DNA of 64,000 nt from positions 321,470,001-321,534,000 of the forward strand of contig OZ024740.1 in the NCBI GenBank assembly GCA_964016885.1, given 5' to 3'. Made by a program: the position numbers and the translations under genes. Source of the DNA: Eledone cirrhosa. Taxonomy: Eukaryota. Positions 1 to 64,000 of this stretch are shown here, piece by piece; the stretch's first letter is position 1; each line of letters opens with the position of its first letter. The notes beneath the pieces are model-generated. The model was given only the letters and a program-made list of their open reading frames with translations. It did no database searches and was not told the origin of the DNA.

Positions 1-317
1 AAATATAGACGCACATGTGAACCTACGTGATACGCTGCACTGATTCTTATATTTCATGAAAAACTTCAATGCGTTAGAAAAGATTCCACCCTACATACAT
101 TTACATACATATATACATATATATAGACACAAAACATATAAGATATACATTAACATCTAAAATAACATTCCAGCCTCACTTGCATGATCATCGATCAAGC
201 ATAGAGTAGACAACAGATATCAATATTAAAATTAAAAACGCCAAGAATATCTTCGTCACTCCACTTGCATATATTTTGCTCCAATACCGTTGAGCGCTTT
301 ATATTATAACTGAAAAA

Positions 318-887
318 ATGGAATTCTTTAAGATCTCTTCTTCTCTAAAAGACATACCTCTACCTAGAAACAAGGACTTTATTAAACAACTAATAGATAA
401 ATCAGACTCCTTTATAAGGAGAATCAGGTGGCGTGCATTCCACTTTGATAAATCTAAATCTAACGTAAACGAAAATGCCTCAGACCTAGACAGAGTCTTC
501 AAATCTAAAAAAAATCCACCCCCCAACAAACCTTTGAATGATTTTGAAAACGATATAATTTCTATCATACAAGGAGTCAGATTCAAGAGAAACTTCAATG
601 GCCAGGAATATCTGAAAAGCATTAAGGATAATATTGCGAGCTTAGAGAGAACAGAGAAGATCTTGGTGAAATCGGACAAAACCAACAACCTCTATGGAGT
701 GGAAAAAGACATGTATAATGGCCTCATACTGAAAGAACTAAGGAAAAAGTACAAGGTAGCAGATAAGGCTGAACTTGAGAAAATGAATGTTGAGGCATCA
801 TGTATAATGCATGAGTTGGAAATTGAGAACAAAACACAACCTTTCGTGCCTAGGAAACCCAAGATCAATATGAAAGATCACAAGTGA
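318..887 (+). CDS. PLE polyprotein N-terminal part, separated from 903-2543 by one in-frame TGA
   Basis: PLE N-terminal motifs FIRRIRWRA, KSDKTNNLY and MKDHK. The same frame continues after the TGA at 885-887 (NFENDLPVRLI). Confidence 0.8.
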   Translation: MEFFKISSSLKDIPLPRNKDFIKQLIDKSDSFIRRIRWRAFHFDKSKSNVNENASDLDRVFKSKKNPPPNKPLNDFENDIISIIQGVRFKRNFNGQEYLKSIKDNIASLERTEKILVKSDKTNNLYGVEKDMYNGLILKELRKKYKVADKAELEKMNVEASCIMHELEIENKTQPFVPRKPKINMKDHK

Positions 888-902
888 AATTTTGAAAATG
901 AC

Positions 903-2543
903 TTGCCAGTCAGGTTGATTGCACCATCAAAATCTGACCTGGGTAAACTTAGCAAGAACATTCTAGACAGAGTGATACAGCAAATTAAGGACTTGAATTG
1001 TTTACCTGGCTTGACCTTGTGGAAGGGAACTGGGGAGGTCATTGAGTGGTTTAATGAAATTAAATATAACAATAATAATAAATTTATTCAACTAGATATT
1101 GTTAACTACTATTCATCCATTACCCCTAATCTACTTAATAAGGCACTAAATTACGCATTCAAGCATACAGACCTAACTAGCAATGAAATGCACATTATAT
1201 TATCGGCAAGGAAAACTTTGATAGAATTTAATAACCAACTATGGACTAGGGCAGATAGAGATAATAATTTTGACATTACTATGGGATCATCAGACTCAGC
1301 TCAGGTAACGGACCTTGTGGGCCTATTTATAATTAATTCGCTGCATAGGAAAATACCCGGTGTTACCGGAGGTTTATATAGAGATGACATGCTTTTACTT
1401 ATTGAAAATAATAACTCTGAACTAAATAAGAAAAGAAAACAAATTATACAATTTTTTAATTACCTTAATCTAAAAATAGAAATTGAGAATAACCATAGAA
1501 TAGTCAATTTCCTAGACGTAACATTTAATCTCAACACATGTCTTCACTATCCATTTCATAAGTTAAATGAAAACTTGAATTATGTCAATTTTAGCTCCAA
1601 TCACCCCAGATCTGTCAAAAATACTATAGTGAACTCTGTTCAAAAACGTATCTCTAGAATCTCTTCCAATAAAAATATTTTTGACGAAAAAGCCCAGTAT
1701 TATAATGAAGCTTTAGCTAGAGCAGGATATAGTGATAAAATTATGTACATCGATAATAGACAAACTAACCAAAATAACAACAATTTTAATTACAGTAACA
1801 ACTTTAACAACTATAATAGAAAGCACTACAATAATTTCAAAAACCAGAAAAGAAATAGAACTAGAAATATAATATGGTTTGCCCCCCCTTTCTCACTAAA
1901 CATTAAAACCCACATCGCTAAACTATTTTTTAATGCTCTTGACAAACGCTTCCCTAGAACACATAAGTATCACTCAATTTTTAATAGACATACTATAAAA
2001 TTAACGTACTCGTCCACCAAAAATTTAGCACAAAATATTAATAGAATAAATAATAGGAATCTAAAACCTAGCCAAAATACCGAAAATAGCCTAAACAATA
2101 TTCAACTAAAAAACTGTAACTGTAGAGATAGATATAAATGTCCGCTAAATAACAATTGCTTAGTTAAAAATATAATATACAACTGTAATGTTAGAACTGA
2201 TTTAAATTCTTTTAATTATGTTGGTTCCACCTCGACAGAATTTAAACTTCGCTATAATAATCACAAAAACTCTTTCACGGATCCAAATAAAAAATCCTCA
2301 ACATCGCTGTCAGGGTTACTCTGGCAACTTAAGCATGATAAAGTTGGATATTCGATGGTTTGGAATATAGTCTCAAAAGGGATTCCTTTTAATTCCTCTT
2401 CTGAGACTTGTGACCTCTGCGCGGAGGAGATATTCTTTATATTAAAATCTAAAAATTCCCTTAATTTACGAACCAATTTATTCAGCTGTTGCAGACATAG
2501 ATTGAACTCAACATTTAAATATAAATATAAATTTAAAATGTAA
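903..2543 (+). CDS. PLE reverse transcriptase + GIY-YIG endonuclease
   Basis: RT motifs DIVNYYSSI, MGSSDSAQVTDLVG, LYRDD and NFLDVTF. Cys-rich linker CNCR..CPL..C. Endonuclease IIY..YVGST..FKLRYNNH and CDLC..E..LN.R..CRHR. Confidence 0.9.
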   Translation: MPVRLIAPSKSDLGKLSKNILDRVIQQIKDLNCLPGLTLWKGTGEVIEWFNEIKYNNNNKFIQLDIVNYYSSITPNLLNKALNYAFKHTDLTSNEMHIILSARKTLIEFNNQLWTRADRDNNFDITMGSSDSAQVTDLVGLFIINSLHRKIPGVTGGLYRDDMLLLIENNNSELNKKRKQIIQFFNYLNLKIEIENNHRIVNFLDVTFNLNTCLHYPFHKLNENLNYVNFSSNHPRSVKNTIVNSVQKRISRISSNKNIFDEKAQYYNEALARAGYSDKIMYIDNRQTNQNNNNFNYSNNFNNYNRKHYNNFKNQKRNRTRNIIWFAPPFSLNIKTHIAKLFFNALDKRFPRTHKYHSIFNRHTIKLTYSSTKNLAQNINRINNRNLKPSQNTENSLNNIQLKNCNCRDRYKCPLNNNCLVKNIIYNCNVRTDLNSFNYVGSTSTEFKLRYNNHKNSFTDPNKKSSTSLSGLLWQLKHDKVGYSMVWNIVSKGIPFNSSSETCDLCAEEIFFILKSKNSLNLRTNLFSCCRHRLNSTFKYKYKFKM

Positions 2544-3757
2544 TATAAAATGTAGTATATTTACTTAAGGTATTTGACTATTTGTGATACTTGGCGATAA
2601 ATCTTTCGATTCCTTAAATTTTTTTAAAACCTTTCTGCATGAATATATAATTAATGAGATTAAATAAACTACCCTATAATTGGCGTTGTCCCCAATCTTT
2701 TGAATACATTTTTAAGCTGGATAAACTTCTATAATAAATATAAGAGCATTTGTAGAATAAGTTTTGAATGATTTCTGCTAAATAAGGCTTGATGAACAAT
2801 TTTGGTTTTGTTTGCTTTTGACTCTGATTCTATGACCGATATGCATGGCATACTATGTTCTCTTGCGTCCCTAGATACTCTGTGGAGTGACGAAGATATT
2901 CTTGGCGTTTTTAATTTTAATATTGATATCTGTTGTCTACTCTATGCTTGATCGATGATCATGCAAGTGAGGCTGGAATGTTATTTTAGATGTTAATGTA
3001 TATCTTATATGTTTTGTGTCTATATATATGTATATATGTATGTAAATGTATGTAGGGTGGAATCTTTTCTAACGCATTGAAGTTTTTCATGAAATATAAG
3101 AATCAGTGCAGCGTATCACGTAGGTTCACATGTGCGTCTATATTTATCAACTTGAATTTGAGATAACCTTCTCTTTTCTCTTTTTTCAGGAGAATGCATA
3201 TATACTTATGTTTGAAGTTTTATCTCAGATTTTGCTTATAGACCTAAGAATTTTTAACTGAGCATGTGGTCATTTTTTTTTTCACACATTATGGATATGT
3301 GTCTCATTCATGAATACTGATATTTACATTATAATACCTAATTCATAAAAATTGATAATTCAAATGGATGAGACATAATATATTTTTAATATATTTTAAA
3401 TATATCATCTTTCTTTCTTTTTCTCCTATACACTAATTTAACTGTATCCCTTCCCTTAACCTCTCACATATACGATGATCATCTGTCAAAAAGCAGCCTA
3501 CTATGTTTTTTCACCATCAATGTATTTCTCTCTCTCCTTGTCTCTCTATTTCGCTCCGTTGTTTTTCTTTGCATACATCTCTTCATATTCTTCTTTTTTT
3601 TTTTTATTTGCATACATCTCTTCATCTTCTTCTTCTTATCTTCGTTTTCTTTCTATATAACTATCATAACAGTTTCACTACCAAATCAACTTTTTAAAAG
3701 GAAGTTGCATTATCACAAGGTATGTCACTAATTATTTATAAAACAGCTTATGTATTG

Positions 3758-3823
3758 TATTTTGTCTGAGGAAGGCATAACATATTTTTAATATGATATC
3801 CCAGAAATATATATAACGAAATA
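3758..3823 (+). ncRNA. Minimal type I hammerhead ribozyme in PLE 3' pLTR
   Basis: tattttgt-CTGAGGA-(imperfect stem II)-GAAA-TATATA-TA-acgaaata. Confidence 0.7.
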
Positions 3824-3922
3824 AATATGGTTTTATAAATATAAATATAGTTTCCATTTGTTTAATATCGTATATAATATATATGTATATATAATATATA
3901 TATATTATATATATATATATAT

Positions 3923-3954
<32 letters not shown>

Positions 3955-3968
3955 ATATATTATATATA

Positions 3969-4543
3969 TCTACTATATAAATTGGAAGTGGTCGGACGTT
4001 GTATGTGTAGGTATGTGTTGGTGGTATGCAGCGAAAATTTACACAGTTATGCAGAATGACGCGAGGAGGCGTTGGGTCGACTTTCAAGCTACAAGCTTCC
4101 ATGGTTACAGAGAAAGACCATTTTGTCTTTATTTTACTAGGAAACGGCTAGCCAAAGGGAAGGCCGACTTTCAACGTCACGTCAGTATCGTGAACGCTCG
4201 ATTACGAGATTTGATATTTTGCGCGTTCTAAGCAGACTTCTACTGCATAAATAACACATTCAAATTAATAAAGTATACTTTGCATTTCATTAGTTTATTT
4301 AACTACAACAAGCAGTTTAAATGGGTGGCATTCTGGTTGTTCGTTTTTCACTACAAAATCATATTTCTGTTTTCAACCTTATTTGACAGTAAATTTATTA
4401 GGATTTCGGTTTTTGTTATTCTTAATATTTTTTGTTTTTCGTGTTCCCTTTTTGTGATTTTTGTTGGTTTCTTGGTGGAGAAAAGAAGTTGAATTCTTAT
4501 CAGTGAACCAAATCTCCCGGGTAAAACCGGGTTAAACAGCTAG
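3969..4543 (+). mobile_element. Non-autonomous Helitron
   Basis: 5' TCTACTATATAAA. 3' hairpin CCCGGgtaaaaCCGGG followed by CTAG. Flanked by A and T. Confidence 0.75.
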
Positions 4544-7267
<2,724 letters not shown>

Positions 7268-7272
<5 letters not shown>

Positions 7273-7626
7273 GCCGAAATATCTATGATCCGCAGTAAAC
7301 AGCTGACGAGGGGCTACTTTTCTTCTCGTGTTTAATTCTATATTACGTTTTTACACTTTATTTACAGTAACCACACAGCCTTCCCCTTTACTTGTATTTT
7401 TGTATTCACTGCTGTGATCCCCCACCACCTGTTTTGCCCGATTTGTTGTCCGATCGGATATCGATCGGGCGCGCTGCCGATCGATGTCCTATTTTAAACG
7501 CCGAAACATCTATGATTCGCAGTAAACAGCTGATGAAGGGATACTTTTCTTCTCTTGTTTACGTCCTATTACCATCTTACACTTTGTTTACAGTAACCAC
7601 ACAGCCTGCCTCTTTACTTGTATTTT

Positions 7627-7630
<4 letters not shown>
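7268..7630. repeat. Diverged direct duplication of about 135 bp
   Basis: 7268-7402 matches 7496-7630 (aaacgccgaaa..tctatgat.cgcagtaaacagctga..). Confidence 0.7.
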
Positions 7631-7660
<30 letters not shown>

Positions 7661-7661
<1 letters not shown>

Positions 7662-8001
7662 AGTATATGTTGGTTGTTTACCGACACCTCAGTATGCAGA
7701 TTGGAGCACTCGACGAAGTACGCAGGTTGGTTTGTTTACTCCAGAGTAATGTAAAATAATTAAGTCAAATATGTAAAATTTGATTCCAGTTCCTCATAGG
7801 AATAACAACACAACCAGGAGCTGGAAATATCGATGTATTGACGGAGTAAAACACACTTCAACAACATGTGTACATATCTTTTCCACATCAATTCGGACTG
7901 CTTGAAGAGGTCACCGTCAATGATGGCTGTCACCACAATGTATATATAGCAGTATACCTATAATTTATAATAAACGAAGCCAAATACATATTTGACTTAA
8001 T

Positions 8002-8006
<5 letters not shown>
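7661..8006 (+). mobile_element. Decayed mini-PLE (inverted tail plus pLTR end) in (TA)n
   Basis: Short inverted repeat taattaagtcaaatatgta / tacatatttgacttaatta. Tail resembles those at 22747 and 59053. Decayed hammerhead near 7898-7953. Confidence 0.5.
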
Positions 8007-8031
<25 letters not shown>

Positions 8032-8032
<1 letters not shown>

Positions 8033-8902
8033 GTAAAAAATTGAACGGGAACAAAACAGAGAGGCAGTACGAACAAAGGTTTATTAGTTTCACGCTCTTG
8101 AGAGTGGGGTGGTGGTGGGAAACGACGTTTCGGGCATAAGCCCTTCTTCAGGTGAAAAGTGTGTGGGAAGAGTGTTCCAAGGGTGTGTAGGGGAGTGGTG
8201 GAGAGACATATAGAAAAAAGGGGGTGAGAGGAAACGGTACAAATGAAATTAAATATAAAAGCATGATAAAAATAAAAATAAAAATACACATGAAGTAAAA
8301 CAGGTGGTGGAAGGGTGTGGGGCGTGTAGGGGGTGGTGGCGGGTGGAGTGGGGAGGGGGAGGCGGTGTGTCCGAGCGGGGAGGGCTGAAGGTGGTGTGTG
8401 TTTGTAGGGGTACGTGTGTGTGTGTGTGTGTGTATGTGAAAGTAAGAGTTGGGGGAAGAACGGGGTTGCATGTTCAGGAAGAGGTGTGTATGGGGTGGGG
8501 TGTAGGTCGGAGTGTGCGTGCGTGTGTGGATGGGGAGGGGTCAGAGGGGTAGGGGGAGAGGATTCCGGAGGCTGAGTGTGTAAATATGTGGTGGTACGCA
8601 CGTGTGTGTGTGGTGTTTATGCGTGTTGTGGATGTAGGTGGCGTGTGGGAAAAACATTTTTTTGAGTGTATGTCAGTGGGTGAGTCCTTAAGGTAATTCC
8701 GTAGAGGATGTGGTGGGATGCTGATTAATATCCTTGGGATGTGGTGGATTCTAGGGATCGATGTTCACATATGTGTAATCCGTGAAGAGATTGGTCGGAA
8801 GAGGGGAGATGTGGGGTGCGCGCGCAACAGGAAGTGGTCAGAGGGTCAAGACAGGAGGAGGGTTGTGTGTCTCTGTGTGCGGGGAGATAAGGGCATAGCA
8901 GC

Positions 8903-8905
<3 letters not shown>
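8032..8905 (-). mobile_element. PLE pLTR-like remnant with hammerhead-like core
   Basis: Minus strand reads CTGAAGA-agggcttatgccc-GAAA-CGTC at about 8121-8154. Both ends lie in (TA)n. Confidence 0.5.
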
Positions 8906-8947
<42 letters not shown>

Positions 8948-8980
8948 ATCACGATAGTGTGTTACCTTTTCAACATATTG

Positions 8981-9325
<345 letters not shown>

Positions 9326-9344
9326 ATGTATATATATATAGTAT

Positions 9345-9499
9345 AGTCCCTAGGACATTGAAAATTTGAAATACCTTTTGCTCAAAACACTCACACGACC
9401 ATAAGTGTTACATGTGTAAAGTTTGAAAACAATCGGTTGGGTGGTTCTCGAGTTTTAGGGAGTCAGACTGACAGACATTCTATGTTTTAGATATATAGA
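9345..9499 (-). mobile_element. Helitron-like 5' end fragment
   Basis: Minus strand begins TCTATATATCTAAAACATAGAATGTCTGTC, resembling the other Helitron 5' ends. Confidence 0.45.
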
Positions 9500-9697
9500 T
9501 GATGAAGACAATGAAAATAAAATAAAAAGGCGAAGAAAAAAAAAATTAATTTCTACATACATGTTCTTTCAGAGAAATGACTTCTAGAAGCTGAGTAGGA
9601 CAGACACAGAGAAATGACTATTCTGAAAGAACATGTATGTGAAAATTAATTAATTTTTTTTCTTCCCCTTTTTATTTTATTTTCATTGCCTTCATCA
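9500..9697. repeat. Imperfect fold-back
   Basis: gatgaagacaatgaaaataaaataaaaagg..catacatgttcttt.. versus ..aaagaacatgtatg..ttttattttattttcattgccttcatc. Confidence 0.7.
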
Positions 9698-9799
9698 CTA
9701 TTATTACTATTATCACTATTTGTACAAATATACAATTTAACACTATTCTGCATATCCGCAATTGACAATGCATTTAATGTCGGTATTGTAAATAAATTA

Positions 9800-9925
9800 A
9801 TTGTTTCTACTTTAGGCACAAGGCCAGCAATTTCCCAGTGCATTACTGGTACTTTATTTTATCGACCCCGTAAGGATGAAAGGCAAAGTCAACCTCGGCG
9901 GGATTTGAACTCAGATCGTAAAGGG
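9800..9925 (-). mobile_element. tRNA-derived SINE (Nin/Deu-like core), partial
   Basis: Core gagttcaaatcccgccgaggttgactttgcctttcatccttacggggtcgataaaataaagtaccagt recurs more than 10 times in the window. Confidence 0.8.
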
Positions 9926-11681
9926 ACGTTTTTGTAAATAAATTAATGTTTTCATATCTCTCTGAAAAAAATCTCTTCAGCATTTTCTACTGAAATAATC
10001 TTTTTCCTTTATATATATATATATTTTGATTTTTTGATTGTACCTTTTAATATGAATGTAATCTCGAAGTGTGTACTGCCACTCTAAATTCTGTAATGAA
10101 TGTTGACCCACAATATTTGCATATGTATCGGTATGTCTCTTGGCTGAAAAGGAGGTCATATAACTGTCCATTCATTAATAAATTGCTCCGAAGAATCCAA
10201 ACCTCCGTTTGGAGGAAACAGCTGTAAGCACAATAATGTTTTGAACAGTTCTTTGATTCTTATATTTCATATAACTGCTCTGTAAATCATCTGATGTTTT
10301 TACATTGAGCTACTTAACTTACCGGTAATAAGGTAGTAATACATTACTGCCTACCACTATTTAGGGTTTGTATAAAAAATACATATAACTGCATAAGGTT
10401 TTTGTATTTACATAACCATAAATAGTATAATTAATACTAATTAATACTATATATATATATATATATTTGTGTGTGTGTATTGTAAGTAATATATATTTAT
10501 GCTAGAATACACCGTATAATAGGAGCTACAAGGTGAATTTTCACCATTCCCTCCCTCTGTACACAGAAAAAATATAGGAGATTACCTTTTTGCATTTCGG
10601 TGATTTCTGTTTCCTCATTCAATCACTATAATACTGATTGAACTTGAGTATCGTGAAATAAAGTGTCTTGCTTAAGTACACTTCGCGATGCAGGGCATTG
10701 AATTCACGTGACCCGAACAACTTCTAACCATTAAACCATGCGTCTTCACAACTCTGTAGTTAAGTTTTTTTACTCACCTCAAAGCTCCACAGAAAATACA
10801 GGATACGAACAAGCCAGGAAGGCCTCTGTACGTCCCCAACGACTGTGTCACAAAATAGGGTAGAATCTATAGCAGAATGGAAAATAAAACATGTTATAAG
10901 GAACCTTTCTTGATTCGATCCAGGTTCTGGTGACACCGAAATGGTGGGATTTGAACTGGACTTCAAATAATAAACCGTTAAATACTCATAACCGGAATCC
11001 CCTAGCTATACACTATTTAACATGTCCGATTTCTTACGAAATAAGGATTTTTTTGCCCAAGAAGAAACCCTCTCACATTAGCACAAGGTCTGCAATTTAT
11101 ATATCAGGTTTAATGGACACCAGCACATAACTGGTACTTTATCGTTCCAGGCTGATGACAAGGAGCATTCGAATTCAGATCGAAGAAGTATGGAATTTTA
11201 TAAGGTATTTAATATGGCTTCCCATCATATCTGACTTATTCTTATTAAATAATGGTTTCCTTGACCTAGGAAAAAATCCGTTTCAGGGAATGTACATGAT
11301 CAATAAAGTATGTTACTGGTATTATTTCGTGGATGAGATTTGAACAAGGCAGAAACATAGAATCAGAAACTGGAAGGGAATTATAGACATAACAGAATAT
11401 ATAGACCTGGAAACTGTGAGTTTGAGATATAAAAAGGAAAGAAGCCGATCGACAGATGAGACTGTTTTCATTGGTCTTTCTATTGCTGATACTATCTGCC
11501 GGTTGTAACTCCTGGTAGAGGGAGCAACGTCAACTAGAATATTTTGCTCAATGCTCGGTTCAGGAGTCGAACCTTGCAGTCATAAGTTCAACTTTCTATC
11601 TACTAAGCCACTCGCCTTCACGATATGGAAGGAAGATACATACATGACAGAATCTAAAGACAAAGAAACTGTTGTACTTAC

Positions 11682-11805
11682 TTTGTCATATGATTTAATT
11701 ACGGATAAAGGATCACAATCAGCGTAATTAGCATAAATAATGAGTCCTGTGACACACAATAAGGTGAGTATTAATAAGGAGACTGGTAAAGCGAGGTAAA
11801 CAGAT
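11682..11805 (-). CDS. SLC5A8-like: Sodium-coupled monocarboxylate/solute symporter (SLC5/SSS family), internal exon, 124 nt
   Basis: tttcag|A SVYLALPVSLLILTLLCVTGLIIYANYADCDPLSVIKSYDK|gtaagt. Y..CDPL is an SLC5 motif and the phase matches the preceding exon. Confidence 0.9.
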
Positions 11806-12054
11806 CTGAAATAGAACAAAATAGAATTATCTAATAAAACAAAATATATTTGTTAAACTACTGACGTCACTCGCTAAATATTTATTATTTTTTTTGTGTT
11901 TATTGTATTTGTTTGTCGTTTTTTACACCCCTACTATAAACCTCCCTCTAAACCAACTTTACAAGTTACCAAAATTTAGCTGCCACTGTTTTTGGCAAGT
12001 TTGTTTGCTTGATTGGTAGATCGATTATTCAATTGAACAATAAAAAAATTATAA

Positions 12055-13185
12055 TCTGTATCTATATATATAAAATTAAGTGTGTGCGCGTGCGCGCGCG
12101 TGTGTGTATTACCTATAAGGGCCTACATCTTACGACCGGTTTTCATGAAACTTTACAGGCTCATAGATTAGTCATCGGGGAGTGTTTTCTATATATCAGC
12201 GTATCGTTTTTTATTTTTTATTCCGGAGTCATTCTGCAGATAAAAATCGATAGGGGGTCACCTTTTTTTAGGTATCGAAAAATAAGATTTTTGGCTCTAG
12301 CTCCCACATTTTGCCACCGATTTCGTTCAAATTTTAAAGCAAAATAGAATTTATCATTGCACATCCTGTAATGGCTTTATATTTTGCATTTGTTGTTCAG
12401 GGATGGCGTGGAAGTCGCTTAAATATTCAAAAATACCACTTTTAGACTCAAATTTTTTTGGCTCTAGCTCCCACATTAATCAACCTACTTTGTTCAAATT
12501 TTACACTACGCTAGATCTGATTATTTCACGTCTTAAAGTGGTTTTACATTTTGGATTTTTTGTTCAGGAACGGCGTGACAGCCGCTTAAATATTCGAAAA
12601 TACCACCTTTTCGCTCAAATTTCCGCCTTTTCGGCTCTAGCTCCCACATTTTTCAACCGATTTCGTTCAAATTCGAAACTTCGGCTCCACCTCACACATA
12701 AATCAATTCATTTGGTTCAACTTTTATACTACGATAGAACCTATCATTGCACATCTTATAGATGGTCAAAGGCAAAACCATGGACACTGACGTCGTCTGA
12801 GCTTTTAGTTGTGTATTTGAGAATTCATCGGTTTCCAATCAAGTAGCGTGAGGAAATTTGGCTTAGTGTTAGAGGTCATTACCTCCCTCCCCCAACATGC
12901 CCCTTCGTCAGTCACCCGCGTTTCTCAGTGATAGAGGTCATCACCACCCTCCTCCGCATGGCCTGTGTGTGGCCATAGATGAGTCATCGAGAAGCAATCG
13001 CTAAGATCAACACCTTTTCATCAAAGCAGATATTATTTTACCTACCCCGAGGTTAACTTTACCTTTCATACTTATGGGGTCGATAAAATAAAGTACCAGT
13101 AATACACTGGAATAATTGCTGGCCTTGTGCCAAAAGTAGAAACAATTATTTTACCTACCCAGGCAACGCTGGGTACTGCTGCTAG
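12055..13185 (+). mobile_element. Non-autonomous Helitron with nested SINE
   Basis: 5' TCTATATATATAAAATT. 3' CCCAGgcaacgCTGGG hairpin then CTAG|T. Confidence 0.75.
13048..13144 (+). mobile_element. 5'-truncated SINE with 16-bp target-site duplication
   Basis: attattttacctaccc at 13032-13047 and 13145-13160. Confidence 0.85.
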
Positions 13186-14051
13186 TAGTATATATAAAGC
13201 ATTGTGAGATATATGGTTAAGGTTGGTTGGAAAAGACGGTACAATGCAAGTTAAAAATACAGAAGTGAAAATTAATTCAGCGGAAATTCTTTTACGATTT
13301 TGTCCGCGGGGCACAGCCCCAATATCGCTGCGTCCTAGGCCTAGAGTCCACCACCCTCTCCATTCCCCTCCCATTCTTCTGTAAACCCCAGAGTCCTTGC
13401 CCTTCCTTTTATTTTTCGTTTTTAAATACTTGTAGTAAGTTATTTGAAATAGATTTGTTTATGATTTAAAAAAAATGTTATTAATAAATCATTTATTCTA
13501 TATGCAAAAAAAAATAAAATTAATAAAATAATAATAAATAACAGTCGTCACAAAACACTATTTCTAACTACAACAAATATCAAGATGGTAAAACCACTAT
13601 TTAATGATCTACTGACTGTTCCAAGTATTTGATCAGGGTTTCTTTTTTTTGTCTCTTAGTTCTAACTTAGTCTCATCTCAGACTCCACCTCCCTCTGCTA
13701 ATGTATGCTTTCTCCACATGTCAATCAAATTATAACCACGCCCCCGAAGAGATAGATTTAAACCAAATTAAATCAAAAAGATTTATTTCTCATTTGCTAT
13801 CGAATCGCTAGAAGCTTAACTAGTGAGCAAGGAATCATTACAACAACAATGAAGAGTCCCGGATTCAATCAGGGTAACCACAGTAAGTAAGGTACTCAAT
13901 ATATTAGTAGAGTGTAAACATCAAATTTAATATAGAAATTGCTTCTACAGAACTAGAACTGTTTCATTCGAAAGAGATCATCAGGAAAGCTTGATGATCT
14001 CTTTTGACTGAATCAGTTCTCGTCCTGTAGAATGTATTTCTATATTATATT

Positions 14052-14142
<91 letters not shown>

Positions 14143-14146
<4 letters not shown>

Positions 14147-16175
14147 AACATGCTCTTTCATTACAGGATATTTTTACGACCAGAGTGAAAGACATATAAA
14201 CTGTGAAAGGTACGAGAAAAAACATTATAATCAAACAGTACCTTTATAATTTAATTTTATTAATCTGTTTGATTATAATGTTTTTCTCGTACCTTTCACA
14301 GTTTATGTCTTTCACTCTGGTGTTAAAAATATCTTGTTGAAAAAGCATGTTCTTTTTATGTATTCTCTTCTATATGTGATGTGGAAGAATTATTCTTTGA
14401 CCATTGTTACAGGTGAAGGTTTTGATTTTTAGAGAAGGTTTAAAGAGGGGGACAGAGAAAGATAAGGTAGAGATTAAGAGTAGGCTAGAGTGGGTAAAGA
14501 GGAAAGGAATTAAGAAAATGGGATTGTTTTAAATATTACTGAATCCATTGGGTGTGAAAAGTTCAAATTACTCAGGAAATGTACCAAATAGGATATAGTA
14601 AAACCTAGGTATTAGGGATCGAATCTTGTTCTAGTCCAGTTTGTATTAAGCGAAGGGTTTTAGAACCTTGTGTTTGAAATTAAATATCCTATCGTGCCGG
14701 GAATTTAGAAGGTCCTTTCTGGTCGCTATTTCAATTATCTCCGCCAAACATAGTTCACATGGGCGTCTTTTAATTCCGGTATGGACGGTCGAATTTTAGC
14801 ATGGACCATTGTAGTGTGTACATTATTAACGCGTTTCAGGCCCCATATCTTTTTCGCCAGGGCCGTTGATCTAGCTAAACTGGGGTTTTTAAATATGTGG
14901 GTGTGCACATATTATCTTTTCTTCAAAATATTGGAAGTGGAACCCACATATTGATATATACCCAGTTTAAATTTGACCACACATTGATAAATAATATTTT
15001 TGTATAAGAATTTACCCGATAGAGGACAGTTGCTGGGATTTCTGCAGTTGGAGTTTGTCCGTGTATAGTGTGTGGTTTCCACCCTGGTTCCAGTGTTGGG
15101 GGTGTTATTCCAGATATTTTGTTGTTGCTCCTGATATGCGTATAAAGTGGAAGAGACGTTGGTATTTGTGGGTGCCTTTACTCAGTGTTGGAGGCTGCGG
15201 ATGTTGCTGAGGGTTCAGATTAAGTCCGGGTTCCCGTTGGCTGTTGGTATTGCCGTACCTACGGAGGCGTTTGTTATTCAATTTCATGATGAAATTATCC
15301 AGGTTAGCTGTGGTGGAATAGGATAGTCGGATCGTGTCTCTATTAAGTATTTTATGGAATTTGTGTGTTGGATGAAAGTGTTCATCTACAAATTTAAAGA
15401 AGAGATAGGATAGCTTAATAGTTACCAGATCGTTGTGCGGGGGATTATACCATAGGTATGATTTTGTGCGGGAGCGCCTTGGTGTTTTCTTATTTGCAGT
15501 ATTAGTATTTGTCTCGCCACTGTGGGGCTTTGAGCCGTCGGTATTTAAACTTGCAAATTCTGTGTGGTATGCTTATGACTTTTTCCTATTGGGGTGGTTG
15601 GATTTTCCCCCGCATGGTGTATCTGGAAGAAATTTTATTGGTTCATCATAACCAGCCTAATTAGAGCAGCGTTGTAGTAGTCCGCGTGTGTGATGAAAGA
15701 GGATTCAGAGGCAGACAATCTGGATATACTAAGGGATACATTTTTAACAATGGAGCTAGTGATAGTCCTAGGATGGTTAGACCACCGATTAACATAGTTT
15801 AAGTTATCATTAGATTTATGGAAGGGTTCGTATATGCCGGAGTTAAGGTGAGGGTCACATCTAAAAAGTTGTTGCATTTAAGGTTATGGTAAAAAGATAT
15901 TTTAAGGGCCATGCGTTTAAAGAAGGATCTAATAGCTTACCTTCTTCTCCAATTGCCTACCATTGAAGTTCTTAAAGAGTAGGAGAGCATCATCTCTATA
16001 TATCCCGCCTTTGAGGTTAGAGAATTCTAGATGTAACATGTGCCTGAGATATGTTCCTACAAGATCCGTAACTTGGGCCGAGTCACTATATGTTTTGCTA
16101 GCATTAGTTTTCATTACAATGGTATTATTTGTGTATAGTCGAGCTGTATATAACCTAAATGTATTTGCGCGGTAG
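14143..16175 (-). mobile_element. Degenerate 5'-truncated PLE (RT + GIY-YIG pseudogene) with terminal fold-back
   Basis: DSAQVTDLVG, GIYRDDAL, NYVNRWSNHP, CRNPSNCPL, YVGST and CELC motifs with frameshifts. Inverted repeat 14143-14238 / 14265-14356. Confidence 0.85.
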
Positions 16176-16203
16176 TATATATAAAATAAGTAAAATAACT
16201 CAC

Positions 16204-16344
16204 ATTGTTGCTGCCCTTTTATCCGGGAGAGAGACAAATCTCTGGATGATCATTTGTTGGAAGGAAAATGACGCAATTCCTGTAAATGTGGATCCTATGA
16301 TTGTACTCCATACAGAGTAGATAATTCGTGGGTCAGGATCAAAG
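16204..16344 (-). CDS. SLC5A8-like: SLC5/SSS transporter internal exon, 141 nt
   Basis: ttttcag|C FDPDPRIIYSVWSTIIGSTFTGIASFSFQQMIIQRFVSLPDKRAAT AT|gtgagt. Matches the SLC5 pattern DPDP..W..Q..QR. Confidence 0.92.
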
Positions 16345-16544
16345 CTGAAAAGATAAGAACTACACTTAGACTATACGTTTATATATATATATATATATAT
16401 ATAGTTATTGTATGTACAACTACAGTTTGACTTTATACACACACACACATGCACACACACACACATACACACACACACATACATACACACACATATGTAT
16501 ATATATGAAAAGTCAACAACGAAAAAAAAAAACAAAGAAAAAAA

Positions 16545-16900
16545 ACGAAATACACAATTACAACAACGGGGATGTTAGTGTTTCCTCTCTAAAAATTATT
16601 GAAGCAAATCAAGACATTCACGGAATTGTCACAGTTGATAGGTCTTTAAATTACACACTACAACAGGGAATGCTGGTGTTTCCCTCTAAAAGTTATTGAA
16701 GCAAATCAAGGCACTCATGGCATTACCACGGGTGATAGAGGCTCCATCAATTACACACTACAACAGGGAATGCTGGTTTTTCCCTGAAAGGCATTTTGAG
16801 GCAATTTAAGACACTCACGGTATTACCATAGTTAATAGTGGGCTTCAGAATTACTCCCTGTAACAGGAACTGTTGGTGTTTCCATGTAAAAATTATTGAG
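16545..16900. repeat. Diverged ~79-bp tandem repeat
   Basis: Recurrent attacacactacaacagggaatgctggt..ttattgaagcaaatcaag, about 4.5 copies. Confidence 0.7.
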
Positions 16901-16939
16901 ACAAGCCAATATTGTTGTATTTAAGAAAACAATACTCAC

Positions 16940-17094
16940 TTAAAGTATGGCCATCGTTCTCCTTCTGAAATTAGCCTGGCAACTTGCGCTCCTCCTCCTG
17001 CATTTTGCATCCCAACGACGACAATCACAATTAGTGATGTAATCATCACAATTATCTGGAAGGCATCCGTCCAAACAACAGTTCGTAAGCCACC
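16940..17094 (-). CDS. SLC5A8-like: SLC5/SSS transporter internal exon, 155 nt
   Basis: ttgtag|GGLRTVVWTDAFQIIVMITSLIVIVVVGMQNAGGGAQVARLISEGERWPYF AA|gtgagt. Contains the SSS signature GGL..VVWTD.FQ. Confidence 0.95.
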
Positions 17095-17139
17095 CTACAA
17101 GAAAATGTCATTATAAATATCCATTAAATGCACCAACAT

Positions 17140-17340
17140 ATGAAGATCGGCTGAAAAGTTCATAAGCTGACTATGAAGGAGTGATGCTAGAGCTATGAAA
17201 TCTTGCATACATTAATTTCAACTTTTCTTATTAATAACTGGATTGTTTCTTTCCAGGGACTATGTTGAAAAATAAACTTCGTTTAGTCATTCCATGAGAG
17301 TATCTTGGCCATCTTATCAACTTTTCAGCCAACTCTCGTA
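17140..17340. mobile_element. Tc1/mariner-type MITE
   Basis: Imperfect TIRs tatgaagatcggctgaaaagtt / aacttttcagccaactctcgta, TA-flanked. Confidence 0.55.
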
Positions 17341-18089
17341 TTATATATGTACTACATACGCAATGGATCATCGTAAGTTTCGTGGATGAGTTTTCCAAAA
17401 TGGCTGATTATTACACAGACACGTGTCCCCTTAACTTAATTTTCAGAGATATTCAGCATAGCACAGTGTGTGACAATGTTGAATTACAGGTACAATTCAT
17501 CCTACGAGCTTCCAATTTCCCTCACAAAATATGGATCAACCAAGTCTATGGTAAATACCACTTGCTTAAGATGCCCGGCAATGGGCTTGTACCCGGGATC
17601 TATTGATTGCGAAGTGAATTCCTTAACCATTCCACCATACTGTGTCCACTACTTATATGTTCTATATACTATATACACCAAATTTGTTAATATATATTAA
17701 TATATGTGCTGCATACATCAACATATTAAATGTCATAGTATATTCCTATTACACAAAAATAGATTCACTTGCATTATATCGATGTAATATATATAACAAG
17801 ATATTGTAAATATTCATACGAGAGCACAACGTATATTTGAAGATTTTAAGTTACACGTTTTTGACAAACAATTTTGTATTAGAAGCTTTCGCTGTGAAAG
17901 GAATGAACGTTAAAGTGTAAACATTCTCACATGATCCGCCATACACAGAAACCACAGATCATTCATTCATCGACATTTCAATGATTATTGTCATCTTATG
18001 CGAGAATGAATACTCCTATGTCGTACAGAATAGTGAAAATATCTGAAAAAGAAAAAAACTTAAAATTGTTTTAGAGAGCTTGTCCAATG

Positions 18090-18386
18090 TAAAAAATAAG
18101 GGAGTTAAAACGGGGTTGAAGTAAAACAAAACGACAGTTTAAACTTTTACTTTATATTTCGTTAATATTTCGGGCTCAAAACCCTAAGACAACAGAAAAT
18201 GGAATAAGATAGAAGCAATGTCGACTCTTTTGCAACGAATAGATACCAGATAGCCAGTATCACCACCACATTATATTTTTTTTTGACAAAGGAGTTTAAG
18301 CCTGAAATATTAACGAAATATAAAGTAAAAAACATAAACTGAGGCTTTGCTATACTTCAGCCCCGTTTCCACTCCCTTATTTTTTT
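18090..18386. repeat. MITE-like element with diverged ~90-bp terminal inverted repeats
   Basis: ttttactttatatttcgttaatatttc versus gaaatattaacgaaatataaagtaaaa, plus outer aaaataagggagt / actcccttatttt. Confidence 0.65.
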
Positions 18387-18712
18387 AACTTACACTGGAC
18401 TGGATATCTAAAATAGATTTAATATTTTTTCTTTCCTTTTCATTTCTTTTCTAACAATTTCTTTTTTATTTTTGTCGTTATGATACTCTAAACGTATTTG
18501 AGGATAGAATGTAAAAATATAAAAGATCGAGATCTCGTGATGTTTCATATGAAAAATATACAAAAAATAAAGATGTGAAGAAACAAAGGATGAGCTTTAT
18601 GTTATAGTATTTACATTGAAGAGAGAGAAAAGGAGGATAAGGAGACATAATAAGACGACTTATAATGGCTGTGTACAGGAGGAGGGAGAATAGGTATGAT
18701 AACGTGACTTAC

Positions 18713-18780
18713 AATGGCCGTGTACAGTGTACATAAAATTCCGACTAAGGCAATGGCCAAGGCTGGAGGCATCGCGGTTG
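18713..18780 (-). CDS. SLC5A8-like: SLC5/SSS transporter internal exon, 68 nt
   Basis: ccatag|CA TAMPPALAIALVGILCTLYTAI|gtaagt. Phase 1 in and phase 0 out, joining directly to GGL. Confidence 0.92.
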
Positions 18781-19004
18781 CTATGGATACACACAAAAAA
18801 AGAAAAACAATTCAATATAATAGTTGAATAAATATAAATATATATATATAAATATATATCGATTTTATTTTATTTCTCGTTTTATCTTCTGATGAAAGAC
18901 TAATGTCCGAAACATAAATATTCTTTTTCTACTGAATCAAGCGTTAAATTAATATATCACTTCATTGTACAGCGTTGTTTGCTTTACTTTTATTTTTATT
19001 TTTT

Positions 19005-19111
<107 letters not shown>

Positions 19112-19117
19112 ACACAC

Positions 19118-19151
<34 letters not shown>

Positions 19152-19269
19152 TATATATATAAATAAGAAATATATATATATATAAGCATTTAATCCGACG
19201 CCATTCCCACTCAGCTAATTCACTGATACTAATGAGAATAACTTAAGACATTACTACATAAGAGATCCA

Positions 19270-19760
19270 GCAAACCAGTTATTAATTAAAGCAGTCAATA
19301 ACTTGAACAGTTATTAACTAGAGAGTAAATAACTAAAGGAGTTATTAATTAAAGAGTAAATAACTAAAAGAGTTATTAACTAGAACAGTAAATAACTTAA
19401 ACAATTATTAACTAGAACAGTAAATAACTTAAACAATTATTAACTAGAACAGTAAATAACTAAAACAGTTATTAACTAGAACAGTAAATACCTAGAACAG
19501 TAAATAACTAGAACAGTTATTAACTCGAACAGTTAATAATTAAAACAGTATTTACTATGCGTTAGCATGTTAAATAGTTTGTAATTAAAACAGTTATTAA
19601 CTAGAACAGTTAATAACTTAAACAATTAATCACTAAAACAGTTAATAACTAAAACAGTTGAAAACTAAAAAGTTAATAACTATGAGTTAATAAGTAAAGT
19701 AGTTTTAATTTAAAGTTATTAACTAGAACAGTAAATAACTAAAACAGTTGCTGTTATTTA
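19270..19760. repeat. AT-rich short-unit tandem repeat
   Basis: Repeated taactagaacagtaaa / taactaaaacagttat. Confidence 0.8.
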
Positions 19761-20007
19761 AAACTATTTTTTATTAAAAATTATTACAAATTATAGAAGT
19801 AAATAGAAACTAACACACGTCGTAGAGAGATAATTAAACAAGATAAATTGAGTGAATCTATACAGAGGTAACACACAGACAACATAACTGAATTATAGGA
19901 TATAGTTGCCTGATAGGACATAACTGGATTATAGAATATAGCTGGATTATAGCATATAGCTATGTTATTTGACATAATAGCTTGACTATAGGTTATAGCT
20001 GGATTAT

Positions 20008-20672
20008 GGAGCGAGCTGCCCATGTACAGAAGCTAGATCCTGCCCTCAATGCTAGTTGCCATCTCATCACAGGCTGCCTGAAATCTACACCTACGGACCG
20101 TCTGCATATCCTGGCAGGCATATTCCCACCAAATACGATGAAGTGCAGCCAGCAAGAAAGTGCATCAACAATAGACTACAGATCAAAAACATCCTCTCAT
20201 CGACCAAAAGCCGCCTTAAATCCAGGAAAAGTTTCCTAACGAGTGTCACACCATTTGGAACATTAAGCATAAGTAGTGAAAGAGTCACTCGCTGGGAAGA
20301 AAAATATAGCAACCTCCCATCTGTAACAACAATGGAGTTAAAGGCGAGCGAGGCACTGCCCACCAGAGCAGATACAAACTATGCAGTGTGAAAATGCCTC
20401 AATAGATTAAGATCTGGTGTTGGTCGTGCAAAAGCCAATCTGGCAAAATGGGGATATTTAAAGGATGGGGACGTTGTGTGCGACTGCGGCATCGAACCAC
20501 AGACTACGCAGCACCGCCAGCTGGAACACCCCTACCGGAACTCTCCTGCTGGAACATCCTGTACAGCATTGGACTTGGCAGAGTTTAATGAGAAAGGACA
20601 GCAATGAGTTTAGCTTGGCGGAACCACATCTAGCCAAGCTTTGTAGCCGACACTCTTGTGGACACGAGAAGA
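20008..20672 (+). mobile_element. 5'-truncated Vingi/Ingi-like non-LTR element inserted in a tandem-repeat tract (19880-20975)
   Basis: ITGCLKSTP..L.ILAGI.PP, RLKSRKSFL and CLNRLRSGVGRAKANLAKWG..CDCG..QT.QH. Flanking agctggattat duplication. Confidence 0.7.
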
Positions 20673-21852
20673 AGCTGGATTATAGGAGATACCTTAATTA
20701 TAGGATATAGATATATTATTTGACATAATAGCTTGACTATAGGTTATAGCTTAACAATAGGATATAGCTGGATTATGACATAATTGAATTATAAGATATA
20801 GCTATATTATATGACATAATGGAATTATAGAATGTAACTGGATTATAGAAGATAGCTGGATTATAGTACATAGCTATATCATAGGATGTAGCTATGTTAC
20901 TGGATGATAGGATCTAGCTATATTATATGACATAACTGGATTATAGGATATAACTGGATTATAAGAAGAGTATAAGAATATATGAGGTGACGGATTGGCA
21001 GTCGTCAGAACGTCGGATAGAATGCTTTGCTGCACGCTGTGTTCAAATTCAGTCGAGGTCAGCTTTGCATTTCATCCTAGTTCATACTGGGGTCAATTCT
21101 TCCTCTATATCCCTAACTTTTTTACTACTTTTCTATCACTTTCTTGTAAGGAAAAAATTGGCTGTGTTCAGACCTGGTTTAAAAAAAGTACCCAAGAAAC
21201 GCGCCCATGACACCCCCAGGAGTTACGGGTACAGAGGATACATACATTAAACGATATAAGAAGAGTGAAAAACATACAAATATACCCGGAGAGAAAATAT
21301 CAGGAAAATAAAATAAAATAAAACAAAAATAAAGTAAATTAAAAAAAAAACAAAAAAACAAAACAAAAAAAAAAACAAAACAAAAAAATTATAAAATCAA
21401 AGAAGAGAAATTTGAAGAAAAATAAAAGAAAACTGATTGCAACAATTGTTGGCAAAATCCCAGAGAATCTGGAATTCGGAGGAACACTTAAAACAAACAC
21501 ATATATGTTTGAAGTTAAGTAGAACTAAAGAGAGTTGAATATATAAGAACATATCAATGGGAAAAATTGAAAAGAAACAATAGTAGAATTATGACATCCC
21601 TACCCCCAAACAAACAAACAAGGGTGATAAAAATAAATTTTTGAGACAGAAAGAATTAGAATTGGATTAACTATTATAAAATAGTTGTTGAAAATGGAAT
21701 CTTCCAGAGGGAATTATATATTTAAGGCAAACACTTGGCTTAAAGACGGAATTTTGAGTGCTGCAAATTTTGGCACATAGTGAAGTATATCTTTGAAAAT
21801 AGAATAATATTACACACACACACGCACGTACGCACACACACATGTACACACC

Positions 21853-21958
<106 letters not shown>

Positions 21959-22034
21959 CATATATATATATATATTGTTATGCTTTGGGAGGGTCATGTT
22001 GCCAATAAGAAACACACGCACCAGTTTATTAATA

Positions 22035-22740
22035 AATTAAATTTATAAATTTAAGAATTTATAAATTTCCGGTTGGTTGGTTTCATAACCGGACGGTTGT
22101 TCATATATTGTCAAAGTTCTTTCATCACACATTCTGTGACCTCTTCAGTGACTGGAGATTCTTTTCTTTGTTTTGTGCTTCTCCTTTGTTCTGTCCTACG
22201 CCATCTTGTTTTTGTGTGTGTTGTGTGTTTAGTTTGCGGATGTGTTACATCCGGGTGTCTGTGTGTGTTTTTATTTGTTTATTTATTTGTTTATTTATTT
22301 GTTTATTTACATGTTACTGGTTGGTTGTTTGTTCTATGTGTGTGTGTGTTTTCATTTTGTCCTTAATTGTAAGTTGTGATGTTGCTATTCCATTCATGTT
22401 TTCTATTTAATTTTGGTTGGAGTTCATTTATGTTTATTGCCTCTGTGATTTGTCTAAACATTGCGTCTTTTCTGTGTGTAGATTCTATTTTTATTTCTAT
22501 GTTCTCTAATTTGCCCTTATGTTCTATTTTAGCATGTTGGTGGAGTATTGATGATTCTTTTTTATCTTGAAGTTCTCACCAGTGTTCATTTAACCGTTCT
22601 CCTATACTACGAGCTGTCTCACCTATGTACACTATATTCTTATCTTTATATTGTCCTTCAGTACATCTTATGCTATATACTACATTTCTAGTTTTACAGT
22701 TAATATGAGGGCTTAGTTTACAGATTATGCATTTCAATAT
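22035..22740 (-). mobile_element. PLE 3' fragment (GIY-YIG of a second PLE lineage) with pLTR
   Basis: Minus strand CKTRNVVYSIRC..VYIGETARSIGERLNEH..HQH..RQITEA. Confidence 0.8.
22110..22152 (-). ncRNA. Minimal type I hammerhead ribozyme
   Basis: gtca-CTGAAGA-ggtcacagaatgtgtgat-GAAA-GAAC-TT-tgac. Confidence 0.7.
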
Positions 22741-22746
22741 ATATAT

Positions 22747-23036
22747 AAGCAAAGAGATATTTAATTTGTTGGTAATTCAACAAATTTATTTATAACAGAT
22801 TCGAAGCACTCAACAGTCCTGGAGTATAATATCAATGATATTAATAAATGGAAAACTATATTTATAAAACGGAACCCGAACCGATAAGGTCTGGTGTCTG
22901 GGGTATGTCACTATTTATAAAACAAATTTTGTATTTTATCTGATGAGAGCGTACCAAAGTTTTTGGTACCCTTGAAATATATATATATAAAATAAATATG
23001 GTTTTATAAATATAGTTTTCCATTTATTAATATCAT

Positions 23037-23042
<6 letters not shown>
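22747..23042 (+). mobile_element. ~300-bp non-autonomous PLE derivative (inverted tail, 42-bp inverted repeat, hammerhead)
   Basis: Inverted repeat 22829-22870 / 23001-23042. tattttat-CTGATGA-gagcgtaccaaagtttttggtaccctt-GAAA at 22932-22994. Confidence 0.8.
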
Positions 23043-23094
<52 letters not shown>

Positions 23095-23285
23095 TTCTCT
23101 CTTCATATATGTGTGCGCGTGCGTGTGGCATATTATCGTAGGATCTCCAATGATACAGTCTGACTATGTCTGTAGACATCAAAGAGTGTATGTGTGTGTA
23201 TGAGAGAAAGAGTGAGAGAAAGAGAGGGAGAAAGGTGTTTGCTCCATTAAACAACATATAGTTAGATCCATTATAACATATAATG

Positions 23286-23421
<136 letters not shown>

Positions 23422-23669
23422 CAGCAAACAGAAATAACAAAACAAATGACGCAGTACATTGAAGAAAAATATTAGTTTATCGCTTGATAAATAGTAGGAA
23501 AATAGTATTAACGTTTCGGACACTAGTTCTTCAGCAAAAAAAAAGAGTGAGAAATAAAAGGTAAAATAGCATGATAAAGAGTAGGAAAGGGAAGGCACGG
23601 GGAAAAAGAGGGAAAAACACACACGTACGTATTCAACCAGCTCTTTTTGATATATATATGTAGAATCGA

Positions 23670-23764
23670 GACATATCTGAGGATCTTACGATTTCAGAGT
23701 CAGGTTTGATCATTGCATCGATCGGGCCTCGAGCTGGTCGCCAGAGAAACGATTGTAATATGTC
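23670..23764 (+). ncRNA. Type I hammerhead ribozyme with extended stem/loop II
   Basis: gacatat-CTGAGGA-tct..aga-GAAA-CGATTG-TA-atatgtc, with a perfect 7-bp stem I. Confidence 0.75.
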
Positions 23765-23815
23765 AAATAAATCTTATTCATCGCACCACTGATTCTCCGT
23801 TTCTTAGTTTCTTAT

Positions 23816-23869
<54 letters not shown>

Positions 23870-23880
23870 TATATATATAT

Positions 23881-24400
23881 AAATATGATATATTGGGGAA
23901 CGATTTCGAAAGCGCCCGCATACCGAAATATGGCTCTCTCAAGCATCATTTGTGTATTGAGGAAAGTTTTCATATACTTACCAGCCAAAACTCTATTAAC
24001 AAAAAGAAAGAATTATTCAGTTCTTGCAGACATCGCCAAGCAAAGACGTTCAGAAGTATCTATAATCTATAGAAAATATTATCTAAATCTCACTTACTTA
24101 ATATGTCTCCACTGTGTTTTGTTGATGTTTTGCGGTGATTATTAGATGATGCTTTTCTTTTTAAGTGATACTCTTTTTAAATTGTTTCTAAATGATATTT
24201 TGAAATATATCTTTCTTGTGATAGTTCTAATGATGTTTCTGAATACACTTTGGATGTCTCTAATATTTCTTCCTAATTGACTATATAGACATTAACATTT
24301 GCAGCGATGTAGATAATGCTATCTAAATACATATATAAAATAATTTTTATCTTTGAAAATATGTAATATAAGATACCTTATAATTATATATAAAATAATA
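23881..24400 (+). mobile_element. PLE 3' fragment related to the element at 318-2543
   Basis: ISKAPAYR..LCIEESFHIL..INKKKELFSSCRHR endonuclease C-terminus. Right boundary approximate. Confidence 0.7.
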
Positions 24401-24824
24401 TATAAAAAATTTTCTACATATATTTTGCATATATCTTAATTGAATATTCTTTTAAAGTAAATTCATGTGTGTGTGTGTGTGTCTGTCTGTGTGTGTGTCT
24501 GTCTGTGTGTGTGTGTGTGAGAATAGGGTAAAGGGTAAAGACCCCCTCGCTCACGAATGAACATGAGATTTGTGCCTATAAAGTTCCCCTCCGAGGTACA
24601 AGCCTGGGAAAGGCTGCTAATGGAAGACTAGCGGTCGTCCATGCATACCAGTCTCCCCTCTCCACACAGCCGTTGTTTTCGGAAAGGGAAAGCAAAGGCA
24701 GATACAGCATGACACCAGTGACGTGGCAACTCATTTTTACAGCTCAGTAAACTGTAGCAACGTGAAATAAACTCAGGATTGTGAATTCAACGCTCTAGCC
24801 CCTAAACCATGTGTGAATAATATA

Positions 24825-24960
24825 ATTGTTTCTACTTTTGGAACAAGGCCAGCAATTATCTCAGTGTATTACTGGTACCTTATTTTATCGACCCCGTAAG
24901 GATGAAAGGCAAAGTTAACCTCGGCGGGATTTGAACTCAGACCATAAAGGGCCGTAACTC
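24825..24960 (-). mobile_element. SINE (same family as 9800)
   Basis: Near-identical core to 9800-9925. Confidence 0.8.
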
Positions 24961-25485
24961 TTATGTGTGAATAATATAATATAAATGACATAACACCATC
25001 AATTGTAATACCGGAAATGTTTTATTCATGATTTTCTGATTCCCAGCTTGTTATCACTTATCAGTAGTTTATGGAATTCATCTTCCGCTGATAACTATTT
25101 CCGCTAATTAACCACTAATTAAAAACTGGTTAATGGGATGGGTTTAATCAAAAGTAGGTGTGAGGTGGTGGAATCATGTAGTTCAATATACTTTTAGCTG
25201 TTTATTTTTTTTTCTGTGACATAATTTGTTATTTTTTTTTCGTGGAAAATAAATAAATTGTCTGGAAACATTGTTTTAGGTTCTGGAGCAAATAGATACC
25301 TTTTGTGTATGCATGTATATATATATGTATATATATTTGTGTGTGTGTGTGTATGTGCGTGCGCGCGCGTATGCGTGTGCGTGTATGTGTATGTGTGAGT
25401 GTGCGTGCGCGCGCAAGCGTGTATTGCAATATCCTTAGATCTATAAAGGAAAAAGGAAAACAATGCTCAATTGGCAAGAGAGCAG

Positions 25486-25530
<45 letters not shown>

Positions 25531-25904
25531 ATTATATATATATAGTATATATATATATTTGAAAAGGGAGTAAGGTTCTATACAAAACGGGTTATAGAGA
25601 AAAGGTGGATTTGGAAATAGCACGGAAACTATATTCAAGGATCGGTTTTTCTTTTTTATTTCTTTGATTCATCAAAGTGACATTATTGAAAAAATGAGAG
25701 GAACAAGTCTTCAAAAAAAAAAGTTTTATAATGTATATAAAATATATAAAATATAACCGGTTTCAATGTATCAGTGTAATCCATCTTATCAAATGTTGAA
25801 TATTACAATTAGAAAGAATTAAAAAGAATTAAAAATTAAAAATGTTAAACTAAATGTTGAAAAGGTCTGTTCATCTTTTTTGATGTGAAGACTGGGTCTA
25901 AAAT

Positions 25905-26337
25905 GGCGTTGTTAAGGGCAGTCGTTAGAGTGTTAGATAAATACCTAGCAGTATTTGTTCCAACTCTTTGCGTTCTGAGTTTAAATCTCGCCCAATTCAC
26001 CTTTGCTTTTAATTGTTCCGGGGTCGATACAATAAAGTTCTAGTCAAGTATTGGAGTTCGACATAACCGACTCACCCTACCCCAAATTTCTGGCCTCGAG
26101 CCTAAATTAGATATTAATATTTTCAAGTGCGGTGGATTGGTAAAATCATTAGGGCATCGGACAACATTCTTAGTTATGGCTTTTTGCATTCTGAGTTCCA
26201 ATTCCTTCGAGGCCAACATGGCCTTTCATGCTCACAGGGTTAAAAAAATAAAGCACCAGTAATGTACTTGTGTGAATATAGACTTTCCTCTTTTCCCAAA
26301 TTGCTGGCCTAGTGCCTCAACCAGAAACGATTATTAT
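25905..26337 (+). mobile_element. Two adjacent full-length tRNA-derived SINEs
   Basis: Each has an A-box-like head, gagtt.aa.t B-box-like segment, the shared core and an (att)-type tail. Confidence 0.7.
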
Positions 26338-26764
26338 TGTTGTGGTTTGTCAATATAACATTATGTGTAAGGCAATTAAATTGTCACTCTTGTTGTGGTA
26401 AGATCAACAAACAAGAGATAACTGTTCTTCCTTCCTGCCTCCCTTCGTTCTTTCCTCCTGTGTCCATACTTAACGTAAATTGTCTAAATTGTCGTCAAAT
26501 TTACGCCTTCAATGTAAATAGCTAATGAACAGTTGTGGGTGACCTACCTTACAATTAAACAAATGGGACATCGTTGTAATGATAATTAGCTGCATGCAAC
26601 AGCAAAAACAATAACAACAGCAACAGCAACAACAATAATAATAATAACAGCAGCAACAACACCAACAACAATAATAATGATAATAATAATATAAAATAAC
26701 CAGCTCAGAATAATGAAAAGCTACGAAACACGAACAAAACTCTCCTCAAAGTAAATAAATACAA

Positions 26765-26834
<70 letters not shown>

Positions 26835-26877
26835 AAGGTTAAAAAAGGTTCAATGAATAAATCAAAGAATGAGTTTT

Positions 26878-26919
<42 letters not shown>

Positions 26920-26920
<1 letters not shown>

Positions 26921-27720
26921 TTGTGTATAATGGTAGCTATGGTGCTTCCATAGGCGGTATGCCAACATATTCAACAGAGCACTCAATATTCAACAGAGTA
27001 GAGTGTGTATAGTATAAAAAAACGAAAAATCAGTGATGCATCTGGACTCAATTTATTGCGTGTTACAATTGTTTCGCCGGCAGGTAGCTCGAGACATGGT
27101 CCCTGTATGGATCTGGCTGATTCTTCGGCTGCAGGTTCCTGCAGACGCGGGTAGTTCGTTCGAAGCAAATTTTATCACTGGGGTGTTATCATTAAAAAAA
27201 CACCTTAAAAAAATCTCTTCCACTCTTGTCATGCCATTGGCTGTTGTTACTCTACGTCATCGTAAGTTCTGGTCACTTTTTACTGCTACACGGGTCATCA
27301 GCCATTTTCCGTCCGACACACTTCAATGGAGTCATGCTGGATTCGGTATCTCACACGTCTGTTCACACTCCAGAGTATGTACCCACACATACATATACAC
27401 ACACACATATACACACACAGGCAGACACAGACACCTGCGTGCATACACATATGTACGCATACAAGCGTAGACCCCCCCCACACATATATATATATCTATA
27501 CACACGCACACACTCTCCCTCCCTTCCACAGACCCAGGCACACCCACTACTAGATACCAACCGCCACAAGCCTATTAGCGCCTGCTTAAGTCGCGCCATA
27601 TATCCGGTCCGACAGGCACGACCCACACAAACATACACATATACACACACATACGCGCGCACACATACCTACGCACAACCTTATATACATATATATACAT
27701 TCATACACACACATATATAT

Positions 27721-27782
<62 letters not shown>

Positions 27783-28001
27783 GCACACACATACATACAA
27801 AATACACATACGTACACAAAATTACATACACACATACACACACATATATGTATATATATATATATACAAAAAACACTACATGCATACGCACACCCACAAA
27901 TATACATACATATATACATGCAGACATATATACATCTACATATGCCGGCGAAACAATTGTAACACGCAATAAATTAAGTCCAGATGCATCACTGATTTTT
28001 C

Positions 28002-28005
<4 letters not shown>
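26920..28005. mobile_element. PLE-derived element with 63-bp inverted ends and one-sided tail
   Basis: 27020-27082 is the reverse complement of 27943-28005 (1 mismatch). The arms contain GAAA-CAATTG-TA. Both ends lie in (TA)n. Confidence 0.75.
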
Positions 28006-28046
<41 letters not shown>

Positions 28047-28050
<4 letters not shown>

Positions 28051-28252
28051 TAAAAGGAAAAGAAAATGCTGACAAATTGTTCCCAGTGAAAAATAGTTTA
28101 ATTAGGAATAAGTAAAACCAAAACTGAATACTAACCAATACTATTACTAATTTTTACTTATTCCTAATTAAACTATTTTTCACTGGGAACAATTTGTCAG
28201 CATTTTCTTTTCCTTTTACCAATATATCATAACTCGTGTGTTACACCTCTAT

Positions 28253-28258
<6 letters not shown>
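28047..28258. repeat. Fold-back mini-element (71-bp arms plus tail), same family as 58320-58736
   Basis: 28047-28117 / 28152-28222 inverted. Tail gtgtgttacacctctattctttt is shared with 58321-58350. Confidence 0.85.
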
Positions 28259-28320
<62 letters not shown>

Positions 28321-28551
28321 GTGAGGTTTTTTTTACAAAATGAAAAATAACCGAGGTGTCCTACACGAGTGAGAAAAACCACAGACCCTCCATCTCAACT
28401 CACCTTTTGAAAAGCAGAAGAACTGCAAAACCGGTAAAGGAACCAAATAAATATATATATTTAAAAAAAAAATAAGACTCCAGTTGCATTTTCGATTTCA
28501 TCTCTTTTTCTTTATATATGTATATATATATGTATGTATATATACATATAT

Positions 28552-28614
<63 letters not shown>

Positions 28615-28616
<2 letters not shown>

Positions 28617-29400
28617 TATGTATACGTACATACATAATATATATATATGTATACAAGACGTACAGTAGTATGTATATACATACATGTACACATATATGTA
28701 CGTATGGGTTTACCGAACTTTTATTATAATGCTCGGTTTGTTTGTAAACAAACAGCCCGAATTATTAGCCGTACAGTGTTCGGCAACCATCGTTGCCATT
28801 ATAATAAATGTTCGGTAAACCCATACGTACATGTATATATATGTGTGCATGTATGTATGTATATACATATTACTGTACGTCTGTATACATATATGTATGT
28901 ACGTATATATACTTATATTTAAGTATCAGCCGTACTAAGAGTGAGAAATGAAATTTCATTTTTTCCATTTATCGTTTTCGGTACGCCCGGCCGACTAACT
29001 CACTCGATATGCAAAATAGGCTGCTCAGCCGTTAATATGCATAAGGAAAGTATATACTTTCAAACGTTCAATCGACTGACAGGAAGGTATAGGGTGCTGA
29101 TGACAGCTAATAAGCTAGAAACTAGTTCATCGTTCATTTTTCAGTGTTGAACAAAATGGCAACGATGGTTGCCGAACACTGTACGGCTAATAATTCGGGC
29201 TGTTTGTTTACAAACAAACCAAGCATTATAATAAATGTTCGGTAAACCCATACGTACATATATATATATATGTGTGCATGTATGTATGTATATATACATA
29301 CTACTGTACGTCTGTATATATATATGTATGTACGTATACATACTTATATTTAAGTATCAGCCGTACTAAGAGTGAGAAATGAAATTTCATTTTTTCCATT
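28615..29400 (+). mobile_element. Retrozyme-like repeat: inverted fragment plus about 1.4 tandem units of ~428 nt
   Basis: cattataataaatgttcgg at about 28797 and 29224. Hammerhead at 29093-29131. 28615-28800 is inverted. Confidence 0.75.
29093..29131 (+). ncRNA. Minimal type I hammerhead ribozyme
   Basis: ggtg-CTGATGA-cagctaataagcta-GAAA-CTAG-TT-catc. Confidence 0.75.
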
Positions 29401-29414
29401 TATATATATATATG

Positions 29415-29504
<90 letters not shown>

Positions 29505-29826
29505 AAGTAAATAGAAATAACAAAGTAAACGACACAGTACAATGAAAAAAATATTAGCTTAACGTTTGATATAGTAGGAAAAGAGTCTCAGTGTTTCGGC
29601 CCCTAGTCTTTCATCAGATGAGAAATAAAAGGTGAAATACCTTTTCATAATTTTTGCTGTTGTTTCTCCTTTTACACCTCATCCCATATATATATAACAA
29701 AATTATAGAGGATATATATATATAAAGCTATAGATGCACCATAGCTGCATACCTCAGCGAAAACTGCAGTCAGTATATTGAAGTAAAATTAGTTAAATTT
29801 CTATGTATTTGCTCTTCCCACTTATG

Positions 29827-29867
<41 letters not shown>

Positions 29868-30269
29868 ACACACACACACACACACAAGCGCGCGCGCACG
29901 CACACGCACGCACACACACACACACAGACACACACACACACATACACACACACACACACATATATAAGTATATATATGAATTATCCAAATACAAAGATCT
30001 GGGAATAGAGATACCCTGAAAGTGGGCACTGGAAATAGAAACACTCCCTATAATTATAGGTGCCTTGATAATGATAAAAATAGATGCGGACAAATACATA
30101 AGTAAAACTGCAGGACTTACATAAAATAGCACTACTAGGCACAGCACACATATTACAAGGTGGTCTTTTCAATACAATAGATACAACACCACTCTACATA
30201 CCAACACACACAGAGCTGCGTCCAGTAAAGTAGTGAAAACATACTAAATACAAACATACTGAATATTCT

Positions 30270-30475
30270 TCATTTCTAATTTAGGCACAAGGCCAGCAAT
30301 TTTGGGAGAAGGATAAGTCAATTTCATTGACCCCCTGCACTGGTATTTTATTTTATCTGACCCGGAAGGGTGAAAGGCAGAGTTAACCTCGGTGATATTT
30401 AAACCCAGAAATAAAATGTCGGAACAAATATCCCGTGTCATTTTGTCCGACGCTCTAACAATTCAGCCAAATGAC
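30270..30475 (-). mobile_element. tRNA-derived SINE
   Basis: Same core as 9800, on the minus strand. Confidence 0.7.
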
Positions 30476-30579
30476 CGTCTAGAGTAATCATTAAAACCAC
30501 AAATATCTAAACGAATCTTCATTGTCTGTCAATGCATTTTAACTGTTTTATTTTTTCTGATTTTGGTATTTTGTATAAT

Positions 30580-30745
30580 CCACCCGACAGGCTTCCGCAC
30601 AGTTTCGGTCAACCCAATTTAACCCACAAGGCCTGGATCGGCCCGAGGCTATGGTAAATGATACTTGCTCAAGATGCCATATAGTGGGAGCGAACCCGGT
30701 AACTTTTGATTGCAAAGCGAGCTTCTTAGACATTCGACCATGCTG
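30580..30745 (-). mobile_element. Second SINE family (CORE/MIR-like)
   Basis: cacaagg..ggcccgaggctat.gta..acttgc.caag..agtggga.cgaacc. Related copies near 53880-54000 and 56360-56512. Confidence 0.6.
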
Positions 30746-31334
30746 CGTAGTGATGTTGGATGTGAGGGAGAATGACCAAACCCTGCTGAACTAATGGACT
30801 CGTCTACAGTTTTATAAGGTAGTGTTTGTTAGTGTTTACATTTACATAATTTTGGTTGGAATGGACTTCCAGCAGTTTCGACGATGAGTGATTCAGTTGT
30901 GAGATCAACGGAACAGCCTGCTCTTGAAACTAGCTTGTCAATGGCTGAGTATTTCACAGAAACGTGTACCCCTAACGTCATTCCCGCAGAGATTCCACGC
31001 GACACCATGTATGGCAAAGCTGGCCATTTTAATTACAGATAGAGTCCATCAGACGAGCTTCTTATCAGTTTCCGTTTGTCAGCTAAATGTTTAGTCTATC
31101 TCTCGCTGTTGTTATATTTCTCCCCCACATTTAATATACCCTCGTGCAGTTATTTCAGTTTAATAGCATCATTCCTTATATAACTATCCAAGTTGATACT
31201 AACAATATTTCACGTCTCAAACACAATATTTTCGCCTATATAAATAATTCTATATATATATATATACATATAATTCTTTATAAAAATAAGTCAATAGAAA
31301 TAACTATTTTTGGAACCCTATCACAAAAAACGAA

Positions 31335-31369
<35 letters not shown>

Positions 31370-31392
31370 CAAGCATCCACCCACACACACAT

Positions 31393-31485
<93 letters not shown>

Positions 31486-31670
31486 AAACCACACATGCAC
31501 ATAGTTGGTTGTATGCCATATTTATTTAGCATCCCCTACAGTTAGAAAGTTTAGGTGGTTTTTTTTCTGACTGATGTATTTCTAAATTTCCAGAATACAC
31601 AGCAGCATATCGTCCCTACGGCTTGTTTAGATAAAGCAACAGTGTGTGTGTGCGTGTGTGGGCGTGTGTA

Positions 31671-31707
<37 letters not shown>

Positions 31708-31819
31708 GAGAGAGAGAGATGGCGCCAAGCGGTCGGACTTTTACATATCTCTATACCCACTCTGAATCTCCACATACATTGAGTACTCCTATGGTTAGTA
31801 GTCTCCCCGGTCTCAGCAC

Positions 31820-31859
<40 letters not shown>

Positions 31860-31990
31860 AACGGAAAAAATGAAACGAAATTTCATTTCCCACTCGACCA
31901 ATTAACCCACTCGATATGCAAATTGGGCTACTCAGCCGTTAATATGCATAAGGTAAGTATATACGTTCAACAATCTGGCAGGAAGGTATA

Positions 31991-32031
31991 CGTTGCTGAC
32001 GATAGCTAATAAGCTTGAAACTAGTACAGCG
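31991..32031 (+). ncRNA. Minimal type I hammerhead ribozyme
   Basis: cgttg-CTGACGA-tagctaataagctt-GAAA-CTAG-TA-cagcg. Confidence 0.78.
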
Positions 32032-32412
32032 TTCCTTTGTCAGTGTTGAACAAACGAGCAACGATGGTTGCTAGACACTACGGCTTAATACGGGATGTTT
32101 GTTTACAAACACACCGAGCATTATAATAAATGTTCGGTGAATCCATACGTACATATATATATGTGTGCATGTATGTATATATATATATACATACTACTGT
32201 ACGTCTGTATACATATATGTATGTACGTGTACATACTTATAGTTAAGTAACAACCGTACTAAGAGTGGGAAATGAAATTTCGTTTCATTTTTTCCGTTTA
32301 TCGTTTTCGGTGCACCCGGCCGATTAACCCACTCGATATGCAAATTGGGCTACTCAGCCGTTAATATGCATAAGGTAAGTATATACGTTCAACAATCTGG
32401 CAGGAAGGTATA

Positions 32413-32453
32413 CGTTGCTGGCGATAGCTAATAAGCTTGAAACTAGTACAGCG
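32413..32453 (+). ncRNA. Hammerhead ribozyme copy with core mutation (CTGGCGA)
   Basis: Identical to 31991-32031 except A>G in the core. Confidence 0.6.
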
Positions 32454-32656
32454 TTCCTTTGTCAGTGTTGAACAAACGAGCAACGATGGTTGCTAGACAC
32501 TACAGCTTAATATGGGATGTTTGTTTACAAACACACCGAGCATTATAATAAATGTTCGGTGAATCCATACGTGCATATATATATGTGTGTATGTATGTAT
32601 ATATATATATACATACTACTGTACCTCTGTATACATATATGTATGTACGTGTACAT

Positions 32657-32731
<75 letters not shown>

Positions 32732-32829
32732 CAGGGGCGGTGGAACTGGGGGTGGGCATGGCCCAATGATTATATATTTCTTCCCAAACTACCAAAACAC
32801 ACCTCTATTTGTATATGCTCTACAATTTG

Positions 32830-33500
32830 TCTACATATAGATATAAAGAGGGGGAGAATTTGGTGTTAATTGATATAGAGAGAGATTTAGAAGAGTTTCG
32901 TGTAGTAGATACAGAGAGGGTGGAGAGTTTGGTGTTAATTAATATAGAGAGGGTAATTGGAAGAGAGTTCCGTATAGTAGATATAGAGAAGGGAGAATTT
33001 GATGTTAATTGGTATAGAGAGAGAGGTTTGGGATTTGGATTGTTGCATGGTTGATGTAGAGAGGGAGAGTATTTGGTGTTAATGTATAGAGTGAGAGGAT
33101 TGATAGAGATAGGTATTGATAGATATACAGAGGGGACAGTTTGGTAGTGATGGATAGAGAGAGAGGGAATGAGAGAGATTGTTGTATGGTAGATATATAG
33201 AGGGAGGATAGTTTGGTGATAATTTATATAGTGAGGGAGTTGGGAGAGTGTGTTGTATATTAGATATAGAGAGGGGAAGAGATTGGTGTTGCTTGATAAT
33301 AGAGAGGGGTATTCGAAGAGAGTTCCGTGTAGTAGATATATAGAGAGGGAGAGATTGGTGCTAATTAATATAGAGAGGGGGATTAGAAAATAGTTCCGTG
33401 TAGTAGATACAGAGAGGGGGAGAGTTTGGATTTAGTAGAAACAGAGAAGTAGATTAAAAGAGAGTTTTGTGTGATAGACATGGAGAGAAGAGTTTGGTGG
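32830..33500. repeat. Degenerate purine-rich tandem repeat
   Basis: Recurrent gatatagagaggg..gagagtttggtgttaat. Confidence 0.7.
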
Positions 33501-33688
33501 ATCATACAAGACAGGTGAAACTTTAGAGTAACAAAGCTCACCAATAGTCATAATAAATGAATGTATATATATATATATATATATATAGTGGTAGAACACT
33601 GCTCTACCACACTATCCGTAGTGGTAGAGCACTCAGTCCATGGGACGAGTTAGGTAGAAGTGGTTACACAACAGTTAGTTCACCATAC

Positions 33689-33726
33689 CGAGAACACTTG
33701 TTTCACCTTAGCGGATCCTCAGCTCG
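33689..33726 (-). ncRNA. Hammerhead motif in 3' pLTR
   Basis: cgag-CTGAGGA-tccgctaaggt-GAAA-CAAGTG-TT-ctcg, with weak stem II. Confidence 0.6.
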
Positions 33727-33892
33727 TAATGGACATGGTTATACGGAACAGGAAGGACAACCGTACGAACGCGCATGCGCAGAAACCGTCATTTCACACA
33801 GGAAATACTAAAAAGCGTGCGAGAGGTGTAAGGGAGATAACTGCGAAAGTCCGAAAAGTTTTTAGTTGATAAGAAAATTAGGATGTTGTGAT

Positions 33893-35690
33893 TCAATCCG
33901 GAGCTTTGTAGTTATGTAAGAGGTGTTTCGAGACGTGTGGACAAGGTGTGAAGAATTCATTTCTCGTGTTTAGGCAATCACTATTGCATAATCTCTTTAG
34001 AATATTTATTCGTTCATCAATACACAGTCCACACGACGGATTTCCCCTTGCGCATGGCTTGGACTTAGTGATGGCTTTCCATTGAATGGAGTAGTCTATA
34101 CTTGAGTCCTTGAGGGACCATACGTGGCTCGCGAGTTTCGTGGATGAACGTCTGTCCGGGTACCTAAAGGTCGACTGGTGGTTCAGGAAGCGTTCCTTAA
34201 ATCGGCCCTCCGCCATACCCACATAGGATTTGACCTCCTGTGGTTGATTTGGTCGGTTGGAATTGACAACATCTTCATAAATTACAGCGGGTGTGTTGCA
34301 TTGCTGTTGAAGGGGACAAGCTTCAGGCTTACGGCAAGAGCACCCTGGTGGGGTGTTGCTCTAAGGGCTGTTGGTGATGTGGGCCTTCATGTTCTTAGCG
34401 CAGGAGTATCTTAGTTTTACTTTGTGTCGGTTAAAGATGGAGCGGTATTTATAGGAAAGTGTCTATCTAAGAGTGCTAGAAACTTTTTGCCTACATTGGT
34501 TTTAACGTTGAGTGAGAAGGGAGGAGAGAACCAGATAGTTTGTCTATTGTTACGCTTTCTTTTCTTATTGCTGTTGTTGATAGTGGGAGAGTAAGTGATA
34601 GGTTGCGAGAAACCGCTGTTAGCTAACGCCGTGTTATAGTAGGGTGCCGCCCTATCAAAGATAGCCTTATTAGAGGAGAGGTTTTAGATTCTAGTACTGA
34701 TATTATTTACGAAGTTTCTAAAAACGGTGGGAGGGTGGCATGAGTCCTTGTGAATGTAATTGAGTTTTTCGTTTAGCTTATGGAAGGGTCTGTAGGTGTG
34801 TGTGCGAAGATCTAAATTAATATCTAAGAAATCTACGCTAGAGAGGTTGGTAGCTACTGTTATCCTAAGTCCTATCTCATTGAAAGTAGAAGCTAAGTCT
34901 TTTTTAAACCGGTCGAGGTCGTGACCACTTTTATGGCTCGATAAGGTCAGTCCGTCGTCGCGGTATATTCCCGTGTGGAAGTCCGGGAATCTAACACGTA
35001 ATATATCTAAAATAAATAGGCCAACCAAGTCGCATACGTCAGCACTGTCAAACGATCCCATGGAGACGTCGAATAGGTCTGAAGTTGTTGACTTCTTTGC
35101 CCAGGCTACTCCGTCGTTGAAGAGGAAGGTTTTCCGGCAGTGGGCGATGATTTCCCTGTCTAAACCATCGACGGTAGTGTAAGTGGTAGCGAAGTCCAAC
35201 GCTTTGTTTAACAGGGTCTCTGAGATCAACGGGTAAAAATCAACAATGTCGAACTGTGTGAATTTCGCTTTTTTGGATTTGAAGGAGTTGAACCACTTAA
35301 TTACGGAGTCGCTGTTTTCCCACTGGGACAGGTTGGACTTGGTCCTAATGGTGTTAACTATGTTTCTAAGTATGGCCTTACTGACTAGTCGCATATCTGT
35401 GCGTGCCGGGTTTATTAGTTTACATGTGGGGTTAGAAGTAAAGTCTACCTCGTGATCTTTCAGCGTGAGGAACGCCCCCCGCTTAGCTAGAGATTGTAGC
35501 TTCTTATCTACCTTAAGGGTGGCGGCAAGTTCTTTGGCTTCTGTATTAATGTCGTGGTAGGCCATAGGGTTAGCTTTCTTATATTTGGAAGTAATAGCGT
35601 TATGGGCCAGGTGGCGGAAAGTGGTGTTGTCGACTTCGTAAATATTATTAGTTTTGGCGGAAAGAACGAAAGTGTTATTAGAAGACCTAA
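33893..35690 (-). pseudogene. PLE RT/GIY-YIG ORF, disrupted
   Basis: ORF fragments 34684-35565 and 33893-34222 are homologous to 903-2543. Confidence 0.85.
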
Positions 35691-35811
35691 ATTACAGTTA
35701 TCTCCCTTACACCTCTCGCACGCTTTTTAGTATTGCCTGTGTGAAGTGACGGTTTCTGCGCATGCGCGTTCGTACGGTTGTCCTTCCTGTTCCGTATAAC
35801 CATGTCCATTA

Positions 35812-35849
35812 CGAGCTGAGGATCCGCTAAGGTGAAACAATTGTTCTCG
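35812..35849 (+). ncRNA. Hammerhead motif in inverted pLTR
   Basis: cgag-CTGAGGA-tccgctaaggt-GAAA-CAATTG-TT-ctcg. Confidence 0.65.
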
Positions 35850-35877
35850 GTATGGTGAACTAACTGTTGTGTAACCA

Positions 35878-36000
<123 letters not shown>

Positions 36001-36101
36001 AATGAGTTATTTGGTTTATTGATTATTCAGCAAAGTTAATTTTACAACAGATTAGAAGCATTCAACAGTATTTATCCGGAGTATCTTAACACCAGTTATT
36101 A

Positions 36102-36162
36102 TATTTTATCTGACGAAAGCGTACTTAAATATTAGTACCCTTGAAATACGTATAATGAAATA
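36102..36162 (+). ncRNA. Minimal type I hammerhead in a ~210-bp mini-PLE (35997-36208)
   Basis: tattttat-CTGACGA-aagcgtact..agtaccctt-GAAA-TACGTA-TA-atgaaata. Confidence 0.78.
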
Positions 36163-36207
36163 AATATGGTTTTTTAAATATATTTTCCATTTATTAATAT
36201 TATTGAA

Positions 36208-36244
<37 letters not shown>

Positions 36245-36289
36245 GGAGATGAGTAAATTGGGTATAATATCAGTTTATTACCAAATACG

Positions 36290-38040
36290 AAGAAGCTTGC
36301 TTACGAAAGGGTACGAAAAAGTACAGAGCATAATTTTAAATGCAGGAGACGATGTCTCTTCAGGTGGTGAAGTATGCCTGTAGGTGTTTCGGCCCCTTCC
36401 ACTGTGAGCTACTAGGGGCCACCCACCGATGTAGACGACGGTACTCCTTGCGCAACAGAACAATCTTAGGTGATTCTGATGTTATGATTCCGGGCGAGAA
36501 GTCTCCATCAACCTCTTTTCTTTTGAGCCAGATGTAATAACTCGTTTTCTCAATTACCTCCGATAATGCCCTCGAAAGATGTTTCCTTCCTTTGGCGCCA
36601 GTCAACTTCGGTTCAAACAAATCATCTGACACCTATCTCTACAGGGAAACATGATGCCTCCCATCCGCTGGTTTCACAGAGTTTAACTAACTCACTGTAC
36701 TTCCTGTTACATCATCCAGCAGTCTAAGTACCTGGTTTTGCCACGATGTATATATATCTGTTCTTCTGGCCTTTTGGGCAACTGGACAGTATAGCCTTCA
36801 TCGTTCCAGCCTTCCGGCATTTGCACAGGTCACTCTTTTCTACTTAATAACGTTTTAGGTTTGTGGGACTAGGAAGCATATCATAGACATTGCAAACCAT
36901 AAAACTGGTTCTGGCTGACTCCCATGATCAAAGTTTCTTCCATCTCATCTTCCACTCAACTATAAATTTCTCTCAAGACACTGTCCTTGTTAGCCTTATT
37001 GCGAATTCGTTAACTGGTTGATTGCCGCGAGCCTTCACTCTTTCATGGAGTAATATGGTCTGAGAATTTCTAAGGCCCTTTCTATTGCTCTGTGTGGGAC
37101 CTACTATGTCATCATATCCTAGAACGGCCACGAAGTACTCCGTCGCCGCCGATGCTATCCATTTTCTTTCAGTCATGAGCTCCGGTGAGGTGGAACAGAT
37201 GAGTTGATCATTTGAATGACGCAGAGTCAGCATGGTCGCACCTTGCCACATTTGTACTGCTCGACTATTGATTGGACCACTATTCTTGTACAAAGCCACA
37301 CATGCAAAGGTTTGTGTCAATCGTAGCCACTTACAAATAGATATTGTTTCCACTCACCAATCTCGACACATGTTAGTGTGACTTTATTCAACATTTGTGT
37401 CCATTGCAATCTCGGATACAGTGTAAACCACATGCACCAGAGCTTGACCTGATCTTTCTGTCAATCACTGAAAGTCGATCCCTGGCTATCTTATAGATTT
37501 TAAGCCCCTCACATCTATCACTGAATGATCCACAATACAACCTCTGAAGACACTTCACAGACTTCTCTGTAATCATTAGCAAGTCTTCACCTGTAACATC
37601 ATACTTCACTTCTTGTTGCCTTCTTTTGACAAGTGTTACACTGTAAGATTTCTTTACTTTGAAGCACATCTTCCCCCAACTTACTAGCTTATCAAGTCTG
37701 CTCAGGATTTTCACCATTGACTTCTTGTCTTTTGCCAACGATACTATGTCATCCATGAAGACTGTCTTTAAGGAGAGGATCTTCATTTCCCGGTCTTTAA
37801 ATGTTGTACCTCGCAGGATGACTTCCATTCCAAGTACAAACCATATGATTGATATTGTGAACCAAGCTGTAATTCCCACATCCAACTTCTGCCACACTGT
37901 TGTAAAGTTCTGTGTAGTAAAACAGTCGATCATCATAGTTAAGAAAACTTGGGTAAATAAGTCTAAGAGACGGAAAAAGTGTATAGAGGCTCATCTGTCC
38001 GTCTTTTTCCGTCTCTAAATGTAACTTACCTAATTTTATC
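36290..38040 (-). mobile_element. Degenerate non-LTR retrotransposon with restriction-like endonuclease (HERO/NeSL-like)
   Basis: TTVWQKLDVGI..FVLGMEVILR..FMDDI..W..M.FK.KKS, VYDMLPSPTNL and KYSEL..GWEA..PVEIG..YIWLKR, with many disruptions. Confidence 0.75.
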
Positions 38041-38172
38041 AACTATTATCTAGGGTGATCGACTGTTATTGCAGTTATTTTTTGCGTTTGGGAGGCTCAC
38101 CTTTTCAATTTTTCACAATCATACATGTGTGCGCGTCTCTCTTACTCTCTCTATCTCCCTTTCTCTCTACCC

Positions 38173-38252
<80 letters not shown>

Positions 38253-38621
38253 GGAAGAAGAATCAGGATGGAGAGAGAGGTGCTGTACCCTAGCAAGTTT
38301 TATGAAAGGTGGGTGAAAGTGGCGAGAATGGCCCGAGTGAATGGGCCTTGTCTCTATATCAGCCTGTAGGTTGAGGAAAAGGAGGAGGAGAGGAAGGGAG
38401 TACAAACTCTCTGTACTCCTGGAGATGAGGGTTGCGCATTTTTTGGGGGGTATGTGTTACCCATATGAACTGTCTCCCCCTATTGGGGAAAATCGACTAA
38501 CTTTTTAAATTCCATTTGTGATAACATTTTACACGTTTTTATTGTATGTAAACTTCCCCCTTTGTATTTGTCCCCTTCTTTTGTGCCCCCTGTGGCTAAT
38601 AAAGAAATCTATCTATCTATC

Positions 38622-38652
<31 letters not shown>

Positions 38653-38913
38653 CTAATTGAGGAAAAGGAGGAGGAGGAGAGGAAAGGAGTACAAGCTCTT
38701 CGTACTCCTGGAGATGAGGGTTGCACATTTTTTTCGGGGGTATGTGTTACCCATATAAACTGTCTCCCTCTATTGGGGAAAATCGACTAACTTTTAAATT
38801 CCATCTGTGATAACATTTTACACGTTTTTATTGTATGTAAACTTCCCCCTTTGTATTTGTCCCCTTCTTTTGTGCCCCTGTGGCTAATAAAGAAATATAT
38901 CTATCTATCTATC
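38253..38913 (+). mobile_element. Two 5'-truncated Tx1/L1 3' ends, each followed by (ATCT)n
   Basis: RRIRMEREVL.PSKF.ERWV C-terminus and 3' UTR ending ggctaataaagaa+(atct)n at about 38607 and 38895. Confidence 0.85.
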
Positions 38914-39124
38914 TTTCTGCCTGACGCGTGGAACATCGCCGGTAAGATTTTTTGTAAATTTATATACGAAAAACAGAACAAATTGTTTGAAAAAACATAT
39001 TATTTTGTAGATTAACTCCAAGCTGAATTGTCAGCTGGGTGGTAATCCCATTTTTCGCCCCTTTAGGTGCGAAATTTTATTTTAAAAATTGTTTTAAAAT
39101 ATAAAATTTTACAAACTAAATAAC

Positions 39125-41031
39125 TTGAACAACACAAGAACGCTGGAGAACGCCAATAGAGAAAAGAGAGAGAAAGAGGCAGATATTAACGTTATATCTG
39201 CTTCTGCTACTATGGACGTCGTCATAGATACGACTGTTAACAAAGAGGAAAAAATGTTACCACTCAAAAATTGTACAATTTCTACCGTCGAAGCGGAGAA
39301 AAATAACACTAACTCACATGAAAACACAGAAATTAAACCTATTAACATAGATACACATGAAAAAGACATCAACAACTCCACATCTACATCTACACATAAT
39401 GTTTCACCTCGTCAAGGAACTGAGATTTCCAACACCGAGGCTAACAACGATAACAGCAACAACAACAGCAACACCACACAAAAAAAGAAAATGTCTTTCG
39501 CTGAAACAGTGAACAAAAAACAAGATTTTATAAATCTTGATATCTCCAATGCAAGAGATATGCTCCAGCAAGGGAGAAAATTTGTAACTATCGAAGAAAA
39601 AGGTGGGTTTAGAATTAACTTACCCCTTGAAATAAAGGAAGACATGATTCGCAGATGAGTCACCTTTAGGACTGTGTCAAATTCCACAAGAAAGCCGACA
39701 TTTGTTAGCCAAGCAGATATAGAAGCTACTTCCAAGGAAATTCTAGCAAATATCGATTTTCTCCAGCGAGGAAAACAGTACGGAAGTGTTTCCGTATTGT
39801 TTAAAAGCGAGGCACTCGCCCCAAAACATTCTGTGACACCAATGGTGTCAAAAGCATTCACCTTTTTCCCTACATACATTGGAAAAAGGACACAAAAAAT
39901 AAAAATAAAAAATATACCCCCAAACATTAACATCTGGTGGATCTTGGCTAGCTTAGTAGAGCCAGAAAGTGATATGATTCTTTCGATACGAAAATCTATT
40001 CGACAAAGGTGGGCGGGTACAGATTTGGAGATTCTGTTGCAAATGAAACCGGAGAGAATCTCCAAAATACCTGAAAGAGTCGTCATCGATAATAACAATA
40101 AAATAAACATTTCGGTAGAAGGACGAAAATTTCATTGCTTTCGCTGTGGTAGCACAGCACACCTAAAAGCCTCTTGTCCACAAACACACAACAACAACAT
40201 CATTAAAAAAACACTATTACCAACACCAACACCCAAACAACCACCACCACCACCACAAGTACAACGACAGACGAAACGAGCAACGACACCAAAACAAACA
40301 GACACTCAACCAACAACAACAGAAAAAACAGAGACAATACCCATGAAGAACACAGCCCCATATCACTCCATCAAACACTACCACAAACACACACCGAAAC
40401 ACCACCACCACACAACATACCCCTACCCCACACACCTGACGATGATTATTAATCGACGGATGAAGCTGCTTCTCCTTCTTTAAGTGAAGAAGAGGGAGAG
40501 CCGCGGAAATCTAAAAAAACAAAAAAGAGACACCACAAAACCCCCAAAACTTCAATCACCAACACCAACATACAACCACAGACACAAACAACAACACAAA
40601 CAACACCACAGTCAAATATCCCCCTATCAGCAAAACCAACACCAACACCACCCCAAACACAAGCACCCACCATAAAAAGAAAACTCCTGGACGAACAACA
40701 CACTAAAACAACACAACAAAAACACAAACAACAATACGCATACATCAACACAAACAACAAGAATTTGATGGAGGTCATCTCCCAAAACCCCAAGGTGGAG
40801 ACGGAGGGCAAAACTTTCGTCAAAGCAGAATCGTCTCCACACCTTAAACTTATAAGGGTTTCTATGGAAACCTATAATGACCTATAAAATAAATTTTTAC
40901 AGGACGTGGGCAACCCCTGCCAGAAACCCATCAACCGCGTCCTGTTAAAATGTTTCCCCACCCCACCTAACACCCCATCCAGCACCCAAATGGAGATTGA
41001 ACAACCCGATCTCCAGGAAACGAAAAGGTAA
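39125..41031 (+). pseudogene. Tx1 ORF1 (gag-like, zinc knuckle)
   Basis: KMSFAE and VEGRKFHCFRCGSTAHLKASC. In-frame stop at 39656-39658 and later frameshifts. Confidence 0.75.
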
Positions 41032-41072
41032 GTGCACCTTTCGTCCCTTTTCTCCAACTCTTCTCCACCAAC

Positions 41073-44000
41073 ATGGCTGGTTTACGAGGTGGAAGCGTGA
41101 ATGTGCAGGGCCAACTTTTAAACGACCTTAGGTCACACGGTATGGATGTGATAGCCATCACCGAGTCCAGGATCCACAACAGGCAGCAACTAACCCCCAT
41201 CTCCGACGACTTTGAGATCTATGCATCTCTCTGTCAGCCAGAAGGTGGAGTGGCTGTCAGTTTCGGAAGAACCTGGACGTCGAAGTACAGCAAGTACACT
41301 TGGACCCGGAGGGTAGACTGGTAGTCCTAGACGTGAACAGTATTGGAGGTGGAGCCTTCAGACTGGTGGCCGTTTATGCCCCGACCGGGCAATCGCAATC
41401 ACGGCCAGACTTCTTTAAGCGTCTAGAGTCTTTTCTGGGAACGTCTCGTTCCTTACTTTTAGTGGGGGACTGGAATGGTATCCTAGATGCACGATGGGAC
41501 TATGTTGGAGCATGTCCCAGTAGAGCGGGGTGCAACAGCGTCAAAACTTTAATCGGCCAATTCCAACTGGCCGATAGGTATCGACTGGATTTCCCGACTG
41601 CACCACAGTGGACGTGGGCAAACCGCAGTGGGGCATCTAGATCGTATTTAGATAGGTTCTTCATTAGAGAAAGGGACAAGGAGATGTTAAGCTGTCCACG
41701 AATTCACATGGTTGCCTATTTAGATCACAAATTAGTCGTCTGCTTAGTCAACTGTGATAGAACACATAAACAAGGACCCGGATACTGGGAGCTGAACGTG
41801 TCGTTGCCGGCACGTAAAGCTTACAGTGAACGGATAAGTAGACTAGTCAAGCAACAGTTAACAGGAGCCATCGTCAACAATAGATGGTGGTACTCTCTCA
41901 AGAAAGCAATTAGAATAGAATCGATAGGGTTTAGCAGAGAAAAGCAAACTTAGAGAAAAGCAAACTAGAAAGAGAACTAATAGCCAAGGTAGAGGAGGCA
42001 CTTAGAAGTGGCAACGCGGCTAGAGTGTTAGCGTCGAGAACGCCACTGGACCAGTTTTTCGATGCGAAACACGAAGGCTGCGTGGTCAGAAGCAAAACAC
42101 GTGCTCTAGGAAACGAAGGGGCGAAAGCTGTCAGCTGGGCCCGAGTGTCGGAGGCAAAAAGTGGCAACGATTCGGTCTTTGAAAGATCAAAACGGACGCG
42201 TGCTACTTGACCCCAAGCAAATGTGCGCGGCCTTTCAGTAGCATTTTGCGCGACTATTTGAGCAGAACGACGGTGAGCCGAACGGGGCAATGGACTTTAG
42301 TTTATACCTCGACGGCCTGCCGCGTCTCTCGAACACGGACGCCGAGTTCTGCGATAGACCAATCACGGACACTGAGATACGGGACGCTCTGGGCCGCTGC
42401 AGGAAACGCAAGTCACCTGGTCTAGATGGTCTACCCTATGAGTTTTACATAGGCATGCCGGACTTGTTCTCTGGCGTCCTCGAAGCCGTCTACTGTAATT
42501 GGCAGCTGAACGGGAAAATTCCCAGTTCTGCAGCAAAGGGCGTAGTAACGCTGATCAGGAAAGACGAGAACAAGGGGACGAAATTAACAACTTCAGGCCC
42601 ATAACTCAGCTCAACACAGAGTTAAAGATTTTGGCCAAGGTGCTAGCGACGAGGTTGGCGCTTGTCGTCAAGAACCTGGTAGGGAAAGCGCAAACGTGTG
42701 CAATCCCGACCAGGTCAATACACGACAACCTCCACCTCATGCGATACATCATAGAGAGAGTGGGTAGTAAACCCGGCTTCGGTGGGGCTCTGTATAAACT
42801 TGGATCAGTCTAAAGCATTCGATAGGGTCGACCATCGATACTTGGAAGCGGTTCTCAAGGCGGCCGGTTTCGGTCCCGTGTTCAGAGGATGGATCGAGGC
42901 GATTCACACCAGCATCTGCTCGAGGGTCAAGGTGAACGGCTACGTATCGGAGCCGTTCGCAATCACGCGTTCCATTCGACAGGGGTGCCCTCTCTCCTCC
43001 ATTCTGTATGTATTGTCTCTAGAGCCACTACTGCGGAAATTCGAGCTGTTGCAGGGCATCCCTCTAGAACTGGGACTGCGCAAAGCGGCGTCAGCTTATG
43101 CCGACGATGCGACGGTAATGGTGTCGAGCACCTCGGAAATCGGGGTGATCGGCAACTTACTGATCGGAAACGCTGAAGGGAGCAAAACTAAACCCGGACA
43201 AGTCTGTCAGTTTGCAACTCGGTACGTGGAGAGGCAAACCGATGACGTCCGACAGCGTCGTTGGACGCTGGACGGACGGACCTGTGAAATTGTTTGGGGT
43301 CTGGTTCGGTCCAGACCTCCAGGTGGAGAAAACCTGGAACGAGGTCACGGCCAAGGTGTTTGCACTCACCCAGAAGTGGGCAGAGTGCAAACTGTCCTTG
43401 AAAGGTCGAGCGGAGGTGGCGAACACTTTCATAGCGTCCGTCATCTACTACCGCTTGACTGTCGTGCCTTGTCCCCGTGAACACCTCGCCAAGATGGAAC
43501 GCATGCTCTTCCAGTTTCTGTGGAAGAAGCAGGCTCCGCTGGTGAGGAGATCCGTCTGCTGTCAGCACCCTTCCAACGGAGGGCTGGGAATGCCGTGGCT
43601 GATGATGCGCAAACATGCGCTGAGGCTGCGGCATCTCCAGGTATTCCTCACCGACCCCCAACCGGTGTGGGAACCGTTTGTGAGACAGGCTTTCCCACAG
43701 CTCGTCTCGCTGACGGAGCTGCAGTCCTGGGTCAAGAAAAGACCGAAAACAATGGGCGCCTGGCACATTGAATGCGCTCAGGCGCTCACAGTCCTCTGGC
43801 AAGCGGGCGCAGCAATCAGTGGAGACTCCACTTCGACATTCTATAGAGGGATTGTACGTTATAGGAGCGACGACGTGCTCGGAGAGACTCTGGGCGTCGA
43901 AGACGATGAGCTCACCAGTCTGTTTGGTAGGACTTTTCGCCCGGGACCTATGGACAACTTCCAGAGGTCCCTGGCCTGGCAGTGCTACCGAGGAGCTCTA

Positions 44001-44463
44001 CCGGTTCGTGACAAGATCTACAGGCAGGGATCCTTCCAAGAGGACGTGTCCAAGATGCGCGCAGGACATTGAAACAGTCCTGCATGCAATTATACACTGC
44101 CCGGGCGTAACCGACCTGTGGAACGATGCAGAACAACTGCTGTCGCGTATGGGACAAATCCAGTTGACTGCCGAGTCCATAGTAAGGATCAAACCGCCAG
44201 CCTCTTTCAAAAACGAAAGAGAGGCGGTTTTCCTCTGTACGGTGGCTATGGTGAAAGAAGTTATATGGTGGATGAGGTTGAGAGGACTGAGGACAGATGC
44301 CTTTCTCTCCGGACAACAATTGATTCCCTTCTTTAAGTATCACTTTAGAAGGAGAATCAGGGTGGAGAGAGAGGCACTGCACCCCAGTAAATTTACTGAA
44401 AGGTGGGTGAATGAAGCGAAAATGGCCCGAGTGATTGGGCCTTCTCTGTTTATAAGCCTGTAG
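41073..44463 (+). pseudogene. Tx1 ORF2 (AP endonuclease + reverse transcriptase + zinc finger), frameshifted
   Basis: DVIAITE, VYAP, GDWN, SYLDRF, LDH, KSPGLDGLPYEFY, FRPITQLN, DQSKAFDRV, QGCPLS, YADD, GGLGMP and CPRC..ETVLH..HC. Confidence 0.9.
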
Positions 44464-44696
44464 GTTGAAGAAGAGAGCAAAAGGAAGAAAGGAGAACTTG
44501 CACAACACGCTCCTGAAATTGAGGGTTGTTCTATCGACGGGGTATTAAACAACCCATTTGTGGCGCCTCCCCCCTATTGGGGATTTCGATTGTTGTAATT
44601 GTTTGTTTTTATATTTTTTACACGACTGTATGTAAAATCCCCGGCATGTCTTTGTATTGTCCCCTTTTCTTGTGCGCCCTTGTGGCTAATAAAGAA

Positions 44697-44776
<80 letters not shown>

Positions 44777-44787
44777 CGCTCTGTGTG

Positions 44788-45670
44788 TACTTCGACATTC
44801 TATAGAGGGATTGTACGTGACAAGGGCGACGACGTGCTCGGAGAGACTCTGGGCGTCGAAGACGATGAGCTCACCAGTATGTTTGGTAGGACTTTCCGCC
44901 CGGGACCTATGGACAACTTCCAGAGGTCCCTGGCCTGGCAGTGCTACCGAGGAGCTCTACCGGTTCGTGACAAGATCTACAGGCACGGACGCCCTGGCAG
45001 GGATCCTTCCAAGAGGACGTGTCCAAGATGTGCGCAAGACATTGAAACAGTTCTGCACGCAATTGTACACTGCCCGGGCGTAAGCGACCTGTGGAACTAT
45101 GCAGAACAACTGCTGTCGCGTATGGGACAAATACAGTTGACTGCCGAGTCCATAGTAAGGATCAAACCGCCAGACTCTTTCAAAAACGAAAGAGAGGCGG
45201 TTTTCCTCTGTACGGTGGCTATGGTGAAAGAAGTTATATGGTGGACGAGGTTGAGAGGACTGAGGACAGATGCCTTTCTCTCCGGACAACAATTGATTCC
45301 CTTCTTTAAGTATCACTTTAGAAGGAGAATCAGGGTGGAGAGAGAGGCACTGCACCCCAGTAAATTTACTGAAAGGTGGGTGAATAAAGCGAAAATGGCC
45401 CGAGTGATTGGGCCTTCTCTGTTTATAAGCCTGTAGGTTGAGGAAGAGAGCAAAAGGAAGAAAGGAGCACTTGCACAACACGCTCCTCGAGTTGAGGGTT
45501 GTTCTATCGACGGGGTATTAAACAACCCATTTGTGGCGCCTCCCCCCTATTGGGGATTTCGATTGTTGAAATTGTTTGTTTTTATATTTTTTACACGACT
45601 GTATGTAAAATCCCCGGCATGTCTTTGTATTGTCCCCTTTCTTGTTGCGCCCTTGTGGCTAATAAAAAAA

Positions 45671-45737
<67 letters not shown>
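44788..45737 (+). mobile_element. 5'-truncated second copy of the Tx1 element
   Basis: Near-identical to 43830-44775 and ends in (ATCT)n. Confidence 0.9.
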
Positions 45738-45738
<1 letters not shown>

Positions 45739-46079
45739 CGCTCTGTGTGTGTGTGTATAACCTCATTTCTAGCTTTTCATTATTTGTTTGTAAAAGAATA
45801 ACTGAATTCATTTCTATTTTTCTTGCAATAAAGCACAACAGTATCCTTATCGTCACTTAGTTATGTTGTTATCTCATTAAAACTAAGTAGCATTCAACCT
45901 ATATTACAACAATTAGATAATTATACTTCCACTAAACACTTCTGGACTCCTCTGACATTGTATATGTATGTATTAGTTAATAACCGGTTGTACTATTAAA
46001 GGACCTTTGCACTGTCTCACTTATTATAATAAGTGTCATTCCACTGGCATTCTTCATCACATTCCAGCATCGTTCAGCT

Positions 46080-46330
46080 ACAGACTATCTACAGATCTCT
46101 GACTGGCCCCAACTGACACCATCTACAGACCTCAAACTTGCTCCAACACATTCCATCTCAGACAAGCCCCAATACAGTTAAACTATAAGCCACAAACTGG
46201 CCGCAACACAGATCATCTACAGACCTCAAACTGGGCCCAATACAGCCCATCTTCAGATCTCGGACAGGCCCCAACGTAGTTAAACTATACATTTCTGACT
46301 GGTCCCAACACATTCCAACCATTTACTACA
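46080..46330. repeat. Degenerate short tandem repeat
   Basis: Recurrent catctacagacctcaaactgg..ccaa.aca. Confidence 0.55.
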
Positions 46331-46414
46331 GACTGAAAGCAGGCTCATTGATATCTTCGCCATAAACATCAACAATGACATCGATTAGCCAGTGGCACTG
46401 ATATAACAGAGATA

Positions 46415-46997
46415 ACTTTCTTTTTATTTGCCACCAGGGCATCAAAAAGTGGGACAAGTACAATGGGGGGAGTTTACATAAAAAGGCGTCCTCAATAAGG
46501 AGGAGGCAATAACAAGATATAAAAATAAAATAAAATATAACAAAAATAAATTTAATAACAAAATCCTCAATAGGGAGGAGGCGCCTTGGGGGTCGCACAC
46601 ACCCCCCGAAAAAAAGTGTGCAACCCTTCCTCAGGAGCAAAGAGAGGGGGTGCTCCCTTGATCTTTCATCTTCCTCACCTATAGTCTGATGTAGAGTGAA
46701 GGCCCATTCACACGGGCCATTCTCGCCACTTTCACCCATCTTTCATAAAAACGGGCTGGGGTGCAGCACCTCTCTCTCCATCCTGATCCTTCTTCCGAAG
46801 TGATATCGGAAGAAACGGACCAGTTGTTGGCCAGAGATAGAGGTGTCTGACCTCAGTCCTTTCAGACGCGTCCACCATACAACCTCTTTCGCCATGGCTA
46901 TTACGCACAGAAACACCGCCTCTCCTTCGTTTTTGAAGAGGGGAGGCGGCTTGATCGTTACAATAGACTCGGTGGTCAACCGGATCGGTCCCACCCT
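46415..46997 (-). mobile_element. Diverged 5'-truncated Tx1 copy, opposite orientation
   Basis: IRLTTESIVTIKPP..EAVFLC..RRIRMEREVLHPS. Its 5' end abuts (GATA)n. Confidence 0.85.
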
Positions 46998-47060
46998 TCA
47001 GAGATAGATAGATAAATAGGTAGCTAGCTTGCTAGCCAGATAGATAGATAGAGAGAGAGA

Positions 47061-47159
<99 letters not shown>

Positions 47160-47583
47160 AAGGGAGTGAAAGAGTGAGAGAAATAGGGAGTGAAAGGGTG
47201 AGAGAGAGAGAAAAGGAGACAGAGAGAGAGAGAGAAAGGGCGAGAGAAAGAGAGAGAAAGGAAGGGAGTGAAAGAGTGAGAGAAATAGGGAGTGAAAGGG
47301 TGAGAGAGAGAGAGAAAAGGAGACAGAGAGAGAGAGAAAGGGCGAGAGAAAGAGAAAAGAGGGGGAGAGAAAGGGTGAGAGAGAGAGAGGAGAAAAAGGG
47401 CGAGAGAAAGAGAAAAAGGGGGTGAGAGAGAGAGAAAGAGAGAGAGAGGGAGAGAGAGGGAGAGAGAGGGAGAGAGAGGGAGAGAGAGGGGGGCAATTAA
47501 CAAAGTAATACACAAAATAAAAATAAGATAAAATAAAATAAAATATAAAATATAAAAATCTTAAAGAAACATAAGTGACTTAC

Positions 47584-47635
47584 TTTGGCTGATGGTGATG
47601 GCTGGAGCATAGATGACCACTGACATATAGAGGAT
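47584..47635 (-). CDS. SLC5A8-like: SLC5/SSS transporter internal exon, 52 nt
   Basis: ttgtag|ILYMSVVIYAPAITISQ A|gtaagt. LY..V.YAPA motif. Its phase 1 end matches the exon at 18713-18780. Confidence 0.9.
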
Positions 47636-48331
47636 CTACAATAGAAAGTTAGGACATTGTGTTACCATGGTGATGGCCGGAGCATAGATGACCACTGACA
47701 TATAGAGGATCTACAATAGAAAGTTAGGACATTGTGTTACCATGGTGATGGCCGGAGCATAGATGACCACTGACATATAGAGGATCTACAATAGAAAGTT
47801 AGGACATTGTGTTACCATGGTGATGGCCGGAGCATAGATGACCACTGACATATAGAGGATCTACAATAGAAAGTTAGGACATTGTGTTACCATGGTGATG
47901 GCCGGAGCATAGATGACCACTGACATATAGAGGATCTACAATAGAAAGTTAGGACATTGTGTTACCATGGTGATGGCCGGAGCATAGATGACCACTGACA
48001 TATAGAGGATCTACAATAGAAAGTTAGGACATTGTGTTACCATGGTGATGGCCGGAGCATAGATGACCACTGACATATAGAGGATCTACAATAGAAAGTT
48101 AGGACATTGTGTTACCATGGTGATGGCCGGAGCATAGATGACCACTGACATATAGAGGATCTACAATAGAAAGTTAGGACATTGTGTTACCATGGTGATG
48201 GCCGGAGCATAGATGACCACTGACATATAGAGGATCTACAATAGAAAGTTAGGACATTGTGTTACCATGGTGATGGCTGGAGCATAGATGACCACTGACA
48301 TATAGAGGATCTACAATAGAAAGTTAGGACA
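47592..48331. repeat. 75-bp tandem repeat (about 10 copies) made of the exon and its splice acceptor
   Basis: aggatctaca at 47631, 47706, 47781 and every 75 bp up to 48306. Confidence 0.97.
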
Positions 48332-49190
48332 GGGCTCGGGTTGTGCCACAGGGCTCGTGTTGTGCCACAGGGCTCGGGTTGTGCCACTGGGCTCGGGTTG
48401 TGTCATAGGGCTCGTGTTGTGCCACAGGGCTCGGGTTGTGCCACAGACTCGAGTTGTGACACTTGGCTCGAGTAGTGACACAGCTCGAATTGTGACACTG
48501 GGCTCTAATTATTCCATTGAGTTCGGGTAGTGACATAGAGCTCAAGTTGAGCCACTGGGCTCTAGTTATTCCATTGGGCTTGGGTAGTGACACAGAGCTC
48601 AAGTTGAGCCACTGGGCTCTAGTTATTCCATTGGGCTTGGGTAGTGACACAGAGCTCAAGTTGAGCCACTGGCTCTAGTTATTCCATTGGGCTTGGGTAG
48701 TGACACAGAGCTCAAGTTGAGCCACTGGGCTCTAGTTATTCTATTGGGTTCGGGTAGTGACACAGAGCTCAAGTTGAGCCACTGGGCTCTAGTTATTCCA
48801 TTGGGCTTGGGTAGTGACACAGAGCTCAAGTTGAGCCACTGGGCTCTAGTTATTCTATTGGGTTCGGGTAGTGACATAGAGCTCAAGTTGAGCCACTGGG
48901 CTTCTAGTTATTCCATTTGGCTCGGCTAGTGACACAGAGCTCAAGTTGAGCCACTGGGCTCTAGTTATTCCATTGGGCTTGGGTAGTGACACAGAGCTCA
49001 AGTTGAGCCACTGGGCTCTAGTTATTCCATTTGGCTCGGGTAGTGACAAAGGGCTCGAGTTGTGCTACTCGGCTCGAGGTGTGACACTGGGCTTGAGAGT
49101 GACACAGAGCTCGAGTAGTGCCACTGGGATAGAGTTGTGCCGTCGGGCTCGAGTTATTTCACTGGGCTCCGATTGTGCCACTGGGCTCGA
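48332..49190. repeat. 19-bp minisatellite with central 57-bp higher-order unit
   Basis: gggctcgggttgtgccaca monomers at the edges. gagctcaagttgagccactgggctctagttattccattgggcttgggtagtgacaca repeated about 9 times in the centre. Confidence 0.92.
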
Positions 49191-49649
49191 TTAAGACTTT
49201 GGCTTTTCAATAGTTTAAATCTGTCAGACTTTAACATTCATGGTGAACATTGCAGTTCTACAGCCCATGTAATATATGTAGTTGTGGTCTATATTTGGGC
49301 GTGGTGTATATGTGGGTGTGGTGTATATGTGGGTGTGGTCTAAATGTAGGTGTGGTCTAAATGTAGGTGTGGTCTGTATGCAGGTGCAGTCTGTATGTAG
49401 GTGTGCTGTACATGCAGCGTGTGATTAAGCGTGTTATGTTCTTGTTGTTTAACTCTAGGTCAGCTCTCTTTCTCTTTCTCCTTCACACGCACACACACAC
49501 GTGCACACACACATGACACGTACATACAGACATGTCGCACAGCTAGATCGACCCCGAAAATGCAAAAGCAAATCACATTTCATGGCTCTGGTGGACAAAT
49601 GGCGGCTATATAGGAGAGATTCACAGGAAGAACCAGTTTGAATATCAGT

Positions 49650-49981
49650 AGTTATAGAGTATAGCTATTTTGTAGAGTGTAGCTATGTTGTAGAGTGAGA
49701 GTGCAGAGTGTAGAGTATAGAGTGTAGCTATGCTGTAGAGTGGAGCTATGTTGTAGAGTGTAGCTATATTGTAGAGTGTAGAGTGTAAGTGTAGAGTCTA
49801 GAGTGCTAGAGTGCAGCTACGTTGTACTTGTAGCTGTAGAATGTAGAGTGCAGCCATATTGGAGTTGTAGAGGGTAGAGTGTAGCTGTAGAATGTAGAGT
49901 GTAGAATGCAGCCATATTGGAGTTTTAGAGTGTAGCCATCTTGTAGATGTAGAGTGAAATTATGTTATAGAGTGTAGAGTG
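49650..49981. repeat. (TAGAGTG)-based degenerate satellite
   Basis: Repeated tagagtg / tagctatgttg. Confidence 0.8.
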
Positions 49982-50419
49982 TTAACAGTTCTTGCGAATA
50001 ACGGACACCATCCTAATTACAATGAGTACGGAAGTAGTTCGTAGACCCAGGACAACATATGTTTCTAATGCTATGGATTCGAAAAGGAGACAATCAGCAT
50101 CGTGGATCTCGTTCTCAATTATCATCAGATCCCCCAGCCCCACCCGCAAGACCCGATATGCGTTTGACAATAAACTTATCAAAGAGTGACCGGTACATTG
50201 TTATACGATCTTCAGTCAGTCGAGCGACGAGTTCTGGGCCTGACGCTGATTTCCCTCTTCTCTATTTCTCTTATTTCTACTTCAACTTCGCTGTATTGTA
50301 TTGCTTTTTCATATTTACAAAAGAAAACACCCTAAAACAACAACAAAAATAACGACAACAATTGCAACAACAACAACAATAAAGATAACACGAACAAAAG
50401 CAACAACAATAACAACCAT

Positions 50420-50454
<35 letters not shown>

Positions 50455-50602
50455 CACCACCACCACCACCACCACCTCCATCATCAAATTAATTGTCCGC
50501 ACAATATTTATTAAACTAAGACCTGTTGGTATTTTACTAATCGCTGTTCAAAGGTAAAATGTGAATATCAAACTGGGATGAGGGACACACACACACAGAC
50601 AC

Positions 50603-50633
<31 letters not shown>

Positions 50634-50715
50634 AGTGCATGTGTGCGTATGTGCGTATATGCGCGCGCGCGAGTGTGTATGGGATCACAGCACATGAATA
50701 AAATATTTTGTTACT

Positions 50716-50766
<51 letters not shown>

Positions 50767-50874
50767 AATGTTAGGGCGTCAACAACAGCCCAGGTTCAGT
50801 TGGTTCAGGACTAACCGGTTAACATGGCTGCCGTGGGATTGACTGATACATATAAAACATACCACACACATAGA

Positions 50875-50910
<36 letters not shown>

Positions 50911-50923
50911 TACATACATAGAT

Positions 50924-50995
<72 letters not shown>

Positions 50996-51461
50996 AAATA
51001 TCGGTCAAATGTCATCAATCTGTTTATGTTTTGTTCATGTCATTCCTTAACTTTCACCGAGTCACGTCTTATATAGACATGGCTGAGTGGTTAAGGCAAC
51101 CACTTCTCAGGTATGGGGTTTCGGGTTCGAGTACCTTTATATAGGCCAAGATGCTCCATAGTGAGATCGGACCTGTGTGAGAAGCTCCCTGCCATGACCT
51201 CTTTTAAGAACAGAATATATTGCTTTTTGTTCTCAACCGTTTAGTCATGGAGGGAGGGAGGGAGGGAGGGAGGGAGGGAGGGAGAGATCTTTGAAATATA
51301 GTTAGGATTCTCTCTTCCCTTTTTGTCCGGTAACTCCTGATTGAATTGTAGGAGCACGGTAGTGACATACGGCGTTTCTTGGCTTTTTTTAAACATAGCG
51401 CAGCTCACACCCTCTTCAGGTTTGAATACAACCAATTTCTTTCAGAGAGAGCGAGCGAGCG

Positions 51462-51546
<85 letters not shown>

Positions 51547-51548
<2 letters not shown>

Positions 51549-51705
51549 ATCGACCCAGTACTGCAGTGGTACATTTTTATCGACCTCGAAAGGGTAAAAG
51601 GCAAAGTTCACCTCAGCAGGACTTGAATTCAGAGCGCAGAGAACCGAAACAAGTACAACAAAGCATTCTATCCGATGTTCTAACGACTCTGCCAATTTGC
51701 CGTCA
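51547..51705 (-). mobile_element. tRNA-derived SINE
   Basis: Same core as 9800. Confidence 0.65.
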
Positions 51706-51743
51706 GTTAAGATTCAAATTTGGTTATTTTTTTAATTTATATA

Positions 51744-52635
51744 CTAGCATTAAAGCCCGGCGTTGCTCGGGGTCATTAAGTTACCAAAGTTAGGTTGCAC
51801 CACCCATTTTATGGCAGCACTTTTTTGTCTGCCAGGCACAGGGTGAATGAATTGCAGACCTGGAAGCATGAGCTGCGCCAGCAGTGACAATTGTAGTTTC
51901 GCCTATGGATATTATCTCTGTGCAAAAAAGTGTTGAAATTTATTGGTTCACAGTACTTGCGCAACACGCGCGTAGATGATGCCAGCCGAACAACAGAGCT
52001 GCGATGGAGTTGTTCTGCATGGTTGTCTGTGTGTTTTCTAAATTTAAGATAGTAGGGAGGGTTGTGATATGAGGGAGAGTTAGCTGTTGTTTCCAGCAGG
52101 TTTAGTGACCTCATAGAGGATATGTGTTTTCTAAATTTAAGACAGTAGGGAGTGGTGTGATATGGGGGAGAGTTAGCTGCTGTTTCTAGCAGGTTTAGTG
52201 ACCTCATAGAAGATATGTTTTCTAAATTTAAGACAGTAGGGAGGGGTGTGATATGGGGAGAGTTAGCTGCTGTTTCTAGCAGGTTTAGTAACCTCATAGA
52301 GGATATGTGTTTTCTAAATTTAAGACAGTAGGGAGTGGTGTGAACGGACAGTATCACCATCAAGCTTGGAAAGAGAAAGTAGCAGAAAGTATGAAGTTGT
52401 ATAGATTTTGAATGGTAGTAGAAAGAGTTCAGCAGTTTAAATAAGAGAGAAAATCGTAAAATATTGAGTTTTATCTATTTTTTGCGTAATTGTGGGTGAA
52501 ATTGAAAAAATTATCTGCGTCAAGACGCAATCGAAACTATTTCGAATTCTGAATTGTAATTTTCAATTGAAGAAATTCTATATCGTAGATTTCTATAACG
52601 AAGGAGCATGACCACACACTGAGCTTTATAGATTA
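51744..52635 (-). mobile_element. Non-autonomous Helitron with internal ~94-bp tandem repeats
   Basis: Minus 3' end CCCGAGcaacgCCGGG..CTAG|T. ttttctaaatttaaga repeats four times in 52030-52340. Confidence 0.7.
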
Positions 52636-53354
52636 TGATTCGCTTCATGTCGTGAGACGAGTCATTGCTTTAGGGGTGTGTTAGAAAGCCTGCCTTGGCA
52701 TAGTGGAACAACTTGTATCCTTGGCGGTGTCATAGGAAAGCTTGATTTGGTGTGGTGTTGTGGGAAAGCCAGTTCTGGTGTGGTGCTCCAACATGTACCT
52801 ATGAGGTGTCGTGAGAAATTCTGTCATGGTGTTGTGTCACAACTTGTATCTTTGGCAGTGTCCTAGGAATGTCTGTTCTGGCGTGGTGTCATGTGACATC
52901 AGGGTTACTTTTGATGTCATCAATCCACTTTTTCAAAGTGACCAGACATACGTGACCAGACATACTTATGTTATACACACGATGGGCTGGTTGGTGGGTT
53001 GGGTGGCATTCTGGTGATGCGTTCGAGCCATTGTACACTTTGTTGTATGTGGCGATGGTTTTCTTGATTTTTTCGTTTCTGATCCTATCTCGTCTGCTCT
53101 CGTTGACAGCTTCTGTCAGTGAATCTCATAAGCCGGGATTTTGTGCTGTAGAGGTTTAGTCAGGGTCCAGGTTTAGCAGATGTTATATGGTTGTAAGTAA
53201 TGACAACTGAGTTGATTGCTCTTAGTTTTAGTTCCCCTAGGTCGGAGCTCTGGTCCTCAAGGCCAGTTATTTTTTTGTTATACGCACGATGGAAAAGTCG
53301 GCATTTTCGTTGGGGATAGATATCTTAATTTTTATTATTTTAGGGAGCGAAAGG

Positions 53355-53570
53355 GGCGGTGGATTGGCAGTCTCGGTAGAGAGTCGGACATGCTTTACAG
53401 CATAGAGTTACCGCCCTTTACAGTCTGAGTTCAAATCTCGCCGAGGTTAACTTTGCTTTTCATCCTTACGGGGTCGATAAAATAAAGCACCAGTAATGTA
53501 CTGGTTCGATTTAATTGACTTCCCCCTCCCCCAAATTACTGGACTTGTGCCTATACTAGGAATCATTATT
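53355..53570 (+). mobile_element. Full-length tRNA-derived SINE
   Basis: ggcggtggattggcag..gagttcaaatctcgccgagg..gtcgataaaataaag..attatt. Confidence 0.8.
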
Positions 53571-54934
53571 TTTAGGGAACGAAAGGCTGCTCCTATGACT
53601 TTATATTTTTTCAGGGTCTTCAAGATTGATTGGGGAAAGGAAGGGAGATATCTTCAAACCAGAAATATGACCCGAATGCTTGCGACAGAGTGGGCCCTGC
53701 TAAACGTACCCAAAGACTAGGCAGTGGTGTTAAAATGGGTGACAGATAATGTGTACTACATGGAATATAAGATGATAAAAAAAAAAAAAACAGATAGGCA
53801 AGTCTTTGAAAGCATTACACATGTCCCTTTGAATTACATCAACAGTGCACTTGACTGACTTCTAAATACTTTCCCATCTACACAATTTTAACCACAAGTT
53901 TAGGTCGATCAAAAAATCTTGTAAAGGACACTGGCCGTAGATACTACGCGGTGGGACCGAATCATCTGGAACCACGTGGTTAACAAGCCAACTTCTTAAC
54001 AGACGAAAGAGATTTATTTTCTAAAAGACTGCAGCAATATCAATATCTTTAATAATGAGAAAATGGAGAAGGGGTAAAGAAGGGCCGATCTGGCTGTATG
54101 GGAACGTAGAAGTAAAGATTATAAAAGCCACAAATGAGAGGAAAAGGAGGGGAAAAGCAGGGACTCTAGGGCCACAAAATAAAAGGTGGAGGAAGGGGAG
54201 AGGGTGATGGGCTCTGGGCCTAGGGCTCAGAGGTCTTGGGGCTGCGTCCCGCGGACAAAACTGCAAAAACTTGCATTCGTGAAACATCAGTAAGTTGGGT
54301 ATCAAGGAAGCTATATTCATTCGTCACAATTAACAAGTTCTGGATTGTTCTGGATAGTTCTGGATACGTTATATCTGATTAAATACAGAATGGCGGGGGT
54401 GGAACGTGTGTGATACACAATAACAACAACAACAGTATCAGCAACAACAATAACAGCAACACCAACAGCAACATCGTCGACAACAACAACAGCAACAACA
54501 ACAACAAAAACATGATGATGATGATGATGATGATGATGATCATCATCATCATCATCAACAACAACAACAACAACAGCAACACAAACAAGGACAACAACCT
54601 CGGAGGTAAAGTTGGTCTCTACATGATTTGAACTTAGCGACCGCATTAATTGCTTTTAAATGTCGGCTGAGAAAGCTAAATATCACATTGCACTCGACTC
54701 AGGCGCTCTACAGATTCTGCCACCATAACACCCCCACCTCTACAGGGCTTATAATAATATCAACAGAACAATGGCTGTTAAAAAAGGAAAGAATCTGCCG
54801 ACAGATGTTAACAGATATACCAGCAAGAAGAAACCCGAGACAACTAATGTTTATAAAATGTTGAGTTCTTGATTGTATAGAAACAAACTTTTTGTTTCGT
54901 CTCCCGTTTTCACATCTTGAACTGTCTAAAGATG

Positions 54935-55250
54935 GTTATACTCTATACTCTATAACTACAACATTGTTATACTTTATACTCTATAACTACAACATAGCTA
55001 TACTTTATACTCTATAACTACAACATAGCTACACTTTATACTCTATAACTACAACATAGCTACACTCTACACCCTACAACTACAACATGGATACACTCTC
55101 GCTACACTCTACAACTACAATTACAACATAGCTATACTCTACACTTTACAACATAGCTACAATCTATACTCTACAACTACACTCTACAACATAGCTACAC
55201 TCTACACCCTACAACTACAACATAGCTACACTCTACACTCTACAATATGA
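54935..55250. repeat. (CACTCTA)-based satellite, reverse complement of the 49650 family
   Basis: Repeated tacactctacaac / caacatagcta. Confidence 0.8.
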
Positions 55251-57152
55251 TATCAACATATACTCCATGTATTCAATACAAATATGTGTTGAAGTTATTT
55301 TTGCTTTGAAGAGCTATCACTTTGCATATTAACTAAATAATTAAATATATATTGAAATATATATTGGTTTCTGATTTAGGCACAAATATATATACTCCTG
55401 GGTCTCGAATAATCATCCCCACCTCCGCTTATTAAATTTTGTTGATCTCTCTCAAGCGAAATTTTATTTTAAGTGGTAGTATTCCTGCGACAATTAATTT
55501 TCTTTGTACATTAAAAAACATTATACATGACAAAAAAGTACATTACTAGATATCCCATATGTTATAAGATAAATAGGATGGGCTGGAGTCTCAATATGTA
55601 AACTAAACGACTAATTCTGTTTTTTTTTTTTACAAAATCAACGGAGACAACCTAGAAAAATTACCGATTTTCCACCACTCCGTTTATTCCAACCCTTCGC
55701 TTATTTCAACTCCCCCACTTATTGCCACCCTCTATCATTTGGGACCCGAGAGTAATCTTCAAGCATACAAAATAGAAACCAATTATTTTTCCAGTTTTTT
55801 TTACTCAGATTTTACTAATAATGAATTAACTTCGTTTTTCATCACCTCGTGGGTAGAAAAATTAAATACCAGTTTTGAATTGGTGTCGATTTTTTCGGTA
55901 TACACAATCCTACAAACGTGTGGCTTCGTACCGCCATTATTGACGATGAATTGGTAGAGTTGTTTGAGCATAGGATAAACTGTTTGTGGTTTTTCTCCAA
56001 ATTCTATGTGCTTTGAGTTCAAATCCCGCCGGAGTCAACTTTGCATATCATCCTTCCATGGTCGCTAAATTAACGTACCAGTCCAAGATGTTGGTTTGAG
56101 AAAATTGTTAGAACGTCGAACGAAATGTATTTCGGCACTTGCTCCGGCTCTTTGCGTTCTAAGTTCACATCCCGTAGTGTCCTTCATGGGAGGAGGGTAG
56201 ATATAAAGTTACTTCATAAACAAATAAACTTTCGTGATAATTTGTTAGCTGTATGTTGTTTATGACCACTAGAACATCGTTCGTCTCTGGTGACCAGACT
56301 AATCTTTAGATATTGAAAACTAATCTATAGGTTTGAAGAGTTTAACTCTTTTCAAATTTGTCTCGACCGAATTTCCTTCTACTCAATTTTACTCACAAAG
56401 CTTGGGTCGACCAGAAACTATAGTAAATGACCTTTGCCCAGGATACCATGCAATGGGGTTGAAGCCATGGACTTACGATTGCGAAGCGAGCTTCTTAACC
56501 ATTCGACCATGCTGTATCCACAGAATGGTGAGTCAGTCATACATTTTGTTTGTGTGACTGAGTTGCTGCGTATTCATATAACAGCGGACGATTTTGTTTT
56601 ATGAGCAAATACCATCCCTTATTTAAGATATATGCACCCAGTGATGATTAAAGTTGGGGTGTTGTAAACATTTTACATAGAGGATTCCTAAGTGATGATT
56701 CCTAAGCAATGGGCGGAAGAATTAGGATTAACATATCATAATGATTGGCTAACAATAGATGTTGGGAGAGTTTGTAAAATGTATATATTGTGAAGGTATG
56801 GTTACTGTTGGTTTGAAAAACGCTGACGTATTATTAGCCTGGAGAGAATGTCTCACAGAGGAGTGTTGCTGGCAACAAAACAAATGAAGCAGGTAAAGAT
56901 TGTTTATGATAGAAAACAATATTACATAATACTTGAGAGTGGGATGAATTCAAAGAATGTTATTTAATGGAAACTATCACATTTACACTTTAGGAAGCGA
57001 TCTTTGTTTTAGCAGACGAGATTTCATTGCTTCTTGCCATCTTAAAATAAATAACACTTTCTTAATTATCCGTGAATCTGTAGTATTACAAGGAAAGAGA
57101 GATAGGTAGAGGGATATATATATACAGTATATATATATATATATATATACAG

Positions 57153-57247
<95 letters not shown>

Positions 57248-58246
57248 TTAATTTTTATATATATATAACACACACACCACACACACATATATGTATAGGA
57301 AGAGGGAGAGAGGGAGGGGACAGAGATAAATAGACGCAAGCCTTGTGAGTAAAACTGAATAGGCGGAAATTCGGTTGAGACAACTTGTTTTTTAATTCCT
57401 AAAAGAGATAGGAGAGAGAGCTTACGGTAGAGATAGAGTTAAAGAGATGGAAGGAGAGATAAAGTTAGAGAGAGGGAGAGAGTGAGGAAAAGAGCGAGAG
57501 AAGGAGGGTTAAGATATTTCCACATTGATGGTGTTAAAGTGTTTAACAAAGTATATTATTATGTTTGACATTTTTCTTTGTTAATTGCTAAGAAAATATG
57601 AAATAAAAACCACATAAACAGTTTCCTTGTGTCGTTAGAAAAATATTTCAGACATTGACCGTATTTTTCGAGGTACATTTATTTTGAAGAAAGAAACATT
57701 CGGAAAAATGTTGATATGGCTTGTGTATAGCATAGTATGATATAATATTATATAGCACAGCACAGTAGTGCATAGTATAGTATAGTATAGTATAGTATAG
57801 TATAGTATAGTATATATATATACTATATTGAATCTATTTCTGGCGGGGATTGCTTTGGAAAATTAACTGTCCTATTGAGTTTGTCTCCCGATCAGCTCGA
57901 TACTCGAGATTTATCCTTAATAGGATATCTCAAAATACGAACGAAACCATGGTAGGGACATAATCACGGTAAGGATGTACGCATTTCTTCTAACTTTAAA
58001 TTTATACCTAATTGAGTATGGTTGACGGTATATTTAGTCAATTTCTACATGCTGTCGAAATGTTGGGTAAATATTCTATTGCGGTCAGCCGCGAAGAGGC
58101 CACTTTCGTTTATTTATCAAATATTTCTTCATAGGAGCCTTTATTCTTATAGCCTGGTCTAATTGATTTTTTATGTGGTTAATTATGCTAGTTGGGAGAG
58201 GAAATAGTGTATATATTTTATCGAATGATTCTATGGATATAATTTA

Positions 58247-58319
<73 letters not shown>

Positions 58320-58323
<4 letters not shown>

Positions 58324-58726
58324 AAAGAATAGAGGTGTAACACACAAGTTATTATATATTGGTAAACGGAATAGAAAATGCTGACAAATTGTTCACAGTT
58401 GAAAAATGGTTTAATTAGGAATAAAAGAGTATTAGTGATTGTATGGGTTAGTATTCAGTTGTGGTTTTAAGTTTTTAAGTTTTTACCGGTTGCGCATTTC
58501 TAAATGCTTTTCAAAAATAATTTTGAGATAGAGTGTCCGTGCTGTTTCACGGACACTCTATCTCAAAATTATTTTTGAAAAGCATTTAGAAATGCGCAAC
58601 CGGTAAAAACTTAAAAACTTAAAACCACAACTGAATACTAACCCATACAATCACTAATACTCTTTTATTCCTAATTAAACCATTTTTCAACTGTGAACAA
58701 TTTGTCAGCATTTTCTATTCCGTTTA

Positions 58727-58736
<10 letters not shown>
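58320..58736. repeat. Perfect palindrome (189-bp arms, 6-nt loop) plus one-sided tail in (TA)n
   Basis: 58353-58541 is the reverse complement of 58548-58736. Loop is ctgttt. Confidence 0.95.
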
Positions 58737-58780
<44 letters not shown>

Positions 58781-58917
58781 GTAGGAGGTGAGTTTTATTG
58801 TAGTACAATAAAGCAATGCAGATATCGGATAAGAAGCACTCTACAGTTTGTCTCTATATGTTGATTAAAAACTGCACTATCAACAAGTGTTTTTTTAGCC
58901 TTCATATCATGTTCTCC

Positions 58918-58988
58918 TGTTTTATCTGATGAAAACACAAATATTATTGCTTGATGATGTTTGTTTTTGAAATGCGCATAATAAAATA
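58918..58988 (+). ncRNA. Minimal type I hammerhead in mini-PLE (58780-59030)
   Basis: tgttttat-CTGATGA-aaacacaaatatt..gatgtttgttttt-GAAA-TGCGCA-TA-ataaaata. Confidence 0.78.
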
Positions 58989-59052
58989 TATGGAACTCCT
59001 TTAACCATCTTTTGATCTTATATTATATATTTATATATATATATATATATAT

Positions 59053-60566
59053 AAAAGTAGAAGTGGTATTTAATTTGTTGGAAGTCCGACAAACATAAAT
59101 GTTTATAACTGATTTAGAGCACTCAACAGAATACTGGAGTAAATATTCAATGATTAAAAGTCGCTGGAATAATCACAAATGCTCTTTCAAAAGAGTTGAT
59201 AAAAAAATCTTCAATTTCTCTTTCAAACTTGATATGGAACTTAAAATGCAAGAATATGAACTATTCATTAACTTGGGAAATAATTTCGAAAGCACCCGCC
59301 TACCGAAACACAGCTTTATCTAGATTCTGCAAGGAAATATTTTTCATACTTAAATGTAAGAACTCTATTAATCTAAGAACGAATTTATTTAATTCTTGTA
59401 GACATCGCCTGAATTCAACGTTTAGAACTATATATAAATTATAATTACACTTATAATATTTTTACTTATCTCCATAACAATCTTATCCACTTGGTTTTAA
59501 TATATTGATATCTCTAAATCATATCTATAACATTTGCTATAATTTCACTTCTTAAAGTTTCATAAAATATATACATATATAATTCTAAATTTTTAAAAAA
59601 TTTTAATTTTTAAATTTAAATTTAAATTTTAATTATAATTTTAATCTTAATAATTTTTAATTCTTGATTTTTTATTTCTTTAATTTTTTATCTCTTTTAA
59701 AAATTACTTATCACTTATTATTAAAAAAAAAAATTCTCTCAAATTTTTAATATTTTTTCAATATTTTTTATTAGATTTATAACCACTAACTGATTCTGGC
59801 TAAATATATCTTTCAACATTTATACTTATTTCGACTAAGTAGTCTCATACTAACAAATAAATAAACTAAACTGGAATTTTTCCGTATCTTCCCATTTTTA
59901 AATATATAAATATAAATATTCTTATTAACTCAGTTAATTTAATTTAACTTAATATTTACTTACATTAAATACATAACCAATATCCCTCATAACTCATTAA
60001 AACAATTATCTATAACATGATAAACCCATCTATTCATTTATTTATCTATTTATCTATTTATTTATTTATATATTTATCTATTTATTTATTTATTTATTTA
60101 TTTATTTATCTACTTATAACAGAAAATATTATATTAGAAACGAATTTTAAACAAATAATAATAGTAAATACAAGTATATATTTCTCCCAAATTAACGTTA
60201 TATGAGTTTTATTCATCCTCTTGTTTATTTCTTCTCTCTATCTCTCTCATAATATTTTTTATCGTTATCCCCTTGTATTTTTATTCTCTCTCTTTCTCCA
60301 GTGTCATTTAAATAAACGGTTGTTTTTCAATTATTTACATATTCATTTCCATATTCACACATAAGTTTGAATAATCTCTAATATATTTCCACTATCCAGT
60401 GAATTTCCAACCGATAAGGTATGATTTTCATGGGTACGTCTCTATTTATAAAACAAACTTTGTATTTTATCTGATGAAAGCGTACCAATGTTGTCTTGGT
60501 TGCCCTTGAAATATATATAATAAAATAAATATGGTTTTATAAATATAGTTTCCATTTATTTAATAT

Positions 60567-60571
<5 letters not shown>
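59053..60571 (+). mobile_element. 5'-truncated PLE related to the element at 318-2543 (inverted tail, endonuclease C-terminus, long UTR, hammerhead)
   Basis: RWNNHKCSF..SLSNLIWNLK..INLRTNLFNSCRHRLNSTF at 59150-59444. Ends in (TA)n. Confidence 0.85.
60463..60527 (+). ncRNA. Minimal type I hammerhead ribozyme
   Basis: tattttat-CTGATGA-aagcgtaccaa..ttggttgccctt-GAAA-TATATA-TA-ataaaata. Confidence 0.78.
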
Positions 60572-60640
<69 letters not shown>

Positions 60641-60643
<3 letters not shown>

Positions 60644-60993
60644 AATGTAATCTGAGTTTTTCGAATATTAATTCGATTCGTTTGCAATTATACAAACAAG
60701 CCTCATTTTTATAGCCATGTCAGTACATGCCAACACAAGAGCAAGAATGAAGTGTTCATTCTACTGACATGGCTATAAAAATGAGGCTTGTTTGTATAAT
60801 TGCAAACGAATCGATCTGAGTTCATATCCCGCTGAGGAATAAATAAAGTACCAGTAATGCACTGGATAATTGCTGGCCTTGTGCCAAACGTAGAAACAAT
60901 TATTAATATTCGAAAAACTCAGATTACATTTATTGTATTCAACCATGTAGAGCGAAAATTTATTAAACATTTTATTTTATTTTATTTATTTAA

Positions 60994-60998
<5 letters not shown>
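60641..60998. repeat. Fold-back mini-element interrupted by a SINE fragment
   Basis: Left arm 60641-60725 pairs with 60763-60814 plus 60902-60933. SINE at about 60815-60901. Confidence 0.8.
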
Positions 60999-61063
<65 letters not shown>

Positions 61064-61076
61064 ATATATATATAAA

Positions 61077-61257
61077 TTGGTGGTTGCCTAAACACTGTAC
61101 GGCGTAATTCGGGCTGTTTGTTTGTTTACAAACAAACAAACCGAGCATTATAATAAATGTTCGGTAAACCGATACGTGCATATATATATATATGTGCATG
61201 TAGGTATATATATACATACTACTGTACGTCTGTATACATATATGTATGTACGTATAC

Positions 61258-61260
<3 letters not shown>
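61077..61260 (+). mobile_element. Fragment of the retrozyme-like family
   Basis: Matches 29165-29340. Confidence 0.75.
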
Positions 61261-61288
<28 letters not shown>

Positions 61289-61505
61289 AGGATAAAAGGA
61301 TAAAGATCCCATAACTGCTTGTGGAGTCGTAGGGGCACCGTCATACGGCGCGTCTAGGGCATTTTAAAACCTGGCGGAGCCCAACCCTCTCCAGGTCTGA
61401 ACACAGCCGATTTTTCTATAGAGGAAGAATCGACCCCAGTACTAGACTGGTACTTTTTTATCGACATCGAAAGGATGAAAGGTAAAGTTGACCACGGTGG
61501 GGAGC

Positions 61506-61608
<103 letters not shown>

Positions 61609-61718
61609 ATGTGTGTATGTGTGTGTGTGTGATGTGTGTATGTGTGTGTGTGTGTGTGTGTGCGTGTGTGTGTGTGTGTGTATGTGTGTGTGTATGCGTA
61701 TGTGTATGTGTATGTGTA

Positions 61719-61750
<32 letters not shown>

Positions 61751-61754
61751 CGTG

Positions 61755-61805
<51 letters not shown>

Positions 61806-62217
61806 AGATTCATACCTTCGGTGTATAGGACACAGAGGCAGATTTTGTTACCAAACCTTTAAGTTAGAAATGTCTGTCTTATACACCGGAAACTACAATA
61901 GTTTACTACATTTTTGCAGAGATATTACTAAAATATTTTCAAATGTCTATTCGCTGGAATGTATACGACATTCCTTCCTGCACCCCAAACTGCCGCAGTT
62001 AATGGCAAAATAGTTTGTCTGCTTGCATAACCAAATGGTTGATGTCATCATATCTTCATACTTAGAAAGATTGTTAATGAGGAACACAGAAAGGTTAGTC
62101 TGCTGGTACACCTTTCCAAGTAATACTTAACTACAATAACGGAAGGTAAAGAATGCTATGACTAAATTCACCGACAGCAGTTGAACAGTAAATTGAAATA
62201 TCATAGACATTTGTATG

Positions 62218-62305
<88 letters not shown>

Positions 62306-62306
<1 letters not shown>

Positions 62307-62405
62307 TGTGTCCCCAAAAATGTATACATACTTCAACACCATTCTAATAAATATTGCCTGTGCAGGTAATCAAAGTGTGTATACATTTTTGGGGTACAGC
62401 CTGTA
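62306..62405. mobile_element. Tiny Tc1/mariner-type MITE
   Basis: TIRs ccccaaaaatgtataca / tgtatacatttttgggg. Confidence 0.55.
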
Positions 62406-62470
62406 TATATATATCCTGATGATTTCTCCCGAATTAAACAGTTCTAGTCATGTAGAAACCATTTCTATAT

Positions 62471-62518
<48 letters not shown>

Positions 62519-63084
62519 TAAGTATGTGCATATACATATCTGTATATATACACATATATGCATAGATATCTATGCATATACTTATATATGCATACGTATA
62601 TACATTAACACATATACACATATATGCATTAAAACACTACTACAGCCGTGGCTCGAAGGTTTTATATATATATATGTAGTCGTGAGCAGACACAAAACTC
62701 CTCTCAATCGTCACTCCTTTGACTTAGCAATACATCCAGGATGTGACAGTTGAGAAAGGAGAGGCCTGCATCTGCACTGGACTAGTACTTTCTTTATTGA
62801 TCTCGAAAGGATAGAAAGCGATGTGGAGCTCAGTGGGATTAAAAATCAGAATGCAGAGACCCGGAAGAAACAAATATGCAACGCTCTCACAACTCTGCCA
62901 AAATCGACTGCCTTAACAGACACACATATAGATACGTACAAACATAGGTACACACACACACAAACACACACACATATATATATATAGAATTCTAACATTA
63001 TATAGCATTCAGTTTCCGTTAGAGTAATCAATTAATTTCAGTAACTGGATGTTACAATCCCTATATATATATATATATATATAT

Positions 63085-63337
63085 AAATGGAAAAAATGAA
63101 ATTTCATTTCTCACTCTTAGTACGGCTGATACTTAAATATAAGTATGTACACGTACATATATATATATGTATACAGACGTACAGTAGTATGTATATACAT
63201 ACATACATGCACACATATATATATATGTACGTATGGGTTTACCGAACATTTATTAAAATGCTCGGTTTGTTTGTAAACAGCCCGAATTATTAGCCATACA
63301 GTGTTCGGCAACCATCGTTGCCATTTTGTTCAACACT
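63085..63337 (-). mobile_element. 3' fragment of the retrozyme-like family ending in (TA)n
   Basis: Reverse complement of 29143-29400, with the same terminus ttttccattt|(at)n. Confidence 0.8.
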
Positions 63338-63739
63338 TATATATGCAATGAAGGAAGTGTGGTAAGGAACCAGGTGGACCATAACGGACCAGAGTACTCG
63401 ATACTTTCTGGAGTCCAGAAATAGCCGTCGAAACGGCTTGAGCTCTGCCGTCGGGGTCCTATATATATATGAAACCATATACGATATGGTTATGTATAAT
63501 AAAAATACGATAGTTTCGCTACACACATGCACACATATAAACAGTATATATATATATTATATACACACTATGTATATATATATATACACATATATATATA
63601 TATCATATGTACGTATATGAAAGCATATACAATATATTTATGTATAATAAGCATACGAGTCTCTATGAATCTTTTTTAAAAGCTGTTAGTGCCACTTCTA
63701 AATATTTCCCTTATTCATTATTGTTTCACCGTTTGAAGC

Positions 63740-63960
63740 AGGTGAATTGGCAGAATCATTAAGAACGTTGGACAGGATGATTTGCAGCATTCACTTATGT
63801 ATTTTTACGTCCTGAGTTCAAATCCCTTCCGAGATCAACTTTACCTTTTATCCTTCCGAAATTGATAAAATGAAGTACCGGTCTAGCACAGGGGTCGATA
63901 TAATCGACTTTCTCTTCTCCAACAATATTTTTGGCCTTGTAGCTTTTATTAGAAACCTTT
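63740..63960 (+). mobile_element. Full-length tRNA-derived SINE
   Basis: ggtgaattggcagaatc..gagttcaaatccc..ctttta tccttcc..gataaaatgaagtacc. Confidence 0.75.
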
Positions 63961-64000
63961 ATTTTCCCCTTGTTTAATTAATTACGTTCAGGCCCTACTT

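What the first reader, a model, noticed from the sequence alone, without database searches (positions are those of the whole stretch)
47584..48331. Host exon and its splice acceptor amplified into a 10-copy 75-bp array
Seen on the minus strand: each unit is gtaacacaatgtcctaactttctattgtag (30 nt, GT..AG) plus 45 nt encoding ILYMSVVIYAPAITM. Only the last copy continues to ISQ and the real GTAAGT donor. The nine upstream copies are therefore pseudo-exons with identical acceptors and a plausible ATG|GTAACA donor. Inference: including one adds 15 aa in frame to a transmembrane segment, replacing the true exon frameshifts, and reading through a spacer hits an in-frame TAG. The outer copies have CCA and the inner eight CCG, indicating recent expansion. 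This may be a length-polymorphic splicing rheostat or decoy array.
Basis: partly seen in the sequence, partly recalled or inferred. Interest (0 to 1): 0.75.

Follow-up and report, generated by a model that had tools for sequence, protein, structure and literature searches.

The report
Splice-acceptor "mirage" repeat, octopod transporter
A 75-base piece covering an intron end and most of one exon of an octopus-type sodium-driven transporter gene is repeated ten times, a known kind of repeat ("mirage"), and the nine extra copies are likely spliced out with the intron so that only the last, intact exon is used.

Summary
The array is real: ten copies at 48331-47591 (minus strand), inner eight identical, both outer copies CCA. 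Public read contigs of one sample hold the tandem junction as a closed 75-base loop. The host is an intact 13-exon SLC5 (SMVT-like) gene, 432/563 residues identical to the Octopus bimaculoides protein, using copy 10 as the 52-nt exon 3. The unit holds the acceptor and 44 of 52 exon bases. The junction donor ATG|GTAACA is weak: 0 of 54 real donors from this genome share its class, though its U1 pairing is near the weakest real ones. Every alternative product either stops early or adds 15 residues inside a helix that has no indel in 121 of 123 homologues. This is a 'mirage' minisatellite, known from amphioxus and human genes; even the homogenised interior with older edges is described. I found a second one in a paralogue, at the rate chance predicts (1 seen, about 0.9 expected), and this scan noted similar arrays before in other genes of this genome. 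No RNA was available, so leaky splicing is not excluded; a rheostat has no support.

The parts
47591..48331 (-). 75-bp minisatellite ('mirage'), 10 copies of the intron-2/exon-3 acceptor region of the SLC5 gene
   Evidence: loop contig in raw-read assemblies; only locus matched in the genome
48266..48331 (-). Copy 1: 21 nt of intron end + 45-nt block, CCA variant; abuts the satellite, lacks the 5' 9 nt of the spacer
47666..48265 (-). Copies 2-9: eight identical units (30-nt spacer + 45-nt block), CCG variant; each ends in the weak junction donor ATG|GTAACA
47636..47665 (-). Spacer of copy 10 = the acceptor inferred to be used (CTAAC branch-like motif with A at -14, 12 of 17 pyrimidines, TAG)
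   Evidence: use inferred from the intact reading frame
47584..47635 (-). True exon 3, 52 nt, ILYMSVVIYAPAITISQ + 1 nt; 16 of 17 residues identical to O. bimaculoides P0001; inside predicted helix 124-157
47576..47583 (-). True donor AAA|GTAAGTCA of exon 3
   Evidence: matrix score 6.5; 0.1% of 9,333 intronic GTs reach it; it was part of the training set
48332..49190 (.). Separate 19-bp/57-bp satellite directly upstream of copy 1; its unit end resembles the 10-nt junction piece at 2-3 mismatches
   Evidence: (4 matches, all at this locus)
18713..18780 (-). Exon 4 (68 nt) of the host gene
16940..17094 (-). Exon 5 (155 nt)
16204..16344 (-). Exon 6 (141 nt)
11682..11805 (-). Exon 7 (124 nt)
10778..10866 (-). 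Exon 8 (89 nt); exons 1-2 lie beyond the window's end and exons 9-13 before its start

Best explanation
The array is a young tandem repeat that copied the splice acceptor and 44 bases of exon 3 of an intact SLC5 transporter gene, and the nine upstream copies are likely removed as part of intron 2 because only the last copy is followed by a strong donor. Shown: the array, the intact 563-aa frame through copy 10, the weak junction donor, the stop codons in all read-through products. Inferred: a 65-75-nt duplication across the acceptor arose as one of the many minisatellite seeds of this genome; one inner copy changed CCA to CCG and then spread by slippage or unequal crossing-over, leaving the two edge copies unconverted; with flanking introns of 22.6 and 28.8 kb the exon is defined across itself, so the strong AAA|GTAAGT donor pairs with the nearest acceptor; rare use of an upstream acceptor gives a premature stop and would be cleared by nonsense-mediated decay. 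The array would be a tolerated by-product, with at most a small loss of message.
For: Intact 13-exon frame, 432/563 identical to P0001, exon 3 16/17; one locus for this orthologue in the genome. Junction donor class 0 of 54; only 3 of 54 real donors score lower leave-one-out; all 5 real donors lacking both +5G and +6T have CAG before GT. The 63-residue stretch of exons 2-4 has no indel in 121 of 123 homologues, the other two being internally doubled proteins, and lies in a continuous predicted helix, so a +15 isoform is unlikely to be useful. Minisatellites are dense here: 52 merged arrays (39 kb) in 400 kb of seven paralogue loci; 1 of 70 exon segments is overlapped, about 0.9 expected from random placement. 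Precedent: amphioxus mirages with RT-PCR showing regular splicing, and concerted evolution of inner units with boundary units excluded (PMC3087553, passages; PMC3902484, one passage); CBS 844ins68 gives mostly wild-type mRNA (PMC1334203, passage).
Against: No transcript of this gene from this species was seen, so the choice of copy 10 is not shown. The array is young, so an intact frame does not prove the gene still works with it. Each copy repeats 44 exon bases, hence any exonic enhancers, far more than the 4-20 bases of many mirages. U1 pairing of the junction donor (-5.0) is within 0.6 kcal/mol of the true donor, two placed paralogue donors pair more weakly (-1.9, -3.3), and CAG|GTAACA is a real donor in a paralogue. 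In human donor-side arrays (6-16, CBS IVS13) two pseudo-sites are used besides the authentic one, and in globin constructs with duplicated sites the proximal copy was used, which for acceptors is the upstream one (PMC1557585, sections 4 and 12). A 52-nt exon is short; 127- or 202-nt exons from upstream acceptors are of ordinary size (my knowledge).
Confidence: 0.7

Rival explanations
1. Leaky decoy array: upstream acceptors compete measurably for the true donor (or use the junction donor), the products are degraded, and functional mRNA falls with copy number; an accidental hypomorph, not an adaptation.
For: Nine acceptors identical over 21-30 nt, each with its branch-like motif and 44 exon bases; all read-through forms stop at 162 aa; pseudo-site use is reported for human 6-16 and CBS IVS13 and traces of a second nuclear transcript for CBS 844ins68.
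Against: Tested acceptor-side and amphioxus cases splice normally; long introns favour the acceptor next to the strong donor (inference).
Confidence: 0.18
2. The array disables this allele: an upstream acceptor wins, nearly all message carries a stop, and the sequenced haplotype is a recent loss-of-function variant.
For: Proximal-copy choice in duplicated-site globin constructs; the array is too young for decay of the frame to show; the assembly gives one haplotype only.
Against: At least two steps of expansion plus a point change accumulated while the frame stayed open; no second orthologous copy to compensate.
Confidence: 0.06
3. Functional cassette or rheostat: 45-nt copies are included on purpose, adding 15 residues per copy or tuning expression, and array length is under selection.
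For: 45 nt is a multiple of three, phase 0 matches exon 2, copy plus true exon gives an open 578-aa frame; every copy has AG before and GT after; the 30-nt spacer would make neighbours mutually exclusive by steric interference (under 50 bp donor to branch point, PMC5740500, passage).
Against: Weak donor; insertion falls in a helix with no indel in 121 of 123 homologues; copies are identical, so no protein diversity; four O. bimaculoides/vulgaris/sinensis proteins show the plain exon; frequency of edge-spanning arrays matches chance.
Confidence: 0.04
4. Assembly artefact.
For: Eight identical units; no read spanning the whole array was seen; the supporting runs come from one sample that may be the assembly's source.
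Against: A closed one-period contig at depth 24 and 50 in two runs; those runs hold 0.25-0.29 of the stretch's words, matching the 75 of 267 distinct 31-mers that belong to the loop, which suggests the loop is much deeper than the unique flanks; distinct edge variants.
Confidence: 0.02

Closest known systems
'Mirage' minisatellites of amphioxus (Adh3, globins BflGb6/BflGb9, troponin C, PGBD5); PMC3087553 (abstract and section-16 passages read), PMC3902484 (one passage read)
   Same: Tandem copies of an intron 3' end plus exon start placed before the authentic exon; splice signals kept; unit within the reported 10-160 bp; inner units homogenised, boundary units excluded.
   Different: In an octopod; unit covers 85% of a short exon and the junction happens to create a GT after an in-frame 45 nt; normal splicing and length variation were shown there and are untested here.
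Human CBS 844ins68 (PMC1334203, passages read; the primary paper PMC1914867 is not held)
   Same: [quoted passage not shown] That it duplicates the intron 7/exon 8 junction is recalled, not read.
   Different: One extra copy instead of nine.
Human donor-spanning VNTRs: F7 IVS7 37 bp, 6-16, CBS IVS13, LAMIN B2, PDGF (PMC1557585; abstract, introduction and discussion read)
   Same: Identical splice sites reiterated by a minisatellite; authentic site used alone (F7, LAMIN B2, PDGF) or with two pseudo-sites (6-16, CBS).
   Different: Donor side; here the acceptor is repeated and the authentic site is the last copy.
Mutually exclusive exon clusters from tandem exon duplication (PMC5740500, passages read)
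   Same: Adjacent exon-like copies too close to be joined.
   Different: Copies are 45 nt against 52 nt (not frame-compatible), identical in sequence and without a credible donor.

Membership tests
Mirage minisatellite | Tandem repeat whose unit spans an intron-exon boundary of the host gene | tested here: met
   21-30 nt intron end + 44 nt of exon 3, ten copies
Mirage minisatellite | Authentic exon intact at one end of the array | tested here: met
   Copy 10 gives the 52-nt exon and an open 563-aa frame
Mirage minisatellite | Repeats keep AG/GT splice signals | tested here: met
   All ten keep TAG; nine are followed by GT
Mirage minisatellite | Inner units homogenised, boundary units excluded | tested here: met
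   Copies 2-9 identical (CCG), copies 1 and 10 CCA; one site only
Mirage minisatellite | Length variation between haplotypes or cells | not testable with these tools
   One haplotype in the assembly; contigs collapse the array; RAD-seq runs laid gave no reads
Mirage minisatellite | Regular splicing is not disturbed | not testable with these tools
   No RNA run listed
Mutually exclusive exon cluster | Alternative exons are frame-compatible substitutes | tested here: not met
   45 versus 52 nt; substitution stops after 164 aa
Mutually exclusive exon cluster | Each exon has its own working donor | tested here: inconclusive
   Class 0 of 54, matrix score -0.02, but U1 pairing -5.0; no RNA
SLC5/SSF, SLC5A5-6-8-12-like host gene | PF00474 matches and similarity to solved SMVT, SMCT1 and NIS | tested here: met
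   PF00474 at exons 1 and 5; exon 1 hits 26va, 7sl9, 9zfl, 7uuy; orthologue P0001 hits SMVT at 3e-106 and SMCT1 at 2e-103, so the substrate is not settled

The most novel reading that the evidence does not exclude
A nascent, copy-number-tunable splicing switch: nine complete in-frame pseudo-exons, mutually exclusive between neighbours, siphon a measurable share of transcripts into decay or into a +15-residue transporter, so that array length sets transporter dose; the synonymous CCA/CCG mark would let one read out directly which of ten identical acceptors a spliceosome picks in vivo.
Probability: 0.1. Interest if true: 0.55.

Novelty: new member of a known kind. Interest (0 to 1): 0.2.

Why it matters
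As a single locus it matters little: it is one more mirage in a genome full of minisatellites. Its use is as a natural test substrate: ten acceptors identical over 21-30 nt, nine of them with 44 exon bases behind, and a built-in silent marker, make it a clean case for asking whether exon definition alone picks the last acceptor in a cephalopod. It also adds a second animal lineage to the mirage class: three searches of the paper library (listings and abstract starts only) showed no paper describing mirages in cephalopods, but most subscription journals are not searched. For annotation, such arrays can mislead gene predictors at this exon.

Tried and rejected
No RNA holder listed for the stretch, so no expression test. 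The two RAD-seq runs laid had no reads on it: no test of polymorphism. No relative's genomic sequence is held, so the ancestral intron end could not be seen. Origin of the 10-nt junction piece: nearest matches within 1 kb are satellite unit ends at 2-3 mismatches, no 15-mer within 2 mismatches in 264 kb; a match of that quality to a 19-bp unit has roughly a 1 in 10 chance (my estimate), so it is suggestive only; either the ancestral intron ended with it and copy 1 lost it, or it is a filler. Circular-RNA or RNA-editing origin of the A-to-G change: considered because CCA to CCG is A-to-G on the transcribed strand, rejected as unsupported (the junction is not a back-splice; one transition). RNA structure as a mask: the same hairpin forms in every unit including the true one, so it does not single out copy 10. 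Other GTs in the unit pair U1 more weakly (-2.6 to +0.7). A 16-mer recurrence test found 0 of 70 paralogue exon segments but misses arrays with under 6 exon bases such as the C10 one; the TRF overlap test replaced it. Of 45 paralogue donor positions tested, 2 gave no GT and 1 (C17 exon 9) was dropped as misplaced before the count of 54. The chance estimate of 0.9 is crude (median period times edges over gene span) and the sample small. Paper searches gave nothing useful; supplements were not consulted (those of PMC3087553 hold the BflGb6 alignments).

Full report
Observation. On the minus strand ten copies of a 45-nt exon-like block recur every 75 nt from 48310 to 47635. Copies 2-9 are identical; copies 1 and 10 have CCA where the others have CCG; copy 10 has C instead of G at the last position and continues into the rest of the exon and AAA|GTAAGT. 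Copy 1 keeps only 21 nt of the spacer and abuts a separate 19/57-bp satellite (48332-49190). So the repeated genomic piece is 21 nt of intron plus 44 nt of exon, joined by a 10-nt piece that does not stand before copy 1. A DNA search of the genome with two units matched only this locus (9 matches; the tool warns that this does not prove rarity).

Is it real? Three public runs of one sample hold 0.25-0.29 of the sampled words. Of four runs laid, X1 and X3 each gave one 105-nt contig without mismatch, at word depth 24 and 50, beginning at different places in the unit. 105 is 75 + 30, the length of a closed single-period loop at word length 31, which requires the tandem junction in the reads. The loop accounts for 75 of 267 distinct 31-mers of the stretch (0.28), so these runs seem to hold the loop and not the unique flanks, as expected if the loop is many times deeper (inference). 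The sample may be the assembly's own, and copy number was not measured.

Host gene. PF00474 matches flank the array. Exon 1 found an Octopus bimaculoides protein annotated as sodium-dependent multivitamin transporter at 78% identity (P0001). Using it I placed 13 exons over 148 kb: coding lengths 348, 66, 52, 68, 155, 141, 124, 89, 128, 158, 185, 101 and a last exon, all introns GT-AG. With copy 10 as exon 3 the frame is open for 563 aa, 432 of 563 columns identical to P0001, exon 3 16 of 17. High-identity matches fall at this locus only. Introns 2 and 3 are 22,594 and 28,803 nt. The genome is therefore octopod by similarity; P0001 is about equally near human SMVT and SMCT1, so the substrate is open.

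What the copies could do. In a script: a 45-nt copy plus the true exon gives 578 aa in frame; a copy instead of the true exon stops after 164 aa; copy 9's acceptor with the true donor (127 nt) stops after 162 aa, and so would any acceptor further upstream; skipping exon 3 stops after 149 aa. The +15 form lands inside helix 124-157 of an AlphaFold2 model of P0001 (mean pLDDT 85, about 92 here). The 63 residues of exons 2-4 have no indel in 121 of 123 homologues (the 120 best of 882 hits, mostly fish, plus 3 cluster members; the two exceptions are internally doubled proteins). Neighbouring copies are 30 nt apart, under the 50-bp donor-to-branch-point distance used to call steric interference in human exons (PMC5740500, passage), so copy 9 could not be joined to copy 10.

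How good is the junction donor? I placed donors in five paralogues by protein profile alone, without a splice term: 43 of 45 positions gave GT, one was dropped as misplaced, and with the host's 12 this gives 54. None lacks AG at -2/-1, +5G and +6T together, as ATG|GTAACA does; the five that lack both +5G and +6T all have CAG, among them CAG|GTAACA. A matrix from these donors scores the junction -0.02 and the true donor 6.5; 3 of 54 real donors score lower leave-one-out, and 9.3% of 9,333 intronic GTs score as high. Against this, pairing to the genome's own U1 end is -5.0 for the junction and -5.6 for the true donor, and two paralogue donors pair more weakly. The donor is marginal, not impossible.

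Base rate. In 400 kb around seven SLC5 paralogues TRF gives 52 merged arrays with period 25 or more, covering 39 kb; 1 of 70 exon segments is overlapped by one, a 29-bp x 20 acceptor repeat on C10, and one more array ends 9 nt before an acceptor; random placement predicts about 0.9. The host region holds many other arrays and none of its other 12 exons is repeated. So edge-spanning arrays are what this genome's repeat load should produce, given that those leaving an intact exon can persist (inference).

Mechanism. Most likely (0.7): a short duplication across the acceptor, one CCA-to-CCG change in an inner copy, spread of that copy by slippage or unequal crossing-over, and splicing by exon definition to the last acceptor, with stray products removed by decay. 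The last two steps are inferred; no RNA was available. The main caveat is that each copy repeats 44 exon bases and a full acceptor, and that duplicated-site experiments cited in PMC1557585 (discussion) favoured the proximal copy, so leakage (0.18) or a disabled allele (0.06) remain possible. A selected rheostat or cassette (0.04) lacks any positive evidence.

Comparison. My reading before consulting earlier notes was an intronic decoy array; the name 'mirage' came from those notes, and I checked it in the paper. PMC3087553 (passages) describes tandem duplications of intron 3' end plus exon start in amphioxus, units of 10-160 bp, regular splicing by RT-PCR, length instability, and homogenised inner units with excluded boundary units. 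PMC3902484 (passage) repeats that they give no aberrant mRNA. Human parallels are CBS 844ins68 and the donor-side VNTRs of F7, 6-16, CBS, LAMIN B2 and PDGF. Four structural features of the class are met here, two functional ones could not be tested. Earlier agents noted at least seven such arrays in other genes of this genome (unchecked AI notes, not counted as support); none was noted near this place.

Verdict. A real, young mirage minisatellite in an intact transporter gene: new member of a known kind, interest 0.2. Its one special trait is that the unit covers most of a short exon and ends on a weak in-frame GT, which makes it a handy substrate for testing acceptor choice.

Noticed in passing
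G000:C10:25641394-25641972 (+), loci L053-L054: A second acceptor mirage: 29-bp unit x 20 holding the intron end and 4 exon bases before an exon of another SLC5 gene; some units have lost the AG.
   Followed up: partly
G000:C10:25669681-25670166 (+), locus L056: 31-bp x 15.7 array that ends 9 nt before an acceptor of the same gene; that 40-kb locus is unusually dense in minisatellites.
   Followed up: partly
window 41216-45436 (+) and 37391-37990 (-): Broken LINE-type element in intron 3, antisense to the host: endonuclease, RVT_1 and zf-RVT matches in separate frames; a further weak RVT fragment on the minus strand.
   Followed up: partly
window 48332-49190: 19-bp satellite with a younger 57-bp higher-order core, found at this locus only, ending 21 nt before copy 1's acceptor AG.
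   Followed up: partly
window, each unit junction (e.g. 48263-48270): The junction forms the palindrome ACCATGGT; possibly a trace of template switching, untested.
   Followed up: no
G000:C17, exon 3 donor of an SLC5 paralogue (loci L037-L038): A real donor CAG|GTAACA at the homologous exon 3, the same intronic hexamer as the junction donor.
   Followed up: yes
window 888-2543 (+) and 34684-35691 (-): Stop-free frames of 551 and 335 codons without a Pfam match; not examined further.
   Followed up: no
G000:C2:180973544-180995099 and C1128: U1 snRNA genes in tandem arrays with a period of about 2,674 bp.
   Followed up: no
about 94-100 kb before the window's start (locus L026/L025 region): 38-bp x 161 satellite of about 6 kb beyond the gene's 3' end.
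   Followed up: no
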